Assembly: GCA_036004805.1 (NCBI GenBank)
Contig: DASYRB010000008.1
Location: forward strand, 3,090-67,089
Length of the DNA stretch: 64,000 nt
Direction of reading: 5' to 3'
Source of the DNA: Candidatus Norongarragalinales archaeon
GTDB taxonomy: Archaea > Micrarchaeota > Micrarchaeia > Norongarragalinales > DASYRB01
Shown here: piece by piece, positions 1 through 64,000 of the stretch
Layout: each line of letters starts with the position of its first letter
Numbering within the stretch: the stretch's first letter is position 1
Made by a program: the position numbers and the translations under genes
The notes under the pieces: generated by a model
Seen by the model: the letters and a program-made list of their open reading frames with translations, nothing else
What the model was told of the DNA's origin: nothing
Database searches by the model: none

Positions 1-2
1 GG

Positions 3-1112
3 GTCTACTATCTCGACATCACCACGCCAACACAGCTCGTGGTGGCGATCAGGGATGATGATGGCGCGGTATTGACGGACAACTTCACGCTTTCAGCGCT
101 CGCGAAACTGGCGTATCACAACGACCAGTTGCGCCTCGCGGGCGTGCGCAGAGCTTCGGCGAGCGATTACTCTTCATTCCTCGAAGCCTTACAACCGACC
201 GCGCAGGACTTGCCGCAGCGCGTCGATTCCGCAATGCGTCCGCTCGACAACAAGTATCCCGAAATGCTGCTCAGCGTCACCCTAGTGCCGCTAGCGCAGG
301 TCGTTCATGATGACTGGCTTGACGCGACCGACCGCACACGCGACGCTTTGACACTGCAGGAACAATTCGACCGCAGCGTCGACAGCGCCGACCTCGAGCT
401 TTCTTACAACCAGCACGTCGCGAGCATGGATCGCGTCGACGCGCTGCTGAAAGCGATGGTCTCTTACCAACAAAACGTTACTGCGAAAGCCAACAACGCC
501 ACTGCGCGCTATTCAGGCACCAACCGCACCGAGATCGTGCAAGCGTTACAGAGCATTTACAACCTTGGCGACTTCGCTAACGCAAAGCTGCGTTTCGATT
601 CGGCGCGCGCAGAGTTCCAATCACGCGCCGGCGCCGAGGACGCTTGGAGCGCGAGGGCCGTCGAAAACTTGTTTTTCAGGAACACGCGCGCGAAAGCCAT
701 CGCGCAATACGATGCGCTCAAGCCCAGAGTGGAAGCATTGTTCGCGAGCGAGTCGACGCTTGCGAGCGCGGGCGTCGATCTTCAAGCGCTGCGCGCTTTG
801 TGGACGAGGATCGATGTGACGATGAAACAACCCGCAGCCACTCTCTCGGAATACGAGGTCGCGATCAGCAACATGGAGAGCGCGCAAGAACAAGTCAACG
901 AGGCTAACGCGAAATACCAATCCTATCTGCGCTCGCAACAACAACCAACCACCACTACACCGCAAGCTGATTATTCTTTGATCGCGATCGGTGTCGTGGT
1001 GCTCGCGATCGCTGGATACTTCGCTTACCAATACTGGAAGAAGCGTCAAGAAGGCGGCGGTAGTGCAGAGCCCGTGGTCGAGCGAAAGAGCGGTGGCGGT
1101 CTTTACGGCTAG
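3..1112 (+). CDS. Hypothetical surface/membrane-anchored protein, probably 5'-truncated by the window edge
   Basis: The frame of ORF 39..1112 stays open back to base 3 (VYYLDITTPTQL...), so the gene likely starts upstream. The C-terminus has a Thr run (PTTTTP), one hydrophobic helix (LIAIGVVVLAIAGYFAYQYW) and a KKRQ basic patch. No enzymatic motif recognised. Confidence 0.6.
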   Translation, partial: VYYLDITTPTQLVVAIRDDDGAVLTDNFTLSALAKLAYHNDQLRLAGVRRASASDYSSFLEALQPTAQDLPQRVDSAMRPLDNKYPEMLLSVTLVPLAQVVHDDWLDATDRTRDALTLQEQFDRSVDSADLELSYNQHVASMDRVDALLKAMVSYQQNVTAKANNATARYSGTNRTEIVQALQSIYNLGDFANAKLRFDSARAEFQSRAGAEDAWSARAVENLFFRNTRAKAIAQYDALKPRVEALFASESTLASAGVDLQALRALWTRIDVTMKQPAATLSEYEVAISNMESAQEQVNEANAKYQSYLRSQQQPTTTTPQADYSLIAIGVVVLAIAGYFAYQYWKKRQEGGGSAEPVVERKSGGGLYG

Positions 1113-2011
1113 GATTGTTTCGGTTCGCGCATGTGCAGCTCCAACACGTCGCCGTCTTGCAGGTCGTGGTCGGCGCTGACTCTCATTCCCGGAAACCTCG
1201 CGCTCGGACCCCAAACTCTTCCATATTCCAGGTTGCGGTAGAGGTCTTTGTGAATTTCTTTAGCCGCTTCAGCCACGGTCCGGTTGTCGTTGTGCAGCAC
1301 GATGGGTCTTGAAAAATCGGCTTCGCCGCGCGGCGACTTCGTATAAACGCGCACGAGACCGAGCTGTTTGTAGAGGCGTTCTTTCAGCGGCTGTAAGCAT
1401 TCCTTCTTCCAGGAAGGGCATTCTTGTTTTACGTCGATGAAGATTGCGGGTCGCTGTTTGAGGAATATGGGGTTGTTGTATTCGAAGAACTTTTTCTGTT
1501 CCTCGAGTTTTTGTGAAGAGTCGAGCACGATGATGACGAGGTCGGCTGTTTGCGAGTAGGCAAAAATTCGCGACTTGACCTGCTCGTTGATGGAAGGCGT
1601 GTCGAGCACTTGCACTTGTACGTTGTTGTGCAGCCACATGCCCGGTTCCAGTTTTGTGGTTTCGAAAGGCGAGCTGGTAGAAGGCATTTTCAGCCCGCAC
1701 AACGCGTTGAACAACGCTGTTTTCCCTGAGTTTGGGAAGCCGACGAGCGCGATTTGTGCGCCGCCTTGTTTTTTGACGAACTCGCCCTTGCCGCCCTTTT
1801 GGAGTTTCTTCCTTATTTCTTCTTTTGCGTGTTCTCGGATGAGTTGCGCGCGCTTGCTTCGAATGACGCGGAGGATGCTTTCTGCCGATTTGTGTTTGGG
1901 GCAGTAGCGCTCCATTTCCTGCAAGGCTTCCAGCTTTTCTTCGAAAGCCTTTGCGTTGCGGAAGCGCTCTTCGGCCGCGTAGTATTCTGGTCCCGCGTTC
2001 AGTGAAGCCAT
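1109..2011 (-). CDS. DRG/Obg-family GTPase with C-terminal TGS domain (short form)
   Basis: 300 aa. Walker A GFPNSGKT, G2-like PFETT, G3-like VLDTPS, and a C-terminal TGS-like segment (VRVYTKSPRGEADFSRPIVLH...VWGPSARFPG). No NKxD motif seen. Shorter than my recollection of roughly 365 aa for archaeal DRG. Confidence 0.8.
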   Translation of the reverse strand: MASLNAGPEYYAAEERFRNAKAFEEKLEALQEMERYCPKHKSAESILRVIRSKRAQLIREHAKEEIRKKLQKGGKGEFVKKQGGAQIALVGFPNSGKTALFNALCGLKMPSTSSPFETTKLEPGMWLHNNVQVQVLDTPSINEQVKSRIFAYSQTADLVIIVLDSSQKLEEQKKFFEYNNPIFLKQRPAIFIDVKQECPSWKKECLQPLKERLYKQLGLVRVYTKSPRGEADFSRPIVLHNDNRTVAEAAKEIHKDLYRNLEYGRVWGPSARFPGMRVSADHDLQDGDVLELHMREPKQS

Positions 2012-2080
2012 TAGTCTAGACTATTGATTGGGTCTTGGTTGAAAATAAAGACTGTTTGAGTTTTTCGGACGCGTTTTTTC

Positions 2081-2254
2081 TTAGAGCGCGTGTCCGGTGA
2101 GCATCGAGTAGACGACTCTCACGGTGACGGTGCCGTTCAAGAGCGTGGTGCCTCTTTGCGCGGGCGTCATGTAGTACGAATACATGAGATAGACGACGAT
2201 GAGTACGAGCAGAACGATTGCGGCGTAGACTAGTTTTTCTTTGGTCCAATCCAT
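2081..2254 (-). CDS. Small membrane protein (57 aa), hypothetical
   Basis: Not in the ORF track (<60 aa). Hand translation: MDWTKEKLVYAAIVLLVLIVVYLMYSYYMTPAQRGTTLLNGTVTVRVVYSMLTGHAL*. ATG start and one clear TM helix. More plausible than the Arg-rich ORF 2016..2249 in another frame. Confidence 0.45.
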   Translation of the reverse strand: MDWTKEKLVYAAIVLLVLIVVYLMYSYYMTPAQRGTTLLNGTVTVRVVYSMLTGHAL

Positions 2255-2307
2255 TTGTCAGATTTTACCTCTGTGAGGTGTTACAGCAGGAGTCTATTAT
2301 TGGGAGT

Positions 2308-2940
2308 TTAAAAAGTCTCGTTTTCTCGCTCGCGTCTCACTTTCCATACCTCGACGCGTTCGAAAAAGAAGCTTGCGGAACCGACGAGCTCTATCACGAA
2401 TCCTTTTTCCTGAAGCGTTTTGCGCGTTTTTTCTAGATCGTTCAGCGAAGACTGTACCAAGAGCAGTTTTCCGTTTGGCGCGAGATGGTTGTTGAAGGAT
2501 TGTAGGAAGCGGTCGATGGTTTCGCGTCCGTCCAGTCCTCCGTCGTAAGCGAGGTTCTCTTCGTCGTTCAGCTTTTCATCGTTCGCGGTGGGCAGGTATG
2601 GCGGGTTGAACAAGATCGTGTCGAACTTGCCTTTCAGGTTTTCAAAAATGTCGGTCTTGACGAAGTCGCAAGGCGTCGCGAGCGTTGAAGAATTGTCTTT
2701 CGCGGCGTGTACCGCGGCGTCGTTGAGATCGGCAAAAACGACGCGTTCAACATTGCCGTTCATGGTTGCAGTGATCCCAGCGATTCCCGTGCCGCATCCG
2801 AGGTCGAGGATTTTGCCTCGCGCGTTGTGGAAAGCCGCGCGAGCGAGCAATAGCGAGTCTTCTTGGGGTGGATAGACGGTGCGTGGCACGGAGACGTGTG
2901 GAAAGGAGAAAGAGCGGTCAGTCATTGTGTTTTGTTTCAA
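2308..2940 (-). CDS. HemK-related SAM-dependent methyltransferase (Mtq2/PrmC-like)
   Basis: 210 aa. SAM-binding ILDLGCGTGI, catalytic NPPY (LFNPPYLP), and the N-terminal VYPPQEDSLLL typical of archaeal HemK-related methylases. Confidence 0.85.
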   Translation of the reverse strand: MKQNTMTDRSFSFPHVSVPRTVYPPQEDSLLLARAAFHNARGKILDLGCGTGIAGITATMNGNVERVVFADLNDAAVHAAKDNSSTLATPCDFVKTDIFENLKGKFDTILFNPPYLPTANDEKLNDEENLAYDGGLDGRETIDRFLQSFNNHLAPNGKLLLVQSSLNDLEKTRKTLQEKGFVIELVGSASFFFERVEVWKVRRERENETF

Positions 2941-4524
2941 CTATAGCGGTCTTGCGTCGATGTGCACGCCGAGTTTCTTTTCGAGCACTTGTATCGTTTT
3001 GCCTTTGTGTCCGACTAGTTTGCCGATGTCGCGTTCTGGAGCGTAGACGGTGAGGTTGTCGCCTTCCAGCTTGATCTCGTACCTGTCAAGAAAACGAGAA
3101 AGCAGTCCGCGGATCTTGCCCTCGTTGATCTGTATCGCGGGTCCGGCGAGTCTTTCCTGTCCTTTGGCTTTGGCGTTCTTCACTGGGAAAACGACGGTTT
3201 CTTCGCCGAACTTGTAGATTTCGTACTCTATTTGTTGCGTCTCGAAATCCCTGACTTCTATCACGGGTCGGGCGAGGTCGGCTTCGCGCATTCCGTATGG
3301 TACTTTCACGACGAATGAAAGGTCGAGGACTTTCGCGACGTGTCCGGCGTGTATGAAGGTGATCGTGTCGATGACTTGCGGAATAACTCCCAAATCGATC
3401 TTTCCGATGAAGCGTTGAATCGCGTCGATGGCTCCGGACGCGTGCACTACGCCGACGAGGCCTATGCCTGCTAGGCGGAGGTCCGTGAAGATCTTGAAGT
3501 CTTCGGGTTTGCGTACCTCGTCGTAGATCGTGTAGTCGGGTCTTACTAGGAGGAGAATGTCGGCGGTGTTGTAGAAGCTGCCTTCTAGTGGCGCGTATTG
3601 GGTGATGAGCTTGCTGACTTGAAGGTCGCGTGGCTGTTCGAGTGTTTTCACTATCTTGTGTTGTTCTGCATAGTGGTCGGCGAGCGCGGTGGCGAACGTG
3701 CTTTTGCCGCTTCCCGGTCTTCCCGCGATGAGAATTCCTTCCGCCTTGCGCGCGATGCGGTCGTAGAGTTTGGGTGATAGTTTGTAGTCGCTTAGCGTGA
3801 GTTTGGCGATGGGTCGCACTATCGTGAGTTCCATTGCTTCGCTCAGGGGTGGCTTGGTGAACGTGACTCGATAGTTTCCTATTTGCAGAACTGTTGCGCC
3901 GCGTTTGTCGAGCTCGATGAAGCTTCTCGGGTTGCGTTTGCTGTACTCGATGGCTTCTTTCGTCATTTGCTCGATTTCTTCAGCATTGCTTTCCCTGTCT
4001 TCGATTTCTTTGAGCTCGAAGGCTCCTGGCATTCCGATCTTGGCGCGCGGCTTGAGGCCGTCCTTCAAGTGGACGCTGAGCGTTTGTGGCGTGAAGTATT
4101 TCGCGAAAGAGAGCTTGGGTTGCGTGACGATGGGTTCGAGGTATTCGACGCGCATTCCTTCTGCTTGAGCCACTTTTTGCTGAACCTTATCCGTCGTGAG
4201 CAGTTCGGCGTCGAACTTTTTAGCGATGGCGCGAATGTTGGCGTCGAGCGCGCCGTGCTTAGCTCGTTCGATTTCTTGGCTGGTTGGTCTCTCGCCGGCG
4301 AACTCGAGTGAGATCTTTTTTTCCTTGCTCATGTCGGCGAGTTTCTTGAGCTCGTCCAGGCCAGTAAAGCCCGTTTCCCTGCCAATGTTGGCTTGGTACT
4401 CGAGCTCCGCCACTACGACTTGTGGCACGATGACGCGTACTTTTTCTTTTTCGCGCGCGAGCCTTTCAGTGATCCTGCCATCGATAAGCACGCCTGTGTC
4501 TGGAACTATGACTAGCTCTTTCAT
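2941..4524 (-). CDS. PIN-domain / PilT-like ATPase / KH-domain protein
   Basis: 527 aa. N-terminal PIN-like VPDTGVLIDG, Walker A GRPGSGKST, C-terminal KH motif VGHKGKTIQVLEKKLG. This is the architecture of archaeal PIN-ATPase-KH proteins. Confidence 0.85.
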   Translation of the reverse strand: MKELVIVPDTGVLIDGRITERLAREKEKVRVIVPQVVVAELEYQANIGRETGFTGLDELKKLADMSKEKKISLEFAGERPTSQEIERAKHGALDANIRAIAKKFDAELLTTDKVQQKVAQAEGMRVEYLEPIVTQPKLSFAKYFTPQTLSVHLKDGLKPRAKIGMPGAFELKEIEDRESNAEEIEQMTKEAIEYSKRNPRSFIELDKRGATVLQIGNYRVTFTKPPLSEAMELTIVRPIAKLTLSDYKLSPKLYDRIARKAEGILIAGRPGSGKSTFATALADHYAEQHKIVKTLEQPRDLQVSKLITQYAPLEGSFYNTADILLLVRPDYTIYDEVRKPEDFKIFTDLRLAGIGLVGVVHASGAIDAIQRFIGKIDLGVIPQVIDTITFIHAGHVAKVLDLSFVVKVPYGMREADLARPVIEVRDFETQQIEYEIYKFGEETVVFPVKNAKAKGQERLAGPAIQINEGKIRGLLSRFLDRYEIKLEGDNLTVYAPERDIGKLVGHKGKTIQVLEKKLGVHIDARPL

Positions 4525-4551
4525 CGCTAAGAATTAGGTCGAAGGAGGGTT

Positions 4552-5754
4552 TTATTGGTGCGGTGAAGCCTTCGCGTCGAGCGCTTTCATTGCCTGTTCT
4601 ATTTCGCCTTCGGCCAGCAGATCGAATATCTGTTCCGCGTTGATGTCGAGGTTGGCTGCTTTGAGCTTGGTTTTGAGGATGTCGAGGCCCAATTCGCGCG
4701 AGCTTCTCGATTCTTCGCGCTGCCGACGCACTTTTTCGATCTGTTCTTTGAGCTCATCGCTCTCGAACTCCTTATCGATCGACGCTAACAGCTTGTCGCT
4801 GAACTCTTCACGCAGCTTTGAGACGTCGATGTGGCTCGAGCGCGTGCCTTTCGACAGCGTGCCGCGCAGCTTGATCTTGACGAGCGGCTTTTTCGCGTCC
4901 TTTTTCGACGCTACTTCCGCAAGCTTTTCGCGTGCTTTTGCCAAGACGTCGGTAGCGTTGGCTTGGTCGAGCTCGATGTCGATGTAGTAGAATGGCCGCG
5001 AGTCGATCTCGTTGAATTCCGCTTTGCGCGTGTTGGTGTCGAAGATCCAGAAGCCTTTGCGTTCTTGTTCGATCTCTTTCATTTGCGTGATGACGGTGCT
5101 TCCCGGAATGAGTACGCGTTTGCCTCCGCTGTTGATGTCGCGGCGCCAGTGAATGTGCCCATTCACGTAGAGATCGAAGCCTTCGGGAAGGTCGCTGATC
5201 GCGAGACAATCGTCTACGGGAATGAGTTCTTTGAGGGACTGGTGGAACGCGAAAATGCTGAAACAGCCTGGCAGGGGTTTTGGTTCCAGGGCTTTGACGG
5301 CTTGTGTTGCGAACTCTTCCGGCACGCCGCCCATTCCGTAAACCGCAACTTTCTCGCCGTTCTTTTCCACCACGACGTGTGAGGCGTGAATGTTGACGAA
5401 AACGCCGGCCGCGTCGAGCACTTGCACGATGTTCGTCATGCCCTTCGAACGCCTCTCGTGCGTGCCGTAGGTGACTAGGAGCGGGTTAGTTTCGAGCGTC
5501 GTGACGCTTCCGTCGCTGTTGACGCGCGTCATCGCTAGGTCGTTGGTTTTTTCTCGCATGAGGCCGCGTGCGTAATTGAAGAGCTGTATGGCTTCGTGCA
5601 CGGTTTCCTGCCTTGGCACGCGGATGTCGAACAAGTCTCCCGGGAGTAACATGACGTCGCAGTCGCGCGCGGCTTTGCTGAGTGCTTCGCGTGCTTGTGG
5701 CAGCGCGTCGTCGTTGTAGCCGAGGTGAAAATCAGAAGCTATGGCGATCTTCAT
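4552..5754 (-). CDS. Mre11/SbcD-like metallophosphoesterase
   Basis: 400 aa. Calcineurin-type motifs ASDFHLG, PGDLFD, GTHE, NGHIH, followed by a charged coiled-coil C-terminus. No Rad50 gene adjacent. Confidence 0.72.
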   Translation of the reverse strand: MKIAIASDFHLGYNDDALPQAREALSKAARDCDVMLLPGDLFDIRVPRQETVHEAIQLFNYARGLMREKTNDLAMTRVNSDGSVTTLETNPLLVTYGTHERRSKGMTNIVQVLDAAGVFVNIHASHVVVEKNGEKVAVYGMGGVPEEFATQAVKALEPKPLPGCFSIFAFHQSLKELIPVDDCLAISDLPEGFDLYVNGHIHWRRDINSGGKRVLIPGSTVITQMKEIEQERKGFWIFDTNTRKAEFNEIDSRPFYYIDIELDQANATDVLAKAREKLAEVASKKDAKKPLVKIKLRGTLSKGTRSSHIDVSKLREEFSDKLLASIDKEFESDELKEQIEKVRRQREESRSSRELGLDILKTKLKAANLDINAEQIFDLLAEGEIEQAMKALDAKASPHQ

Positions 5755-5825
5755 TTGCTGAAAAAATCCCTTCGTCGAGAAATAGATATCAGCATGTTCT
5801 TATACGCGCGCCGACCAAAACACCT

Positions 5826-6200
5826 ATGGGGAAAATGGCTCTAGAACAATGGCTACTGTACGCAGTGGCAGCGATGCTTCTTTTCAGCGTCACTAACGTA
5901 GTCCTAAAGATTCTCGTCACTGATTACGCGATCCACGACTTTTCCAACCTGACGAACGCGCTTTCCGAAATCAAGGGCGCCGCGCTCTTGCTTCTCGTCG
6001 TAGCTTTTTCTCTTGCGGGCATTTGGTTCATGCTCTCGGCACTCAGCATCGGCAAGGTCGCGATCGTTTCCGGCGTGCTCGCGATGGGAGTCGTTTTAGT
6101 CGCGGTCTTCTCTTACTTCTTGCTTGGCGACAGGTTCGCGTTGAAAGAACTCGGCGCGCTCGGACTCGCTCTTATCAGCATCTTGTTGCTGTTATTCTAA
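5826..6200 (+). CDS. Small multi-TM membrane protein (half-size EamA/SMR-like transporter)
   Basis: ORF 5682..6200 trimmed to the ATG at 5826 (MGKMALEQWLLYAVAAMLLF...). 124 aa, about four hydrophobic helices. The upstream extension is Arg-rich and runs into the divergent gene's start. Confidence 0.6.
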   Translation: MGKMALEQWLLYAVAAMLLFSVTNVVLKILVTDYAIHDFSNLTNALSEIKGAALLLLVVAFSLAGIWFMLSALSIGKVAIVSGVLAMGVVLVAVFSYFLLGDRFALKELGALGLALISILLLLF

Positions 6201-7154
6201 TTCGAGGAGCGCTTCGTTCGCGATGAATTCTGAAAAAAGTCTAGCGTAAGCGGGCCTGAACTGCGCGCCACCCACGTGCTGGTGTCCGCCGCCGCTTCCG
6301 GAATACTTTCTCGCACCGCGTTCCATGAGTTGCCCCACGTTAGGCTTTGAGAGCGTTTCTCGCTTTACCGCGCTCGCCTTTCCTTCAAGAGGGTTTATGG
6401 CGATGCCGACATCAGCGCCGCACTGCACAAGCGCGCTCGCGACCTGAATCGTGAAAGCCCTGCAGTTCGTCCAAGCGACCACCATGTGATTCTTGCTCGT
6501 GAGCATTCGCGCGTTCTTCACCGCGTCAAGCACGGCCATTTTCTGTCCATAGTCCGGCTCTCCTTCCGCGATCGCTAGGATTTGCGAGTACTGCTTTTTC
6601 GCGAGCTTCATGAGTTCGCTCACCGCGATGAAGGTCGAGGGCTTGGCGCTCTTGAAGTTGGCGCTGTCACGGAAGACTCCCGCAAGCAACAGCGTCGCGA
6701 GCCTGTCGCCAGGTTTCTTTTGGGCCATTTTCAGAAGTTCGAAAACTATTTCGCACGTGCTCGCGCTCTCTTCATCCACGTAACGCGTGCTTGCCTGTAA
6801 GTAATCGCTGTGGTAGTGGTGGTCGATGACAACGATTTTGCCTTTGACTTGTTTCAGCTCGTCGAGCCTTTCGCTGATGAGCGCGGGCGTGCTGACGTCA
6901 ACGAAAACCACGTTGTCGTAATTGAACAAGGGTCGCGCGATGGGCATCGCGAACTTGGTGGCTTTGAGTGCGCGTTTCGCGTCGCTGGCTATCGCGTCGA
7001 TGCTGGCTGCTTCGCTGTTGGGAATAAGTTGTTCGAGCGCAATGGCGCTGGCGACCGCGTCCACGTCTCCGAGAGAGTGGAAGGTGATGAGTGTGCGTCC
7101 TTTGAGTTGTTTGAGCGCGTGAAAGGTTTCGGATAGCGTTGAGAAGAGCTTCAT
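6192..7154 (-). CDS. DHH/DHHA1 phosphoesterase (NrnA/RecJ-like)
   Basis: 320 aa. DHH motif VVIDHHYH and DHHA1 motif GSGGGHQHVGGA. Confidence 0.8.
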   Translation of the reverse strand: MKLFSTLSETFHALKQLKGRTLITFHSLGDVDAVASAIALEQLIPNSEAASIDAIASDAKRALKATKFAMPIARPLFNYDNVVFVDVSTPALISERLDELKQVKGKIVVIDHHYHSDYLQASTRYVDEESASTCEIVFELLKMAQKKPGDRLATLLLAGVFRDSANFKSAKPSTFIAVSELMKLAKKQYSQILAIAEGEPDYGQKMAVLDAVKNARMLTSKNHMVVAWTNCRAFTIQVASALVQCGADVGIAINPLEGKASAVKRETLSKPNVGQLMERGARKYSGSGGGHQHVGGAQFRPAYARLFSEFIANEALLELE

Positions 7155-7499
7155 TTAGCGGGCCATTTTTTGGCTGGCGTTCTCGATCTTGGCTTTGAGT
7201 TGTTCTAGTCTTTCTCTGATTTTTTGTTCTTGTTTGTCGAGCGTGCCTTGTCTGAGTTCGAGCGTTTCCTTCTCTTCCAGCAATTCCTTCTTCAACACGT
7301 CTTTGGGTTTGGGAACGAGGATGGGTCCGGCGGCGCGGTAGACGGTGCCTTGTGCGTGTTCTATTTCTTCGAGCGCTTTGTCGAGATCTGCGATCTGTAG
7401 CTGTGTTTGTTGTTTTTGGTAGTCGATTATTTGCGCTTGTTGTTGCATGGCCTGGAAGCTGGTTATGTCTGCTCGCAGGTCTTCAGAAATTTCTGGCAT
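7155..7499 (-). CDS. pfdB: Prefoldin beta subunit
   Basis: 114 aa. Two coiled-coil arms flank a central beta hairpin region (VYRAAGPILVPKPKDVLKKEL). Typical size and layout. Confidence 0.85.
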   Translation of the reverse strand: MPEISEDLRADITSFQAMQQQAQIIDYQKQQTQLQIADLDKALEEIEHAQGTVYRAAGPILVPKPKDVLKKELLEEKETLELRQGTLDKQEQKIRERLEQLKAKIENASQKMAR

Positions 7500-7515
7500 T
7501 TTAGAGAAACACTTT

Positions 7516-7809
7516 CTACTTGTTTTGCTTTATAATAGCCATCGAATCCGTGACGATCTTGAAGTCCCTCAACACGCTCGTCGACCGCGCCCGCAAAGCC
7601 GCATAATCCCTCGCCTCGATCAAAGCGATAACGTTCCTTCCTTTCTTTTCCCATGATACTCGTGCGCGTTCGCCTTCTTCCTTGTCGATGAATTCGTCGT
7701 CCTCGTTTTTCGCCTTGCGCGCGGTAGAGGTGCTTGCGCTTTTCAGCACGATGAGAGCCTTTTCGGCTTGTGCGTCGTTCGCGAAGTCTACTTCAATTGT
7801 CGCTTTCAT
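7516..7809 (-). CDS. Pcc1/CTAG-like small protein (possible KEOPS subunit)
   Basis: ORF 7516..7869 trimmed to MKATIEVDFANDAQAEKAL... (ATG at 7809). About 97 aa. Assignment rests on size, weak resemblance and its position between the Brix and prefoldin genes. Confidence 0.5.
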   Translation of the reverse strand: MKATIEVDFANDAQAEKALIVLKSASTSTARKAKNEDDEFIDKEEGERARVSWEKKGRNVIALIEARDYAALRARSTSVLRDFKIVTDSMAIIKQNK

Positions 7810-8281
7810 TTTTCTTTCCCTCAAAAAATCCTGCAATGGTGAGCTCGAGGCCTGAAGCTTTGCCGTCAATCATGAATTCGATCTTGTTCTTGCTCGCGAT
7901 CATTTCCACGTCGGGCTCGCTTTCCTTTTCGAGAAGGAATAGTTGCGCGATTTCTTCGCTTTTCTTGTCCAGCGCGTTGAAAGAGATCGTTGCCGGCCTG
8001 CTTCTGGATGGCTTTGCTTGTGGCATCTTGACGTTTTTCAGCACGATCTCGGGCCAGATCCACTCGTCCTCGAAGAATGACAGTGTGGAGGGGTTGCCGT
8101 TCTTTTCTCCGATGAACAACAGCCTGCGTCTGCCTTTCTTGTTTGCTAACTGTTCCATTTCGGGCAGGGAACGCTTGCCGCGGTTTTCGCACTCTGCCTT
8201 GAGGACGAACGCGAGCCACCTGCACAGTTTTCTTGTGAGGACTGAGGGCTTGCGGCTGGTTGTTATGAGTAAGCTTGACAC
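7793..8281 (-). CDS. Brix/Imp4-domain ribosome biogenesis protein
   Basis: 162 aa. N-terminal LITTSRKPSVLTRKLCRWL resembles the archaeal Brix-domain N-terminus. Its 3' end overlaps the next gene's start by 17 nt. Confidence 0.7.
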   Translation of the reverse strand: MSSLLITTSRKPSVLTRKLCRWLAFVLKAECENRGKRSLPEMEQLANKKGRRRLLFIGEKNGNPSTLSFFEDEWIWPEIVLKNVKMPQAKPSRSRPATISFNALDKKSEEIAQLFLLEKESEPDVEMIASKNKIEFMIDGKASGLELTIAGFFEGKKNESDN

Positions 8282-8318
8282 GATAATCGTAAAAGGCGAC
8301 GCGTGTTATTAATTACCG

Positions 8319-9125
8319 ATGAACTGGCGCGTCCTTGCACCGATCGTTGCTGATGGTTATTGGCAGATGGCTTGCGACAAGGCGTTATTGGAGAGAGTTG
8401 CTGCTGGAACCTCTCCGCCTACGGTTCGTACTTATTTTTGGAAACCGAGCGCGCTCACGATCGGCATGGCCCAAAATGCAGGAGCTTTTGCGGCGGCTTG
8501 CAGTCGTGAAAAAGTAGATCTCGTGATGCGGCCGACGGGTGGTGGCGCGTTGTTGCACGACGAAAAAACCTTAACGTACAGCGTGATTGGCACTGAGAAA
8601 GAGTTGGGAACGATTGCTGAAAGTTATTACCGTATCTGTAATCCCGTGCTGCGCGCGATTCGCGATTGCGGCGTTGATGCAAAATTTAGTGAGGAGCGCA
8701 CTGCGGAAGAGGATAAGTGGGACGCGTGTGTTGCGCGGCGTTCGCCGCTCAATGATATCGTGGTCAATGCGAGGAAGGTTTCGGGCAATGCGCAGTCGCG
8801 TCGAAGTGGCGCGGTGTTGCAGCACGGCAGCGTTTTCTTCGACACTGACTTGAGGCTAATGGCAGAACTCGTTGGTGACGAGAGCGCGGTGAAGAAAGCT
8901 ACGACGATGAAGGTGCATGGCGCGAAGAGTTTCAAAACTGCGAACGAAAAGCTCGAGGCAGAATTGTCGAAAGAGTTCAAAGCGGTACCAGACGTGCTTT
9001 CCGGGGAAGAATTGAGAGAGATTGATGCGTTCGTTCAGTCCATCAAGAGCTCGTCAGGGTCCTCGAGAACTTCCTTCAGGTCGTTGAGGAATCTTGAGGC
9101 TTCCGCGCCGTCGAAAACCTTGTGA
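8319..9125 (+). CDS. lplA: Lipoate-protein ligase (LplA-type, catalytic domain)
   Basis: 268 aa. Motifs RPTGGGALLHD and ARKVSGNAQ (ligase lysine). The 3' end overlaps the convergent E2 gene by 91 nt. Confidence 0.85.
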   Translation: MNWRVLAPIVADGYWQMACDKALLERVAAGTSPPTVRTYFWKPSALTIGMAQNAGAFAAACSREKVDLVMRPTGGGALLHDEKTLTYSVIGTEKELGTIAESYYRICNPVLRAIRDCGVDAKFSEERTAEEDKWDACVARRSPLNDIVVNARKVSGNAQSRRSGAVLQHGSVFFDTDLRLMAELVGDESAVKKATTMKVHGAKSFKTANEKLEAELSKEFKAVPDVLSGEELREIDAFVQSIKSSSGSSRTSFRSLRNLEASAPSKTL

Positions 9126-10318
9126 TCGAAAGTTAGCGACAATGGCATGAATTTGCGCGCCACGATCTTTCCGTCCACGAAGACGGGCTTTTCTTGAATC
9201 TTTCCAACACCAAGGATCGCGCTTTCTGGATAGTTGGGAATTGGAGTCGCGTAAGTGCCGCCGATGCCGCCGAAGCTCGTCACGGTGAACGTGCCGCCTT
9301 GCAAATCTGCGAGGTCGATGGTTCGTTTTTTGGCTTTGTCGATGAGGTCTTGCAGTTCTTTGATGGTCACGTTCATCGTTTTTTCATCCGCGCGCTTCAG
9401 GATCGGGACGAGGAGTCCTTCGGGGGTGTCGACCGCGATGCCGATGTTGTAATACTTCTTGATGAGAATTTCTTGCGTCTGGTCGTCGAGGGACGCGTTG
9501 ACGTACTTGTGCTCGGGCATTTTCAACACGTGAACGCACGCGCGCAGCACGAACGGCAGGAACGTCAAGTGCATGCCTTTCTTCTTCAATTTTGGAGCCT
9601 CTTTCTCCTTGAGAGCCACAAGGTCGGTCACGTCGACATCATCGAAAGTGGTGACGAGTACTTGGTGCTTGGCCGATTCTTCCATGTGTCTCGCGGTCGC
9701 TCTGCGAATTCCTGCCAGCGGTACGCGTTCGATGTATCCGTACAAGTCGTAGCGGGGGGAAACTTTCACGCCGCCCGGTGGAACTTCCGTTTTTGCCACC
9801 GGCAGAGTTTTTGTTGAAGCGTTGACGTCTTGTTCCGTGATGCGGCCGCCGGGTCCGGAACCTTTGATGCCGTGAATGTCCACGTCTTTCTTTTTCGCGA
9901 GCGCGCGCACCGCGGGAGTGGCGAGGACTTCGCGCATGATCGTGATCTTCGAGGGCGTTGCGGGTTTGGCTTCTTCCTCTTCTTCAGGAGCTTCCTCGAG
10001 TTCGCCTACTACGCCGTAGAACTTTTTGGGAGCAGTTTTTGCTGGTTGCGCGACTGTGGTTTTTGCGGAGACTTTTTCGCCCGCGCCTCCAATTACTGCG
10101 AGTACTTCGCCGACTTTCACGACTTCGCCTTCTTTTTTGCGGATTTCGAGCAAGGTTCCGCTGGCGGGTGATGGTATTTGAACGATGGCCTTGTCGGTTT
10201 CCACGTCGCAGATGGTTTCGTGTTCTTTGACTTTGTCGCCGGTCTTGAAGCGCCATTTGACGATCGTGCCTTCAGTGATGCCTTCACCGACGTCCGGAAA
10301 CTTGAACTCTATAGCCAT
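9035..10318 (-). CDS. 2-oxoacid dehydrogenase E2 (dihydrolipoamide acyltransferase)
   Basis: 427 aa. Lipoyl domain with the ETDKA lipoyl-lysine motif, an Ala/Pro/Glu linker, a subunit-binding domain (PAVRALAKKKDVDIHGIKGSGPGGRI) and a catalytic domain ending in DHKVFDG. Confidence 0.92.
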   Translation of the reverse strand: MAIEFKFPDVGEGITEGTIVKWRFKTGDKVKEHETICDVETDKAIVQIPSPASGTLLEIRKKEGEVVKVGEVLAVIGGAGEKVSAKTTVAQPAKTAPKKFYGVVGELEEAPEEEEEAKPATPSKITIMREVLATPAVRALAKKKDVDIHGIKGSGPGGRITEQDVNASTKTLPVAKTEVPPGGVKVSPRYDLYGYIERVPLAGIRRATARHMEESAKHQVLVTTFDDVDVTDLVALKEKEAPKLKKKGMHLTFLPFVLRACVHVLKMPEHKYVNASLDDQTQEILIKKYYNIGIAVDTPEGLLVPILKRADEKTMNVTIKELQDLIDKAKKRTIDLADLQGGTFTVTSFGGIGGTYATPIPNYPESAILGVGKIQEKPVFVDGKIVARKFMPLSLTFDHKVFDGAEASRFLNDLKEVLEDPDELLMD

Positions 10319-10323
10319 GGTTA

Positions 10324-11304
10324 TCAGTAATTCTTGGATTCTAAAATAGCCTTTCTCAAGCGCGACGCGTTCGGTATGTAGTTGTTTTCAAGCTTGAATC
10401 CCGGATAAGGCGTGTCCCAGCCCGTGACGCGGGCGATGGGTGCTTCGAGGTGGTCGAATGCTTTTTGTTGCACTCGCGCCGCGACTTCCGCTCCGACGCC
10501 GCCTGTTTTCGTCGCTTCGTGAAGAACGATGCATCTGCCGGTTTTTTCGACGCTCTTCACGATTGTTTCTTCATCCATCGGCGAGATTGTTCGAAGGTCG
10601 ATCACTTCTACGTCTGCTTCTTTCGCTTCGGTCATTGCGTTCGCGGTGTCGGTGGCGAGTTTGGCCATCGCGCCCCAACTCACTACAGTGACGTCGCTTC
10701 CTTCGCGCGTGACTTTCGCTTTGCCAAGCGGAACGGAATATTCTGCGTCAGGTACCTCTTCGCGGAAAGAGCGGTAGATCTTTTTCGGCTCCATGAAAAC
10801 TACTGGATTGTTGTCGCGAATACAGCTGATCATGAGTCCTTTCGCATCGTAGGGCGTCGAGGGCACGACGACCTTCAATCCGGGCACATGCGCGAAGTAG
10901 GCTTCTGGCGATTCGCTGTGGTGCTCAAGCGCCCTGATTCCGCCGCCGTAGGGAAAACGCATCACCATTGGAACAGTGTAGCGGCCGCGCGACCTGTTGC
11001 GGAGCTTCGAGGCATGGCAGATGAGTTGTTCGAACGTGCTGTAAGAAAAACCATCGAACTGAATTTCGACAACGGGACGCATTCCCATGACTGCGAGCCC
11101 GATGGAAGCGCCGATGAATCCGCTCTCGCCGAGCGGCATGTCCACTACGCGATCGCCACCGTAGAGATCAAAAAGTCCTTCGGTGGCACGGAAAACGCCT
11201 CCATCTTTTCCAACGTCTTCACCGAGCACTAGCACGCGTTGGTCTTTCGCCATTTCTTGACGCAGCGCGAGATTGATCGCTTGAATGATGGTGAGTTTGG
11301 CCAT
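10324..11304 (-). CDS. 2-oxoacid dehydrogenase E1 beta subunit
   Basis: ORF 10324..11490 trimmed to MAKLTIIQAINLAL (ATG at 11304, 5 nt after the E1alpha stop). 326 aa, transketolase-like Pyr and C-terminal domains. Confidence 0.9.
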   Translation of the reverse strand: MAKLTIIQAINLALRQEMAKDQRVLVLGEDVGKDGGVFRATEGLFDLYGGDRVVDMPLGESGFIGASIGLAVMGMRPVVEIQFDGFSYSTFEQLICHASKLRNRSRGRYTVPMVMRFPYGGGIRALEHHSESPEAYFAHVPGLKVVVPSTPYDAKGLMISCIRDNNPVVFMEPKKIYRSFREEVPDAEYSVPLGKAKVTREGSDVTVVSWGAMAKLATDTANAMTEAKEADVEVIDLRTISPMDEETIVKSVEKTGRCIVLHEATKTGGVGAEVAARVQQKAFDHLEAPIARVTGWDTPYPGFKLENNYIPNASRLRKAILESKNY

Positions 11305-11308
11305 GAGT

Positions 11309-12385
11309 TTATTCTTCCTCGAGTCCCGCGAGCAGCTCTTTGCGCTGTTCTTCAAGGTTAGGGTTTGTCTTGTCGAAAACGTAATCAAAAAGCTCGTCGG
11401 GCTTCGGCGCTGGGTATGACTCCATTTTTGCGACTGCCGCATCGACGCGCTTGCGGGCGTCTTCTGTGGTTTTCTTTTCGAACCCGTCACTCCAAGCTTT
11501 CTTCTTCACGAAAAACTTCTTGACGCGTTCGATTGGGTCGCGTTTCTTCCACGTTTCCAGTTCGGAAGGGTTGCGGTATCTCGCGGCGTCGTCGGCGGTC
11601 GTGTGGTCGCTCATTCGGTAAGTGAAAAGCTCCAACAACGTCGGACCTCCTCCGTTCCTCGCTTTTTCGAGCGCCTCGCTAACGGCCTTGTAGACCGCGA
11701 CGCAGTCATTTCCATCGACTTGCATTCCTGGAATTCCTGCCGCGATCGCCTTCTGCGCTAATGTTTGCGCGGCCGTTTGCCTCGAGCGCGGCATCGAGAT
11801 TGCCCATTGGTTGTTCTGAGTGATCGCGACGAGCGGCAATTGCAATACTCCCGCGAGGTTGAGTGCTTCGGCGAAGTCTCCCTTCGACGTTCCACCATCA
11901 CCTGTGACGCCGATTGCGGCAGCTTTTTTCTTTTGTAGTTTGAGAGCCCATGCGACGCCCGCCGCGTGAGGAATGTGAGTACCGACCGGAATCGATATTG
12001 GAAAAGTGTTGAGTCCTTCTGGAAACTTTTGTCCACGCTCATCACCATTCCAAGCAAGATAATGATTTTCGGGCAGCAGTCCGAGAGTGAAAAGCACGCC
12101 CTGCTCGCGGAAAGAGGGTAGGAACCAGTCTTCTTTCTTCATCGCGAAACCGATGCCGACATGAGCTTCTTGTCCTCGCGCTGGAGCGTAAGTGCCCATT
12201 CTTCCCTCGCGCTGCAAAGCCACTGCGGTTTCATCTACGGTGCGCGTGAACACCATCACTTCATACATTCGTTTGAGCGTCGCGTCGTCGAGAGACTTAG
12301 GCCATTGCGAAGCGTCAGCATTGCCTTCTTCGTCAACGACTTGCAAATAATCGACGCTTGCTTGGAAAATTGTTTTGCGAGGCAT
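11309..12385 (-). CDS. 2-oxoacid dehydrogenase E1 alpha subunit (TPP-binding)
   Basis: 358 aa. TPP motif GDGGTSKGDFAEALNLAGV...NNQWAIS. Whether it is pyruvate- or branched-chain-type cannot be resolved. Confidence 0.9.
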   Translation of the reverse strand: MPRKTIFQASVDYLQVVDEEGNADASQWPKSLDDATLKRMYEVMVFTRTVDETAVALQREGRMGTYAPARGQEAHVGIGFAMKKEDWFLPSFREQGVLFTLGLLPENHYLAWNGDERGQKFPEGLNTFPISIPVGTHIPHAAGVAWALKLQKKKAAAIGVTGDGGTSKGDFAEALNLAGVLQLPLVAITQNNQWAISMPRSRQTAAQTLAQKAIAAGIPGMQVDGNDCVAVYKAVSEALEKARNGGGPTLLELFTYRMSDHTTADDAARYRNPSELETWKKRDPIERVKKFFVKKKAWSDGFEKKTTEDARKRVDAAVAKMESYPAPKPDELFDYVFDKTNPNLEEQRKELLAGLEEE

Positions 12386-12460
12386 TTCTACGAACGCTCC
12401 TTAACGATGTTTTGAATAAAAAGCTCTCCCACCCGCAGACAACTCCACAAAGCCTTAAAT

Positions 12461-12778
12461 ATGTCATGTATGTCAAATATGTCTTTAGATAGTATGGGAC
12501 ACATAACTTTGAGCGTTTCTGACGACGTGCTTGCAGAGATGAGGAAGCACCGAAAAATCAAGTGGAGCGAAGTAGTGCGAATAAGCATCGCGCACGAGCT
12601 GGAACAATTGCACTATTCAGAAGGCGGCATTATATCCGGTGAAGAACTATACGGCAGTCTTAAGCCCGAAGTTCGCGAAATGTTGGATAGAATTCCCGAA
12701 AGGAAAATGGTCATGCTTCAAAAAGAGGTGTTGAGACGAGAGAAGAAAAGATTGAAGTACTTGACACGAACGTCCTGA
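12461..12778 (+). CDS. Putative antitoxin (VapB-like) of a PIN toxin module
   Basis: 105 aa. ITLSVSDDVLAEMRKHRKIKWSEVVR resembles archaeal antitoxin N-termini, and the ORF sits immediately upstream of, and overlapping, the PIN ORF. The true start may be the internal MGHITLS (12494). Confidence 0.5.
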   Translation: MSCMSNMSLDSMGHITLSVSDDVLAEMRKHRKIKWSEVVRISIAHELEQLHYSEGGIISGEELYGSLKPEVREMLDRIPERKMVMLQKEVLRREKKRLKYLTRTS

Positions 12779-13047
12779 TCGAAGGTAAGCGAGGACTCAC
12801 GACCATTTTTAGTATTCTTGAATTTCCTCAGGCGGAACGCGGTTGCGAGATAATTTATCCGAATCGCGAAGATTACAAAAAAGCAATGGAGCTTTCAGTC
12901 AGGCTTTTCGATGCAGGAATGCCATTAGCTGTTGCAGACCTGATGATTGCGAGCATCTGCATTAATCGCGGACTTCCTCTAGCCACTAAAGACCGTGACT
13001 TTGAACGCATTAGTAAAATAGACCGACTGCGTCTTAGGACCGTTTGA
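12751..13047 (+). CDS. PIN-domain toxin (VapC-like); no canonical start codon
   Basis: Not in the ORF track. Hand translation from 12751: IEVLDTNVLIEGKRGLTTIFSILEFPQAERGCEIIYPNREDYKKAMELSVRLFDAGMPLAVADLMIASICINRGLPLATKDRDFERISKIDRLRLRTV*. Has the classic PIN acidic residues (DTN, ADLMIA, KDRDF). The frame opens at 12691, but there is no ATG/GTG/TTG before the PIN core. Confidence 0.6.
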   Translation: MEVLDTNVLIEGKRGLTTIFSILEFPQAERGCEIIYPNREDYKKAMELSVRLFDAGMPLAVADLMIASICINRGLPLATKDRDFERISKIDRLRLRTV

Positions 13048-13903
13048 ATTCAATGTTTTTAACGAACAATTCCCCAGCGCGATAAGAACTGCGCACGAAT
13101 GGACCGGCAGCGACGAAAGCGAATCCGCGTTTCAATCCTTCTTTTTCGTAATCTTTGAACTCTGCAGGCGTCACGTAGCGCGCGACGAGCAAGTGATTCT
13201 GCGAGGGGCGCAAGTATTGTCCGAGCGTGAGAATGTCCACGCCTGCATTGCGGAGGTCTTCCATTGCTTGCAACACTTCTTCGCGCTCTTCGCCGAGTCC
13301 GAGCATCAAGCTGCTCTTCGTGAAACGCGCGCCGGCTTGCTTTGCAAACTTCAAAACGCCGAGTGATTGTTCGTATCCTGCGCGAAAATCACGAACACTA
13401 GATTGCAATCTCTTCACGGTTTCCAAGTTGTGAGCAAAAACAGTCGGCTTCGCTTCAAGCACGGTTTGAATGCATTTTTCGTTGCCGCGAAAATCAGGAG
13501 TCAAGACTTCGATTAGTGTTTTCGGGTTTTGCTTCCTGATTTCTGAAATGCACTCGGCAAAATGCGCTGCGCCCTGATCCGGCAACTCGTCACGATCAAC
13601 ACTAGTCACGACGACGTAGTCTAGGTTCATTCGCTTGACCGCTTCCGCGAGCCTTTGCGGTTCTGTTGTGTCGAGTGGTGCGGGTTTGAATGCGGTTTTC
13701 ACGTGGCAAAATCTGCAGCCGCGCGTGCAGGTGTCGCCCATTACCATGAATGTCGCGGTGCCGCCACTCCAGCACTCGTTCAGGTTGGGGCAGTGCGCTT
13801 CTTCGCAAACAGTAACCATTCCCAACTCTTTGACGGTTTCTTTGGTTTGTTGGAACTGCTGGTTGAGAACTAGCGGTATGGAGAGCCATTCGGGCTTTGG
13901 CAT
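13034..13903 (-). CDS. lipA: Lipoyl synthase
   Basis: ORF 13034..14110 trimmed to MPKPEWLSIPL (ATG at 13903). 289 aa. Auxiliary cluster CPNLNECW and radical-SAM CTRGCRFC. Confidence 0.9.
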   Translation of the reverse strand: MPKPEWLSIPLVLNQQFQQTKETVKELGMVTVCEEAHCPNLNECWSGGTATFMVMGDTCTRGCRFCHVKTAFKPAPLDTTEPQRLAEAVKRMNLDYVVVTSVDRDELPDQGAAHFAECISEIRKQNPKTLIEVLTPDFRGNEKCIQTVLEAKPTVFAHNLETVKRLQSSVRDFRAGYEQSLGVLKFAKQAGARFTKSSLMLGLGEEREEVLQAMEDLRNAGVDILTLGQYLRPSQNHLLVARYVTPAEFKDYEKEGLKRGFAFVAAGPFVRSSYRAGELFVKNIEFKRS

Positions 13904-13957
13904 GTCAAAAGCAAGGTCTTTTAGTTTAAAACACGCTCGAAAAACTCGTAGACAGAA

Positions 13958-14566
13958 ATGAGCAAGCTTGAAAAATTCTTGACGATCGGCAACAGGCAGG
14001 TCGTGATTAATCATTTGAAAAAGATGAGGAATCCGGCAAAGATCGTGCATGCTTTGCGTCATGAAGATTGGCAAGTTCAGACGACAGCCATGCGCGCGTT
14101 GGCGAGGCAAGGCAGGGCGAGTGCTCCTTTTGCGCCAAAAATTCGAGACGCAATTACTGAAAACTTATTTACTGAAAACATACCCGTTGCGTTTTCTGCC
14201 TTGAGCCAAATGGGTCCTGAAGCTGCGCCGAGCGCGGTGAAAATAATTGAAGAAACTCTGCGAAAAAGGCGTTCAGTAATAACGCACTGGGAAGGATTTT
14301 CTCATACCGAGATAGGAGAATTGTTCTCGCAATTCGGACCTAAGGCCGCTCCGCACTTCGCATTGTTACTCAACGGCAGCGACTTGGACGCGGTAGAACT
14401 TGCCGCGAAAGTGCTGGCAAAAATCGGAACGCCTATAGAGAAGGAAAAGCTTTGGGAAAAGATTCAAGAGCTGAGAAAGAGCAAAAAAGACACGTTGGAG
14501 ACTAAAGTGGCGTTGAAGATGGCTATTGACGAGATCGACAAGCGATATCCTAGCGCTTCTTCTTGA
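13958..14566 (+). CDS. HEAT-repeat protein, 'MSKLEKF' family copy 1
   Basis: 202 aa. The N-terminus MSKLEKFLTIGNRQVVINHLKKMRNPAKIVHALRHEDWQVQTTAMRALARQG is paralogous to 46018..46362 and 49145..49492. Further helical HEAT-like repeats follow. Confidence 0.7.
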   Translation: MSKLEKFLTIGNRQVVINHLKKMRNPAKIVHALRHEDWQVQTTAMRALARQGRASAPFAPKIRDAITENLFTENIPVAFSALSQMGPEAAPSAVKIIEETLRKRRSVITHWEGFSHTEIGELFSQFGPKAAPHFALLLNGSDLDAVELAAKVLAKIGTPIEKEKLWEKIQELRKSKKDTLETKVALKMAIDEIDKRYPSASS

Positions 14567-14768
14567 CGAGCTTGTTTTTCGCTTTCAATATCCACAACAG
14601 CCAGCTGCGTGCTTTTGGTCGCGGGTCGCGCGCGGGAGCTGGCGGGTGTAATGGATCTGGTCTTCGGATCGGTTCCGGGGCGGGTGGTTCGCGTAACGGT
14701 CGTGGTTCTGGTTCTTTGACTGGTCGTGGTCGTGGTTTTTCGGGCAGTGGTTGTCTCTTTGGCTCCAT
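14550..14768 (-). CDS. Proline-rich ORF, in frame with and 6 nt downstream of the stop of gene 14775..15920
   Basis: 72 aa: MEPKRQPLPEKPRPRPVKEPEPRPLREPPAPEPIRRPDPLHPPAPARDPRPKARSWLLWILKAKNKLVKKKR. It lies in a low-complexity region that is open in several frames, so coding status is uncertain. Confidence 0.3.
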   Translation of the reverse strand: MEPKRQPLPEKPRPRPVKEPEPRPLREPPAPEPIRRPDPLHPPAPARDPRPKARSWLLWILKAKNKLVKKKR

Positions 14769-14774
14769 TTTTTT

Positions 14775-15920
14775 TCACGCGGGGAAAGACGCATCAATAT
14801 CTTTCAGGTCGTCTGACAAGTCTTTGAATTTTTCGTCTTCTTTATCGCTATCCCTCGCTTCACTAATCGCTTTCAGGCGAGCGTGGAGCATTTTGGGAGA
14901 CATGAGTGCTAAGATGGACATGTTGTAGAGCAACGCGCTCGTTCCTTTCGGCGGCTCGACGAGGAGTTTTCTTGAAGAAAGCCCGGTGAGCAGGTGTTTT
15001 GTGAATTGCGGTCCGCTCATGAAGTACCATCGCTCGTGCTCCATTTTTCCCGTCTCTTCATCGAACTTGTCGTGTTCTGGGCCGGTAAGATCTCCGGGTT
15101 TCGGCAGGCCGAACGCTAGGGCGCTTTCCGAGATCGCTTTGCTGATTTCTTGCAGCAGCACGTTGAAAGTGACTGCGCGCGACTCTGCTCTGGGAATTTT
15201 GCCCGTGAAGTGAATTTCAGTGTGCCCCGCAACGAATGGCGGGTGCTCCAAGATTCCAGCGGCCGGACCTTCCATGTGTGGCGGCTCTGTGAATTGTATG
15301 AGTTGCGCGAGGTTCGAGTGCAAGCGGTAGAGGTTGTAGAGTCTTGGGTCGATGTGGTCAAGTTCTTCCTTCGCGAGCAGGAGCGCGTCAGTCATGTGCG
15401 AGATCGAGCTGCCTTGAATGATGGCGTTGTGCGTCTGTCTTTTCTGGATCATGTCGCGCAAGCGTTTTTCGAGGTGTTCCTCTTCTCTTTCTTCGGGCGG
15501 CCTTTCTTTCGGTTCTTCGGGAGGCTCGCCGCCGAGATGCATGACTTCGTCGATCGGTATCGGCTTTCCAGTGATTTCTGTTTTTTTCACGAGTCCCTCG
15601 ACATCTTTCTTTTCTAGACCGTAGGCTTCGGCGATTGATTGTTTGGCGATCTCTTGCAACCGTGCTTTGTGGTGGGCTTCGAGCGAAATGACCTTTTTTT
15701 CCGTGTCTAGCAGGGCTTGAATTATCTTCATGAAGTTGCCCGCATGACCGGGCTGCAGGTCAGTGGGATCGTGTTCGCCGAGCGCTCGCTTGGCGGAAAA
15801 GACTTGCCCGATTGCTCTTGTGCGTTCTTCTTCCGCGAACTCGGCAATGTGCGGTCCGCTGAGTACTGGGTGTTTGCCGAATGGCGTTTCGCCTTTTGCA
15901 AAGCGCTCTTTGAAACCCAT
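14775..15920 (-). CDS. Hypothetical protein (381 aa), orphan
   Basis: Long clean ORF with an ATG start and a TATA-like box about 30 nt upstream. Acidic/Lys-rich with a PPEEPKERPPEEREEE linker. No motif recognised. Confidence 0.75.
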   Translation of the reverse strand: MGFKERFAKGETPFGKHPVLSGPHIAEFAEEERTRAIGQVFSAKRALGEHDPTDLQPGHAGNFMKIIQALLDTEKKVISLEAHHKARLQEIAKQSIAEAYGLEKKDVEGLVKKTEITGKPIPIDEVMHLGGEPPEEPKERPPEEREEEHLEKRLRDMIQKRQTHNAIIQGSSISHMTDALLLAKEELDHIDPRLYNLYRLHSNLAQLIQFTEPPHMEGPAAGILEHPPFVAGHTEIHFTGKIPRAESRAVTFNVLLQEISKAISESALAFGLPKPGDLTGPEHDKFDEETGKMEHERWYFMSGPQFTKHLLTGLSSRKLLVEPPKGTSALLYNMSILALMSPKMLHARLKAISEARDSDKEDEKFKDLSDDLKDIDASFPA

Positions 15921-15948
15921 TATTGTATGAAGAGTCGCTTGCGTGCGG

Positions 15949-15956
15949 AATAAAAA
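15949..15956 (-). promoter_or_regulatory. TATA-like box (TTTTTATT on the minus strand) for gene 14775..15920
   Basis: Plus strand reads ggAATAAAAAgg. Located 29-36 nt upstream of the ATG at 15920, the geometry expected for a leaderless or short-leader archaeal transcript. The same motif and spacing occur at 47363 and 47761. Confidence 0.4.
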
Positions 15957-16017
15957 GGTGATTGCGCGCTAACCGTTCCAGAAGAAAAAAGTTTCAACAA
16001 AACAACCAAAAAAAAAA

Positions 16018-17688
16018 ATGGCGGATAAACAGCGGCGCTTGGAATACGACGAGATTCTCGAGATATTGCTAGAGAAGGGCATCCACGCGCCCGACACTGG
16101 CTGGGTCAAGGAGATAGAGAAAGCGAAGGACCAGCAAGCCGCGTTGAACAAGCTGCTTGATGAAGCGAAGCACTCGAGGCCCGAAGACATCAAGGAAGGC
16201 GCGAGCGACCGCACAGTCAAGCTCGCGGTAGCGCAGTTGTCAATGACGCTCAATCCCGACAAAGCGGTCAAAGAAGTGAAACAACATGGTGGAAAAGTTA
16301 CCGACCAGCCCTTCCCGAAAGGATTCGAACCATTCGACATCCGCGTCGGCATTCAAGAACAAGAAGAAAAACTCACCGCAGAAGAGGAAGAGGAATTATG
16401 GAAGGCGCAGCAAGCGCTCGGCAAGAACGCCGAAGAAAACTTGCTCTCAGCGATTATTGACGCGGCGCGTTTTAAGGAAATTCGTGATCCGTTGTTCGAG
16501 CTCTTGAAAAAAGAGAAACTGCCTACGGAAAAAGAAAAACTTGCAGGCGCCGTCGACAAGCTGAAGGACAAGAGCGAGCTGGCTTTCGACGTTGCGCGCA
16601 TCATTCGCATCGCTGTTGATTGTGATCCGAAGCCTGAGTTTCGCGGACCTCTTGGAAAAGCGATTCTTGCGCATACGGAGTTGACGAACGAAGATGTTGC
16701 AAAGCGCGCTCGCGGCAGCGGTCCTAGCGCGAGAAGCGCGTTCAACGAACTAGTTAGCGACCGCGCTATGGACGTTCACCGCACGTTGATGTCCGATGAG
16801 GATCGCGTCAAGGCCTTGAGTGCTTATCACGCAGAGCAATACCCGCAGTACGCGCTCGATGCGTCTGGTTTTCCTAAAGTTTCTCAAACATCGATCGACA
16901 GCGACTTGAGCAACATGTTGCGCAACGTGCACAAAGCACTCGAGGCTAGACAGAAAGAAATCACTGAAGAAATTACGGGATTGCAGAAGGAAGGCAAGCC
17001 AGTGCCTGAAAAACTGCAGGAGCAGCTTGCGGAAGTCAAGAAAAAATTCGCTTCATTCAGCCAGATGCGCGCCAAGGGGGCCGCCAAGCCTGAACTGCCT
17101 GCAGCGGTTGGCATTGCGGAACAAGCGCAGGGCGGTGGTCATTTGGCGCACGAGAAAGTGCAGCTGGTTCCTTCGCGAGACAAGCTTACTTTGTTTTATG
17201 GTCACGTTAGTGGCGATTGCGTTGGTTCTTGCAGTGCCGAACAGCGACTCAAAGCCATCAACGACCCCGAATTCGTAAACTGGCGTATTTTGCACGAGGG
17301 AAACTGGGCCGGAAACGTCTATACGAAAATGGGCAGGATGGCTGATGGTACGAAGGCGTTGCTTGTTGACGCCGTACAGCCCGAGAGCGGTTATACGTTG
17401 AATCCGAAGGACCTGGCTACTGGAATTTTGAAGGGATTGCGCGACCTTGCTGACCGCACGGGTCACACGTTGTTGTTTTCTGAGAACGCGCACGCTTGGA
17501 GCAATCGCGACACGATGCAGAAAGCGCTGGGAGAACATTTGCGCGGCAAACCCACAACCACGAAAGCAGCGTTCTCTACTCCTGTTGCTTATCAGAGCGT
17601 TGGTCGCGGCTATCTTATTTACCACAAGCCGAAAAGCCCTGAGAAATATGAACCGCCGGAAGAGTGGATGGCGAGGCACAGGAAGTAA
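16018..17688 (+). CDS. Hypothetical protein (556 aa): long charged helical N-terminal part plus a conserved-looking C-terminal domain
   Basis: Clean ORF, ATG preceded by an A-run. About 370 aa of Glu/Lys-rich helical sequence, then a globular C-terminus (LFYGHVSGDCVGSCS...LLVDAVQPESGY...LLFSENAHAWSNRD). No family recognised. Confidence 0.8.
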   Translation: MADKQRRLEYDEILEILLEKGIHAPDTGWVKEIEKAKDQQAALNKLLDEAKHSRPEDIKEGASDRTVKLAVAQLSMTLNPDKAVKEVKQHGGKVTDQPFPKGFEPFDIRVGIQEQEEKLTAEEEEELWKAQQALGKNAEENLLSAIIDAARFKEIRDPLFELLKKEKLPTEKEKLAGAVDKLKDKSELAFDVARIIRIAVDCDPKPEFRGPLGKAILAHTELTNEDVAKRARGSGPSARSAFNELVSDRAMDVHRTLMSDEDRVKALSAYHAEQYPQYALDASGFPKVSQTSIDSDLSNMLRNVHKALEARQKEITEEITGLQKEGKPVPEKLQEQLAEVKKKFASFSQMRAKGAAKPELPAAVGIAEQAQGGGHLAHEKVQLVPSRDKLTLFYGHVSGDCVGSCSAEQRLKAINDPEFVNWRILHEGNWAGNVYTKMGRMADGTKALLVDAVQPESGYTLNPKDLATGILKGLRDLADRTGHTLLFSENAHAWSNRDTMQKALGEHLRGKPTTTKAAFSTPVAYQSVGRGYLIYHKPKSPEKYEPPEEWMARHRK

Positions 17689-17690
17689 GG

Positions 17691-17700
17691 CTTTTTATAT
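17691..17700 (+). promoter_or_regulatory. TATA-like box (CTTTTTATAT) upstream of tuf
   Basis: Sits 3 nt after the stop of the previous gene and about 130 nt upstream of the tuf ATG. Resembles the GGCTTTTATT-type boxes at 47363/47761. A purine-rich GAGGT lies 14 nt before the ATG. Would imply a leadered tuf mRNA. Confidence 0.3.
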
Positions 17701-17831
17701 CGCGAACGGCAAGGATTCTACATCGGTGGACAGGCCTGAAAGTCTTTTCGGGTTCTGGCTGCTTTTTCGGTTAAAAATAAGGAACTATTGGGAGAATTTT
17801 TCTCATCAAACAAGAGGTTGATTCGTAAAAA

Positions 17832-19109
17832 ATGGCTGACAAGAAACCACACTTGAACTTGATCTTCACTGGTCACGTCGACCACGGAAAGTCCACGCTA
17901 GTCGGACGCACCCTCTACGACACCGGTGCGTTGTCGGAACAGGACTTGCGCAAGCTCAAGGAAGAAGCAGCCAAGCTCGGCAAAGCGACTTTCGAGTTCG
18001 CCTTCGCAATGGACCAACTCAAGGAAGAGCGTGAACGCGGAGTCACCATCGACATCTCTCACAAGGACTTCCAAACCCAGAAATACTACTTCACGATCAT
18101 CGACGCGCCAGGACACAAGGACTTCATCAAGAACATGATCATGGGAGCATCGCAAGCCGATGCAGCCGTGCTCGTCGTTTCCGCGAAGGAAGGAATCCAG
18201 GCACAAACCATCGAACACGCCTTCTTGCTCAAGGTTTTGGGAGTTGGTCAGTTCGTCGTCGCCATCAACAAGATGGACGCCGTCAACTATGACCGCCTCA
18301 AATACGAAGAGACGAAACAAGCCGTCATCGCCAAACTCAAGCCCATGGGTTACCAAACGGACAAGATCCCGTTCGTACCCACCTCTGCATACCAGGGCGA
18401 CAACATCAACAAGCGCAGCCCGAACATGTCGTGGTACAGCGGACCAACGCTCGTCGAAAGCTTTGACGCGCTCGTTGAGCCGAAGAAGCCCACGGACAAG
18501 CCACTGCGCCTCCCAATCCAAGAAGTCTTCACGATCACTGGACAGGGAACCGTTCCGGTCGGTCGTGTCGAAGCGGGAATCTTGAGGCCGAACATGCCCG
18601 TCATCGTCGAACCCGAACACCTCACTGGTGAAGTGAAGAGCATCGAGATGCACCACCAGCAACTCTCGGAAGCGATTCCAGGAGACAACGTCGGCTTCGC
18701 TCTCAAAGGCATCGACAAGAAAGCCATCAAGAGAGGCAGCGTTATCGGAGACCCCAAGTCGCCGCCAACCGTTGCTGAAGAGTTCACTGCACAAATCGTC
18801 GTGCTGAACCACCCGACCGCGATCGGCAAGAACTACACGCCAGTGTTCCACTTGCACACCGCGCAACTAGCTTGCACGATTACGGAGATCGTGGAGCAGA
18901 AAGACCCGAAGACCGGACAAACCATGAAGAAGAACCCGGACTTCATCAAGACGGGAGACATCGCCATCATCAAAGTCAAGCCCACCAAGCCTGTAGTCGC
19001 CGAGAAATACGGTGACTTTCCGGGACTGGGACGCTTTGCGATCCGCGACATGGGACAAACCGTCGCCGCGGGAGTCATTCTCGAAGTCGTTGCACGCAAG
19101 AACGTCTAG
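17832..19109 (+). CDS. tuf: Translation elongation factor EF-1 alpha
   Basis: 425 aa. GHVDHGKST, DAPGH, NKMD motifs and full-length archaeal aEF-1alpha organisation. Confidence 0.97.
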   Translation: MADKKPHLNLIFTGHVDHGKSTLVGRTLYDTGALSEQDLRKLKEEAAKLGKATFEFAFAMDQLKEERERGVTIDISHKDFQTQKYYFTIIDAPGHKDFIKNMIMGASQADAAVLVVSAKEGIQAQTIEHAFLLKVLGVGQFVVAINKMDAVNYDRLKYEETKQAVIAKLKPMGYQTDKIPFVPTSAYQGDNINKRSPNMSWYSGPTLVESFDALVEPKKPTDKPLRLPIQEVFTITGQGTVPVGRVEAGILRPNMPVIVEPEHLTGEVKSIEMHHQQLSEAIPGDNVGFALKGIDKKAIKRGSVIGDPKSPPTVAEEFTAQIVVLNHPTAIGKNYTPVFHLHTAQLACTITEIVEQKDPKTGQTMKKNPDFIKTGDIAIIKVKPTKPVVAEKYGDFPGLGRFAIRDMGQTVAAGVILEVVARKNV

Positions 19110-19257
19110 AGAAAGCAACCGACAACTCAAGCTTTCGTCTCTTTACAACTCCTTTTATTTCCCAACTCCCCAAAAAACTAAGGCCAGTCGCCAAACAATC
19201 GGCAGCGAGAGTTGACGATGGCTGAAAAACGGACGATCTCGGAGAACGATTGCAGAA

Positions 19258-19566
19258 ATGGCCAACAAAGCAAGAATCAAGCTCGAAAGCCAGAGTTGCA
19301 ACGACCTCGACGAAGTAGCTCTACAAATCAAAGACATCGCCGGAAAAACCGGCACGGAAATGAAGGGCCCCATACCGCTGCCCACGAAGAAGCTTCAACT
19401 CACTACTCGCAAGACTCCCTGTGGAGACGGAAGCGACACCTACGAAAAATGGGAATTGCGCATCCACAAACGCTTGATTGAAGTGAATGCTGACGATCGC
19501 GTGTTGCGCGAGATCATGCGCATCCGAATCCCGTCGAACGTCCACGTCGAAATGACCCTCGGCTGA
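19258..19566 (+). CDS. rps10: 30S ribosomal protein S10 (uS10)
   Basis: 102 aa: MANKARIKLESQSCNDLDEVALQIKDIAGKTGTEMKGPIPLPTKKL... Conserved tuf-rps10 linkage. Confidence 0.95.
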   Translation: MANKARIKLESQSCNDLDEVALQIKDIAGKTGTEMKGPIPLPTKKLQLTTRKTPCGDGSDTYEKWELRIHKRLIEVNADDRVLREIMRIRIPSNVHVEMTLG

Positions 19567-19704
19567 AAACCTCCACCCGCAAACGCTGCCCCGCTTGATT
19601 GCTGAAAAATTTTTTCTTCAACTCCTAGCCCGCGGCCCTCGCAGGGAGCGTTCGTCCGTCCATTAAAAAACTCGGCGTGATTCACTTTTCTTGGCAACTA
19701 AACC

Positions 19705-20766
19705 ATGAAGGGTTACTTTAGCGACTGGTTCGAAGACAAGCTCGAATACTTGCTTTACGCCGCGATAATCCTGGGAGCGATTTATTTCGCTTCGACGGCT
19801 TTCTCTAACATCCAGCAAGCAGCACAACAAGTACAGCTCCCGACCGCCGTCACGCCCTCGCAGCCGTCCTCGCCGCCAAAGACACTGATACGCGTGGGCT
19901 TCATGCCGCGCAGCAGGGCGGCCGTGTTTTTCGTCGCGAGAGAAAAAGGCTTTTTTGAAGGCGAAGGACTCGACGTTCAAGCAGTGCGTTACGACCTGCC
20001 GTCGCAGAACAAGATGTACACCGCGCTCAACGCCGGCGACCTCGACTTCATATCGCCCGGAAACTTTGTGAACGTGCTTGAAAACGAGTACGATGCACCG
20101 GGAGCGATGAAGATCGACGGACTCGTGGGCGAGTCGAAAGAACACCCCACATCGTTCCTCATCAAGAGAACCGAAGACAGCGACCTGCTCACACCTACCG
20201 ACGTCGAGAACAGCACGATAGGCGTCATGTCACGCTCCGAAATAGTGTTCGCCAAGAAGTATTTCGAAAGCAAAAACATCAACATTTCCAGCCTGACGTT
20301 CATCATCATGCCCGCCGAAGAACTCTCGACATCGCTGTCCTCGCATGAATCGAGACTCGTTTTCACCAGCGAGCCATACGCGACACAACTACTCGCGACG
20401 AAGAACTTCAGCGTGTTCGTCAGCTGCCCGCAATGCGAGTTCAACAACCCATTCACCGACGGACCACTGCTCGTAGTGCGACCCGGCTTCTATCAAAACA
20501 ATCCCAACGCGGTCGACGCGTTCAGACGCGCGATGAACAAAGCACTCATCGAGTCAAGACGCGACCCCGAATACACCAAGCGCCTGATCGCGAAATACAC
20601 GGATGTTCCGGTAGAGTTCACGCTCAAGAGCAATCTTTACTCGTTCTACACGTCGCAAGAAACTTACGCGCTGATCCCGAACGCTCAAAAAACCATCGAC
20701 GTTCTTGAGGAAGACACCGGAAACCACACGAATTTCATGAACCTGCTGCTGCCACGGCCGTCTTGA
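19705..20766 (+). CDS. NMT1/SsuA-like periplasmic-type substrate-binding protein, membrane anchored
   Basis: 353 aa. N-terminal TM helix (LLYAAIILGAIYFASTAF), then IRVGFMPRSRAAVFFVAREKGFFEGEGLDVQAV... typical of the nitrate/sulfonate/thiamine-precursor SBP fold. Confidence 0.72.
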   Translation: MKGYFSDWFEDKLEYLLYAAIILGAIYFASTAFSNIQQAAQQVQLPTAVTPSQPSSPPKTLIRVGFMPRSRAAVFFVAREKGFFEGEGLDVQAVRYDLPSQNKMYTALNAGDLDFISPGNFVNVLENEYDAPGAMKIDGLVGESKEHPTSFLIKRTEDSDLLTPTDVENSTIGVMSRSEIVFAKKYFESKNINISSLTFIIMPAEELSTSLSSHESRLVFTSEPYATQLLATKNFSVFVSCPQCEFNNPFTDGPLLVVRPGFYQNNPNAVDAFRRAMNKALIESRRDPEYTKRLIAKYTDVPVEFTLKSNLYSFYTSQETYALIPNAQKTIDVLEEDTGNHTNFMNLLLPRPS

Positions 20767-20767
20767 A

Positions 20768-23296
20768 ATGAACAAGACACAGAACGATTACTGGACGAAA
20801 ACCGACGAACAATTGTTCAGAGAACTGCGCACCACGACGCACGGACTCACTCACTCCGAAGCCGAAAAACGCCTCTTAGAACACGGAAGAAACCTCGCGT
20901 TCGAACGCAAAAAACGCTCCCGCCTCGACGTTCTCGCCGCACAATTCACCAGCCCACTAATCTGGATCCTAATCGTAGCGGCAGTCATCGCGCTAGCGCT
21001 CGACGACGCGGTCAACGCTGGAATAATCATCACGATAGTCGCGCTCAACACCCTCCTAGCATATTCTCAAGAATACAAAAGCGAGAGAGCCTTGGAAGAA
21101 CTGCAAGAATTCCTCGCGCCAACTTGCCACGTCGTGCGCGGAAACGAAACCATCGAGATCGACGCGAGAAACCTCGTGCCCGGCGATATTGTTTCGCTCA
21201 AGAACGGCGACCTCATACCAGCAGACCTCCGTTTATTCAGTGTTACGAGCTTCTCGACCAACGAATCCACACTCACGGGCGAAAGCATGCCCGTCCCGAA
21301 AAACACGGAAGCGATACGCGCAACGCGACCCATACCGCAAGACCTGTACAACACCGCATTCATGGGAACGAGCGTCGCGAGCGGCAAAGCCCTCGGCATC
21401 GTCGTGGCTACCGGAAAGGATACGGAGTTCGGACGCATCGCGAAACTCGTCGAAAAACCCTACGATTCCGAGTTCAAGCGCAACATCACGCGATTCGGCG
21501 GACTGTTGTTGAAAATCACGGTCTTGCTCACTGTCTTCATTTTCGCGGCCAACGCGCTGCTCGGAAGAGACGTCTTCCAATCCCTCCTGTTCGCGCTTGC
21601 GCTCGCTGTCGGAATAACTCCAGAAGTGCTGCCGACGATAATCACGCTCAACCTCTCACGCGGCGCCGTGCGACTCTCGAAAAAGAAGGTCGTCGTTAGA
21701 AAACTAGACTCGATTGAAGACCTCGGCAACATCGACGTGTTATGCACGGACAAGACCGGAACGCTGACCGAAAACGCCATCATTTTGGAACAATCTCTCG
21801 ACGCGACAGGCAAGCCCACTGAAGAAATCCTGGAGGCAGGATTGCTGTGCAACGCGATCTCTCGAGAAGAAAGCCGCCACCACCAAGTGCAAGGCATTGA
21901 CGAAGCCATCTGGCACCACGCGCGAACGCAAGGCTACAACGACTCTTCACTGCGCGCCTGGAAGAAAATCGTCGAGATTCCTTTCGACTTCGAACGCAGA
22001 CGCTTGAGCGTCGTGGTCGAACGCGCGGCATCGAGAAAAATGATCGTCAAGGGCGCTCCGGAAAACATCCTTCCACTCTGCAACGCCCTCGGAAGAAAGA
22101 AAATCGAAGAACGCGTCGCGGGTTGGGAAAACGAAGGATTGCGCGTGATCGCGATCGCCCAAAAAAGCGTGACCAAGAAAAACAACTATTCGATCGCCGA
22201 CGAAAAAGGATTGGAACTGCTTGGGTTTTTCACGTTCCAAGACCCGCCCAAGAAGGGAATGCGCGCAGCGCTCGACTCCTTCAAGAAACTCAAAGTCGAT
22301 CTCGTCGTGCTCACGGGAGACAGTCCCCGCATCACTCAAGCCGTCTGCCAAGAGGTCGGCCTCGAGATACGCGACCGAATATACACCGGCGAAGAGATCG
22401 AGAGCTACGATGACGACTACCTATCAAGGATTCTTGACCGCGCTAACGTGTTCGCGCGCGTTTCACCGGAACAAAAACTGCGCGTGGTGAACGCGTTCGT
22501 CTCGAAAGGCAAGGTAGTAGGCTTTCTGGGTGACGGCGCGAACGACGCGCCAGCGCTCAAGGCCGCGGACGTCGGAATCAGTGTGAGGGAAGCGGTAGGC
22601 GTGGCGCGCGAGGCTGCCGACATGGTGTTGTTGAACAAGAGCTTGCACGTAATCGCCGACGGCATCGAAGAAGGCAGAGTGACTTTTCAGAACACTACGA
22701 AATACGTCGATTACACGGTCAGCGCGAACTTCGGCAACATCATCTCGATCGCGATATCATCACTCTTCCTGCCCTTCTTCCCGCTCCTTCCCGCACAGGT
22801 GCTCTTGACCAACTTGGTCACGGACGGTCCCACGATTGCGATAAGCAGCGATAACGTGGACAAGGACGCGCTGCGTCGTCCTCGTCACTGGAATTTTGAC
22901 TTCATCGTGCGCTTCATGATATTCTTCGGGCTCGTCTCGACCGTGTTCGACCTCGTAACGATATTTCTCTTGTCGAACGTTTTGAGGGTTGAAGCGGTGC
23001 TTTTCCGCACTGCGTGGTTTCTTGAGAGCGTGCTTTCCGAGATCGTCATTCTTTATTCGCTGCGTACGCGCAAGCCGTTCTACCAAAGCCACCCCAGCAA
23101 CATGCTCGTCATTGCCAGCATCGCCACGGTAGCGCTGACTTTCTTCATACTCACTTACCCACCGATCGCGTCAGCGTTCCAATTCGTACCCATGCCGACA
23201 TGGCTTCTCGCGACCATTCTTGCAATAGTCGGTGTTTACTTCGCTGCGAGCGAGTTGTTGAAACCCGTTTTCTACGCGCGCTATCCGCCCGAGTGA
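20768..23296 (+). CDS. Cation-transporting P-type ATPase (MgtA-like)
   Basis: 842 aa. TGES, phosphorylation motif DKTGTLT, M4 motif PEVLP, hinge GDGANDAPALKAADVG, about 10 TM helices. Starts 1 nt after the SBP stop. Confidence 0.9.
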   Translation: MNKTQNDYWTKTDEQLFRELRTTTHGLTHSEAEKRLLEHGRNLAFERKKRSRLDVLAAQFTSPLIWILIVAAVIALALDDAVNAGIIITIVALNTLLAYSQEYKSERALEELQEFLAPTCHVVRGNETIEIDARNLVPGDIVSLKNGDLIPADLRLFSVTSFSTNESTLTGESMPVPKNTEAIRATRPIPQDLYNTAFMGTSVASGKALGIVVATGKDTEFGRIAKLVEKPYDSEFKRNITRFGGLLLKITVLLTVFIFAANALLGRDVFQSLLFALALAVGITPEVLPTIITLNLSRGAVRLSKKKVVVRKLDSIEDLGNIDVLCTDKTGTLTENAIILEQSLDATGKPTEEILEAGLLCNAISREESRHHQVQGIDEAIWHHARTQGYNDSSLRAWKKIVEIPFDFERRRLSVVVERAASRKMIVKGAPENILPLCNALGRKKIEERVAGWENEGLRVIAIAQKSVTKKNNYSIADEKGLELLGFFTFQDPPKKGMRAALDSFKKLKVDLVVLTGDSPRITQAVCQEVGLEIRDRIYTGEEIESYDDDYLSRILDRANVFARVSPEQKLRVVNAFVSKGKVVGFLGDGANDAPALKAADVGISVREAVGVAREAADMVLLNKSLHVIADGIEEGRVTFQNTTKYVDYTVSANFGNIISIAISSLFLPFFPLLPAQVLLTNLVTDGPTIAISSDNVDKDALRRPRHWNFDFIVRFMIFFGLVSTVFDLVTIFLLSNVLRVEAVLFRTAWFLESVLSEIVILYSLRTRKPFYQSHPSNMLVIASIATVALTFFILTYPPIASAFQFVPMPTWLLATILAIVGVYFAASELLKPVFYARYPPE

Positions 23297-23349
23297 AGCG
23301 CTGTTTATTACTGACGAAACACAAAAACCTATAAGCTATCTAAATGAAA

Positions 23350-23431
23350 GCCGGGGTGGCAGAACGGCAATGCGCTCGTCTTGAAAACGAGTGCCCGTAA
23401 GGGCTCGAGAGTTCGAATCTCTCCCCCGGCG
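23350..23431 (+). tRNA. tRNA-Ser (anticodon TGA)
   Basis: Hand fold. Acceptor GCCGGGG/CCCCGGC, 3-bp D stem GCA/TGC, anticodon stem CTCGT/ACGAG with loop CTTGAAA, long variable arm TGCCCGTAAGGGCTC, T arm GAGAG-TTCGAAT-CTCTC, discriminator G. No encoded CCA. Confidence 0.9.
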
Positions 23432-23445
23432 CTCTCAATCAAAAA

Positions 23446-24312
23446 ATGAAAAGCTTTCTTGACGCGAACAAGTTCTACTCCTATGAACTGGCAAAGGTAG
23501 CCGTGCTTCCAGTTCCGTTCGAAGGCACTGTTTCCTACGGCCACGGCACCGCAAAAGGTCCAGACGCAATCATCGAAGCCAGCAATGCATTGGAATGGTT
23601 CGACGAGGAACTCAAGCAAAACGTTGCCGAAAAAATCGGCGTGCACACGCTTCCAGAACTGAAACCAGCAAAAACCGCGAAGGCGATGGTTGAATCGACC
23701 GAGAAGGCTATCGGAAAGGTCCTGGCTGATGGCAAGTGGCCACTGGTCTTGGGTGGCGAGCACAGCGTTTCGGCTGGCGCGATTTTTGCCGCGAAAAAGA
23801 AGTATCCCGACTTGTCGGTTTTGTGGCTTGATGCTCACTTAGATTTTCGTGACGAGTTCGATGGCGACAAATGGAGCCACGCCTGCCCACTGCGCCGCGT
23901 TTGGGAGAAAGGAGTAAACTTTGTGCACGTCGGAGCGCGCAGCTACAGCGAAGAAGAGTGGAAAACCGTTGAAAAGAACAAGCTGCAAAACCGAATTGTT
24001 TCTGTTGAACAACTGCGAAAAGATCCGAAAGCAATCCAGAAAGCACTCCCTCTTCTATCGAAGCACGTTTACATCAGTGTCGACATCGACGTTCTCGATT
24101 CAAAAGAAATGCCCGCAACCGGCACGCCCGAACCAGGCGGCCTCTCGTGGCACGAATTGCTTTCCGTAATCAAGGTTGTTTGCGAAAAGAAGAACGTAGT
24201 CGGAGCGGACGTGATGGAACTAGCACCCATCAAAGGACAAAGCGCATGGAATTACACTGCGGCAAGGCTTGCGTACAAGTTGCTTACTTGTTCTGCCATT
24301 CTTCGCGGCTGA
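23446..24312 (+). CDS. speB: Agmatinase (arginase/ureohydrolase family)
   Basis: 288 aa. Mn-binding motifs GGEHSVS, LDAHLDFRD, SVDIDVLD. Agmatinase-like size. Confidence 0.88.
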   Translation: MKSFLDANKFYSYELAKVAVLPVPFEGTVSYGHGTAKGPDAIIEASNALEWFDEELKQNVAEKIGVHTLPELKPAKTAKAMVESTEKAIGKVLADGKWPLVLGGEHSVSAGAIFAAKKKYPDLSVLWLDAHLDFRDEFDGDKWSHACPLRRVWEKGVNFVHVGARSYSEEEWKTVEKNKLQNRIVSVEQLRKDPKAIQKALPLLSKHVYISVDIDVLDSKEMPATGTPEPGGLSWHELLSVIKVVCEKKNVVGADVMELAPIKGQSAWNYTAARLAYKLLTCSAILRG

Positions 24313-24502
24313 TTCCTGCTTGTCGCAGTATTTTGACGAGCAGGTCTGTACTGATTTCTGAACTATGCGGGTTTGGGATTGTTAGCACCAGGTCTTTCTT
24401 CACCATGTATGGGTGGCGGCCGCCAGTGATTGGTCCTTCAAAGCCAAGTTCTCTCAGTCTTGCGACTAGCTCTCGCCACTTGACTGGTAATAACCTAGAC
24501 AA
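24284..24502 (-). CDS. hicA: HicA-family mRNA interferase toxin
   Basis: 72 aa: LPVKWRELVARLRELGFEGPITGGRHPYMVKKDLVLTIPNPHSSEISTDLLVKILRQAGISREEW. Canonical HicA (YcfA) pattern. Overlaps the speB 3' end by 29 nt. Confidence 0.85.
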   Translation of the reverse strand: MSRLLPVKWRELVARLRELGFEGPITGGRHPYMVKKDLVLTIPNPHSSEISTDLLVKILRQAGISREEWQNK

Positions 24503-24503
24503 A

Positions 24504-24773
24504 CTAAGCTCTGACTGCCTGGGGGATTGTCAAACGTTTACCGTGGATACTGGGAAGAGGCAATCCACGCTTAACGCGAACCAAAATCCATCCTTCCAGA
24601 ACTTCTCTTAGCCGCTTGCGACAGGCCTCGAGCGATTTGCCAGAAGCCCAAACGCCACGAAGAGCAGGAATCTCTCCGTAATAAGGTTGCGCATCTTTCA
24701 GGCGCTCGAACTTTGCAGAAGCCATCGCGGCCTCGATATATTCCAAAAGCATTGTTGTAACAATAACACGCAC
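24504..24773 (-). CDS. hicB: HicB-family antitoxin (UPF0150-like)
   Basis: 89 aa (or about 82 aa from MLLEYIEAAM). YYGEIPALRGVWASGKSLEACRKRLREVLEGWI matches the HicB N-domain pattern. Ends 1 nt before hicA. Confidence 0.75.
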   Translation of the reverse strand: MRVIVTTMLLEYIEAAMASAKFERLKDAQPYYGEIPALRGVWASGKSLEACRKRLREVLEGWILVRVKRGLPLPSIHGKRLTIPQAVRA

Positions 24774-24824
24774 GATTAATAACAGTTCAGGAAGACGCGC
24801 AGTAACTGAACTCGGATATATTCC

Positions 24825-26132
24825 TTAAGTGTTTTTTTCCAAAATCGCGAGATCGTCCTTTTTGGAATTTAGTACTAGCGTGACTTGTTCGCCTTGATCA
24901 TTTCTGAACACGGCGTATTTCGAGCCGTTCGTCTCGCCGGTTTCTTTTTTCCTGTGGAACAAATATTTACGCGCGATTGGGTGTTGTTCTACTTCAATGA
25001 TTGAATACAAAGCTTCGATGGTCGATTCTGCACCAGAATTAAAATTGACGCTGGACGAATCCAAGCCATCAAAACAACGACCGTTCTCGCGTTCATACAT
25101 CTGCTTCCCTGCGGGATTGTTGCCGAAAAACCAGCTCGCAATAAGCCCGGCCATTTTTTCGTAGTCCTGATTGCCGGTCGCTTCTGCCAAGCGCAAAGCA
25201 CCAACGATCATTGGTCGGAAGCCGTATGCGGTTTGTGAAAAGTTGCTGATCGAGTTTGCATCATTGATCTCGAACTCGCGCCGAAAATCTTCCACGAGCA
25301 GGCGAGAATAGAACGATTGAACTTCCTTTTCGGCAGCTTGGATCCAGTCTTTTCTGTCGAGAAGCCTTCCAGCCGTAACCAAGGCTTGCGTTTGGCAGTT
25401 CGCCCACGCGTGCCAGTGCGCGCCTTCCGAAAGAAACACTCCGTCCACCTGCATCGCGATGAGTGCTTCGGCAAATTTTTCGACGTATGCTTTCACTTTA
25501 GCGTTCGGTTCTGCCGCGTAGTACTCACACAGACCTATCAACAATTCGGAGGTCGCTGAAGCTGAGTATTCGCCGTATTGATGGATAATCCACTTCGGAA
25601 TTCTTTGCGAGCCGCGCTGTTCGAAAGAATCGTACGATTCAAGCAAAGAATCGATCCAGCGGAACGAGCGCTGAAGTTTTGCGTTAAGCTCTGTTGCGAA
25701 TGCGGGGTCTTCGTTCTTGAGAATTCGATAGCCAGCACTCATGGCCCAGAAGGCTCGTTCTCCCCACCATCCGAACGATTTGTAGCTCGTTCGGCCGTCG
25801 CGATTGATCGAGTGGTCTGCAAAAATAAAATTGTAGAACTGTCCATCGTCGCTCTGCATTTTCGTCACGAATCGCAATAGCGATTTTGCTTTCTCGAGGC
25901 TCTCGCTAGTCTTTGTTAGTTCATAGTGCCGCAGATAGAATATCGCGGCTCGCGCGGCATCATCGACACACGCGACACCTTCGGGACTGGAATCGTTCGC
26001 TTCCGTCCATTCATAACTCGGCGCGTTAGCATAAACATGAACAATGCCAACACGCACTCCCTGAAAAACAGTCGTTTCAGTCAGGTGCTCAAGATGTTCA
26101 AGATTGACGAGCGTTGCTTCTTGGTTGGCCAT
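24825..26132 (-). CDS. Hypothetical protein, possibly an (alpha/alpha)6-toroid / glycosidase-like fold
   Basis: ORF 24825..26192 trimmed to MANQEATLVNLEHL (ATG at 26132), because the extension runs into tRNA-Asn. 435 aa. Repeated helical W/Y/F-rich segments. Fold assignment is a guess. Confidence 0.65.
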   Translation of the reverse strand: MANQEATLVNLEHLEHLTETTVFQGVRVGIVHVYANAPSYEWTEANDSSPEGVACVDDAARAAIFYLRHYELTKTSESLEKAKSLLRFVTKMQSDDGQFYNFIFADHSINRDGRTSYKSFGWWGERAFWAMSAGYRILKNEDPAFATELNAKLQRSFRWIDSLLESYDSFEQRGSQRIPKWIIHQYGEYSASATSELLIGLCEYYAAEPNAKVKAYVEKFAEALIAMQVDGVFLSEGAHWHAWANCQTQALVTAGRLLDRKDWIQAAEKEVQSFYSRLLVEDFRREFEINDANSISNFSQTAYGFRPMIVGALRLAEATGNQDYEKMAGLIASWFFGNNPAGKQMYERENGRCFDGLDSSSVNFNSGAESTIEALYSIIEVEQHPIARKYLFHRKKETGETNGSKYAVFRNDQGEQVTLVLNSKKDDLAILEKNT

Positions 26133-26165
26133 CGAAACAGTAGGCGAGCACAAGTGGATAAATAG

Positions 26166-26237
26166 CGCCCAGTGACGGACTCGAACCGTCAACCACCTGA
26201 TTAACAGTCAGGTGCTCTACCATTGAGCTAACTGGGC
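26166..26237 (-). tRNA. tRNA-Asn (anticodon GTT)
   Basis: Hand fold of the minus strand: GCCCAGT TA GCTC AATGGTA GAGC A CCTGA CTGTTAA TCAGG TGGTT GACGG TTCGAGT CCGTC ACTGGGC G. Confidence 0.9.
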
Positions 26238-26276
26238 TCGAAAGAATTCGTCTAAAAAATCTTGGTTTTTGCGTTA

Positions 26277-27527
26277 TTAATACGTGACGCGCTGCATCGC
26301 TTCAATAGCTTCTCTCAGTTCTGAATGCGTCTTTGCGTACTCGTCAGGCGTGACTCCTTTCTCTATCGCTTCGCAGGTTTGTCTAAAAGCACGCGCGCCA
26401 GCCGACGGACCCGAGGGATGCGTGAACACGCGCCTGCCGATGATGATCGTGAAGTCCGTAGTACCGAGATTCTTGTACGTGTCGTAGAAGCTCTTCACCC
26501 AGTCGCCTGCTCCAAAAGCCGGCATGGTTGGCGCGATGTTGCTCATCGGCATTGTGCATGCTTGTGCGTTCTTGCGCACGTCTTCGGGAGTAGCGGGCAT
26601 TCTTCCGCCCGCGTTTTCGTTAATTATCAGATCTGCGCCAGCGATGCGTTGCAGCTTGGTCCAGCAGGTGGGCGCAATTCCGAAATCGTTCGAGCGCGTC
26701 ATTGCTGCACCTCCTGCGAAGTGCGCAAAAATCGGCACTCTTCCATCTTTCGCTAGCATTCTCATCGCAGAGAGGCCAGTCCATGCTGGAACAACCATGA
26801 CACCAGCGCTGTCGCCGTATGAAGCTACCAGATCGTAGAGCTCCAGCATCTTGTCCGTTTCGTCTGTGATGTTGCAAACGTACATTTTCTTCTCGCCAGT
26901 CGCGTCCTCCGCCTTGTGCAATGAGTCCATGACGAGTTCCAAGCGTTTTGCTGTTGGTGAGTATGCAGTATCGCTTACGGTTTCGTCATCTTTGCCGATA
27001 TCGAGGCCTCCCATGAACGCTTTCAACGCCTGATCTGCAGCAACCTCTGGTTTTGCACCCACGCCGGGCTTGAGCACGCTGCAAATAATCGGTCGGTGGT
27101 GGATGTTGAGTATTTTTCTCCAACCATCTTTTCCGAAGCGAGGGCCTGTGAAGTGCTTGAGGAATTCGTGTGGAAATTCGAGGTCGAGCAGTCGAATTTT
27201 TTGGAACACGCCGTGATCGTAAACTCCTTCGCCAGCGACTTCCGTCAAAAGGTTGGGGAGACGGGAACCGAAATTGATCACTGGGTGGGCGATTTTGCAG
27301 GCGGCGATGTTTCCTTTGTGCTCAAATTCGACCAGCTTTGCACCATGCTTTTCTGGGAAGTTCTCATCAACACCCATTCTTCCCTTGAGCGAGGTGGATG
27401 ATTCTTTGCACAACTCGATAACAGCCTTTTCCGGATCTGCGCTTTCGAAATAGTAAGTAGCAATAACGTGCTGTGAAGGGTCGATGTCTTTGCGGAGAAA
27501 ATTCTCCGCCGGATTCATGTCAATCAT
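26277..27527 (-). CDS. RuBisCO large-subunit superfamily protein with non-canonical active-site motifs (RuBisCO-like / form IV-like)
   Basis: 416 aa, collinear with archaeal form III RbcL as I recall it (RP.I.SVLKP.VG..PE, GEKKMY.CNIT, THPSGPSAGARAFRQ). GGLDIGKDDE is retained, but KPKxG->KPGVG, HRAxH->HFAGG and GGGxxGHP->GRRVFTHP. Confidence 0.85.
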   Translation of the reverse strand: MIDMNPAENFLRKDIDPSQHVIATYYFESADPEKAVIELCKESSTSLKGRMGVDENFPEKHGAKLVEFEHKGNIAACKIAHPVINFGSRLPNLLTEVAGEGVYDHGVFQKIRLLDLEFPHEFLKHFTGPRFGKDGWRKILNIHHRPIICSVLKPGVGAKPEVAADQALKAFMGGLDIGKDDETVSDTAYSPTAKRLELVMDSLHKAEDATGEKKMYVCNITDETDKMLELYDLVASYGDSAGVMVVPAWTGLSAMRMLAKDGRVPIFAHFAGGAAMTRSNDFGIAPTCWTKLQRIAGADLIINENAGGRMPATPEDVRKNAQACTMPMSNIAPTMPAFGAGDWVKSFYDTYKNLGTTDFTIIIGRRVFTHPSGPSAGARAFRQTCEAIEKGVTPDEYAKTHSELREAIEAMQRVTY

Positions 27528-27937
27528 TCGCCGATCACTTTCACGATGACGTCTCGCGCGCGTGGACCGTCCATTTCAAAGAGGAAGACGGATTGGTAGG
27601 TGCCGAACTTGAGCTTGCCGCCTTCGAGCGGAATATTTTCCGAAACACCAATCATCATTGTCGCAATGTGTGAGTGAGCGTTGGGCGCGTGGCGCTTGTC
27701 GTGCCTATACTCGCCAACCGGTGGCACGAGTTTTTTGAAGAAGTCGGCAGCGTCATCCGAGAGTCCTGCTTCGTGTTCGTTAATCACGATGCCCGCGGTA
27801 GAGTGAGTGCTGTAGACGACGCAGAAGCCTTCCTTGATTTGGCTCTCTTTTACCGCTTCTTTTACTTTTTCGGTGATGTCGACGAGCTCGAATTGTTTAG
27901 TGGTCTTGAGAGGTAGCGTTTCCGTAAAGGTCTTCAT
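27524..27937 (-). CDS. YjbQ/UPF0047-family protein (secondary thiamine-phosphate synthase-like)
   Basis: 137 aa: ELVDITEKVKEAVKESQIKEGFCVVYSTHSTAGIVINEHE...HSHI...LEGGKLKFGTYQSVFLFEMDGPR. Typical YjbQ pattern. 4-nt overlap with the RuBisCO-like gene start. Confidence 0.8.
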   Translation of the reverse strand: MKTFTETLPLKTTKQFELVDITEKVKEAVKESQIKEGFCVVYSTHSTAGIVINEHEAGLSDDAADFFKKLVPPVGEYRHDKRHAPNAHSHIATMMIGVSENIPLEGGKLKFGTYQSVFLFEMDGPRARDVIVKVIGE

Positions 27938-29076
27938 GGTAGAAAGTCTTCGTTCTTGATCTTTTCAGGAATGTATGTCTGCGAGATGTACTGCAAGTTC
28001 TTCGAGCTCAACGCTTGCAATTCCGCTTTGTATTTCTTTTCGAGGAATAGCTTGATCTGTTCCTGCCAGCGCTTGTCCTTGAACCATTCATAGCCCTGGA
28101 TTTCCTGCGCGCGCTTGATGTCGACGTCCTTCGCTTTGATCGTGACTTTTTGCAGGTTGTAGTGCTCAATGTCACTCATCGACATGCCCATGAAGTGCAT
28201 GTCCGGAACTCCGAGACGCGTAGACTCGTGCGCAAGCGCCATTGAGCCATACTTGATCGTGGAGTAGATGTACCATCCGTAAGGGTCCGCGTCAGTGAGC
28301 GAATAGATTGGCAGTTTGAGTTCTTGCGAGAAGCGCGAAAGCAATCTGCGCGTTCCGCGTGCGGCTTGTCCTTCGGTCGTCATGAGTAGGCATTTGTGTT
28401 TTTTCCAGAACTTGTCCTCGTTCAAGCGTTCCCAGATAGCGACCTTCTCGACGTGGAGGACGAAGTCGACGTTGACTTTCTTGAATTCGAGTTGTTCCAC
28501 GATGGAAGGAATGCCGAGGCCGCCCGTGCCGAGTTGCGAGAGATCGATTGTTGATTTTTCGCCACGTAGTTCGTCGGTGATCACCATGTCGCCCACCATG
28601 CGTCCTCTCGGGTTGGCCTTGAGGTGCATCGCTTCTCTGAACGTGTCGAGAGCGACTTCCATGTCGACGATGGCCGCGTTGCTTTCTTCCTGTTCTTCGA
28701 TCGTGTCTTCTTTCGTGCCTGGAATCGTGCGTTTTTTGGCGTAGTACAAGTCACGAATCGTCGCGGTCAAGTTGTTCTCGAGCAAATCTTTTTTGACGAA
28801 CGCGAGCACGAGCATGCTTTGCATGAATTTGCGCGCGTGACCGACGTTGAACATGTATCTGTGCGCGACTTTTTCGCCGAGCACGATCTTTTTGAGTTTC
28901 GCGTCGAACTTGACGTTGGCCGATCCTCGTACTGGAATCGACATGTTGAGGTTTTCGCCGGCTTTCGCTTCCTTGACGAGCTTTTCGCCCATCGCGATTA
29001 TTTTTTTGAGTACTTCTTTGTCGCGTGGCGTGAGCTTGACTTCTTCTTTCTCTTCTTTTTCTTCTTTCTTGGCCAT
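27934..29076 (-). CDS. top6A: DNA topoisomerase VI subunit A (Spo11-like)
   Basis: 380 aa. Winged-helix/5Y-CAP region plus Toprim (LLMTTEGQAARGTRRLL...YSLTDADPYGWYIY). Confidence 0.95.
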   Translation of the reverse strand: MAKKEEKEEKEEVKLTPRDKEVLKKIIAMGEKLVKEAKAGENLNMSIPVRGSANVKFDAKLKKIVLGEKVAHRYMFNVGHARKFMQSMLVLAFVKKDLLENNLTATIRDLYYAKKRTIPGTKEDTIEEQEESNAAIVDMEVALDTFREAMHLKANPRGRMVGDMVITDELRGEKSTIDLSQLGTGGLGIPSIVEQLEFKKVNVDFVLHVEKVAIWERLNEDKFWKKHKCLLMTTEGQAARGTRRLLSRFSQELKLPIYSLTDADPYGWYIYSTIKYGSMALAHESTRLGVPDMHFMGMSMSDIEHYNLQKVTIKAKDVDIKRAQEIQGYEWFKDKRWQEQIKLFLEKKYKAELQALSSKNLQYISQTYIPEKIKNEDFLP

Positions 29077-29096
29077 GATTCAGTTTTTTCTCCGTT

Positions 29097-30746
29097 TTAG
29101 TCTTGTTCCTCGATTTCAGCTTCTGCCGCTTCTTCGACTTCTTCCAGCGCCTCTTCCATGGCCGCGTCCTTGGCTTCGAGCGCGGCGGTGCGTTCGGCAG
29201 CGATCTTCTTGAGTTTTTCAGCGATCTCTGTCTTGGGGATGCCGGTCATGATGTTGAGCGCTTCAGCGACTTCGTCGACGTAGCGCAGGAAGATGGTTCG
29301 GCGTTCTTCTTGTTCGGCTGCGTGAGCGAGCTTGTGCAAGTACGTGCTCGTTTCTCGAGCTGCTTCCATGAGCGCCATTCGGATTTCTTCTACGATGTCT
29401 TCTTCCGGCGAGATGGACATTTTGCCGGCGCCGGTGTATGGAACGTAAACGGATACGAAGTTGACGAAAATGCTGACTGGCTGTGTTTCCCAGTCCTTGA
29501 GGTCGTAACGGTTCCAGTCAATGTTCTTGACGGCTTCCGAGATCGCGTCGTTGCCCGCGTCGAACAACAGTGGCGTGCGGTTTGCGAATCGCAAGAGTTC
29601 CCCCTTGCGTCCCTCGTTCGTCGTGACTCCCGCTTCTCCGCCGTAAGCGATCGCGGCCTCTACGAGAAATGGAATTCCGCCTCGAAACACCTTGGGTTTG
29701 CGTTCACGCACGGAGAGTTGTTCGGGTTTTAGTAGGTTCTTGAGAGATTTTGTGATTTGTTCTTCGCCGATCGGGATCATAGCGCTCGTTTCAGGAGCTA
29801 TCCATTTGATCTGCTGGAACGCTTTCACGAGTGCCTCTGCCTCGGGCCATTGCAGGTTCTTGGGCGCGCGGTCGAGGTCGATGTTTCCAATGAGTGCTTG
29901 TACTTCTTTCAATTTGTCGCTAGAGAAGCGCTGGAACTCGCCCGTGAGGAAAGATGATATCTTGCGGGCGGAGGTTTGGTGGGCCATGTCGATCAAGTCG
30001 CTCGTCGTAATTCCCAACGGGTGCGGCAATACTTTCGGCGGCTTCTTTGGCACTTCTTTTGATGCGCGGGGGAATACCGTGATCTCTTTGTTAGGCTCTA
30101 CGAGCGTGATTTGCGCGTGCGGATTGGCTAGCGCGGTGCGTCGCAAGTATTCGTAAACACTGTACTCCGAACGGTTGTAAGTGACTTCGCTGAACTCTCC
30201 CTCGACGTGAAGTCCGCGGAACTTGCCGCGCAAGTCCTTGTGGTCCGTGATTTTCGGCGCGTTTGTTTTGACGTCGATGGTCATGTCGCCTTCGAAGATG
30301 CTGCCGTCGCCCGTGCCGGTCTTGAAATGAGTGGCTTTGCCGGTGGTGATTTGTGCGAATAGTGTTGCGTATGAGGCGCCGATTCCTTGCTGTCCTCTCT
30401 TTTGCGCTCTTTGTCCGAACTTCGTTCCCGCCAAGAGTTGTCCGAGCGCGAGTCCTATCTTGCTTTTCGGTACTCCGGTTCCGTTGTCTTCAACGATGAC
30501 TTTTAGGTGGTCGCCGCCTTCGACGTTCTGTATTTCCACATTGATTTCCGGCAGGATGCCTGCTTCTTCGCAAGAGTCGAGGCTGTTGGTGACGTATTCG
30601 TGAACGATGGTGGTGAGAGAGCGAACCTTGCCGCTGTAACCCAACATCTGCCTGTTGCGTTTGAAAAATTCAGCTACGCTGTATTCTTTGAATTCTTTCT
30701 CGAGCTGTTCGTTGGTTGCTATTGGTTCTGGTGCTGCTTTGGCCAT
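29097..30746 (-). CDS. top6B: DNA topoisomerase VI subunit B (GHKL ATPase)
   Basis: 549 aa. Bergerat-fold motifs [30 protein letters not shown], plus a transducer domain. Confidence 0.95.
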
Positions 30747-30769
30747 TTTTTCGAAAAACCTTTGTTTTT

Positions 30770-31282
30770 TTATAGGAGTGCTCTTCGTTTCTTTTGTTCT
30801 TTTTCTAGGAACGCGAACACGGTGTTGTGATTAATACCTTCCAGCAGGCGCGTTATCGCTTCCTTCGCGAGCTTGAGGTCTTCAAACCTTCCCAAGAGGT
30901 AAACGTTATCGCCATCGACAGCGATCGCACAGTCGCTCAAATCTTCCAGCTTCGCTTTCGCCAGGCCTTGCGCGCCGATGATTCTTCCTTTTTGTCGCGT
31001 GATGGCTTTCTCTTTGCGGCGCATTATCTGTCCGAGATCCATTGTTTCCATGTAGAACTCGTCGTTGAACAACTTCCAGGCCTTGGCGGGCGGAAAGCCG
31101 TGGATCAGCGCGAGCGCGACTTGTTCCGCGACCCACTCGTTCTCGGGCTTCTCGTCGTTCTCGATCTCGAGCTGGTCGGCGTCGAACATCGTTTTGACGT
31201 CGGCGCGTTTTGCGAGGTCCTTGAGGACTTGTGGCTTGAGTCGCGAGCGACGTTCTCTGGGCACTTGCAAAACACGCATCAA
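30770..31282 (-). CDS. KH-domain RNA-binding protein (Dim2/Pno1-like)
   Basis: 170 aa. KH-like [18 protein letters not shown]. Small archaeal two-KH layout. Confidence 0.7.
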
Positions 31283-31395
31283 AAACTCACGAACTCGCAG
31301 CTAGACTCTAGCTGTTATACACTATAATTTTCCCTCTGAACCTTTAAAAAGCCTTGCCCGATTTTACGAGGGAAAACTGGTTTCGGAGATTTTCT

Positions 31396-31776
31396 CTATT
31401 TGCAGGCCGAGTTTCCTACGGGTACGCCGTAAATCGCTACCCTTCGTATGAATGGCGAGATTATGGTAAGCGTGTTCTCGCGTGAGAAAGAACTGAATGA
31501 TGCTTTGAGCTGGTTGCCGTAGTTCAAAGTAAAGTCCGACGGATGGCCATTCATGATTGGATGGATAGATTTAGCGCAAGAAGCAGTGCCGCATTCACCT
31601 TCCATGAATAACTTGCAATAATTCTGTGGCGCGTCAATCGTGAAATTGACCACCTTGGGAATGCTTTCGCCTAGAGACTGGTTCAGAATTAGAACAGATC
31701 CCTCCGGCACACTCGCAATACATCCGGCAAACAACGCCGCCAACAACAGAACTAACAGAATTTTCGATTTCATCAA
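31396..31776 (-). CDS. Small secreted/lipobox protein, hypothetical
   Basis: 126 aa. Signal peptide MMKSKILLVLLLAALFAGCIAS (lipobox-like LFAGC). Cys-rich mature part. Confidence 0.6.
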   Translation of the reverse strand: MMKSKILLVLLLAALFAGCIASVPEGSVLILNQSLGESIPKVVNFTIDAPQNYCKLFMEGECGTASCAKSIHPIMNGHPSDFTLNYGNQLKASFSSFSRENTLTIISPFIRRVAIYGVPVGNSACK

Positions 31777-31805
31777 AAAATCTTCAGTGCGAGAAATAAA
31801 AAGGA

Positions 31806-31878
31806 TAGCCCCGGGCAGATTCGAACTGCCGTTTACAGGTTCAGAGCCTGTCGTGCTAAACCACTACACCACGGGGCT
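31806..31878 (-). tRNA. tRNA-Gln (anticodon CTG)
   Basis: Hand fold of the minus strand: AGCCCCG TG GTG TAGTGGTTTAG CAC G ACAGG CTCTGAA CCTGT AAAC GGCAG TTCGAAT CTGCC CGGGGCT A. Confidence 0.88.
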
Positions 31879-31884
31879 GTCGTA

Positions 31885-32373
31885 TCAGTTCTTGGCGTTG
31901 GTTTGTTTTATAGCGTTCGTGCAGAAAGCCCAAAGACTCAGGACTGCGAAGGCGTCCACTATCCAGAGTGCGAGGTGTAGTGCTTGCATGCCGGTTTCGC
32001 CGAAAACTTGGCCGGAAGAGATCGTGAGCAAGAGCCTTGCGAAGTTGAACGAGAGGATGAAGGGCGCGAACTCGAGGAAGCTTTTGGCTCTTTTCTTGCG
32101 TGGAACGTGCGGCGTCGCGTAAAGCAATGCGGCGAAGAGCCCCAGCATTGCGAGGCCAGTGCATTCTTTCACTATTTCGAACGAGGCGTTAGGTAACTGG
32201 ATGGTGCTTGCTTCTACGTTGTTCGTGATTCCGAGTGCTGTGAGCGCTTGTCCTTCTCCCGCCGCGAGGATGTTTTGGAGCGTCGAGACGTCGATGGCGT
32301 AGAGCGCGGCGTAAGCGATCGCGATCGCAGGGAAGAAGCGTAGGAGGAATTGTTTCTGTTCTTCGTGCAACAA
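31885..32373 (-). CDS. Exosortase/archaeosortase-family protein (mini form, 162 aa)
   Basis: Multi-TM protein with an extracytoplasmic loop ending in FEIVKECTGLAMLGLFAAL (family Cys motif). A conserved-position Arg lies in SFNFARLLL, 42 residues after the Cys, and a His in ALHLALW. Confidence 0.62.
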   Translation of the reverse strand: MLHEEQKQFLLRFFPAIAIAYAALYAIDVSTLQNILAAGEGQALTALGITNNVEASTIQLPNASFEIVKECTGLAMLGLFAALLYATPHVPRKKRAKSFLEFAPFILSFNFARLLLTISSGQVFGETGMQALHLALWIVDAFAVLSLWAFCTNAIKQTNAKN

Positions 32374-32377
32374 ACCT

Positions 32378-32887
32378 TCACCAGGGTACGCGTTTGAGGC
32401 CGATGAGGTTGGCGGCGCGGTTGAGTCCCGCGTGAAGCAAGTACGTGAGCACGAGCAGAAAGAGGAATTCTTCCACTGTCGGCGTGTAGAAGGGCGAGGC
32501 GAAAATCAACGCGACGATGAGGAAGAGGAGCTTGTCCCAGAGGAACTTGCCGCCTTGCGCGATGTTGAGTCTGCGTTTGACGAAGCTGCCGAAAACGTCT
32601 CCCGCCATCGTGCCCACCGCGAGGAGAAATCCGGCGATGATTTTCGAAGCGAGTGATAATTGCGGCAAGAAAAGGTCGGGAATGAGTAGGGCTTCGATGA
32701 TTCCCATCGCCGTTCCGCCTATGAGCGCGATGGTGGTGCCGCGTACTGTTTTCCCGGGTCCGAATAACGGCCTTCCGTCGGTGAATTTCATGCCGAGGTC
32801 GAGTGGCGTTCTTCCTTGTACGACGACGGGCAGGGCGTTGGCCACGTAGGCCGGAAAAATGAGCGCGACTAGTCGTACGAAATCCAT
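32378..32887 (-). CDS. carS: CDP-archaeol synthase (CarS / UPF0290)
   Basis: 169 aa: FPAYVANALPVVVQGRTPLDLGMKFTDGRPLFGPGKTVRGT...GDVFGSFVKRR. Typical CarS pattern, 5 TM helices. Confidence 0.8.
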   Translation of the reverse strand: MDFVRLVALIFPAYVANALPVVVQGRTPLDLGMKFTDGRPLFGPGKTVRGTTIALIGGTAMGIIEALLIPDLFLPQLSLASKIIAGFLLAVGTMAGDVFGSFVKRRLNIAQGGKFLWDKLLFLIVALIFASPFYTPTVEEFLFLLVLTYLLHAGLNRAANLIGLKRVPW

Positions 32888-32961
32888 GTGTTTTTGTGTT
32901 TCGGGAGTGTTGGAATATTAACCAGTGCGGCCCCAGACTCTTGCGGGTGTTTTTTGTATCA

Positions 32962-33123
32962 ATGACAGTGAATGGTCACGACTTCATCCTGCAATGCCGC
33001 GCGTGCTACAACGACCGAACCAAGGTCGTCAGGCTCGAAAGCGGAACACAATTCCACACGTGCCCCGATTGCCGCGCTTCTTACAAAGTAGGCAATGACG
33101 GGTTCTTGGAGCGAGTCAAGTAA
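32962..33123 (+). CDS. Small zinc-ribbon protein (53 aa)
   Basis: ORF 32896..33123 trimmed to MTVNGHDFILQCRACYNDRTKVVRLESGTQFHTCPDCRASYKV... Has a CxxC...CxxC pattern. Confidence 0.45.
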   Translation: MTVNGHDFILQCRACYNDRTKVVRLESGTQFHTCPDCRASYKVGNDGFLERVK

Positions 33124-33144
33124 AAATTTTACGGTTTCATTTTC

Positions 33145-33642
33145 ATGGATGACGCGCAGAAAGAGTTCGAAAAACTAGTCGAAGAAGCAGTACACAGAAA
33201 GGGAGCGGTACTGGCCAGTTTGTTTTTTGATGCTCACGGCAAAGACAAGGAAAACGTCCAGAACGCGCTCATCGAGTTCGTTTCGCAGATCACGCGCGAG
33301 AAGGGCGTGTTGTGGTGCAAAGGCGAGATCCAGGACGCGATCGAGAGCGGCGGCCTTTACTCCAGCTATACTGAAGTCAAACTATTGTGTGATTCTTTCC
33401 TCACGCTTCACAACCTCGCGCTACGCTACGGACCGATCTCGGTCGACGTGTTGAAGCCCGCGCACCTGACTCTCGAAAGCGACCAGCTGCACAGCTTGCT
33501 GATGGACGCGGCGCAATCGACGCAGACTTACGCTCAATACATTCGCGAAAAAGTCCTGACGTCCGCAGAGAGAGAACAGTTCGACGAGCAGATGCGCAGG
33601 CGCACAGCGTTCGGCAAGCAGCTCAAGGAAAAGAAGTCCTAG
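33145..33642 (+). CDS. Hypothetical protein (165 aa)
   Basis: Clean ATG ORF with ordinary (not Arg-rich) composition. No motif recognised. Its 3' end overlaps the secD stop by 4 nt (convergent). Confidence 0.6.
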   Translation: MDDAQKEFEKLVEEAVHRKGAVLASLFFDAHGKDKENVQNALIEFVSQITREKGVLWCKGEIQDAIESGGLYSSYTEVKLLCDSFLTLHNLALRYGPISVDVLKPAHLTLESDQLHSLLMDAAQSTQTYAQYIREKVLTSAEREQFDEQMRRRTAFGKQLKEKKS

Positions 33643-35267
33643 ATTTTTCGTCCGAACAATTCCTCGACGAGCACTCCGTAAGCCGGCCTCGTGATGAGCA
33701 CTCCGATCAGTACTCCCAGGATTGTCGCGATTCCGAAGCCCTGTACTTCAACGATTCCACTCAGAACTAGCGGCAGCATGGTGACGATGGCGATTCCTGC
33801 GCCCGTGAATACTATCTCGAATGCGCGCTTCAATCTTTCGGCGGTGCTGGTGATTTGTCCGGTTTCTGCCTCGCCGGGCTTTCTGCGAAGCATTTCGTCA
33901 GTAATGATGAGCTGGTCGTCTACGCCGGTACCGATGAGTGCGATGATTCCTGCCATCGCTGCCAAGTCGACGGTTCCGACCGCGCCAAGAATTGCGAGCA
34001 GGACCGTGATCTCGATCACGTCCGTGAGGATTATCGGCACGATCAGTCCTAGGTTGCGGTAGCGGATCACGATGATTATTGAAACGACGAGCAGCGCGAG
34101 GATCGCGCCGATGAAGCTGTAGGTGAGGAATTGCGAGCCGAGAGAAGGCGATACGGTGTAAGCGCTGCCGATGGTGGTCGCGACTGGAAGCTTGCCGCCC
34201 GTGAGTACTGTTTTGAGTTCTTTCAGGTCTTTCGAAGCTTCCCTGTCGGCTTCCTCGAAACCGCCCGTGGAAGTCACGCTTCCGGAGATGGAGTAACGAG
34301 GACTCACTACTTCTCCCTGTGCTAGGTCTGGTGATAGTTGCGGCGCTGACAAGAGTCCGATGACGCGCCAGCGCGAGACTCCGCCAACGTCGCTTCCTGG
34401 AGTCACGAGCGGCATGAATTCTTCATCGGGTCGTTGCGTGATGCATCGCGTGCAGCCCGTGCCATTAAGGTATCCCAGCGCTCTCAATTGCTGGAACATT
34501 GCGGGGTGTTCTTTTTCGAAAGAGTCTGGAACTATGACGCGTGTCTTGTTGAGCTTGTCGAACTCGGTAGAGTTGAAGTCTTCAGTGAAAACGAGCGCGA
34601 TATCGTCTCCTTCTTTGCGCAGCGCATCGTTCAACGCGTCGAGCACTGGTCCGCTCTCGCCCTCGGTCAGACCGAGCTTGTTCCTGCCGGCGAGCAGCGC
34701 GGCGTTTTCGGGACGATCGAGGAACATGTAGACGGGATAGTGCGGCTTGCCTTTCGCGACTTGGGCGAATTTCTCGTTGGCCGAGGGCCTTATTGCGAAG
34801 TCGATTTCCCAGCCGTTGCGTTGCAATTGTGACGGTAAGCGTTCGGCACCCGGACCGCCGACGCCTAAGATGTCGTCGCCCGTGAGCGCGACTTGTCCGT
34901 CAATGATGGCGGTGAAAGTGCCTTGTTCGCGAAGAATCTTTTCGACGCTGTGGATGACGTCCGGCGAGGAACGCGGAATTTCCACAATGACTTCCTTGTC
35001 TCCCAGTGGACGCACGACGGCTTGCGAGAGGCCGAACTTGTTGACGCGTTGCTTGATCGTATCGACGATCGTGCTCATCGTGGTGGGGTCGACGCTTTTT
35101 TCGAGAGAAACGGGTATGCGTACTCCGCCGACGAACTCGATTCCGAGGTTCACGTCGAGAGTGTTCGGGTTGAAGTCGCGCAGGAACAATAGGAAGAGCG
35201 CGATCGCTACGACTAGCACGATGAATTGTATGCGTCTGTTTCCTGCGAGTCTTGCAAAATCAACCAT
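33639..35267 (-). CDS. secD: Protein-export membrane protein SecD
   Basis: 542 aa. N-terminal TM helix, a large extracytoplasmic domain, and a C-terminal 5-TM bundle (IIALIGTGVDDQLIITDEML). Confidence 0.85.
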   Translation of the reverse strand: MVDFARLAGNRRIQFIVLVVAIALFLLFLRDFNPNTLDVNLGIEFVGGVRIPVSLEKSVDPTTMSTIVDTIKQRVNKFGLSQAVVRPLGDKEVIVEIPRSSPDVIHSVEKILREQGTFTAIIDGQVALTGDDILGVGGPGAERLPSQLQRNGWEIDFAIRPSANEKFAQVAKGKPHYPVYMFLDRPENAALLAGRNKLGLTEGESGPVLDALNDALRKEGDDIALVFTEDFNSTEFDKLNKTRVIVPDSFEKEHPAMFQQLRALGYLNGTGCTRCITQRPDEEFMPLVTPGSDVGGVSRWRVIGLLSAPQLSPDLAQGEVVSPRYSISGSVTSTGGFEEADREASKDLKELKTVLTGGKLPVATTIGSAYTVSPSLGSQFLTYSFIGAILALLVVSIIIVIRYRNLGLIVPIILTDVIEITVLLAILGAVGTVDLAAMAGIIALIGTGVDDQLIITDEMLRRKPGEAETGQITSTAERLKRAFEIVFTGAGIAIVTMLPLVLSGIVEVQGFGIATILGVLIGVLITRPAYGVLVEELFGRKI

Positions 35268-35277
35268 TTTTCCAGTT

Positions 35278-36408
35278 TCAGCTCGTTGCTTGCGCTTTGC
35301 GTTGTTTCTTTTCCGTGTGCCAGACGATGAGTGGCGCGTTGAACGCCCACGTCGCGGCGAAGTCTACTACGCTTCCGATGACCGCGACGGCTCCGATCTC
35401 TGCAAAGGTCTGTATGGAGAGGAAGTTGGCGACGATGACGAGCACGCCGAACGCGGCGATGCTGGTGAAGTTCATCATGAAACCAGTGATCATTGCTTGG
35501 TGCGCGCGTTCGGCCGCGGTGCCTTCGGTGCGCCTGAAGACGCGGATGGTGAGCATGTTGTCAGTGTTGAGCGAGAAGCCGACGAGCATCAGGAGCGCGG
35601 CTACGCTCGCGAGCGTTAGGGGTATTTGGAAGAGGCCCATCGCGCCCAGCGTGACGATGATGTCAGTGATCGCTCCGAATAGCACGGCGATGCTCGGCAC
35701 GACGCTGCGGAAAATGATGAAGACGGCGATTGCTGAGAGCGCGAAGCTGACTAGCATTATTTGTCGGGTTTTTTCGAGGAAGAACTTCGACAAGCTGCTG
35801 CCTATCTCTTTGAATGAATAGCTTTCGATCGTGACTTGCGATGCGACGGTGCGTACGATGTTGTCGCGTTGCGCGTTGCGGGCGTTCTCGAACTCGGATT
35901 GCGCGAGTCTTGCCGCGTCGTGGCCGTCTTGCGGCACTTGTTTGTTGATCTTGAGGAGCGTGAACACTTGCGCGACCTTTTCTTTCAGTTGCGCCGCGAT
36001 TTGTGGCGAGTTTTTCGCAATGACGCCGGTGGTGGTGGCATTGTTGAATTGCGCGTCGGCCTCGTCGATCTCGGCGGCTGCTAGTTGCGAGTCGAGAGTC
36101 CTGATTTCTTTCACGAGCGCGTCGGCTTTCTCAAGGTCGGGATTGAGTGATAGTTCTATTTCCAGGCCTTGGCCGTTTGGTGTTTGGAATTGTCTGACTT
36201 GCACGTTTTCGCTGTACTGCGATAGTGAGGCTTTCAGCGCGGCCACGTTCACCTGGCCTTGTGTTTGTATGGTGAGTAGTTGTCCTCCTCTCAGGTCGAC
36301 GCCGGTGGGTACGCTCTGGATGAAGAAAGCGCTCGCTATGAGCAGAACGATTGGTATGGCTACGAGGTATTTGTAGTTCTTGTTCTCGTACGGGTTGGGA
36401 ATCTTCAC
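35278..36408 (-). CDS. secF: Protein-export membrane protein SecF
   Basis: 376 aa: TGVDLRGGQLLTIQ, C-terminal bundle LLMLVGFSLNTDNMLTIRVFRR. Archaeal secF-secD order. Confidence 0.85.
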   Translation of the reverse strand: MKIPNPYENKNYKYLVAIPIVLLIASAFFIQSVPTGVDLRGGQLLTIQTQGQVNVAALKASLSQYSENVQVRQFQTPNGQGLEIELSLNPDLEKADALVKEIRTLDSQLAAAEIDEADAQFNNATTTGVIAKNSPQIAAQLKEKVAQVFTLLKINKQVPQDGHDAARLAQSEFENARNAQRDNIVRTVASQVTIESYSFKEIGSSLSKFFLEKTRQIMLVSFALSAIAVFIIFRSVVPSIAVLFGAITDIIVTLGAMGLFQIPLTLASVAALLMLVGFSLNTDNMLTIRVFRRTEGTAAERAHQAMITGFMMNFTSIAAFGVLVIVANFLSIQTFAEIGAVAVIGSVVDFAATWAFNAPLIVWHTEKKQRKAQATS

Positions 36409-36545
36409 TAGCTTGTTTTCAATCCACCGTAAAATAGGAGTTTTTAGGACGCAAGAATTAAGGGGTCGGGGGCTTCTTATTAATGCTTACAATCACCAAA
36501 AGAAACTAGCAAACGAATTCTTCGAAATTCTTCGGATTTTCGCGC

Positions 36546-36630
36546 GCAGGGGTGGCAGAGCCTGGACAAATGCGCCGCGTTCAGGGCGCGGTCTCTTAGG
36601 AGTGCGAGGGTTCAAATCCCTCCCCCTGCA
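36546..36630 (+). tRNA. tRNA-Leu (anticodon CAG)
   Basis: Hand fold: GCAGGGG TG GCA GAGCCTGGACAAA TGC G CCGCG TTCAGGG CGCGG TCTCTTAGGAGTGC GAGGG TTCAAAT CCCTC CCCCTGC A. Long variable arm. Confidence 0.9.
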
Positions 36631-36648
36631 CTCTAGTTTTCGAAAAAA

Positions 36649-37302
36649 ATGGCTAGCTTGTATCATTGGCTCGCGAAGAAAAAAGCGCAGCGAATAGCTT
36701 CCGAGACCGTCAAGGACTTGTTGGAAAAAGGCAGGGCGGCGACGGGCTTCGAGTTCGGTTCCTTCACTAAAAGCTGGAAACCCATTCTCACAAAAAAACA
36801 CCAAGGATTCACGCGCGTATCTACCATGCGCGTATTGGAAAAAGGCATCATTGCGGGAGCCAAAGACCTCGCGTCTTTTCGCCTCGCGTACTACCCGAAA
36901 AATATTGATGAAGCGAGAGCTTTCGCCGCGGGCGCGCTGCGCGTAGCTGGCGGCGGACCGGCACAAGCTTATCCGGGCGCGGTGGGTTCGCTTTACGGGG
37001 CGGAAAAGAACGATCACACTTACGCGATCGGTTACGTGCAGGGACACTTCTTGTTGCAACGCACGCCAGAACTTTCCAGGAAGATCGTGACGAAGCACGG
37101 CGGCTGGCGTCACCACTTGCTCAATCACGCTTTCAAATTGATTCAAGAAAATAAATCCATAAGCAGAATACAACTATCAATGTCACAAACCACTCCCGAG
37201 ACGATGAAAATTTTCAAACAAGTCGCGGCAAAGCACGGCTTCAACAAGTTCGTACACAGGAAAAGCGAATGGAGAGAACACGTCTTCGCAGAAAAAACCT
37301 AG
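36649..37302 (+). CDS. Orphan family 'GGW-HL' copy 1 (217 aa)
   Basis: Shares the ordered motifs AYPGAVGSLYG, GYVQGHF, KHGGWRHHLL and C-terminal KIFKQVAAKHGF with ORFs at 39404, 40026 and 41011. Starts 18 nt after tRNA-Leu. Confidence 0.75.
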   Translation: MASLYHWLAKKKAQRIASETVKDLLEKGRAATGFEFGSFTKSWKPILTKKHQGFTRVSTMRVLEKGIIAGAKDLASFRLAYYPKNIDEARAFAAGALRVAGGGPAQAYPGAVGSLYGAEKNDHTYAIGYVQGHFLLQRTPELSRKIVTKHGGWRHHLLNHAFKLIQENKSISRIQLSMSQTTPETMKIFKQVAAKHGFNKFVHRKSEWREHVFAEKT

Positions 37303-37319
37303 ATCGAGAAATTTGAAAA

Positions 37320-37961
37320 ATGACAAAAGTACATTTCATTGACGACATCCCTGCAGAAACCATGAACGGGTTGCGCGAGAGGATTCGCAGCGCTAACGGC
37401 AAGGTCGTGTTGTTGGTGCATCCTTTCTATCTGCAGGGTCATCCGGATTTCGTAACGCAGGCCGCCGCTTATTGGAGGACGGTTCATAAGTTGTTGCGGC
37501 AAAGAAAAACGCCCTTGATAGTTTTGCAAACGAAAAGCGGCACGCGAAAACTATACAACATTTTGCAGAAAATCAAGGCGCTCCGGGATACGATTGTCAT
37601 TCCTACTCTTGATGGCGCCCCGCAAGCATTGCTTCACGAAAAGCGAGGATACTTCGACGAAGAACACGCGTTACTCATAGACACGCTAGCAAAAGCTGGC
37701 GCGCGAACTGTTCACCTGGGCGGTTCGCATGCTTGGAACTTTCGAACATCCACCGCGCAAGAAGTTTTAGAACACGAAAAAGAATGGCTCTCGCCGGAAG
37801 CGGCCAAAAAAGCGACCAAAGGCACCGCACACCTCGGCTGCATGGGCGAAACCTACCTCGCGCTCGTGAGATCTAAAAAGTTCAAAGTTCGACCCATACC
37901 TGAAGCAATGCTGCCGCACAAGCCAAGCTGGTTCCCAGCAACAGAAAAAAGGACTTCTTAA
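37320..37961 (+). CDS. Hypothetical protein (213 aa)
   Basis: Clean ORF 17 nt after the previous stop. Alternating strand/helix pattern (VVLLVHPFY, TPLIVLQT, TIVIPT, RTVHLGGSHAW). No family recognised. Confidence 0.7.
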   Translation: MTKVHFIDDIPAETMNGLRERIRSANGKVVLLVHPFYLQGHPDFVTQAAAYWRTVHKLLRQRKTPLIVLQTKSGTRKLYNILQKIKALRDTIVIPTLDGAPQALLHEKRGYFDEEHALLIDTLAKAGARTVHLGGSHAWNFRTSTAQEVLEHEKEWLSPEAAKKATKGTAHLGCMGETYLALVRSKKFKVRPIPEAMLPHKPSWFPATEKRTS

Positions 37962-37989
37962 TAACCGAGAAACGCGGAATTTATTCATC

Positions 37990-38151
37990 ATGGGAATTTC
38001 AAAAGCGGACTACACGAAACGCAAAAACACTCTCAAAGCGAAACTTGAGGAATTGGAGAAGAAGGCTCGCAATGACCCTCTCAAAAAGGACCGCGTGCTT
38101 CACGAGGAGATCGCTGACGTGAAGAAGAAGCTCGCGGAACTAGATTACTAA
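37990..38151 (+). CDS. Small coiled-coil protein (53 aa), hypothetical
   Basis: Not in the ORF track. Hand translation: MGISKADYTKRKNTLKAKLEELEKKARNDPLKKDRVLHEEIADVKKKLAELDY*. Confidence 0.35.
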   Translation: MGISKADYTKRKNTLKAKLEELEKKARNDPLKKDRVLHEEIADVKKKLAELDY

Positions 38152-38170
38152 AAACAAAACAAAAACAAAG

Positions 38171-38737
38171 GTGCTGATTGGATTGAAGAACTCTGGAACC
38201 GTTGCCGGCGTTTTGTTGATGCTTGCCGCCATCGTTTTTTCGGCAGGCATGTTTGTTTCAGAGTCTATGCATACCGGCTACAACCCGTCTCGCGATTTGA
38301 TCAGCGAACTTGGCGTCGGCCCAGGCGCGGTTTTTTTCAATTACGGCGCGATCCTGGCCGGATTGTTGGTGATTGCTAGCTCTTTCTCCGCTTCGTTCAA
38401 GAACATTTTCGTCTTTCTCTTGACGGTTGCCGCGTTCGGATTGTTGGGCGTCGGCATCTTCCCTGAAACGATGGCCGGACAACACTTCGTTGCCGCAAGC
38501 GTGACGTTCATTTTTGCCGGCCTCGCGGCGGTCGCTTCTTACTCTTTTTCGGAACCGCCTTTGAACAAGGTGTTCCTGGCATTGGGAGCGTTGTCGCTTT
38601 GCGCGCTCGCGCTGTTTTCTCTGCAAATATTCTTGGGCCTCGGCCCGGGCGGCATGGAGCGGTTAATGGCGTACCCGATCTTGATCTGGTCGTTGTTGTT
38701 TGGCTATTCCTTGGTGGAAAAGCGAGACCTTTGGTAG
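38171..38737 (+). CDS. Multi-pass membrane protein (DUF998-like), hypothetical
   Basis: 188 aa, about 6 hydrophobic helices. GTG start in the track; internal ATG alternatives exist. Confidence 0.65.
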   Translation: MLIGLKNSGTVAGVLLMLAAIVFSAGMFVSESMHTGYNPSRDLISELGVGPGAVFFNYGAILAGLLVIASSFSASFKNIFVFLLTVAAFGLLGVGIFPETMAGQHFVAASVTFIFAGLAAVASYSFSEPPLNKVFLALGALSLCALALFSLQIFLGLGPGGMERLMAYPILIWSLLFGYSLVEKRDLW

Positions 38738-38789
38738 AAAGAAGCGTCTTTAAAACTGTCAGGCGACCAAAACACGTTCGATCAAAAAA

Positions 38790-39392
38790 ATGAAACAACT
38801 AGCACTCTTGCTCGTGGCGTCGTTGTTGCTTTTCGGATGCGTTTCTCCAGAACAACAGCAATCGAACGCGCCCGTGAATTCTCAAGCGAACCTAACTACA
38901 CAATCAAGCGCTAACGCTTCAGGAGGAGTCTCAATGCAAAACACCGCCCAAAAAGGCGACAACGTAGCCGTCGATTACGTGGGGTCTTTGGATAACGGAA
39001 CGGTTTTCGACACGTCGATAAAAGAAGAAGCGGAGAAGGCCGGCTTGCCGCTTCGTGACGCTTACGCGCCACTCGAGTTCACGGTCGGCGCGGGACAAAT
39101 GATCAAAGGATTCGACGCGGCCGTGGTCGGTATGAAGGTGGGCGAAGAAAAAACAGTGCACCTCGCGCCCGCGGATGCTTACGGAGAGATCGATCCGCAA
39201 TACATCATGACCGTGCCTATCGCGAACGTGCCGGAAGGCGTCAAGGTCGGCTCGAGGCTTTCCACCCAAACGGGAATTCCTGGCGTCGTTACTTCAGTGA
39301 CGGACGTGAACGTGACTGTCGATTTCAACAACCCGCTCGCCGGCAAAGCGCTGAACTTCAGGATCATCATGCGCAAAATAACAAAGGCATGA
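38790..39392 (+). CDS. FKBP-type peptidyl-prolyl cis-trans isomerase with lipobox signal peptide
   Basis: 200 aa. Signal/lipobox LLLFGCVSPE. FKBP core GDNVAVDYVGSLDNGTVFDTS...PLEFTVGAGQMIKGFDAAVVGMKVGE plus an IF-flap insert. Confidence 0.88.
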   Translation: MKQLALLLVASLLLFGCVSPEQQQSNAPVNSQANLTTQSSANASGGVSMQNTAQKGDNVAVDYVGSLDNGTVFDTSIKEEAEKAGLPLRDAYAPLEFTVGAGQMIKGFDAAVVGMKVGEEKTVHLAPADAYGEIDPQYIMTVPIANVPEGVKVGSRLSTQTGIPGVVTSVTDVNVTVDFNNPLAGKALNFRIIMRKITKA

Positions 39393-39403
39393 GGCAATAA
39401 GTT

Positions 39404-40069
39404 TTGGCCGTTTTCACTTACGAAGAGGTCAAGAAGGAAGGCGCGCTCACTACGAGCCAATTGCAACGCCACCACATTGCGGTGATTGGCGAAACTGAAA
39501 GAGACGTGCACTTCGTACGCAACACTAGTCATGGTTTGATAGCGGAGTACTCGCACGACAATGATCACGAGTTGATGTATTTTCCGCAAGACCCAAAACA
39601 CGCGTCACAGTTTGCGGCCAGTGGTTACGTGATGAAGGCGCTCGGGCCCGGCGACATCTATCCGGGAAGCGTGGGCGTGCTGCATTACGAGTTCCACAAG
39701 AAAACGATGCTCGTGCAATGGGTCCAGGGAAGTTTCAAGACGGGCGAGCCGAAAGAACTCACGCGCGCCATTGTTTCGAAGCACGGAGGCTGGCGGCTGC
39801 ACCTGTTCGACGAAGCACTCAAGAGAGCGAAACGTTTCAACATCAAGAAAGTAGTTTTCGCGCCAGAACCGCCGCTCGAAATCGAAAAAGTACGACAAGC
39901 CAGAGAAGCACACCACGGCAACGCGATAGCCGATTTCCGCAAAGTCGCTGAAAGGCCCGAACACGGTTTTCACGTCGAAGAAAAAATCTTGGAAGACCTT
40001 GAACTGCAGAGAGCGAGAAGAGAAGATGGCGGCGGAGGCAAGCACCGTGTTGAAGCGACGAGAACCTAA
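39404..40069 (+). CDS. Orphan family 'GGW-HL' copy 2 (221 aa)
   Basis: Motifs IYPGSVGVLHY, QWVQGSF, KHGGWRLHLF. TTG start in the track, 12 nt after the FKBP stop. The 3' end overlaps copy 3. Confidence 0.68.
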   Translation: MAVFTYEEVKKEGALTTSQLQRHHIAVIGETERDVHFVRNTSHGLIAEYSHDNDHELMYFPQDPKHASQFAASGYVMKALGPGDIYPGSVGVLHYEFHKKTMLVQWVQGSFKTGEPKELTRAIVSKHGGWRLHLFDEALKRAKRFNIKKVVFAPEPPLEIEKVRQAREAHHGNAIADFRKVAERPEHGFHVEEKILEDLELQRARREDGGGGKHRVEATRT

Positions 40070-40739
40070 AATCGACCGCGCGGCCGAAGCTGAACGCGTC
40101 GTACACGAACTGCTAACGAGAGGAACGACGGTGGTTCGAGCCCCGCCCTCGGGCGCGAAGAGGCGCGAAAGCATCATCCTCAAGAACGTAAACCGAAGCG
40201 GTAAAGGCATCGTTGCTGAAGTCATCAATCCAGGAGGCATTCGCTCCGTGACCGGCGCCGCGAGTAACGCGAAAGTACTCGTGTTTTTTCCGACCAACAA
40301 GGAACACGCGCGCTTGTTCGCGCTCAACCAGAACATCCTTTTTCCGGGAGGTCCGAGCTCGCTTTTTCCCGGAAGCGTCGGCAGCCTGAAGTACTCAAGA
40401 CAACAATTCCCGAAGACTTCTGCTTATGACGTTCACTGGATCCAGGGTCACTTCAAGACGAGCAGCGCGTTTCAAATTCCTCGCAAGATCGCCACGCTGT
40501 ACGGCGGTTGGAGCACGCACTTGTTGAACGTGTTGTTCGAGAGAGCCGCGAACGCTTTCCCTGGGAAGCACAAGCTGGTCGAGATGCGGTTCATGGGCGA
40601 CGAGGAAGCGCTTCGAAAATTGCAACCGAAAGGCGTGCTGTTCGAAAAAATAGCGAAGAGCAAAAAGTTCGACGTTTCGAAAGACCGTTCCGCTAGCGGT
40701 TTGCCTTACGCGTTCATGGCGAGACGAAAACCGCAATAA
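40026..40739 (+). CDS. Orphan family 'GGW-HL' copy 3 (237 aa)
   Basis: ORF 39999..40739. ATG at 40026 is preferred because MAAEASTVLKRREPKIDRAAEAERVV then aligns with the copy-4 N-terminus. Motifs LFPGSVGSLKY, HWIQGHF, LYGGWSTHLL, VLFEKIAKSKKF. Confidence 0.7.
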   Translation: MAAEASTVLKRREPKIDRAAEAERVVHELLTRGTTVVRAPPSGAKRRESIILKNVNRSGKGIVAEVINPGGIRSVTGAASNAKVLVFFPTNKEHARLFALNQNILFPGGPSSLFPGSVGSLKYSRQQFPKTSAYDVHWIQGHFKTSSAFQIPRKIATLYGGWSTHLLNVLFERAANAFPGKHKLVEMRFMGDEEALRKLQPKGVLFEKIAKSKKFDVSKDRSASGLPYAFMARRKPQ

Positions 40740-40799
40740 AAAATTCTTGGACGCTTTCTCCGCATCTTTTTATTCGAAGCGGGCCGCAAACAATTCGCT

Positions 40800-41006
40800 A
40801 TGAACAATGACTACACGCCGCTCTACATTGCCGGATGGATAATGATGATTACGGGACTCGTTTACGCAGTGCTTCCGCACGACCTTCACGCGGTCTTGCC
40901 GTTTTTCAGCGAGGAAGCGCACGAGCTGCACGAAGTGTTAGGCATGGGCGTCGTTGTTCTCGGCGTAGTGGTCTTGGCTATCGACAGGAGGATGAAGAAC
41001 CGTTAG
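40800..41006 (+). CDS. Small two-TM membrane protein (68 aa), hypothetical
   Basis: Has two hydrophobic helices, LYIAGWIMMITGLVYAVL and GMGVVVLGVVVLAI. ATG start. Ends 4 nt before the next gene. Confidence 0.5.
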   Translation: MNNDYTPLYIAGWIMMITGLVYAVLPHDLHAVLPFFSEEAHELHEVLGMGVVVLGVVVLAIDRRMKNR

Positions 41007-41010
41007 AGCA

Positions 41011-41655
41011 ATGACAAAGCTTCCACGCGCAGAGCCCAAGTTCGACTTCGAAGGAGAAGCGGAACGCGTCATCGAACAACTCAAGAGCAAGGGAGAAGTG
41101 ATCACGGGTCCGAGCAATCGCAAACTTTACGTCGTCGGAGCGAGAGGAAAGGGTTTGGTTGCGGAAAGCGAACGCACCCTGCAAAAGCCTCGCGCGACAG
41201 AGCTCGTTTTCTATCCCGAACCACAACACGTCAAGCTTTTTGCGAGAAGCAACGCGATCGGAAAGGTACGCACCGGCGGTCCCGGATACCATTTTCCCGG
41301 AAGCGTGGGCTCGCTTTATTACCAGAACCACGAGGGCGAGCTGCACGTCGCTTGGATCCAGGGCAGCTTTGCGCAAAAAACCACTCCCGGCCTCGAACGC
41401 AAAATAGTCACTCGTTACGGCGGCTGGAGAGAACACCTTTTGAAAGAATTGTTCGAACGCGCCGACCAAAAAGGAATTCGCACGGTGCGTTATTACTCGG
41501 GACAAATAATCTCGGTCTCGAAAGACACGCACGAACCCAAAAAGGTTAACGAGGCGCTCTTCGAAAAAATAGCTGCTAACGCGGGCTTCGAAACGAGGGC
41601 GGAGTTCTTGCACGGCGGAAACAACAAGTACCTCGTCGCTCGCAAAAAACTGTAA
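41011..41655 (+). CDS. Orphan family 'GGW-HL' copy 4 (214 aa)
   Basis: Motifs HFPGSVGSLYY, AWIQGSF, RYGGWREHLL, NEALFEKIAANAGF. N-terminal EPKFDFEGEAERVI is shared with copy 3. Confidence 0.75.
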   Translation: MTKLPRAEPKFDFEGEAERVIEQLKSKGEVITGPSNRKLYVVGARGKGLVAESERTLQKPRATELVFYPEPQHVKLFARSNAIGKVRTGGPGYHFPGSVGSLYYQNHEGELHVAWIQGSFAQKTTPGLERKIVTRYGGWREHLLKELFERADQKGIRTVRYYSGQIISVSKDTHEPKKVNEALFEKIAANAGFETRAEFLHGGNNKYLVARKKL

Positions 41656-41659
41656 AAAT

Positions 41660-42469
41660 TTAGCGGATGTATGACAGCGTTTCGCGCTTGAGGATCTCTT
41701 CAGTTTTCGGCGTGGCGGCGCGAGGAGCCTCAGGCGCTTGCGGTGATTCTGCTTTCTTCAACATCTCTTCCATTTTCTTCGCGCGTTTTTCGAGTTCTTT
41801 CGTGTCGATCTTGTGTCCGGTAAAGCTGCTCAAGAAGTCGATGAGTCGTTGTGCGCCTTTCGCGTCCACCTGGTTGCCAGGCGTTTCTACAAGGAGCGTG
41901 GCTCCTGCGGCGCCGTAGAGGGGCGCGAGTCCGGGCACTAGTCCAGCCATGCCTACTATGGGCACGTGTTGTTCGGGCGGCTTGACTCCGTGCTTCGCTA
42001 GCTTTTGGAATAGAACGTTGTGCGTCGACGCGCCGTAGAGTATTGGTTTTTCGATTTTTTTCTGCACGGCGTATCCGGCCATCGCGAAAACCAGCTTGCC
42101 TTCCAGCGTTTTCGTGAAGTATTCAAGCACTTTGCTGGTGACTTCATACTGTCCCTCGACAGTGAGTGGTTGTAGTTCGCCGCGGAGGATGACGAGGTCG
42201 TGTTTGGCGTTGGGCACGTGGTAGAACTTGAGCGTGAATGGTTTGAGCTTGCCGTTCTTGAGCGCGAGCGTCTGGTTGAAGAAGGCGGGCGAGTAGAGCG
42301 ACGCGATCTTTTTCGCGTTGAGTACTTTCACGGTGTGGTCGACCGCGAGCTTGCTGACTAGTCCGATGCCCGGCAGTCCCATCACGAGTACGGGTGACTT
42401 GGGCTTGGTGTCTTTGTGCGTGTGTACGAAGCTTTCTTTGAACGTCGGGGTGGACTTGTTGTTATCCAT
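41660..42469 (-). CDS. PAC2-family (proteasome assembly chaperone-like) protein
   Basis: ORF 41660..42496 trimmed to MDNNKSTP (ATG at 42469, overlapping the nop10 stop). VLVMGLPGIGLVSKLAVDH... is typical of the archaeal PAC2 family. Confidence 0.78.
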   Translation of the reverse strand: MDNNKSTPTFKESFVHTHKDTKPKSPVLVMGLPGIGLVSKLAVDHTVKVLNAKKIASLYSPAFFNQTLALKNGKLKPFTLKFYHVPNAKHDLVILRGELQPLTVEGQYEVTSKVLEYFTKTLEGKLVFAMAGYAVQKKIEKPILYGASTHNVLFQKLAKHGVKPPEQHVPIVGMAGLVPGLAPLYGAAGATLLVETPGNQVDAKGAQRLIDFLSSFTGHKIDTKELEKRAKKMEEMLKKAESPQAPEAPRAATPKTEEILKRETLSYIR

Positions 42470-42605
42470 ACTTGGCTTTTCTCCGGTATTCGGCATACTT
42501 GTCGACTATAGAAAACTTTGCAGGGTGCGGGTTTCGTGTCTCGCTGCCGTCCCGCGGGCATTTTTCCTGTAGTGTATATACGCCGCACTTGACGCACTTG
42601 CGCAT
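42462..42605 (-). CDS. nop10: H/ACA RNP subunit Nop10
   Basis: Not in the ORF track. Codon-by-codon hand translation: MRKCVKCGVYTLQEKCPRDGSETRNPHPAKFSIVDKYAEYRRKAKYG*. The PHPAKFS..DKY..YRR signature and position after eIF2alpha are typical. Confidence 0.88.
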   Translation of the reverse strand: MRKCVKCGVYTLQEKCPRDGSETRNPHPAKFSIVDKYAEYRRKAKYG

Positions 42606-42626
42606 CTCAACCTGAGGCACTGAAAA

Positions 42627-43400
42627 TTAACCTTTTTGTTTTTCGAGCGCGAACTCCATGCTTTCTTTTTTCGCGGTCTCCTGAATCATTAGCGATATTT
42701 TGTCGAGTGTTTTGTCGGCGGTCTTGAAGTCGCCCGCGCTGATGTCAATGTAGTAGGTCGGTGCGCCGATGTAGTGGACGAGTATTTTCGCCTTGGAAGG
42801 CATTTTTTGTATTTTTACTAGCGTGTTTTTGACGAGCTCGATGCCGTTCGGCGCCGTGCTGGATAGCGTGAGGATGCCGCGCATGTTGATCTCTTTCGGC
42901 TTTATCTCTGCCTTCGCGATGTCCGTGATCGCTGCGAGCCATTTCTCGCTTATTTTCGCGGCGGGCGCTGTGCCTTGCGAGATTTTTTCGAACGCGTCGT
43001 AGAGCGTGCCGAACTCTTCAGTTAGTGGCGCGCCTGCTTCTTTCATCGCGGCGTCCATCTTTTTGCCCATCTTTAGCGCGGCGCGTTCCAGCAGTTTGAC
43101 GGCTCGTTTCTCGTTGCTGTGCGACTCGATCTTGCGCTTCTTGTCCGCTTCCGAGACGCGTTTGAGTGAGAGGTCGATTTGGTGTTTTTCTTGGTCGATG
43201 CGTATGACTTCCGCAACGATCTTTTGTCCTTCTTTGACGTGGTCGCGAATGTTGCGGATCCATCCACTAGAGACTTCGGAGATGTGTACGAATGCTTCGA
43301 GGCCGTTGTATTCCTCTAGAGCGCAGAAGGCGCCGTAGGGCATGACTTTGCGTACGGTGGCGATGACGAACTCGTGGATCTCTGGATAAGGCTGGACCAT
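42627..43400 (-). CDS. eif2a: Translation initiation factor aIF2 alpha
   Basis: 257 aa. N-terminal S1 domain (GEFVIATVRKVMPYGAFCALEEYNGLEAFVHISEVSSGWIRNIRD), then the helical and alpha-beta domains. Confidence 0.92.
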   Translation of the reverse strand: MVQPYPEIHEFVIATVRKVMPYGAFCALEEYNGLEAFVHISEVSSGWIRNIRDHVKEGQKIVAEVIRIDQEKHQIDLSLKRVSEADKKRKIESHSNEKRAVKLLERAALKMGKKMDAAMKEAGAPLTEEFGTLYDAFEKISQGTAPAAKISEKWLAAITDIAKAEIKPKEINMRGILTLSSTAPNGIELVKNTLVKIQKMPSKAKILVHYIGAPTYYIDISAGDFKTADKTLDKISLMIQETAKKESMEFALEKQKG

Positions 43401-43469
43401 TGTTAGTATCTTAGAATAGGATTGGTCGAGGGGTCGTTAAAAAGAGGAAGGAAGAGAGAGAAGGGAGTT

Positions 43470-43631
43470 TTAGGACAGGATTTCTTGTATCGAGCAAGCG
43501 AGCAAGGCGTGTCCGCCTGAGGGTCGCACGATTTCTTGTCCGCATGACTTGCACTTGACGGAGCTCTTGGAGTCTCCGAAAACGATGCTTTCGTGTCCTT
43601 GGTCGCATTTTACGCGCAAAAACTTGCTCAT
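43470..43631 (-). CDS. rps27e: 30S ribosomal protein S27e
   Basis: Not in the ORF track (the track shows an Arg-rich ORF in another frame). Codon-by-codon hand translation: MSKFLRVKCDQGHESIVFGDSKSSVKCKSCGQEIVRPSGGHALLACSIQEILS*. Confidence 0.85.
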   Translation of the reverse strand: MSKFLRVKCDQGHESIVFGDSKSSVKCKSCGQEIVRPSGGHALLACSIQEILS

Positions 43632-43649
43632 TTTTCTTGAAAACCCTTT

Positions 43650-43886
43650 TTACATGTTCATGCTCCACATGAGCTTTTTGATGCCCATGAGGACGACGAA
43701 TAGTCCGACGAGTGTCCACGCGCTGACTGGCAGGTAGTTCAAAGCTTCCCTGCTGGAGAGGAGCAACAGTCCGGCGACGAGCTTGCCCGCGCCCCACATC
43801 TGCATGTGTTGCGGATTGCAGTACATATTGTCCCATTTTTCGTTCTTCGCGTTCGCGTTTCTCTTTGCCAATTCGACCAACCTCAA
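43650..43886 (-). CDS. Small two-TM membrane protein between rpl44e and rps27e, hypothetical
   Basis: 78 aa, with helices GKLVAGLLLLSS and WTLVGLFVVLMGI. Same strand, with tight spacing (13 nt after the rpl44e stop, 18 nt before the rps27e start). Confidence 0.45.
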   Translation of the reverse strand: MRLVELAKRNANAKNEKWDNMYCNPQHMQMWGAGKLVAGLLLLSSREALNYLPVSAWTLVGLFVVLMGIKKLMWSMNM

Positions 43887-43899
43887 AATTTTTTGTTTT

Positions 43900-44187
43900 T
43901 TAGCGAGCTACTTCGGCTTTCTTTTTTTGTCGGGTGCCAATCACGCGCTCGCTTTTCTTCTTGCAGTTCTGGCACTCTAGTATTAGTTTGTTCCTGGTGC
44001 CCTGTTTTTTTACCTTGGCTTTGCCCTTGACTTTGCCGTGGTAACCCATCAAGCGTCGGCTCATCTGCCTGCTTCTCCATGCGAGGGTGCGTCCCGCCTT
44101 GTACTTCTGCTGCACGGCTTTGACTTTGTGCACTTGGTGCTTGTTGCAGGTGACGCAATAGATGCGCATTTCGGCTGGAACTTTCAT
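43900..44187 (-). CDS. rpl44e: 50S ribosomal protein L44e (eL42)
   Basis: 95 aa: MKVPAEMRIYCVTCNKHQVHKV...LILECQNCKKK. Zinc-ribbon CxxC...CxxC and basic composition. Confidence 0.92.
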   Translation of the reverse strand: MKVPAEMRIYCVTCNKHQVHKVKAVQQKYKAGRTLAWRSRQMSRRLMGYHGKVKGKAKVKKQGTRNKLILECQNCKKKSERVIGTRQKKKAEVAR

Positions 44188-44241
44188 TTAGTATCAAAAT
44201 TCTCCTTCAAGTTTTTTCGGCAGCTTTTCGGGGGGATCCTT

Positions 44242-44817
44242 TTAGTTCGTTATCGCGCTCTCGAGGTTTTCGGCCGCTTGCTTCCTTATCAAAAGCTCTG
44301 CGGTTTGTTTGTCGAGGCTGATTTCTTGTTGCGCGGTAAAGGGCCCGCGTGTTTTGCCGTCAGCGGTGACGAACTCGGGCAAGTCTGCCAGGATTCGAAC
44401 GTTGACGAGTTCTTGGACGTTTTTCGGTTGCACGGCGCTCGTTGGGCTTGTTTTGCTTGAAGAGAGCGTTTTCGAGATTCCGTCCTCGTATTCTCTAAGA
44501 AGCTTGATTATCGCGATATATAAGTCCTTTTCCTCGGCGGCGAGCGCGCTGCTGTTGATTTGTCCCGCGCGCAGGTCCAGGACGGCTTTGAGCATTATTT
44601 TCTGTTCCCGCAGTTCCACGACGTTCTGGAGCGTCTTGATCGTGTTCTCGTATACTTTCACTTCTTCGAGGGAGAATTTTTGTTTCAAGTTGTCGCTTTG
44701 TTTTTGCAGGAATCCTTCGTAGCCTTTGTAGAACTCTTCATCAATCGGCGCGAGGACTGCGTAGTGTTTTTCTTGCAGGTGTACTTTGCGTAGCGCTTCG
44801 TAAGAGAGTTCTAGCAT
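44242..44817 (-). CDS. GINS subunit (Gins51/Gins15-like)
   Basis: 191 aa. N-terminal LSYEALRKVHLQEKHYAVLAPIDEEFYKGY is a GINS A-domain-like pattern. Lies directly downstream of priS, a linkage I recall being reported in other archaea. Confidence 0.6.
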   Translation of the reverse strand: MLELSYEALRKVHLQEKHYAVLAPIDEEFYKGYEGFLQKQSDNLKQKFSLEEVKVYENTIKTLQNVVELREQKIMLKAVLDLRAGQINSSALAAEEKDLYIAIIKLLREYEDGISKTLSSSKTSPTSAVQPKNVQELVNVRILADLPEFVTADGKTRGPFTAQQEISLDKQTAELLIRKQAAENLESAITN

Positions 44818-44854
44818 TTCTGGGGACCGCGAGAATTTTCGTTTGTTTTGTTTT

Positions 44855-46021
44855 TTAACTTGTTGTTGCGGGAACGAGTTTCGCTTTTCTTTTCAACAAC
44901 AAAAACGCTGCTAGCGCTTCGGGCACTTCGATGTTGCTGCCGTTCTTGATTTCAAAAGTCGCGTCGTTGAACTGCACGGCACCCTCGACGAACGTCCTGA
45001 CTAGGATCATTTTGGTCGTGGAGAAAGCCAAGGCGTGTTTTAGCGGGTCGAATTTTTCCGCATCGCTCCATGGCACGCGTTTCGCGATGAATCCGGTGTC
45101 GCCGTGAATCGTGTCCGGCAAGCGAATCAAACGCGCTGTGTCGTAGGTGACGGGCTTGTCTATTGGGACTGCGTTGGCTTGGACGGCTTTTTTGGCGATG
45201 TTGTGCGCGAGCTTTTCGAAGTTCTTGATGGGGTCCCAGTTTCCTTCATCCAAACGCTTGAGTACGTGTTGCTTGTTTTCTGAAATCATTTTCGCGAGCG
45301 GTGAACGCGCTCCAGCTGCTTTGAGTTTTTCTCCTTCCTGCTCGATCAGCGTCTTGGCGTACGAGTGGACGCGTTTTTTCCATCCCTTGCTTTTCGCAGA
45401 AGGCCCGCGTAGGATTTTGCCTTGTCGCGTGAAGAGTTTTTCCGGCGTGACGTCCGTGCCGAGAATATAGTCGGCGATTTTTTTGCGGGCGTTGGTGTCG
45501 AGTTCTTCGAACGCTTTCGAATGAACGTGAACGTGGAATCCCTTGGATCCTGAGAAGTTCAAATCCATTTCTTGTTTCGAGATGCCGAAGTCCTTTTCGA
45601 GAAACTCTTCCGCGAGACGCAGCGCGTCGCGCTTCACTCCTTCCAAGCAGCCTTCGCAGAGCATTGGTTGGTGTTTTTCGTGCGCGGGCGGAGTGTCGAG
45701 GTCGAAAACCAGCTCGGCGCCTCTCCAGCCTTTCTTGGGCATGGGTCTGCCTTCGGGCAGGTCGTAGAACGCGGTGCTGTAGGAAATGTACAACGGCAGT
45801 TCTTTGCGCAGATAGCCGAGCAACGCGTCTTCGCTTGCAAAACTTTTGTGTCGCAAGTCGATTTTCTTGGTGTGGCCGAAGCCGAACTCGCGTCTCGAGA
45901 CTTCCGAGGGCGGCTTGACGCCCTTGTTGTAATACTGAGAGATGCCTTTCAGCACGAACACGTGTTCGGGACTGCCGAGAAACGAGTCTTGCGTCGTGAA
46001 TGAGTTTTCTTGAGTCGTCAT
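44855..46021 (-). CDS. priS: DNA primase small (catalytic) subunit PriS
   Basis: 388 aa. Catalytic GAELVFDLD, SGSKGFHVHV, and downstream RLIRLPDTIHGDTG. Confidence 0.9.
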   Translation of the reverse strand: MTTQENSFTTQDSFLGSPEHVFVLKGISQYYNKGVKPPSEVSRREFGFGHTKKIDLRHKSFASEDALLGYLRKELPLYISYSTAFYDLPEGRPMPKKGWRGAELVFDLDTPPAHEKHQPMLCEGCLEGVKRDALRLAEEFLEKDFGISKQEMDLNFSGSKGFHVHVHSKAFEELDTNARKKIADYILGTDVTPEKLFTRQGKILRGPSAKSKGWKKRVHSYAKTLIEQEGEKLKAAGARSPLAKMISENKQHVLKRLDEGNWDPIKNFEKLAHNIAKKAVQANAVPIDKPVTYDTARLIRLPDTIHGDTGFIAKRVPWSDAEKFDPLKHALAFSTTKMILVRTFVEGAVQFNDATFEIKNGSNIEVPEALAAFLLLKRKAKLVPATTS

Positions 46022-46362
46022 TTTCCTTTGATTTTCACGATCGCTGATGAAATTTGCCCTACACTCCAGGGATCTTTTTCCTTTTTGAGTGCGGCTTCCA
46101 GGGCCGGAAGCGACTCTCTATTCCCTATGATTCTTAGGGCTTGGACAGCACTCCAACGCAGTTCTTGATTCTCGAGTGCTTTGACTAGGTGCGGTATTGC
46201 TGGCGTGCCTATGCGTACTAATGCTTGGATAGCTCCCCAACGTACTCTACCATCAAGGTGTCCGAGTGCCGGTACTACGGTTTCTGGTTTTTTGATTTTC
46301 GCGAGATGCGTCACAATCAAGTCATGATTGCCGGAGCGCATAAATTTCTCTAGCTTGCTCAT
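46018..46362 (-). CDS. HEAT-repeat mini-protein, 'MSKLEKF' family copy 2, embedded in the primase operon
   Basis: C-terminal 114 aa of track ORF 46018..47064: MSKLEKFMRSGNHDLIVTHLAKIKKPETVVPALGHLDGRVRWGAIQALVRIGTPAIPHLVKALENQELRWSAVQALRIIGNRESLPALEAAL... ATGA overlaps with both the priL stop and the priS start. Confidence 0.72.
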   Translation of the reverse strand: MSKLEKFMRSGNHDLIVTHLAKIKKPETVVPALGHLDGRVRWGAIQALVRIGTPAIPHLVKALENQELRWSAVQALRIIGNRESLPALEAALKKEKDPWSVGQISSAIVKIKGK

Positions 46363-47276
46363 TGTGTTCTTTTTTCGCGCAGTGCGGGTCGCGTGATGCA
46401 GTTGCTGCAGTAGGAGTCGATGAGTCCTTGTTCTTTCATGGTTTTGCATGAGAGGTTGATGCCGGAGTGTTTCATGACCCATGCGAGCGTGTTGAGCGCT
46501 TCGCTGGCAGTGTAGGGTTGTCCGCCTTTTTGGCAGGCTGTGGCGTAGTCGCGCACCACGTCGCGAGCTTGTTCCTGCGTCAATCCGTCTTTTGCGCAAG
46601 CGATGGAAACAGCCATGCATCCGTAGTAGCGCTTGCCTTCTCCCACGCCTTCGCGGATCGATTTGATGCAGTCGAGCTCGATGTGTTTGCCTTCGTATTG
46701 AGAAGCGATTCTTTCCTGTTTCGGCAGTGTTTCGCGCAGCTCGATCGCGCGTTGTTTCAGTAGTGGTGGTAGTTTTTTGTTGTCGATTTTTTGCAGGTCT
46801 TTTACCTTGTTCTCGATCGCGCGTTCGAAAAGCGAAATGAGTCCTTCGAGGTCTAAGTGCACGAGTCCGTTCTCGACTTCTTCGAGCGACAGGTCGGCTC
46901 CTGCGCTGGCGTGTTCTGCGACCGTGACGGTCCATTCGTTCTTTTCTTGCTTCAAGGAGGGGAAGAATTCTGTCGCGACGCGCAGCTGGTTCGTTGTGGA
47001 GTCTTTTTTGAAGAACTCGGTGGCGCGTTTCGACTCCCACTGCGCGTATTGTCGCGCGAGCCATTCGTCGTTCATCGCCGCGAGCAGGATGCGTGAGAGG
47101 GCGTAGCTGACGATGACTGCTTTGTCGTTGCTTTCGTGCACGGGCGCTTGCTTTAGCGCGGCGTCGACGCGTGTTTCGGCGTTCTTGATCTCTTCTTCCG
47201 TGACGTGCTCGACGTTCAGTTCTTGCAAGTAGCGTTTGGCTTGTGCCGTGAACGGGTAGCGTCCCTCAAAATCCAA
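46359..47276 (-). CDS. priL: DNA primase large subunit PriL
   Basis: 305 aa. Helical N-domain and a C-terminal Fe-S domain with Cys ligands (YGCMAVSIACAKDG...CQKGG...YCSNC). Confidence 0.85.
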   Translation of the reverse strand: MDFEGRYPFTAQAKRYLQELNVEHVTEEEIKNAETRVDAALKQAPVHESNDKAVIVSYALSRILLAAMNDEWLARQYAQWESKRATEFFKKDSTTNQLRVATEFFPSLKQEKNEWTVTVAEHASAGADLSLEEVENGLVHLDLEGLISLFERAIENKVKDLQKIDNKKLPPLLKQRAIELRETLPKQERIASQYEGKHIELDCIKSIREGVGEGKRYYGCMAVSIACAKDGLTQEQARDVVRDYATACQKGGQPYTASEALNTLAWVMKHSGINLSCKTMKEQGLIDSYCSNCITRPALREKRTQ

Positions 47277-47362
47277 TTAGAAAATCCCACCGAAGGAAGT
47301 CTAGGGCTTGCTGGTTCAATAAAACCCTTGGCCACCTCGCGCGCCGATGGTTCGGAAATAGG

Positions 47363-47370
47363 TTTTTATT
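47363..47370 (+). promoter_or_regulatory. TATA-like box (TTTTTATT) for gene 47395..47700
   Basis: Context is ataGGTTTTTATTCC, located 25-32 nt upstream of the ATG at 47395. Same motif and spacing as 47761 and 15949. Confidence 0.4.
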
Positions 47371-47394
47371 CCCCACGGCACGATGAATTGTTCT

Positions 47395-47700
47395 ATGGCA
47401 AAAATGACTTGGGACAGAGCGCTCGAGAGAGTATTGGACAAAGTGCCAAATCCTCACCCTAAGCTCGTGGCAAGCATCGTGAACCACCCGCGACCCGAAG
47501 CAAAGTTGAAAGAGCTGCTCTCGAAAGAGAACCTCAAAGACACTTTGAAACGCAACGCCGCGTGGCTCAAGACCTTGAAGTCCAAAGAGTCGAGAGCGGA
47601 AAAAGCGCGCATTACCGAGCGCAACGCGGCGCGGCTCAGGACTTTGAAGGAAGGAATCGAGAGAGCGGAAAAAGCGCACCTTAAACGCTTAACAGGCTAA
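47395..47700 (+). CDS. 'KVPNPHPKLV' family protein, copy 1 (101 aa)
   Basis: ORF 47383..47700 trimmed to MAKMTWDRALERVLDKVPNPHPKLV, which aligns residue for residue with the copy-2 start MKKMVYDEALNRLLRKVPNPHPKLV and fits the TATA spacing. Contains a 23-aa tandem duplication. Confidence 0.65.
   Translation: MAKMTWDRALERVLDKVPNPHPKLVASIVNHPRPEAKLKELLSKENLKDTLKRNAAWLKTLKSKESRAEKARITERNAARLRTLKEGIERAEKAHLKRLTG
47551..47688 (+). repeat. In-frame tandem duplication, 2 x 69 bp
   Basis: Unit 1 is 47551-47619 and unit 2 is 47620-47688. cgcaacgccgcgtggctcaagaccttgaag...gagagcggaaaaagcgcgc vs cgcaacgcggcgcggctcaggactttgaag...gagagcggaaaaagcgcac. They encode RNAAWLKTLKSKESRAEKARITE / RNAARLRTLKEGIERAEKAHLKR. 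Confidence 0.8.
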
Positions 47701-47760
47701 ACTCCCCAAAAAATTCTTTTTCTTCTATTCTAGCTTAGCGCTCGCTTTGGATTCTAAAGG

Positions 47761-47768
47761 CTTTTATT
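47761..47768 (+). promoter_or_regulatory. TATA-like box (CTTTTATT) for gene 47793..48272
   Basis: Context is aaaGGCTTTTATTCA, located 25-32 nt upstream of the ATG at 47793. Confidence 0.4.
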
Positions 47769-47792
47769 CATCAGTATTACCTTATTGATTTT

Positions 47793-48272
47793 ATGAAAAA
47801 AATGGTTTACGACGAAGCACTTAATCGACTTTTGAGAAAAGTGCCCAACCCACACCCCAAACTGGTTGATGTTGTTATTACTCACCCGAATCCTGAAGCT
47901 AAACTGAAAGAGCTTCTTTCGAAGGCCAACCTTGGGGAAACTTTGAAACGCAATAGAGCGTGGCTCAAGGCGTTCCCGGCTAAGCCAGGAAAACCACTTA
48001 CAGAAAGAGATAAAATTGAAGGTGAGGCACTCGAATTACTTTTCAAGAAAGTAAAAAGCGATGTACACCCGGCATTGATGGTGCACGTGATGGATCACTC
48101 GGACCCTAAAGCTGCCGTGCAGACTTTGCTCGCGCATCCACGAGAACTTTATAAAATCAATCGCACACTTGGATCTTCTAAACAGAACATGCGATTTGGA
48201 AGGCTTTCCGTACCTACAAATCGTAAGGTACTTTCTAGACTCCGTTCTTTAACCGCACTAGAGAAGCAATAA
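47793..48272 (+). CDS. 'KVPNPHPKLV' family protein, copy 2 (159 aa, two modules)
   Basis: Residues 1-60 are roughly two-thirds identical (by-eye alignment, not computed) to copy 1. A second degenerate module (EALELLFKKVKSDVHPALMVHVMDHSDPKAAVQTLLAHP) repeats the first (EALNRLLRKVPNPHPKLVDVVITHPNPEAKLKELLSKA). Confidence 0.65.
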   Translation: MKKMVYDEALNRLLRKVPNPHPKLVDVVITHPNPEAKLKELLSKANLGETLKRNRAWLKAFPAKPGKPLTERDKIEGEALELLFKKVKSDVHPALMVHVMDHSDPKAAVQTLLAHPRELYKINRTLGSSKQNMRFGRLSVPTNRKVLSRLRSLTALEKQ

Positions 48273-48287
48273 AAAATTTAGAGCTTC

Positions 48288-49034
48288 CTACGCGGTCTCT
48301 ACGCGAGGCGCCAAGTAGTAGGCGAGTTTGGCGAGTCCGACGTTGTAAGCGATGCGTACGGGCGCGTCCGTTTTCAGGGAGACTTCGATGTGTTCGCCGT
48401 CTTGGCAAGCGCGCGTCATGTCGTCAAGGTATTCAAATGGATACATCGCGCGTGATTTGCCGTGCACCTTCATTTCGCTGATCTTGCCGCCGTCCTTCTT
48501 CGTTTCAATTCTCAGGTCTCCGCTGTCGCCGTGCGCTTCGACGACGAGTTCGGAGTCGTCGGCTTGCAGCACGACGTGGCTCGAGAGCAAGCCTGCGTCT
48601 TTCAGCATTTCTTTGAATGAAGATCCCTCAATTTTGATCGTAGAGTCGAATTGTATTTTGGGCTCGCGGGGAAGTGGCGTGTTGAGGTCGAGTAGTGGCA
48701 GTTTGAAGTGTCGTTTGCTCGCGCCCGAAAATTCCAATTCGAGCTTGTTGTCCTTTTCCTCGAGCGAGATGTTGAGCTTGTCGTCGGTTCGTACGCGCGC
48801 GAGAATCTTGCTGAGGTCTACGAGGTTGACGGCGATGGTTTGTTCGTGGTCCGCGTCGATCTTCTTGAACGCTTCTTTCGGCAGTGTGAAGTCGATCATG
48901 GCGATCTGCGACGGGTCCATGGTGCGCAGGTGTATGCCATGGCTCGTGACTTGGAAGCTGCCTTCGTCGACGAGGTTGACGATGGCGTCGATGCATTGTT
49001 TGAAGAACTTGGCGTCTTCGATGACTAATTCCAC
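48288..49034 (-). CDS. pcn: DNA polymerase sliding clamp PCNA
   Basis: Track ORF 48288..49151 has an implausible N-extension. GTG at 49034 gives M-ELVIEDAKFFKQCIDAIVNLVDEGSFQV... (248 aa, typical PCNA). GTG at 49050 is the alternative start. Confidence 0.9.
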   Translation of the reverse strand: MELVIEDAKFFKQCIDAIVNLVDEGSFQVTSHGIHLRTMDPSQIAMIDFTLPKEAFKKIDADHEQTIAVNLVDLSKILARVRTDDKLNISLEEKDNKLELEFSGASKRHFKLPLLDLNTPLPREPKIQFDSTIKIEGSSFKEMLKDAGLLSSHVVLQADDSELVVEAHGDSGDLRIETKKDGGKISEMKVHGKSRAMYPFEYLDDMTRACQDGEHIEVSLKTDAPVRIAYNVGLAKLAYYLAPRVETA

Positions 49035-49144
49035 TGAAAAATTTTCCACCTGCGAAAAACTTTGAGCTCGCAATAAAGCGCGCCCGAGTAACCAAGCAAT
49101 TGCGAAGCGAGGTTTTAAACCTTGCGAGAGCAAATCCCCTCCAA

Positions 49145-49492
49145 ATGTCAAAGCTCGAGCGGTTTTTTCTCGTAGGCCACCCGAAGCTCGTTTTGCGTCA
49201 CCTCAAGCGAGTCAAGAAGTTTGAGACGCTAAATGCCGCGCTTGATCATCAAGACTCGCGAGTTAGACAGGTTGCTGCCAAAAAGCTGGCCAATCTTGGC
49301 ACCGATCAAGCGGTTTCTCGTATTGATCGTTTCATAAACGAAGAGATAGCGCGCAGTTCAACTTTTCCATCTTATCTTGAAAATCTGCACGAGAAAGCTA
49401 AAGGCCGCGCTGCCAGGCGTTTTTTTGCGGATCTTTTGCAGCAAAAACTTAGACGTCTGCTGGATAGGGTTCGAGCCGGGAAAAAAGCTTAG
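49145..49492 (+). CDS. HEAT-repeat mini-protein, 'MSKLEKF' family copy 3
   Basis: ORF 49100..49492 trimmed to the ATG at 49145: MSKLERFFLVGHPKLVLRHLKRVKKFETLNAALDHQDSRVRQVAAKKLANLGTDQAV... Divergent from pcn. Confidence 0.65.
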   Translation: MSKLERFFLVGHPKLVLRHLKRVKKFETLNAALDHQDSRVRQVAAKKLANLGTDQAVSRIDRFINEEIARSSTFPSYLENLHEKAKGRAARRFFADLLQQKLRRLLDRVRAGKKA

Positions 49493-50271
49493 CGCGTGAC
49501 GCGCGTGTCGCAGCCTGGTGGGCTGTCGAATTGCAGGAACAGGAATAGTTTGAGGTAGCCGAGGTAGGGTATGCGGAAGAGGACTTTGCCGTGGACGTTT
49601 TCTTGCGTTACGAGGGCGATTCGTGCTTCTTGGTCGGCTGCGGGGTTGTTGTCGCCCATCGTGAACAAGTAGACCTGTCCCGTTGCGGTGTTTCTGAGCT
49701 TGAGGAACGCGCGGTGAATGATGAGGCCGAGGTTCGAGGGCTGCGGGTCGTAAACAATGATGTCGTTCGTCTTGTCGAACGCGAACGACTGCCCATTCAC
49801 TATAAGGCCGCTGGTGCAGTTGGTCGCGAACGATTGCGAGCCGCGCGCTATCGTGCAAGCGCTCTTCTGTACACGTACGGTCGGAATGCTGCCCGTGAAC
49901 TGCGCTTCGGGCGCTTTGATCGCTCCACCCTGCAGCACGATCAGGTCTCCGCGTTCGAGGGCGGGAACCATGCTGCATGACGTCACGACATCTAGTGGTG
50001 AAGAAGTCTGTAGAATGAATGAGAGCGCGGCCCATACGGCGAGCGCTGCTACGAAAGCGATCACTACGTCCACCACGCTGCGCGTGAGTTCTTTCTGTGT
50101 CGCTTTCTGTGGCAACAGGTCGTAAAGGAACAGGTAGGCGATGGCGGCGAACGCGACGACTGCGAAGGCCGGTTGTGGCGCGATAACGTAAGCACCGATC
50201 GCTAGAACGAGAACCGCGACGGCCCAGTAAGAATAGGGAAAGCCGTAGAGCGTGCGTTGTTGCTGCTTCAT
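49489..50271 (-). CDS. Signal peptidase I, archaeal/ER type (S26B)
   Basis: 260 aa. TM helices, then VVTSCSMVPALERGDLIVLQG (catalytic Ser box), HRAF, and GDNN box FTMGDNNPAADQ. Confidence 0.85.
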   Translation of the reverse strand: MKQQQRTLYGFPYSYWAVAVLVLAIGAYVIAPQPAFAVVAFAAIAYLFLYDLLPQKATQKELTRSVVDVVIAFVAALAVWAALSFILQTSSPLDVVTSCSMVPALERGDLIVLQGGAIKAPEAQFTGSIPTVRVQKSACTIARGSQSFATNCTSGLIVNGQSFAFDKTNDIIVYDPQPSNLGLIIHRAFLKLRNTATGQVYLFTMGDNNPAADQEARIALVTQENVHGKVLFRIPYLGYLKLFLFLQFDSPPGCDTRVTR

Positions 50272-50528
50272 CGCGCGCTTTTGATCGCGTCTTCGAGCTG
50301 TTTGAGCTCTTTCTTGACCGCATCAAGCGCTTTTTCCAAGCTCTTCTTGGGTTCTTTGCCCTTGATCTTGATCACGGGGTTGGCCGTGAGCGGGTGGTCG
50401 TATGACGCGCTCGCGAACGTGACCGCTTTGTCTTGCAATAGCTTTTCGACGATCATGTTGGCAAAGCCGATGTCTTCGCCTGGCAGTTTGAATTCGAAAA
50501 CTCCTTCTTCCTTGTTCAGGATCTCCAT
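50268..50528 (-). CDS. rpoL: DNA-directed RNA polymerase subunit L (Rpo11)
   Basis: ORF 50268..50633 trimmed to MEILNKEEGVFEFKLPGEDIGFANMIVEKLLQDKAVTFASASYDHPLTANPVIKIK (86 aa). Confidence 0.85.
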   Translation of the reverse strand: MEILNKEEGVFEFKLPGEDIGFANMIVEKLLQDKAVTFASASYDHPLTANPVIKIKGKEPKKSLEKALDAVKKELKQLEDAIKSAR

Positions 50529-51127
50529 CTCTTTTCTCCTCCGTTCCTTTGTGCGTTTCTTTCGGGTTGGTTGTTTGATTGAGCTTGAGTTGTTGCGGAT
50601 TTTCGCGTCTCGCGATTGCCGCAATTGTTGCATTGCCAGAAGCGTCCCTGGTCTTGCAGTGGCTTGCGGCAGTTGCTGCAGAACGCCTTCACGACGCCGA
50701 GTCCCGGTTCCTTCATCGTTATGTAGGAGCCGAGTTTCTGCAGTTCTAGAACGCGTGCTTTAAGGATGTCGCCGATGCGCAGCACGTCCCTGAAGTTCTC
50801 TATGTACGCGTTCGAGATCTCGCTGATGCGTATGAACATATAGCTCGCTCCGACCGCAGCGCGTTCGCCGTCGTATTCTGGAGGCGCGATCTCGATGAGC
50901 GCGATGGCTTCGTAAATGTCCCGTACAATGCCATAGACTTCGTCGCCGGCGCGTATTGGTCGAGCGATCTTTCTGGATTGTATGCTGATGGCGCGTCGGT
51001 TCTTGTCTTCTTGTTTTTTGCCCGCGAGGACTGCTACAAGTTTTTCATCGATTTCTCGCACGCCTTCTTCGGGTGCGAATTCTTCGACGTAGCCGACGGT
51101 TTGTCCGGGGTAGGATAGTTCGTTCAT
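50516..51127 (-). CDS. csl4: Exosome complex RNA-binding subunit Csl4
   Basis: 203 aa. N-terminal domain, S1 domain (GDEVYGIVRDIYEAIALIEI) and a C-terminal zinc ribbon CSNCRKPL...CNNCGNRE. Confidence 0.85.
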   Translation of the reverse strand: MNELSYPGQTVGYVEEFAPEEGVREIDEKLVAVLAGKKQEDKNRRAISIQSRKIARPIRAGDEVYGIVRDIYEAIALIEIAPPEYDGERAAVGASYMFIRISEISNAYIENFRDVLRIGDILKARVLELQKLGSYITMKEPGLGVVKAFCSNCRKPLQDQGRFWQCNNCGNRETRKSATTQAQSNNQPERNAQRNGGEKRWRS

Positions 51128-51213
51128 GCTGATCGCTGAATCAAAAAGATTTCAGAATGGTTTTTGTCTGGCGAGCTTAATAAATGCGTCTGAGACAGAT
51201 AGAAGAAAGAAGC

Positions 51214-52095
51214 ATGGTTTTGGAGAGCATTCTGCAGCCGAAGGACGTGGTCAGGCATCCGGTTTACTTGATGGTTTTGACGTTCGTCTTCGTCTCTCTC
51301 GCCGTGTGGGAGTCGCTTAGTTTTGGCGGCGGGAATACGGGCTTGTTTTTCATCGCGCTCGTCGCGATTCCGGTCATTCCTATCGTTCTGCGTTTGTTCG
51401 CTAGTCAGGAGGAAGAGATCGAGATCGATTTCGAAAAACGCGTGCTTGGCAGCAGTACGTTGGCGCGTTATTTTCCCATCATCATCACTCTTGCGGCTTA
51501 CTTTTTGTCGTTGATCTTGAGCTTCACCGCGTGGTTCATCTATTTGCCGCCGGAACAGTCGGGCACTTTGTTCGCTCTGCAGTTGCAGGAGTTGAAGGAC
51601 ATCAACGCGGGCGTGAAGGCGTTGTTCGGTGGTTATGCTACGTACGATTTTCTGGGCGGCGCGGTGAATGGTAGCTTTTTGCCTGCGTTTGAGCTGATCT
51701 TTTTCCACAACTTGCAAGTGTTGGCGCTCGTGATCGGTTTTTCCGTGCTTTACGGGAGTGGCGCGATTTTGATCTTGACGTGGAACGCGAGCGTGATCGC
51801 GGCTTTTCTGGGTTCTTTTGCGATTGATAGTTTTTTGAAGGCGCCGGGCGAGTACGCGTTGTACAAAGGCATTGGCTATGGCCTTTTGGGCTTGTTGCCG
51901 CACGGGACTTTCGAGCTGGTTTCTTATCTCATGGCGGCGCTTGCGGGTGGCTTGTTGAGCAGCGCGGTCATTAGGAAGGCTTATGCGCGTCCGGAGTTCG
52001 CGTTGATTAGTCACGACGTTGCGAAGCTGACGGCTTGGAGCATTTTGTTGTTGGCGATCGGCGCGTTGATAGAGAGCGGCGGCATCGCTGGCTGA
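51214..52095 (+). CDS. SpoIIM-like (DUF95) integral membrane protein
   Basis: ORF 51184..52095, trimmed to MVLESILQPKD at 51214 as the likely start. Multi-TM. LPHGTFELVSYLMAALAGG resembles the SpoIIM PHG.FE motif. Confidence 0.6.
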   Translation: MVLESILQPKDVVRHPVYLMVLTFVFVSLAVWESLSFGGGNTGLFFIALVAIPVIPIVLRLFASQEEEIEIDFEKRVLGSSTLARYFPIIITLAAYFLSLILSFTAWFIYLPPEQSGTLFALQLQELKDINAGVKALFGGYATYDFLGGAVNGSFLPAFELIFFHNLQVLALVIGFSVLYGSGAILILTWNASVIAAFLGSFAIDSFLKAPGEYALYKGIGYGLLGLLPHGTFELVSYLMAALAGGLLSSAVIRKAYARPEFALISHDVAKLTAWSILLLAIGALIESGGIAG

Positions 52096-52123
52096 AAGAA
52101 TAAAAAGAAAAATTAGAAAAAGT

Positions 52124-53071
52124 TTAGCGCTTCTTTTTCGGCGGCGCGTTTGTCGTCGGCGTTTCGTCGTTGTTTTGTCGCAGTTGCTTCAGTACCGTGA
52201 GGACTTGTTGTGCGTCGATGCCCGTGCCGGTCGGGTGTGGGTCGATCTTGTTGCCGAGTCGTTGCGCGAGTCCGGAGAGCTCGACGGGGAAGAATATTTT
52301 GTTGCTTCTGCCGTCGCTGATGGCTTTCAGCGCGTCGACGTATAGGTAGGCGAGTGTTTTGCTGTCCATTTGCGAGACGGTCTTGTTGAGAATATCGAGT
52401 TGTATCTGCTTGGCTTCGGCTTCGGTTTCTATGGTGACTTTGCGTTCGATGGCTTCCTTTTTCTTTTGGAGGGCTTCGACGAGCGAGGGCGGGAGGTCGA
52501 TGGTTTGTATTTCCACGTTGACGACCGTGATGCCCCAGTCTTGCGATACTTCTTTGAGTGATTGGAATAGGTGTGAGTTGATATCGCCTGTGCGTTCGAG
52601 GACTTCGTCCATGTCCATTTGCGCGATCACCGCGCGAATTCTGGCGTGCAGGAGTTGTGCGGCGGCTGCGGCGACGTTCTTGATCTCGACGATGGCTTTG
52701 CGTGGGTCGCTGTACTTCATGTAGACGACGGCGTCGAGCTTGATCTTGATGTTGTCGTGCGTCACGACTTCCTGCGGTGGGATGTCGATGGTTTGTACTC
52801 GCAGGTCGACGGGTTCGAGCTTGTCGAAAGTCGGGAAATAAAGAACGAGTCCTGGTCCTACGACGCCGCTGTATCTTCCGAGTCGGAACATGACTGCGCG
52901 TTCGTATTCCTTGTATTCAGTTATTCGAGGCGCGGCGTACGCGAGCACCACTATCGCGATGGCTATGCCTGCTATCTGTATTGCTGTGAAGTGGAAAACG
53001 AAGAGTCCGCTCAGTATTGCGGAGATTATTGCGACGATGAGTGCTGCGAAAATGACGACTTCTCTGTTCAC
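52124..53071 (-). CDS. SPFH/Band 7 (stomatin/prohibitin-like) membrane protein
   Basis: 315 aa. N-terminal TM helices, then EYERAVMFRLGRYSGVVGPGLVLYFPTFDKLEPVDLRVQTIDIPPQEV... is a canonical SPFH core. Confidence 0.9.
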   Translation of the reverse strand: MNREVVIFAALIVAIISAILSGLFVFHFTAIQIAGIAIAIVVLAYAAPRITEYKEYERAVMFRLGRYSGVVGPGLVLYFPTFDKLEPVDLRVQTIDIPPQEVVTHDNIKIKLDAVVYMKYSDPRKAIVEIKNVAAAAAQLLHARIRAVIAQMDMDEVLERTGDINSHLFQSLKEVSQDWGITVVNVEIQTIDLPPSLVEALQKKKEAIERKVTIETEAEAKQIQLDILNKTVSQMDSKTLAYLYVDALKAISDGRSNKIFFPVELSGLAQRLGNKIDPHPTGTGIDAQQVLTVLKQLRQNNDETPTTNAPPKKKR

Positions 53072-53140
53072 ACATCATTACTGCTGAAACCGTTATTTAA
53101 TAGGCGGTTTTGCCCTCTACACTCCAGGGGAGAACTGTTA

Positions 53141-54367
53141 GTGGCTGAGAAGGAACGCATACTTGTTTTGAGCGTCGATATTGACGACGATCTTGGTCAG
53201 AAAGCGAAAGTGCGCGGACCGGTCATTGGAAAACAGGCCGTGCTTGACGCGGCGAGCAAGCTCGCGCTGGCGGATCCTGAAGACAGTGACGCCAACGGCT
53301 TTTTTGAGGCGGTTCGTATTCACGATCAACTCGTCCAGCAAGAAGCTGGCGCTGTAGAAGTGGCAATCATTACGGGCAGCGCGAAGCTGGGTTATGCCGC
53401 GGATCACGAAGTCGTGAACCAGCTTGAGAGAGCGATTGCGAAGTTTCACCCGAACGCTTGCGTTTTCGTTAGCGACGGAGCGAGCGACGATCGCATCATT
53501 CCGCTTATTCAGAACCGTCTCAAGATCACGAGCGTCAAGCACGTGGTCGTGAAGCAGCAGAAAGAGCTCGAGAAAACGTATTTCGTTATTCTTGACAAGT
53601 TGAAGGAGCCGCAGTTCGCGCGCGTGATTTTCGGAGTGCCGGGCGTCGCGTTGCTGCTTTGGTATTTCTTCCAAGACCTTGGTATTCGCATCTTCGTCGG
53701 TTTGCTTGGCGCGTATTTGTTGATCAAGGGTATTGGTTTGGAGGACTTCGTGCTGAAGCGACTAACGACGCTGAAGTTCGATTTCGACAAGGTTTCGAGC
53801 GTTTTTACTTTTGCAGCGATACCGATAGTTTTCGCGGCGTTATGGCTTGCGGGCAGTCATGCGGCGGCGGTGAGCGCGGCTGGAGAGGCGAACATCGCTA
53901 AGCTCAGCGCGTTGTTCTTGAAAGAGTTGTTGTTGCTTTTGCCTTACGCGTTCGTGTTGATCATTCTTGGTCGCGCGGTGGAGGCGGTGCAGGAAAACAA
54001 GAAATACTTGATTCCTGGTCACGTGGTGAGCTTGAGCGTGGTGATCTTGCTTTGGATCGTTTTTCTTACGGCTACTGATTGGGTGTTGGGAGAAGCGAGC
54101 TTTAGCAACTTTTTCTACGCCGTCGTGCTCGGACTCGTCGCGATCGGTTTGGTGGTGTATTTGGCGCGCGAGTTCCGCAGAGGAATCATTACGCGCTTGC
54201 GTCTCGAGGGCAGGCAGGCTTTTTCAGAAGCTGGAGTTCTGGGTCGTATTACGCGCGTGGATAACGTGAAGGAAGTTTTTCACGTGCGAACGCCCAACGG
54301 ACAAATAGTGGACTTTAGTTTCGACCACATCGCGAACATCGGAGAAAAAGTGCTCGTTCGCTATTAG
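53141..54367 (+). CDS. DUF373-like archaeal membrane protein
   Basis: Track ORF 52619..54367 trimmed to the in-frame GTG at 53141 (M-AEKERILVLSVDIDDDLGQKAKVRGPVIG...). Cytoplasmic N-domain plus about 6 TM helices. The upstream part is antisense to the SPFH gene. Confidence 0.65.
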   Translation: MAEKERILVLSVDIDDDLGQKAKVRGPVIGKQAVLDAASKLALADPEDSDANGFFEAVRIHDQLVQQEAGAVEVAIITGSAKLGYAADHEVVNQLERAIAKFHPNACVFVSDGASDDRIIPLIQNRLKITSVKHVVVKQQKELEKTYFVILDKLKEPQFARVIFGVPGVALLLWYFFQDLGIRIFVGLLGAYLLIKGIGLEDFVLKRLTTLKFDFDKVSSVFTFAAIPIVFAALWLAGSHAAAVSAAGEANIAKLSALFLKELLLLLPYAFVLIILGRAVEAVQENKKYLIPGHVVSLSVVILLWIVFLTATDWVLGEASFSNFFYAVVLGLVAIGLVVYLAREFRRGIITRLRLEGRQAFSEAGVLGRITRVDNVKEVFHVRTPNGQIVDFSFDHIANIGEKVLVRY

Positions 54368-54681
54368 GCGCGGTGTGCTTGTTTTGCTGCTTTGACGCCC
54401 TCGATCATTTCTTTCAGGTGTGCTACGGCGTTGCCTGTGGCTTGCACGTGTACTTCGAAGATGGGAGTGTTCGTTACTTTTTCGATCTTGAGGTTGCCCG
54501 GCAGCGCGTGGCGTAGCGAGTGGGCTTCCAGTCTTTCTTGAAGCACGTTGAGTAGGTGTTGTTTTGATAGTGTGAACACGGCCTCCATTCCTCGCGGGGT
54601 TGTTTTGGAAGAGTGGTAGACGAGTTCGACGTCTCGCGCGGTCTTTTTGCCGAAGACGTATGCTGGGTGTTCTATCTTCAT
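54364..54681 (-). CDS. Hypothetical protein (105 aa)
   Basis: Clean ATG ORF: MKIEHPAYVFGKKTARDVELVYHSSKTTPRGMEAVFTLSKQ... No family recognised. Confidence 0.55.
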   Translation of the reverse strand: MKIEHPAYVFGKKTARDVELVYHSSKTTPRGMEAVFTLSKQHLLNVLQERLEAHSLRHALPGNLKIEKVTNTPIFEVHVQATGNAVAHLKEMIEGVKAAKQAHRA

Positions 54682-54881
54682 TTTGTTAGAAAGAGCTTAG
54701 CGCTTGAGGTTTTTAGGCAGTGGGGCAAGAGGACGCAAAGGCCAAACCCCAAGGAGGCAATCCTGAAATACGAATGCCCTTGGCCTCTCGCACTCCACTA
54801 TCGATAATTCGAGGCGAGAGTAACTAAGCCAAAAAACCCTATTTAAGAGTTTCCCCACTTTTTGGGGTTTTTAAGGGGGGT

Positions 54882-56828
54882 TTATTCGGTTTCGGTTTTG
54901 AAGCGTTTGAGGAATTCTTTCGTCTTGCTGCTGTCTGCGAGGGCTGCTTTGAGCACGTCGTAGATCGTGGCTGCGGGTATGATGTCGATCTTGTAGCCGT
55001 TGTCCTTGATGACGTCGTCCTTGTTGCTCGCGGGAATGATGACGCGCTTGATGCCGGCTTCCGCCGCGGCTTCGATCTTTTGATTCACTCCACCGACTGG
55101 TAGTACCTCGCCTCGTACGGAGAGGGAGCCCGTCATTGCGGTGTCTTGGCGCAGTTCGAGTGATTCGAGCGCGCTGAGGACGGCTGCAGCGACGCTGACG
55201 CTGGCGCTGTCGCCTTCTACGCCTTCGTACGTTTGTATGAATTGTATGTGTATGTCGTAGCTGGAGACGTCTTTGCCGGTGTGTCGTTTGATGATGGCGC
55301 TGACGTTCTGTACGGCTTCGCTCGCGATTTCTCCGAGCTTGCCGGTGGCGATGATTTTGCCTTCGGTCTTGCTTGCTGCTGGAGCGACTTCTGCTTCGAT
55401 TGGTGTGACGATGCCGCTGTCTCCCATGACCGCGAGTCCGTTGATCTTGCCTACCGCTGTGCCTTTGTTTTGGAGCATTGCGTATTCGCGTTTGACGTCG
55501 ATGATTTGCTGCGCCATTTGCTGCTCTAGGGTGCGGGCGATGGTTTTGCCGCGGTGTATGTAGTCGGCGGTGACGGTGGTGGCGTTTTCGGTGCGGGCGA
55601 GATCGCCGGCAGCGCGGACGAGTCCTCCGAGGTCTCGCCATTTGAGCGTGAGCTTGTTTTTGCGTCCCGCGCGCTTTCTGCTTTCTTTGATTATTTCTTC
55701 GCATGCGCTCTTGTCGAAGTGTGGGATTTTTGCGTCTTTGCGTACTTCTTGCGCGATGAATTGGAACACTTTTTGGCGGTTTTCGGGCGTGTCGGGCATT
55801 ACGTCTTGCATGTAGACTTCGTATCCGTATCCGCGAATGCGGCTGCGTAGCGCGGGGTGCATGCGTTTAACGTCGCTATAGTTGCCGGCGGCGACGAGTA
55901 CGAAGTCGCACGGTACGGGCTCGGTGTGCACCATTGCGCCAGAGGACATTTCGCTTTGTCCGGTGATGCTGTACTTCTTTTCCTGCATCGCCGTGAGCAG
56001 TTCTTGTTGCGATTTTGGTCTTAGTGACGATACTTCGTCGACGAAGAGCACGCCCTTGTTGGCGCGGTGGATGAATCCGGCCTCGATGCGTAAGTGTGCG
56101 GGCGTGCCGAGTCCGCCGGATTGGAACGGGTCGTGCCTGACGTCGCCGAGGAGGGCGCCTGCGCGTGAGCCTGTGCCGTCGACGAATGGCGCGATGGTTT
56201 TGCCTGCGTTGTCGATGAGTAGTTTGAGGGTGTCTTGTTCTGTGGGTCTCGCGCGCATCATGGCTGCGCCGAAAACTGTCGCGGCCATGGTTAGTCCGAG
56301 AATTATTAGGAGCGCGGCGGTGATGACGTCGCCGAACTGCGTGCGTCCGTAGAACAACAGCGCGGCGCTCGCTAGAAGCGTGATGAGGAGGAAGGCGATG
56401 TTGACGTTGCCGCCGCTCATCTTGTTCTTCATGCGTTCCGCTTCAAGGATGCGTTTGCCCGTTCCGACCTTGACGGCGCGTACTTTCGGCTTGTTTTCGT
56501 CATCCTTGTTCTGTATGATGAGAATGTCTTGCAGTTCTTCGGTGGGTAGGAGTTCGGCCATGGCTTGTGCGAGCATGCTTTTGCCGGTGCCCGGTTCTCC
56601 GATTAGTAGGACGTTGCGTTTTTGCGCGGCGGCTTTGCGTATCGCGTCGACGGCGCGGTCTTGTCCGATGACTTGTTCGATGAGCGTGTTGCTTACGGGC
56701 AGGTCGCTGGTGGTGTTGAAGTGCGCGTGAGTGGCCGCGTGCTGCGTGGTCGTTTTTTGTTGTTTTCTTTTGAGCGCGTTGGCGATGGCGTGTACGGCGC
56801 CGGTTTTGGTGTTCGCGTTTTTAGTCAT
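54882..56828 (-). CDS. lon: Archaeal membrane-bound Lon protease (LonB)
   Basis: 648 aa. Walker [14 protein letters not shown], two TM helices inserted in the AAA+ module ([17 protein letters not shown] / [18 protein letters not shown]), and a protease domain with GDSASVS. Confidence 0.93.
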
Positions 56829-56867
56829 TTTTTCTCGTGTTTAGTGTTTTGCGAGGGAGACGGCTTT

Positions 56868-58592
56868 TTAGTGTTTGGTTTTTCGTGACTGCGCGTATAG
56901 GATGAACATGGTGATGGCGACGATCACGCCTGCGAACGCGAGCACGGGCGCGCCGGCGGCGGTTGTTGGGTTGATCGCGTGAATGGTTGCGCTCGTTGTG
57001 CTGGAGCTGCGCATCGCGAGGGCTGCGAATAGCGCGATGGAGACTCCGACTTGTGCGGCTATGAGTAGTGAGATGGTTGTGTTGCTGATCTTGTATTGGG
57101 TGATGCTGTTGATGGATGTCTTTTTGCGTTTTCTGAATTGTTGATACGCGAGCGCGGCGAACGCGATGATGCCGGCGATGATGAGCCAGAGCCATTCGCA
57201 CGGAATCTTGAAGAGGGCGAGGTCGTACGTGCAGGTTCCTGCCGCGCGGATTTCTGGACGCGGCACTTGTACTCTTTGTTGTTGTGCGGCGTAGCCGGGC
57301 TTGGTCGCGATGATTTGCAGCGATTCCGCGTCTCCAGTCATGATGATTGCTTCTCCGACGCTGTTGGTGGTGAGTTCGAATGTTTTGCCTTTGTCCGTGA
57401 ACACTACGATGTTCGCGTCGGCGACGCGGTTGCCTTGTCCGTCAGTGACGAGTATTTTGATCTGGTCTGGTGATCGTTCGAGGATCGTGATCATGAGTTG
57501 CGCCATCTCGCCGGGCAGTCCGAAAATTGGAGTTGTTGGTTGTGGTGTGCCGCCTGGGCCGCCGGTGCCGCCAGTTGTGCCTGTGGTTCCGGTTGTGGGG
57601 CATTGTTGCGCGACTGGGCAGGCTTGCGTCACGACGTATTGCTGCGTTCCGCCGCTTCCGCTTGAACCGGCAGGGCAGGAGCCGCCGCTTCCGCTCGTGC
57701 CGTTTCCGCCGCACGCGATGAATGTTTCGTTGTTGTACGCGCTGCAATAGCCGAAAGAGTCGCACGTGCGTACGGCCCAGTAGTTGATGCTTGGGAACGT
57801 GACGGTCTTGCTTTGTGGCGAGGTCGTGTTGGAGACGTTGCCGTTGAACCAGAACTCGTCGTATACGGTGTCGTTGTCGGAATCGATGCCGCTCACCCAC
57901 GCGAGCGATACGGGCGTGGTGGAGGTGGTGTTGATGAGCGTGATGTTGGGCGCGCTGGGCGCGTTGTTGGTTATGTTGAATGAGGAAGAGTTGCTGGCGC
58001 TGCAGCAGTAGGAATTGCAGGTGCGGACGCTCCAGGTATAGCTGGCGAATGATAGGTTGTAGCGCGCTTGCGGGGAGGTTGCTGGATAGGTGAGGTTGGT
58101 GGCGATCGTGAACTCGTCGCTGGTGTTTAGGCTGAACGGGTCGCTGCCGCTCGTCCATGAAAGGCTGACGTTGCGGTTGTGCGTGTTGCTTTGCGTCGTG
58201 AGCGTTGGCACTGATGGCGGGGCGCACATCGTGATGTTGACGTATGCAGCGGCGGCCGCGTCGGCTTGGCTCGTGTTGCTTCCGCTCGACGTGTTTTTCG
58301 TCGCGGTGACGGTGATGTTTTGTCCCGAGTTCATGTTGAGGTTCGCGATTACGTAGTAACCGTTCCCTTGGCTTGAAGTGTTTAGGCTGCAGCCGCCGCC
58401 CGAACAGCTCTGTACTGTGGCGAGGACGCTTGCGTTCGAGATCACGCTTCCGCCCGTGTTGAAAATATAGCCTTCGACGGTTCCAGTGAACACGGCGCTC
58501 GTTAGTGTCGAGAGCACGACGAGCGTGACGAGGGTGACGAGCGCGATTAGCGGGATGAGTGCGGTGATTGGGCGCGTGTGGAAGTTTTTCAT
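56868..58592 (-). CDS. Large surface (glyco)protein with repeated Cys-containing modules and a C-terminal 3-TM region
   Basis: Track ORF 56868..58742 trimmed to MKNFHTRPITALIPLIALV (ATG at 58592, ATGA overlap with the upstream gene). 574 aa with many N-x-S/T sequons. Has repeated ...W(S/A)VRTC(N/D)S(Y/F)(C/G)(C/Y)SA... modules, a Gly/Thr linker and two carboxypeptidase-regulatory-like beta domains. Confidence 0.75.
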   Translation of the reverse strand: MKNFHTRPITALIPLIALVTLVTLVVLSTLTSAVFTGTVEGYIFNTGGSVISNASVLATVQSCSGGGCSLNTSSQGNGYYVIANLNMNSGQNITVTATKNTSSGSNTSQADAAAAAYVNITMCAPPSVPTLTTQSNTHNRNVSLSWTSGSDPFSLNTSDEFTIATNLTYPATSPQARYNLSFASYTWSVRTCNSYCCSASNSSSFNITNNAPSAPNITLINTTSTTPVSLAWVSGIDSDNDTVYDEFWFNGNVSNTTSPQSKTVTFPSINYWAVRTCDSFGYCSAYNNETFIACGGNGTSGSGGSCPAGSSGSGGTQQYVVTQACPVAQQCPTTGTTGTTGGTGGPGGTPQPTTPIFGLPGEMAQLMITILERSPDQIKILVTDGQGNRVADANIVVFTDKGKTFELTTNSVGEAIIMTGDAESLQIIATKPGYAAQQQRVQVPRPEIRAAGTCTYDLALFKIPCEWLWLIIAGIIAFAALAYQQFRKRKKTSINSITQYKISNTTISLLIAAQVGVSIALFAALAMRSSSTTSATIHAINPTTAAGAPVLAFAGVIVAITMFILYAQSRKTKH

Positions 58593-59251
58593 GATTGCAG
58601 GTATGTTGTGTTGTAGGTGACGTTGCAGCCGGCGAGGAGTTGGCAGTAGATGAGTTGTCCTTCTCCGGTGTCGATGTATTGGAACGGGTTGGTTAGCGAG
58701 CGTGGGCTGTAGATTTGGAACGATTGGTTGGTGTTGTCCCACTTCATGAGGTATCGTTGCTGGCTCGCGTTAAAGAACCTTGTAATGTTGGCGCCGAACC
58801 TGAACGGATAGCCGACGAAGTTCCATCCGAAAATCATGGGCACTACGAAGTTGCTCGTGATGTTTCCTGTGATCGTGAGGTTGGCGGTGACGTTCGTGAT
58901 CGTGACGAATGTTGACTCGTTCTGCGTGTAGTAGACGAAATAACTCTCGTTGTAATACATGTCGTAGAACGGGTTCGTTTGCGAGCGCGGGCTGTAGATG
59001 TCGAAGTTCTGGAGCGTCGCGTTCCACCTCATCACGTAACGATAACCTCCCGAGATGCTCGAGAGCGTGGACACGATCGACGTGTTGGTCGCGTTGGCGC
59101 AGACGCTGATGAGGTTCCAGCCCTGCCTGATCGGGAAGGTGCATCCGCTCACTACGAACGCGCTCGACTGCCCCGAGACCGCGGTGTTTTGTTGCGCGAA
59201 AAAAAGCAAAAAGGCCAGTGCGAGGCTGGAAATGATTAGCGCTTTCTTCAT
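58589..59251 (-). CDS. Secreted protein with internal duplication (220 aa)
   Basis: Signal peptide MKKALIISSLALAFLLFFA. Two homologous halves (GWNLISV...YVMRWNATLQNFDIYSPRSQTNPF / GWNFVGY...YLMKWDNTNQSFQIYSPRSLTNPF). Many N-x-S/T sequons. Confidence 0.7.
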   Translation of the reverse strand: MKKALIISSLALAFLLFFAQQNTAVSGQSSAFVVSGCTFPIRQGWNLISVCANATNTSIVSTLSSISGGYRYVMRWNATLQNFDIYSPRSQTNPFYDMYYNESYFVYYTQNESTFVTITNVTANLTITGNITSNFVVPMIFGWNFVGYPFRFGANITRFFNASQQRYLMKWDNTNQSFQIYSPRSLTNPFQYIDTGEGQLIYCQLLAGCNVTYNTTYLQS

Positions 59252-59310
59252 CGTGCAAGAAGGTCTCTAGCTCGGTTTAAAACCGTTCCCAACCAAAACA
59301 CTTTCACACG

Positions 59311-60201
59311 ATGATCAGACTCGTAGCCCTCGGCACCAGCGGCTCAATGCCCTCGCCAAAACGCTTGCCTAGTTGCTACGCGTTGAAGAGCGCACAGACC
59401 TTTTTGCTCGATTGTTGCGAGGGTGCACAGACGCAAATGATGAAGTACGGCATCTCTTACGGCAAAGTTCGTGCGATTTTCTTGAGCCACATGCACAGCG
59501 ACCACTTCCTCGGACTCTTCGGACTCGTCGCGTCACTCAACATGGCCGGACGCGCCGAACCATTACTCATTACGGGGCCGAAGGGAACGAAGGAAATTCT
59601 CGACCAAGTGTTTTCGGTACGCGCGCTCGCGCCACTCTTCCCCATCGTGATCAAGGAAGTCGGTGAAGAGGAAGTTTACAAGGACAAGTTCGTCGAAGTG
59701 CGCTCTTTCAAAGTCAAGCACGGCACGCCCGCGGTCGGCTACGTCGTGCAGCAGCCCGCCGTGCGAAAATTCGACGAGAAAAAAGCGAAGGGCCTCGGCA
59801 TCAAGGGCGAAATGTTCACACAAATCCAGAAAGAAGGCAGCGTCTCCATAAACGGAAAAACGATCAAGCTCGAAGACGTTTCTCGCCTCGAAACGCGCAA
59901 CAAAATAGTCTACACCGGAGACACGGTGCCCTGTGATGAAGTGGTGAACGCTTCGCGCGGCGCGGACCTTCTTGTGCACGATGCGGCATTCCTCCAAGAG
60001 CACGAAGAGATGGCGATCGACAAAAAACACTCCACCGCAGCGGGCGCTGCGCAAGACGCAAAGAAGGCCGGCGTGAAGAAATTGCTTTTAACGCATATCA
60101 GTAACAGGTACGACGACAGAAAACCGCTCCTGCAAGAAGCGCGCGCGATTTTCCCCGCGACCGAGCTCGCGGATGAAGGCATGGAGCTATACTTCAAGTG
60201 A
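59311..60201 (+). CDS. rnz: Ribonuclease Z (tRNA 3' endonuclease)
   Basis: 296 aa. Metallo-beta-lactamase motif SHMHSDH, short-form RNase Z layout, C-terminal THIS.RY. Confidence 0.9.
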   Translation: MIRLVALGTSGSMPSPKRLPSCYALKSAQTFLLDCCEGAQTQMMKYGISYGKVRAIFLSHMHSDHFLGLFGLVASLNMAGRAEPLLITGPKGTKEILDQVFSVRALAPLFPIVIKEVGEEEVYKDKFVEVRSFKVKHGTPAVGYVVQQPAVRKFDEKKAKGLGIKGEMFTQIQKEGSVSINGKTIKLEDVSRLETRNKIVYTGDTVPCDEVVNASRGADLLVHDAAFLQEHEEMAIDKKHSTAAGAAQDAKKAGVKKLLLTHISNRYDDRKPLLQEARAIFPATELADEGMELYFK

Positions 60202-60211
60202 AAAAACAACA

Positions 60212-60814
60212 ATGAACACAAAAGAACTCGCAGCACTCGCCGTCATTGCAGCCATCGTCGCAGTTGGAGCGTACTTCTTACTCGTTCCCAAGAGCACCAC
60301 GCACGACGTGACGGGATTGAAAGTCATCACGGAACCACCCGCCGAGCCTCTTGCGGCGATCGCCGCGGTACTCGCGAGCGACACCGTAAAGCTTGAAGAA
60401 CACTTGCGCGCCGTGAACAGCACCGAAAACACTGCAGTGATAATTTCTAGCAGCGAAATCATGGCTGGTCTGTCGTCTTGCAGAAAAATATTGTTCTACG
60501 GCGTTCTCGATGACGGCACCAGCATCAATTGCCAAGAAGCGAACGGCTGCAGCAACAGCATCATCACCGTCCAAAAAGGACCTTGCGACTGCATCAAGGT
60601 AACAAGGAACCACGTCACGATCGAAGGCAGCGAACAATGGCTGCGCTACAACGCGCTCGCGTTCAAAAAACTCTTCAGCTTCACCGTAAAAGACACGTGC
60701 GTGCCACAAACACTACCCGCGCCAGTAATCACCGCGACACCAACACCATCACCCACGCCAACTGCGACTCCAACGCCTTCCGTGCCTGCGAACGCTTCGA
60801 ACACGACCGGCTAA
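60212..60814 (+). CDS. N-terminally anchored extracytoplasmic protein with Pro/Thr-rich tail, hypothetical
   Basis: ORF 60173..60814 trimmed to MNTKELAALAVIAAIVAVGAYFLLV (ATG at 60212). C-terminus TPTPSPTPTATPTPSVPANASNTTG. Confidence 0.6.
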   Translation: MNTKELAALAVIAAIVAVGAYFLLVPKSTTHDVTGLKVITEPPAEPLAAIAAVLASDTVKLEEHLRAVNSTENTAVIISSSEIMAGLSSCRKILFYGVLDDGTSINCQEANGCSNSIITVQKGPCDCIKVTRNHVTIEGSEQWLRYNALAFKKLFSFTVKDTCVPQTLPAPVITATPTPSPTPTATPTPSVPANASNTTG

Positions 60815-60888
60815 AGAAAAAACGAGGCGCGGCATTGTTCGTGTGGTTTTTAACAAGCAACCGAGTGAAAACTAGGAGTGCCTAATCC

Positions 60889-62352
60889 ATGCTAGAGAAC
60901 GAGCAAAAAGTATTGAAAACCCTCGCCGCGGCGAAGGGCGAGCTTTCGCTTGAAGACATTTCTGCAGAAACGATGCTGCCGCAAAGCACGATCGCGAGCG
61001 CCGTTTCGGCAATGGCTTTGAAGGAGTGGTTGAGCGAAAAAACGACCGAGAACGTTTTCACCACGATCACTCCAGAAGGAGAAAAATACCTCAAGCACGG
61101 CACTCCCGAAAAACGCCTCGTGCGCGCGGCCGCGAAGGGCAAGACGCTTTTCGAACACGCAGCCAAAAACGCCGGACTCTCCGACGCTGAGAAAGGAATC
61201 GCGCTGAAATGGGGCAAACAAATATCGCTCTTTTCGCTTAAACAAACAACTCAAGGACTCGAAATCGAGTTGTTGAAGGACAAGGAAGACGATCTCGCGC
61301 GCGACGAGTTCCTTCACGCCGCACAAAAAAACCCGGAAACCGCAGCAAAAAACAAGATCGCGCAAGACATGCAGCGCACCGGACTCGTAACGCTTCAATC
61401 ACGCAAATCTTCGCTCGTAAAAATCACTGCACAGGGAAGGAAGGCGCTCGAACACGAAAAGATCGACGTCTCGCAACTCACGCCCGACTTGTTGAAGGGC
61501 GGGAAGTGGAAAGGCGTCGTTTCGAAACTCAAGCCCTACGACCTATCGACAGTGATTGCGCCGTCGCAGGTCGGCAGGAAGCATGCTTACAAGGAACTGT
61601 TCGACAAAGTCAAAGACCAACTAGTCGGTCTCGGCTTCAAAGAGACGCATGGTCCGCTCGTGGAGCTCGATTTTTGGAACAGTGACGCGTTGTTCATGCC
61701 TCAAGACCACCCCGCGCGGGAAATTCACGACATTTTCGAGCTCGCAGAACCAAACACGGGCAACATTCCGAAACGGCTTTCAGAACGCGTGAAGCTCGCG
61801 CACGAAACCGGAGGCGCTTCAGGCAGTACGGGCTGGCATTATTCTTGGAACAAGAGCATCGCCGAGAAGCTCGTGATGCGATCACACTGCACCTCTGTCA
61901 GCGCGCGCAGCCTTGCGAAAGGAATCAAGCCGCCCGCACGACTGTTCACAATCGGCAAGGTTTTTCGTCCCGATACTATTGATTGGAGTCACTTCATCGA
62001 GTTCAACCAGCTCGACGGCATCGTCGTCGACGAAGACATGTCACTTGCAGAACTGCTCGGATATTTGAAGCGTTTCGCGATCGAGATCTTCGGCGCTACT
62101 GGAGTCAAGTTCGTTCCTTCTTACTTCCCGTTCACCGAGCCTAGCGTAGAGATGTACGCAGAAATTCCTGGCAGAGGATGGGTCGAGGTCGGAGGTAGTG
62201 GAATGTTCCGTCCGGAAATGCTCGAGGCATTGAACATCGACGTGCCCGTGCTCGCATGGGGTTTGGGCATCGACCGTCTCGCCTCCATGACGCTTGGCAT
62301 TTCAGACATCCGCATGCTGCACTCGACCGACTTGGCGCAATTGAAAAAGTGA
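60889..62352 (+). CDS. pheS: Phenylalanine--tRNA ligase alpha subunit
   Basis: 487 aa. N-terminal winged-helix repeats, then the class II core (HPAREIHDIF, FRPDTIDWSHFIEFNQLDG, GSGMFRPEML). Confidence 0.93.
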   Translation: MLENEQKVLKTLAAAKGELSLEDISAETMLPQSTIASAVSAMALKEWLSEKTTENVFTTITPEGEKYLKHGTPEKRLVRAAAKGKTLFEHAAKNAGLSDAEKGIALKWGKQISLFSLKQTTQGLEIELLKDKEDDLARDEFLHAAQKNPETAAKNKIAQDMQRTGLVTLQSRKSSLVKITAQGRKALEHEKIDVSQLTPDLLKGGKWKGVVSKLKPYDLSTVIAPSQVGRKHAYKELFDKVKDQLVGLGFKETHGPLVELDFWNSDALFMPQDHPAREIHDIFELAEPNTGNIPKRLSERVKLAHETGGASGSTGWHYSWNKSIAEKLVMRSHCTSVSARSLAKGIKPPARLFTIGKVFRPDTIDWSHFIEFNQLDGIVVDEDMSLAELLGYLKRFAIEIFGATGVKFVPSYFPFTEPSVEMYAEIPGRGWVEVGGSGMFRPEMLEALNIDVPVLAWGLGIDRLASMTLGISDIRMLHSTDLAQLKK

Positions 62353-62360
62353 ATTAGAAA

Positions 62361-64000
62361 ATGGTAAAGGTTGTTCTTTCGAAGAAAAGATTGCTGAAAT
62401 CGCTCGACAAGCTCAGCGACGAGCAGTTGCGCGAATACTTGCCGCAAATCAAGTGCGGCGTCGAAGCGATTAACGAGAACGAGATCGAAGTGGAAATAAC
62501 GAGCGATCGTCCAGACCTGCTAAGCACGGACGGCATCGCGCGAGCATTGAACGGTTGGTTAGGAAAACACGTCGGCCTGCCTAAAATGAACATCAAGCCA
62601 CCCGAAACTCTTATCGAAGTTGAGGAGAGCGTGGCAGGAATTCGTCCCATAATCGTCGGCGCGGTCGTCCACGGAATCAAGCTTTCCGACGACGATCTAG
62701 TTGATTTGATGCAGCAGCAGGAACGGTTGCACCAGACGCATGGACGCAGACGCAAAAAAGTCGCGATCGGTGTTCACGACACGGACAAAGTCAAGGGTCC
62801 TTTCACTTACAAGGCGATTACGCCAAAGAGCGTCAAGTTCGTGCCGCTCGGATGGAAACACGCGCTATCGCTCGAGGAAATTTTGTTGACGCACGAGAAA
62901 GGCAAAGACTATGCATGGGTCCTTGAAGGTCTTCACAAATACCCGTTGCTCGTCGACAAGCACGACGAAGTCTTGAGCTTTCCACCTATCATCAACGGCG
63001 CGTTGACGACCGTGACGAAAGGCACGCAGAACCTGTTCATCGACGTTACTGGCACGGATTTCGACGCTTGCAATACCGCGCTCAATATTTTGTGTCAGGA
63101 CTTCAGCGACCGCGGCGCGTTCGTGCACGGCGTGACCGTCAAGTCGCCCAAGGCTACCGTTGTTACGCCGGTGACGGAGCCGCAGAAAATGCGTGTAAGC
63201 GCTACGCAGATCAACAGGCTCGTCGGCGTGAAGCTTTACGCGAACGATTACGCCGAACTGCTGAAGCACCAGCGTCTCGGCACGGAACAGAAGGACGACT
63301 TTATTGACGTCAAGATTCCACGGTATCGAGCGGACTTCCTACACCCGATCGACATCGTCGAGGAAGCCGCGATCGCTTACGGCTTGAATAAGATAGCGAT
63401 CCGCGAGCCGGACGTGTTCACGAAGGGAAGCAAGAGCGAGCTGACTTACGCGCTGAATTCCTTCCGCGACAACCTAGCCAACGCGGGCTTCATTGAACTC
63501 AACACGCCCATTTTGACTTCTGAAGAATTGCTTCGAAAGTGCAAAGTGCAAAAAGAACCCGTAAAACTTTCGAATCCGATCAGCACGGATTTTGGTGTCG
63601 TGCGTCCAGTGTTGTGGCCGGGCTTGTTGGACGTGCTGTCGAAAAACATGCACCAGCCTTATCCGCAAAAGATTTTCGAAGTCAGCGAGACCGTGACGCG
63701 CGATGAAAAGCAGGACAACAAGACGCGCACCGAGTATCACATCTCGGGTGTTTCTTGCCACGCGAATGCGAGCCTTACTGAAATAGCGAGCGTGATGAAT
63801 GAAGTGTTGCGAAGAAAGTTTGGAGTGGAACTGGAGAAATTGTCGCATCCCGCGCTGCTCGAGGGAAGAAGCGCGAAAGTCATGCTGAACGGCAATAATT
63901 CGGGAATGGTTGGCGAAGTGCACCCAGAAATCTTAGAAGCTTTTGGTCTCGAGTTGCCTTGCGCTCTGTTCGACGTTGTTGTTGCGAGCGTTACCGAATA
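62361..64000 (+). CDS. pheT: Phenylalanine--tRNA ligase beta subunit (3'-truncated by the window end)
   Basis: Not in the ORF track (no stop inside the window). Hand translation from the ATG at 62361: MVKVVLSKKRLLKSLDKLSDEQLREYLPQIKCGVEAINENEIEVEITSDRPDLLSTDGIARAL...QERLHQTHGRRRKKVAIGVHD... Typical archaeal PheT, open to base 64000. Confidence 0.9.
   Translation, partial: MVKVVLSKKRLLKSLDKLSDEQLREYLPQIKCGVEAINENEIEVEITSDRPDLLSTDGIARALNGWLGKHVGLPKMNIKPPETLIEVEESVAGIRPIIVGAVVHGIKLSDDDLVDLMQQQERLHQTHGRRRKKVAIGVHDTDKVKGPFTYKAITPKSVKFVPLGWKHALSLEEILLTHEKGKDYAWVLEGLHKYPLLVDKHDEVLSFPPIINGALTTVTKGTQNLFIDVTGTDFDACNTALNILCQDFSDRGAFVHGVTVKSPKATVVTPVTEPQKMRVSATQINRLVGVKLYANDYAELLKHQRLGTEQKDDFIDVKIPRYRADFLHPIDIVEEAAIAYGLNKIAIREPDVFTKGSKSELTYALNSFRDNLANAGFIELNTPILTSEELLRKCKVQKEPVKLSNPISTDFGVVRPVLWPGLLDVLSKNMHQPYPQKIFEVSETVTRDEKQDNKTRTEYHISGVSCHANASLTEIASVMNEVLRRKFGVELEKLSHPALLEGRSAKVMLNGNNSGMVGEVHPEILEAFGLELPCALFDVVVASVTE

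Follow-up and report, generated by a model that had tools for sequence, protein, structure and literature searches.

Tandem paralogues with a predicted divergent GNAT-like fold in tiny DPANN archaea

Between the SecF/SecD and PAC2/eIF2-alpha genes (recognized by Pfam) of the window studied here, that is, the whole 64-kb stretch of Candidatus Norongarragalinales DNA that was analyzed, lie ten co-oriented plus-strand features, four of which code for related proteins. The preliminary description took these proteins for an orphan family and the ten features for an undescribed system. Its placement of all ten is borne out by our analysis. The questions that the locus raises are whether these genes indeed constitute a system and what the four proteins might do.

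The four paralogues and their neighbors in the window

The family genes, supported by the ORF list, alignment and an HMM, occupy positions 36649-37302 (copy 1, 217 aa; HMM E 2e-90), 39404-40069 (copy 2, 221 aa, with a TTG start), 40026-40739 (copy 3, 237 aa from the ATG at 40026) and 41011-41655 (copy 4, 214 aa), all on the plus strand. Their earlier identification as paralogues with three common motifs is upheld by BLASTP comparisons between pairs of copies, with E-values running from 1e-14 to 1e-26 for a nominal database of 1e6, a similarity that is, as judged from sequence, far above chance. The four-copy alignment has 28 invariant columns, which include those motifs, and identity to copy 1 is 28-33%. 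Copies 3 and 4 additionally share the EPK[IF]D..EAERV[VI] N-terminus reported for them. Copy 3 is also the nearest paralogue of copy 4 (BLASTP E 1.6e-26; a most recent common ancestor (MRCA) clade of two leaves in the NJ tree), and copy 1 is the most divergent, standing apart from copies 2-4 in the tree (MRCA clade of 81 of the 148 leaves). DNA-level repeats among the copies are limited to the motif-coding stretches (60-78% identity), which marks the duplications as old. The described 44-nt overlap of the end of copy 2 with the start of copy 3 is real, since the C-terminal tail of copy 2 matches the final strand of its paralogues in the alignment. A six-frame HMM scan of the window uncovered no fifth copy.

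The cluster is headed by a tRNA-Leu(CAG) gene (36546-36631, plus strand; ARAGORN and Rfam), with copy 1 starting 18 nt past its end (a 17-nt gap), as had been stated. On the same strand, between copies 1 and 2, are a 213-aa ORF of no known family (37320-37961; no match in NCBIfam, PADLOC, PHROGs or the PDB), a 53-aa coiled-coil ORF (37990-38151), a 188-aa DUF998 membrane protein (38171-38737; Pfam E 6e-20) and an FKBP_C protein (38790-39392; Pfam E 3.7e-20) whose N-terminus is lipobox-like. A 68-aa two-TM ORF (40800-41006, plus strand), whose Pfam matches are all sub-threshold, separates copies 3 and 4. TATA-like boxes at 38749, before the FKBP gene, and at 40767 (TTTTTA, 33 nt upstream of the 68-aa ORF) suggest separate transcription units.

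Distribution and genomic context of the family

Sequence searches of Pfam, NCBIfam, PADLOC, PHROGs and the PDB gave no match to the four ORFs, and they indeed belong to no named family. The label "orphan" has to be given up: an exhaustive HMM search recovered 310 cluster representatives at E<=1e-3, of which 168 also pass E<=1e-10. Those members that bear an organism name, a minority of the family, are all assigned to Micrarchaeota, to Iainarchaeota or to an archaeon without classification; names in NCBI are Norongarragalinales and Micrarchaeota, and the contig titles of HMM-verified members read Candidatus Iainarchaeum (3), Candidatus Micrarchaeota or "archaeon". The family is so far confined to archaeal contigs, with the bearers seen to date being tiny DPANN archaea. 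Its proteins are about 190-290 aa in length, strongly basic (median pI 9.87, interquartile range 9.5-10.2), and predicted to be cytoplasmic with one compact domain.

Outside the window, near family members in 27 independent loci, no homologue was found of the 213-aa ORF, the DUF998 protein, the 53-aa ORF or the 68-aa ORF; for the FKBP protein there is one homologue, lying 6 kb from a family member and in a single lineage (L042/L043). All-against-all clustering of the neighbors in these 27 distinct loci likewise yielded no neighbor family in common beyond close relatives, and the neighbors elsewhere are housekeeping genes: those for ABC-F, an M50 peptidase, Cdc48, ribosomal proteins, SRP54, RadA and aCPSF. 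The feature that does recur is the tandem array: L012 and L018/L041 each have two copies, and L044 has six, which are 30-45% identical and largely keep the motifs, with one of the six being devoid of GGW.

These observations bear directly on the proposal that the ten features form one undescribed multi-component system. All of them do lie on one strand with gaps of -44 to 60 nt, and several members are without annotation; however, tight same-strand packing is normal for small DPANN genomes, the TATA-like boxes suggest more than one transcription unit, and, the single distant FKBP apart, neither its non-family genes nor any other neighbor family accompanies the family across the 27 loci. Hence, the proposal is already largely refuted and we hold it to be very improbable: the family consists of stand-alone genes rather than components of a new multi-gene system. 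The suggested link to tRNA-Leu fares no better, as the other loci do not generally have a tRNA gene next to the family member; tRNA-Leu is best taken as a neighbor rather than as a part of the family's function.

The predicted fold and its conserved residues

The earlier guess of a GNAT fold for the C-terminal part of these proteins gains backing from AlphaFold and Foldseek. With the AF2 model of copy 1 (pLDDT 90.1, pTM 0.86) as query, the best 50 matches in the PDB are all GNAT acetyltransferases, including SpeG, Gcn5, AAC(6')-Ib and IAA acetyltransferase (best E 5.6e-4, about 155 aligned columns), and in the viral library BFVD a GNAT-domain protein of Pithovirus ranks first (E 7.4e-5), with many N-acetyltransferases next; in both databases E-values are modest and TM-scores only 0.3-0.46. 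The resemblance lies in the C-terminal half of the model, which has the GNAT layout of beta4-alpha3-beta5-alpha4-beta6-beta7 (strand-helix-strand-helix-strand-strand) with element lengths from alpha3 to beta7 that fit a GNAT. At the level of profiles, neither a Pfam hmmscan of 100 family members nor a PDB search with a 100-member profile gave a GNAT match, and hhalign against RimI, SpeG and a five-sequence GNAT profile returned probabilities of 0.4-2.5%; its local register, with G-W-R-x-H-L-L on the G-L-G-R-A-L-L of RimI, is not significant alone. At these modest TM-scores, the models point to a divergent GNAT-like fold without a sequence-profile link to the GNATs.

To elaborate, the pertinent comparators are the spermidine N-acetyltransferase SpeG (7kwj, 4mj8), the Gcn5 HAT domain (6cw2, 9ynv), AAC(6')-Ib (2qir, 1v0c) and RimI (5isv), with which the family has in common a loop rich in glycine where the alpha3-equivalent helix begins and an "...A...GF" helix-strand junction at the place of GNAT motif B. 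In contrast to them, and in agreement with the preliminary description, the canonical Q/R-x-x-G-x-G/A is absent from the four copies; the motif A position instead holds K-[YH]-G-G-W-R, after a beta4-alpha3 connection of about 20 residues as against about 6 in GNATs, and the usual alpha4 Tyr is replaced by a near-invariant Ala (A193). Further differences from the GNATs are the family-specific PGSVG and YYP motifs, the pI of about 9.9 and a non-canonical N-terminal arm, made up of a long helix and a beta-meander, in which the helix and three strands are extra. Around the predicted cleft are the conserved polar residues H88, Q131, R144, Y/H150, R154 and H/R156 and the near-invariant P83, G110, G113 and W153 (copy 1 numbering).

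The N-terminal half might alternatively be read as an Hjc-type PD-(D/E)xK nuclease domain fused to the GNAT-like C-terminus, for three archaeal Holliday-junction resolvases of the Hjc type (1hh1, 4tkd, 2eo0) head the PDB phmmer list for copy 3, with TRGTTVVRAPPSGAKRRESI aligned with DKGFAVVRAPASGSKRKDPI at E ~0.3, and the order of helices and strands in residues 1-100 is like alpha-beta-beta-beta-alpha. However, this similarity of 30 residues is local, non-significant and peculiar to copy 3: it vanishes with the 100-member profile, and the segment is unconserved in the family and of low confidence in copy 1. Moreover, the family does not conserve the catalytic residues E..D..ExK, and the N-terminal 146 residues of copy 3 modeled alone (pLDDT 87) gave no convincing Foldseek match, with no Hjc or other PD-(D/E)xK nuclease among the best 50. 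We give this reading hardly any credence.

Candidate functions and a proposed mechanism

What, then, might such a domain do? An unlikely answer is that it is a pseudo-enzyme: a GNAT-like module without catalysis that would only bind, be it to RNA, to DNA, to the ribosome or to a protein partner, with the fold as scaffold and the positive charge as binding surface. The missing canonical motif A and alpha4 Tyr, the want of a profile link to active GNATs, the very basic pI and the frequency of translation or information-processing genes among the neighbors would all suit this. Against it stand Q131, R144, Y/H150, G151-G152, R154 and H/R156, conserved at the donor-binding place of GNATs: the retention of this set among copies of just 30-45% identity fits an active site better than a binding surface. 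We consider it more doubtful still that the family is a GNAT-fold transferase whose donor is not acyl-CoA but, for instance, aminoacyl-tRNA, with paralogues specialized by donor or acceptor. Aminoacyl-tRNA is the donor for Fem/MurM, L/F-transferase and Ate1; in FemX/FemABX, MurM, the L/F-transferase Aat and Ate1 the GNAT-like core lacks the canonical CoA-binding motif A, and tRNA-dependent GNAT-fold transferases come as several paralogues of differing specificity per genome, with basic surfaces for tRNA. On established knowledge, the family is like them in its degenerate motif A, multi-paralogue arrays and strong basicity, and copy 1 adjoins tRNA-Leu. However, that adjacency is not conserved, Pfam gives no match to the FemAB, Leu_Phe_trans or ATE families, the best Foldseek matches are ordinary CoA-dependent GNATs rather than Fem/LFT structures, and Fem proteins have two domains and over 300 aa, unlike the one compact domain predicted here.

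The position of the cluster directly downstream of a tRNA gene could also evoke a mobile or defence island that has integrated at tRNA-Leu, or paralogues that are GNAT-type toxins of toxin-antitoxin pairs, akin to the small single-domain type II toxins TacT, AtaT and ItaT, which act on aminoacyl-tRNA. Some family members do lie near such genes: the homologue in L003/L004 is among restriction-modification, TIR, PIN and YoeB genes, HicAB adjoins the one in L050 and an AbiEii-like gene is upstream in L042. Yet the window cluster has neither an integrase nor an att-like repeat, the 3' end of the tRNA is not directly repeated, and its GC (0.505-0.545) is that of the rest of the window; its PADLOC matches are all at noise level, there is no PHROG match, and no family member was found in viral contigs. 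Further, TacT, AtaT and ItaT are canonical Acetyltransf_1-type sequences with an adjacent RHH/DUF1778 antitoxin, whereas the family has no Pfam match and no conserved small partner gene, and L044 has six tandem copies without antitoxins. An island or toxin origin thus strikes us as exceedingly improbable.

We favor, as a reading somewhat likelier to be right than wrong, old paralogues of a divergent GNAT-like fold that would work as stand-alone acyltransferase-like proteins on a target that is anionic and possibly linked to RNA or the ribosome. Here, we infer donor binding, catalysis and the nature of the acceptor from the models, and advance the following plausible mechanism. The QGxF strand would correspond to GNAT beta4, and the conserved K-[YH]-G-G-W-R loop, which leads into alpha3 at its N-terminus in place of motif A, would join the conserved R144 in gripping the phosphates of an acyl donor, for which acyl-CoA is the simplest candidate. 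The acceptor site would be built from the PGSVG loop together with the N-terminal arm, and the high positive charge suggests that the acceptor or partner is anionic, for example RNA, the ribosome or some other target associated with nucleic acids. In evolutionary terms, the genes would act singly, with tandem duplication and divergence giving rise to arrays of 2-6 copies, presumably directed towards different targets.

Four paralogues and their surroundings

Between the minus-strand SecF/SecD genes on the left and the minus-strand PAC2/eIF2-alpha genes on the right, a plus-strand tRNA-Leu(CAG) (36546-36631) stands at the head of nine close-packed plus-strand ORFs, spaced -44 to 60 nt apart. 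Four of these ORFs constitute a single family, namely copy 1 (36649-37302), copy 2 (39404-40069; 221 aa, with a TTG start), copy 3 (40026-40739) and copy 4 (41011-41655). They align end to end; identity to copy 1 is 28-33%, and 28 columns are invariant, among them those of the motifs [YF]PG[SA]VG, [WY][VI]QG[HS]F and GGW[RS]xHL[LF], and BLASTP relates them pairwise at E-values of 1e-14 to 1e-26. The alignment, the BLASTP comparisons and the ORF and tRNA coordinates confirm the preliminary description of four motif-sharing paralogues in a block with a 213-aa ORF, a 53-aa coiled-coil ORF, a DUF998 protein, an FKBP and a 68-aa two-TM ORF. A six-frame HMM scan of the window detected no fifth copy. 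At the DNA level, repeats among the copies are confined to the motif-coding stretches (60-78% identity), implying that the duplications are old. In a rough neighbor-joining tree of 148 leaves, copies 2-4 fall within a small clade of 8 leaves, and copy 1 meets them only at a node covering 81 of the 148.

The annotation of this region has several peculiarities. Copies 1, 3 and 4 correspond to VGQ00_01125, VGQ00_01155 and VGQ00_01165 in NCBI; the 221-aa, TTG-initiated form of copy 2 is recorded from the JGI gene calls only, and the NCBI annotation may use a different start or omit the gene. On the minus strand, ORFs of 211-243 aa lie over copy 1 (36493-37173), copies 2 and 3 (39605-40336) and copy 4 (40978-41613); these have no independent support and most probably are shadow ORFs that mirror the coding strand. 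A TATA-like TTTAAA (38749-38754) lies 41 nt ahead of the FKBP start and a TTTTTA (40767-40772) 33 nt ahead of that of the 68-aa ORF, both suggestive of internal promoters. The 17-nt spacer between tRNA-Leu and copy 1 (36632-36648) contains a T-run (TCTAGTTTTCG) and is too short to accommodate a promoter of copy 1's own. The 213-aa ORF (37320-37961), which separates copy 1 from the coiled-coil ORF, is not a member of the family; it has no match beyond noise in Pfam, NCBIfam, PHROGs or PADLOC, and its best PDB match is the Stf0 sulfotransferase (E 0.08).

A predicted GNAT-like core with a divergent motif A region

An AlphaFold2 model of copy 1, built from a 100-member alignment, presents a single domain (pLDDT 90.1, pTM 0.86) in which only the loop at residues 37-52 is disordered (numbering here and below follows copy 1). 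In Foldseek searches of the PDB with this model, the top 50 matches are all GNATs (best E 5.6e-4), including SpeG, Gcn5, AAC(6')-Ib, the IAA acetyltransferase and EctA, with alignments of about 155 columns, identities of 7-15% and TM-scores of 0.24-0.48. Likewise, GNAT proteins lead the matches in the BFVD viral library (best E 7.4e-5, TM 0.41/0.44). With TM-scores of only 0.3-0.46, the likeness is to the core rather than to the entire domain. From residue 113 onwards, the predicted strands (113-119, 124-132, 173-177, 200-205 and 210-215) and helices (a short one at 144-149, then 153-166 and 183-195) match the GNAT succession beta3-beta4-alpha3-beta5-alpha4-beta6-beta7 in both order and length, and the core arrangement beta4-alpha3-beta5-alpha4-beta6-beta7 is found in the model and its Foldseek alignments alike. 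The model, the PDB and BFVD matches and this order of elements hence support what had been offered as a guess at the level of the fold.

Beyond this core, the family departs from the textbook GNAT in several respects. The canonical motif A of the beta4-alpha3 loop, Q/R-x-x-G-x-G/A, which binds the pyrophosphate, is absent, as had been noted at the outset, and its place is taken by K-[YH]-G-G-W-R. This element opens the alpha3-equivalent helix, aligns against motif A with K at the first, G at the fourth and R at the sixth position, and is separated from the QGxF strand by a linker of about 20 residues with a conserved R144; it is possibly a functional analogue of motif A rather than the canonical motif. 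The GNAT N-terminal arm, beta1-alpha1-alpha2-beta2-beta3, is also lacking: the N-terminal ~110 residues of the family comprise a long helix, four strands and a helix before the PGSVG loop, which is followed by two more strands. When residues 1-146 of copy 3 were modeled alone (pLDDT 87), Foldseek recovered no convincing PDB relative, the best match being a non-GNAT at E 6.4e-3 and TM 0.26.

At the sequence level, the four copies match no Pfam family at E<=1, and 100 members screened at E<=0.01 match none of the GNAT clan; NCBIfam, PADLOC and PHROGs yielded no family match, and a PDB sequence-profile search returned nothing significant and no GNAT. Direct comparison by hhalign with E. coli RimI and SpeG and with a five-sequence GNAT mini-profile, of whose sequences RimI alone was confirmed (full-length match to PDB 5isv, E 1.7e-95), gave probabilities of 0.4-2.5%, and the local register that places the family's G-W-R-x-H-L-L over the G-L-G-R-A-L-L of RimI comes at a probability of <=2.5%. 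A homologue search with RimI recovered near-identical enterobacterial RimI only, of no use as a broad profile, and jackhmmer of RimI across the collected local ORFs found no match. There is accordingly no significant GNAT match in the profile searches run (Pfam, NCBIfam, PDB and hhalign), and the family belongs to this well-known superfamily at the level of the fold only, failing both the canonical motif and the sequence tests.

Distribution, tandem copies and gene neighborhoods

The family had looked like an orphan, and in word-indexed searches it still does: the four-copy alignment retrieved only the four copies themselves from 5.8 billion proteins, recorded under Candidatus Norongarragalinales archaeon (class Micrarchaeia), and 100 members retrieved only 8 proteins. 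However, when 1.84 billion cluster representatives were scanned exhaustively with HMMER, 310 matched at E<=1e-3, of which 168 still did so at E<=1e-10 and 6 at E<=1e-30; among the 150 listed, most are 190-260 aa long. In the 100-member alignment, P83, F92, G110, V112, G113, Q131, W153 and A193 are kept in at least 90% of the sequences; across 154 sequences there is further conservation of YYP, H/D/E at 88, GP at 103-104, R144, K-[YH]-G-G-W-R at 149-154, H/R156 followed by L-L, F162 and F189. Additional members were sought by matching a degenerate DNA pattern of the GGW motif (K[YH]GGW[RS]x[HRQ]...) and then verifying with the HMM, by which about half of all matches proved to be chance (4 of 11 in genomes, ~10 of 24 in metagenomes and 1 of 1 in viruses), including the bacterial ones and the sole viral one. 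Verified members reside on seven archaeal genome contigs (three of Candidatus Iainarchaeum, one of Candidatus Micrarchaeota and three labeled 'archaeon' or 'uncultured archaeon') and ~14 metagenome contigs, all named sources being DPANN archaea of the Micrarchaeota or Iainarchaeota. Full-text searches of the available literature found no description of such a family, and none of the curated models includes it.

The family is strongly basic, with a median pI of 9.87 across 154 sequences (interquartile range 9.5-10.2) and values of 10.2, 8.1, 10.6 and 9.8 for copies 1-4, respectively. Metabolic GNATs are not usually so basic, and the charge hints at an anionic partner, such as nucleic acid or the ribosome.

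Tandem amplification is a recurrent trait of the family. Two adjacent copies occur in each of two further settings (L012 and L018/L041), and the largest array seen, on a 57.8-kb metagenomic contig (Logan SRR22746137; L044:7146-11569), comprises six consecutive same-strand copies between the genes for ribosomal protein S2 and L24e/S28e/L7Ae. These six are 30-45% identical pairwise, with PG[SA]VG and Q-x-x-[FY] in all six and GGW in five. The arrangement in the window fits this pattern, with one old copy and a looser trio broken by unrelated genes.

The preliminary description had further proposed the ten plus-strand features, from tRNA-Leu through copy 4, as a candidate undescribed system and had called for a survey of the 213-aa ORF, the FKBP and the membrane proteins near homologues. 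Such a survey, on the 27 distinct loci with a verified member that we collected, does not uphold the proposal. When the five non-family proteins were compared by phmmer with every ORF of these loci, no homologue of the 213-aa ORF, the 53-aa ORF, DUF998 or the 68-aa ORF was found near members, and the FKBP recurred once only, at a distance of 6 kb in a single lineage (L042/L043). Apart from this one FKBP, DUF998, the FKBP, the 213-aa ORF and the small membrane proteins do not co-occur with members in the loci collected, and all-against-all clustering across the 27 loci gave no shared neighbor family beyond near-identical contigs. The neighbors are instead housekeeping genes of the usual archaeal kinds: an ABC-F ATPase, an M50 peptidase and Cdc48; ribosomal proteins L1/L10, S2 and L24e/S28e/L7Ae; eIF6, L18A, prefoldin, SRP54, FtsY and RadA; RpoK, aCPSF and a DHH protein; and the L3-L4-L23-L2 operon. 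The suggested link to tRNA-Leu fares no better, as tRNAs near members elsewhere are rare and of other identities: one lies within ~1.5 kb of a member only in the L040/L042 lineage, where it is a tRNA-Ser with two unrelated genes between. The ten plus-strand genes do not constitute a conserved system, which removes a false lead; that they act as one multi-gene system is, in our estimate, very unlikely.

Individual loci offer some further observations. In the L040/L042 lineage (L042:8529-10753 and L040:11337-13558), the member comes after tRNA-Ser(tga) and a pair of unannotated genes, of which one encodes an AbiEii-type nucleotidyltransferase (Pfam E 6.5e-6), and the FKBP lipoprotein of the window has a homologue 6 kb downstream. 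On another contig (L035:2683-6579, minus strand), the member-adjacent Cdc48/VAT AAA ATPase is split by an intein that carries a LAGLIDADG homing-endonuclease domain, giving 1299 aa as against 726 aa in the intein-free homologue of L018. Finally, in L003 (1-7000) and L004, the member P0151 adjoins a type I restriction-modification locus into which a TIR-domain gene is inserted, along with DUF3800, PIN and YoeB-like genes, a context rich in defense and toxin-antitoxin genes unlike the housekeeping contexts elsewhere.

Alternative readings and the proposed activity

The position of the block beside a tRNA raises the question of an integrated island or defense system. The GC of the region is typical, no tRNA-derived direct repeat was found in it, no integrase-like ORF was noted within 36.4-41.7 kb, PADLOC gave no match to the family and only noise for the 213-aa and 53-aa ORFs, and PHROGs and a viral-contig scan were negative for a phage signature; we therefore reject this origin. 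The GNAT-like fold likewise recalls the toxins of TacAT/AtaRT modules. Those toxins are of the Acetyltransf type and stand next to a small RHH/DUF1778 antitoxin, whereas the present family has no Pfam acetyltransferase match and no conserved neighbor in the 27 loci, and its arrays reach six copies without small partners, for which reason the toxin-antitoxin reading was rejected too. Together, an island or a toxin is exceedingly unlikely. A fusion to a Holliday-junction resolvase was suggested by the top PDB sequence matches of copy 3 and the four-copy profile, three Hjc proteins at E 0.3-0.5, with VVRAPPSGAKRRE (copy 3, residues 18-66; window 40026-40200) aligned to VVRAPASGSKRKD. These matches, at E about 0.3-0.5, were seen with copies 3 and 4 only; the segment is not conserved family-wide and in copy 1 corresponds to the disordered loop, the signal is lost with the 100-member profile, and none of the 50 best Foldseek matches to the N-terminal model is a nuclease. 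Further, the PD-(D/E)xK catalytic E...D...E-x-K, borne on an alpha-beta-beta-beta-alpha-beta core, is not conserved in the family alignment. We ascribe the Hjc likeness of copy 3 to chance, or at the very most to a local relic, and consider an Hjc fusion just as improbable as an island or a toxin.

Two other alternatives concern the GNAT-like domain itself. At the alpha4 site, which often bears a catalytic Tyr in GNATs, the family has a near-invariant Ala, and a non-catalytic binding module retains a minor though appreciable likelihood. That the domain is an enzyme using a donor other than CoA, such as aminoacyl-tRNA, strikes us as quite unlikely. On balance, we favor with moderate confidence the reading that each of the four paralogues is a stand-alone gene and that their family, so far undescribed and confined to DPANN archaea, is basic and has a divergent GNAT-like fold. 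Fold resemblance, residue conservation, distribution, arrays and the absence of partners in the loci collected are observed, while donor, catalysis and target are inferred. For such a family, acyl transfer from an acyl-CoA would be the most economical mechanism. The QGxF strand and the strand after it would enclose the acyl donor, whose phosphates would rest on the K-[YH]-G-G-W-R loop and on R144; binding of the acceptor would fall to the PGSVG loop together with the N-terminal arm; and the paralogues may have diversified for different, probably anionic targets, for example RNA or the ribosome.

A bolder version, which seems to us unlikely, envisages DPANN-specific GNAT-fold enzymes with a re-invented donor site, made of K-[YH]-G-G-W-R and the PGSVG loop, whose substrates would be RNA, aminoacyl-tRNA or ribosomal components and whose donor may be other than CoA; the arrays of 2-6 diverged copies would then serve as a diversified modification toolkit of genome-reduced symbionts. 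DPANN archaea have genomes of ~1 Mb in which a large share of the genes is unannotated. As this family has been kept and repeatedly amplified to 2-6 diverged copies in such small genomes, it is unlikely to be dispensable. It can now be given a GNAT-like fold, a likely acyl-transfer chemistry, a hint of an anionic partner (pI about 9.9) and a set of conserved residues, whereby ~310 clusters of DPANN 'hypothetical proteins' become a testable enzyme hypothesis. Should the donor or the acceptor prove out of the ordinary, such as tRNA, rRNA or ribosomal proteins, a new branch of GNAT biology and of the biology of symbiotic archaea would open.
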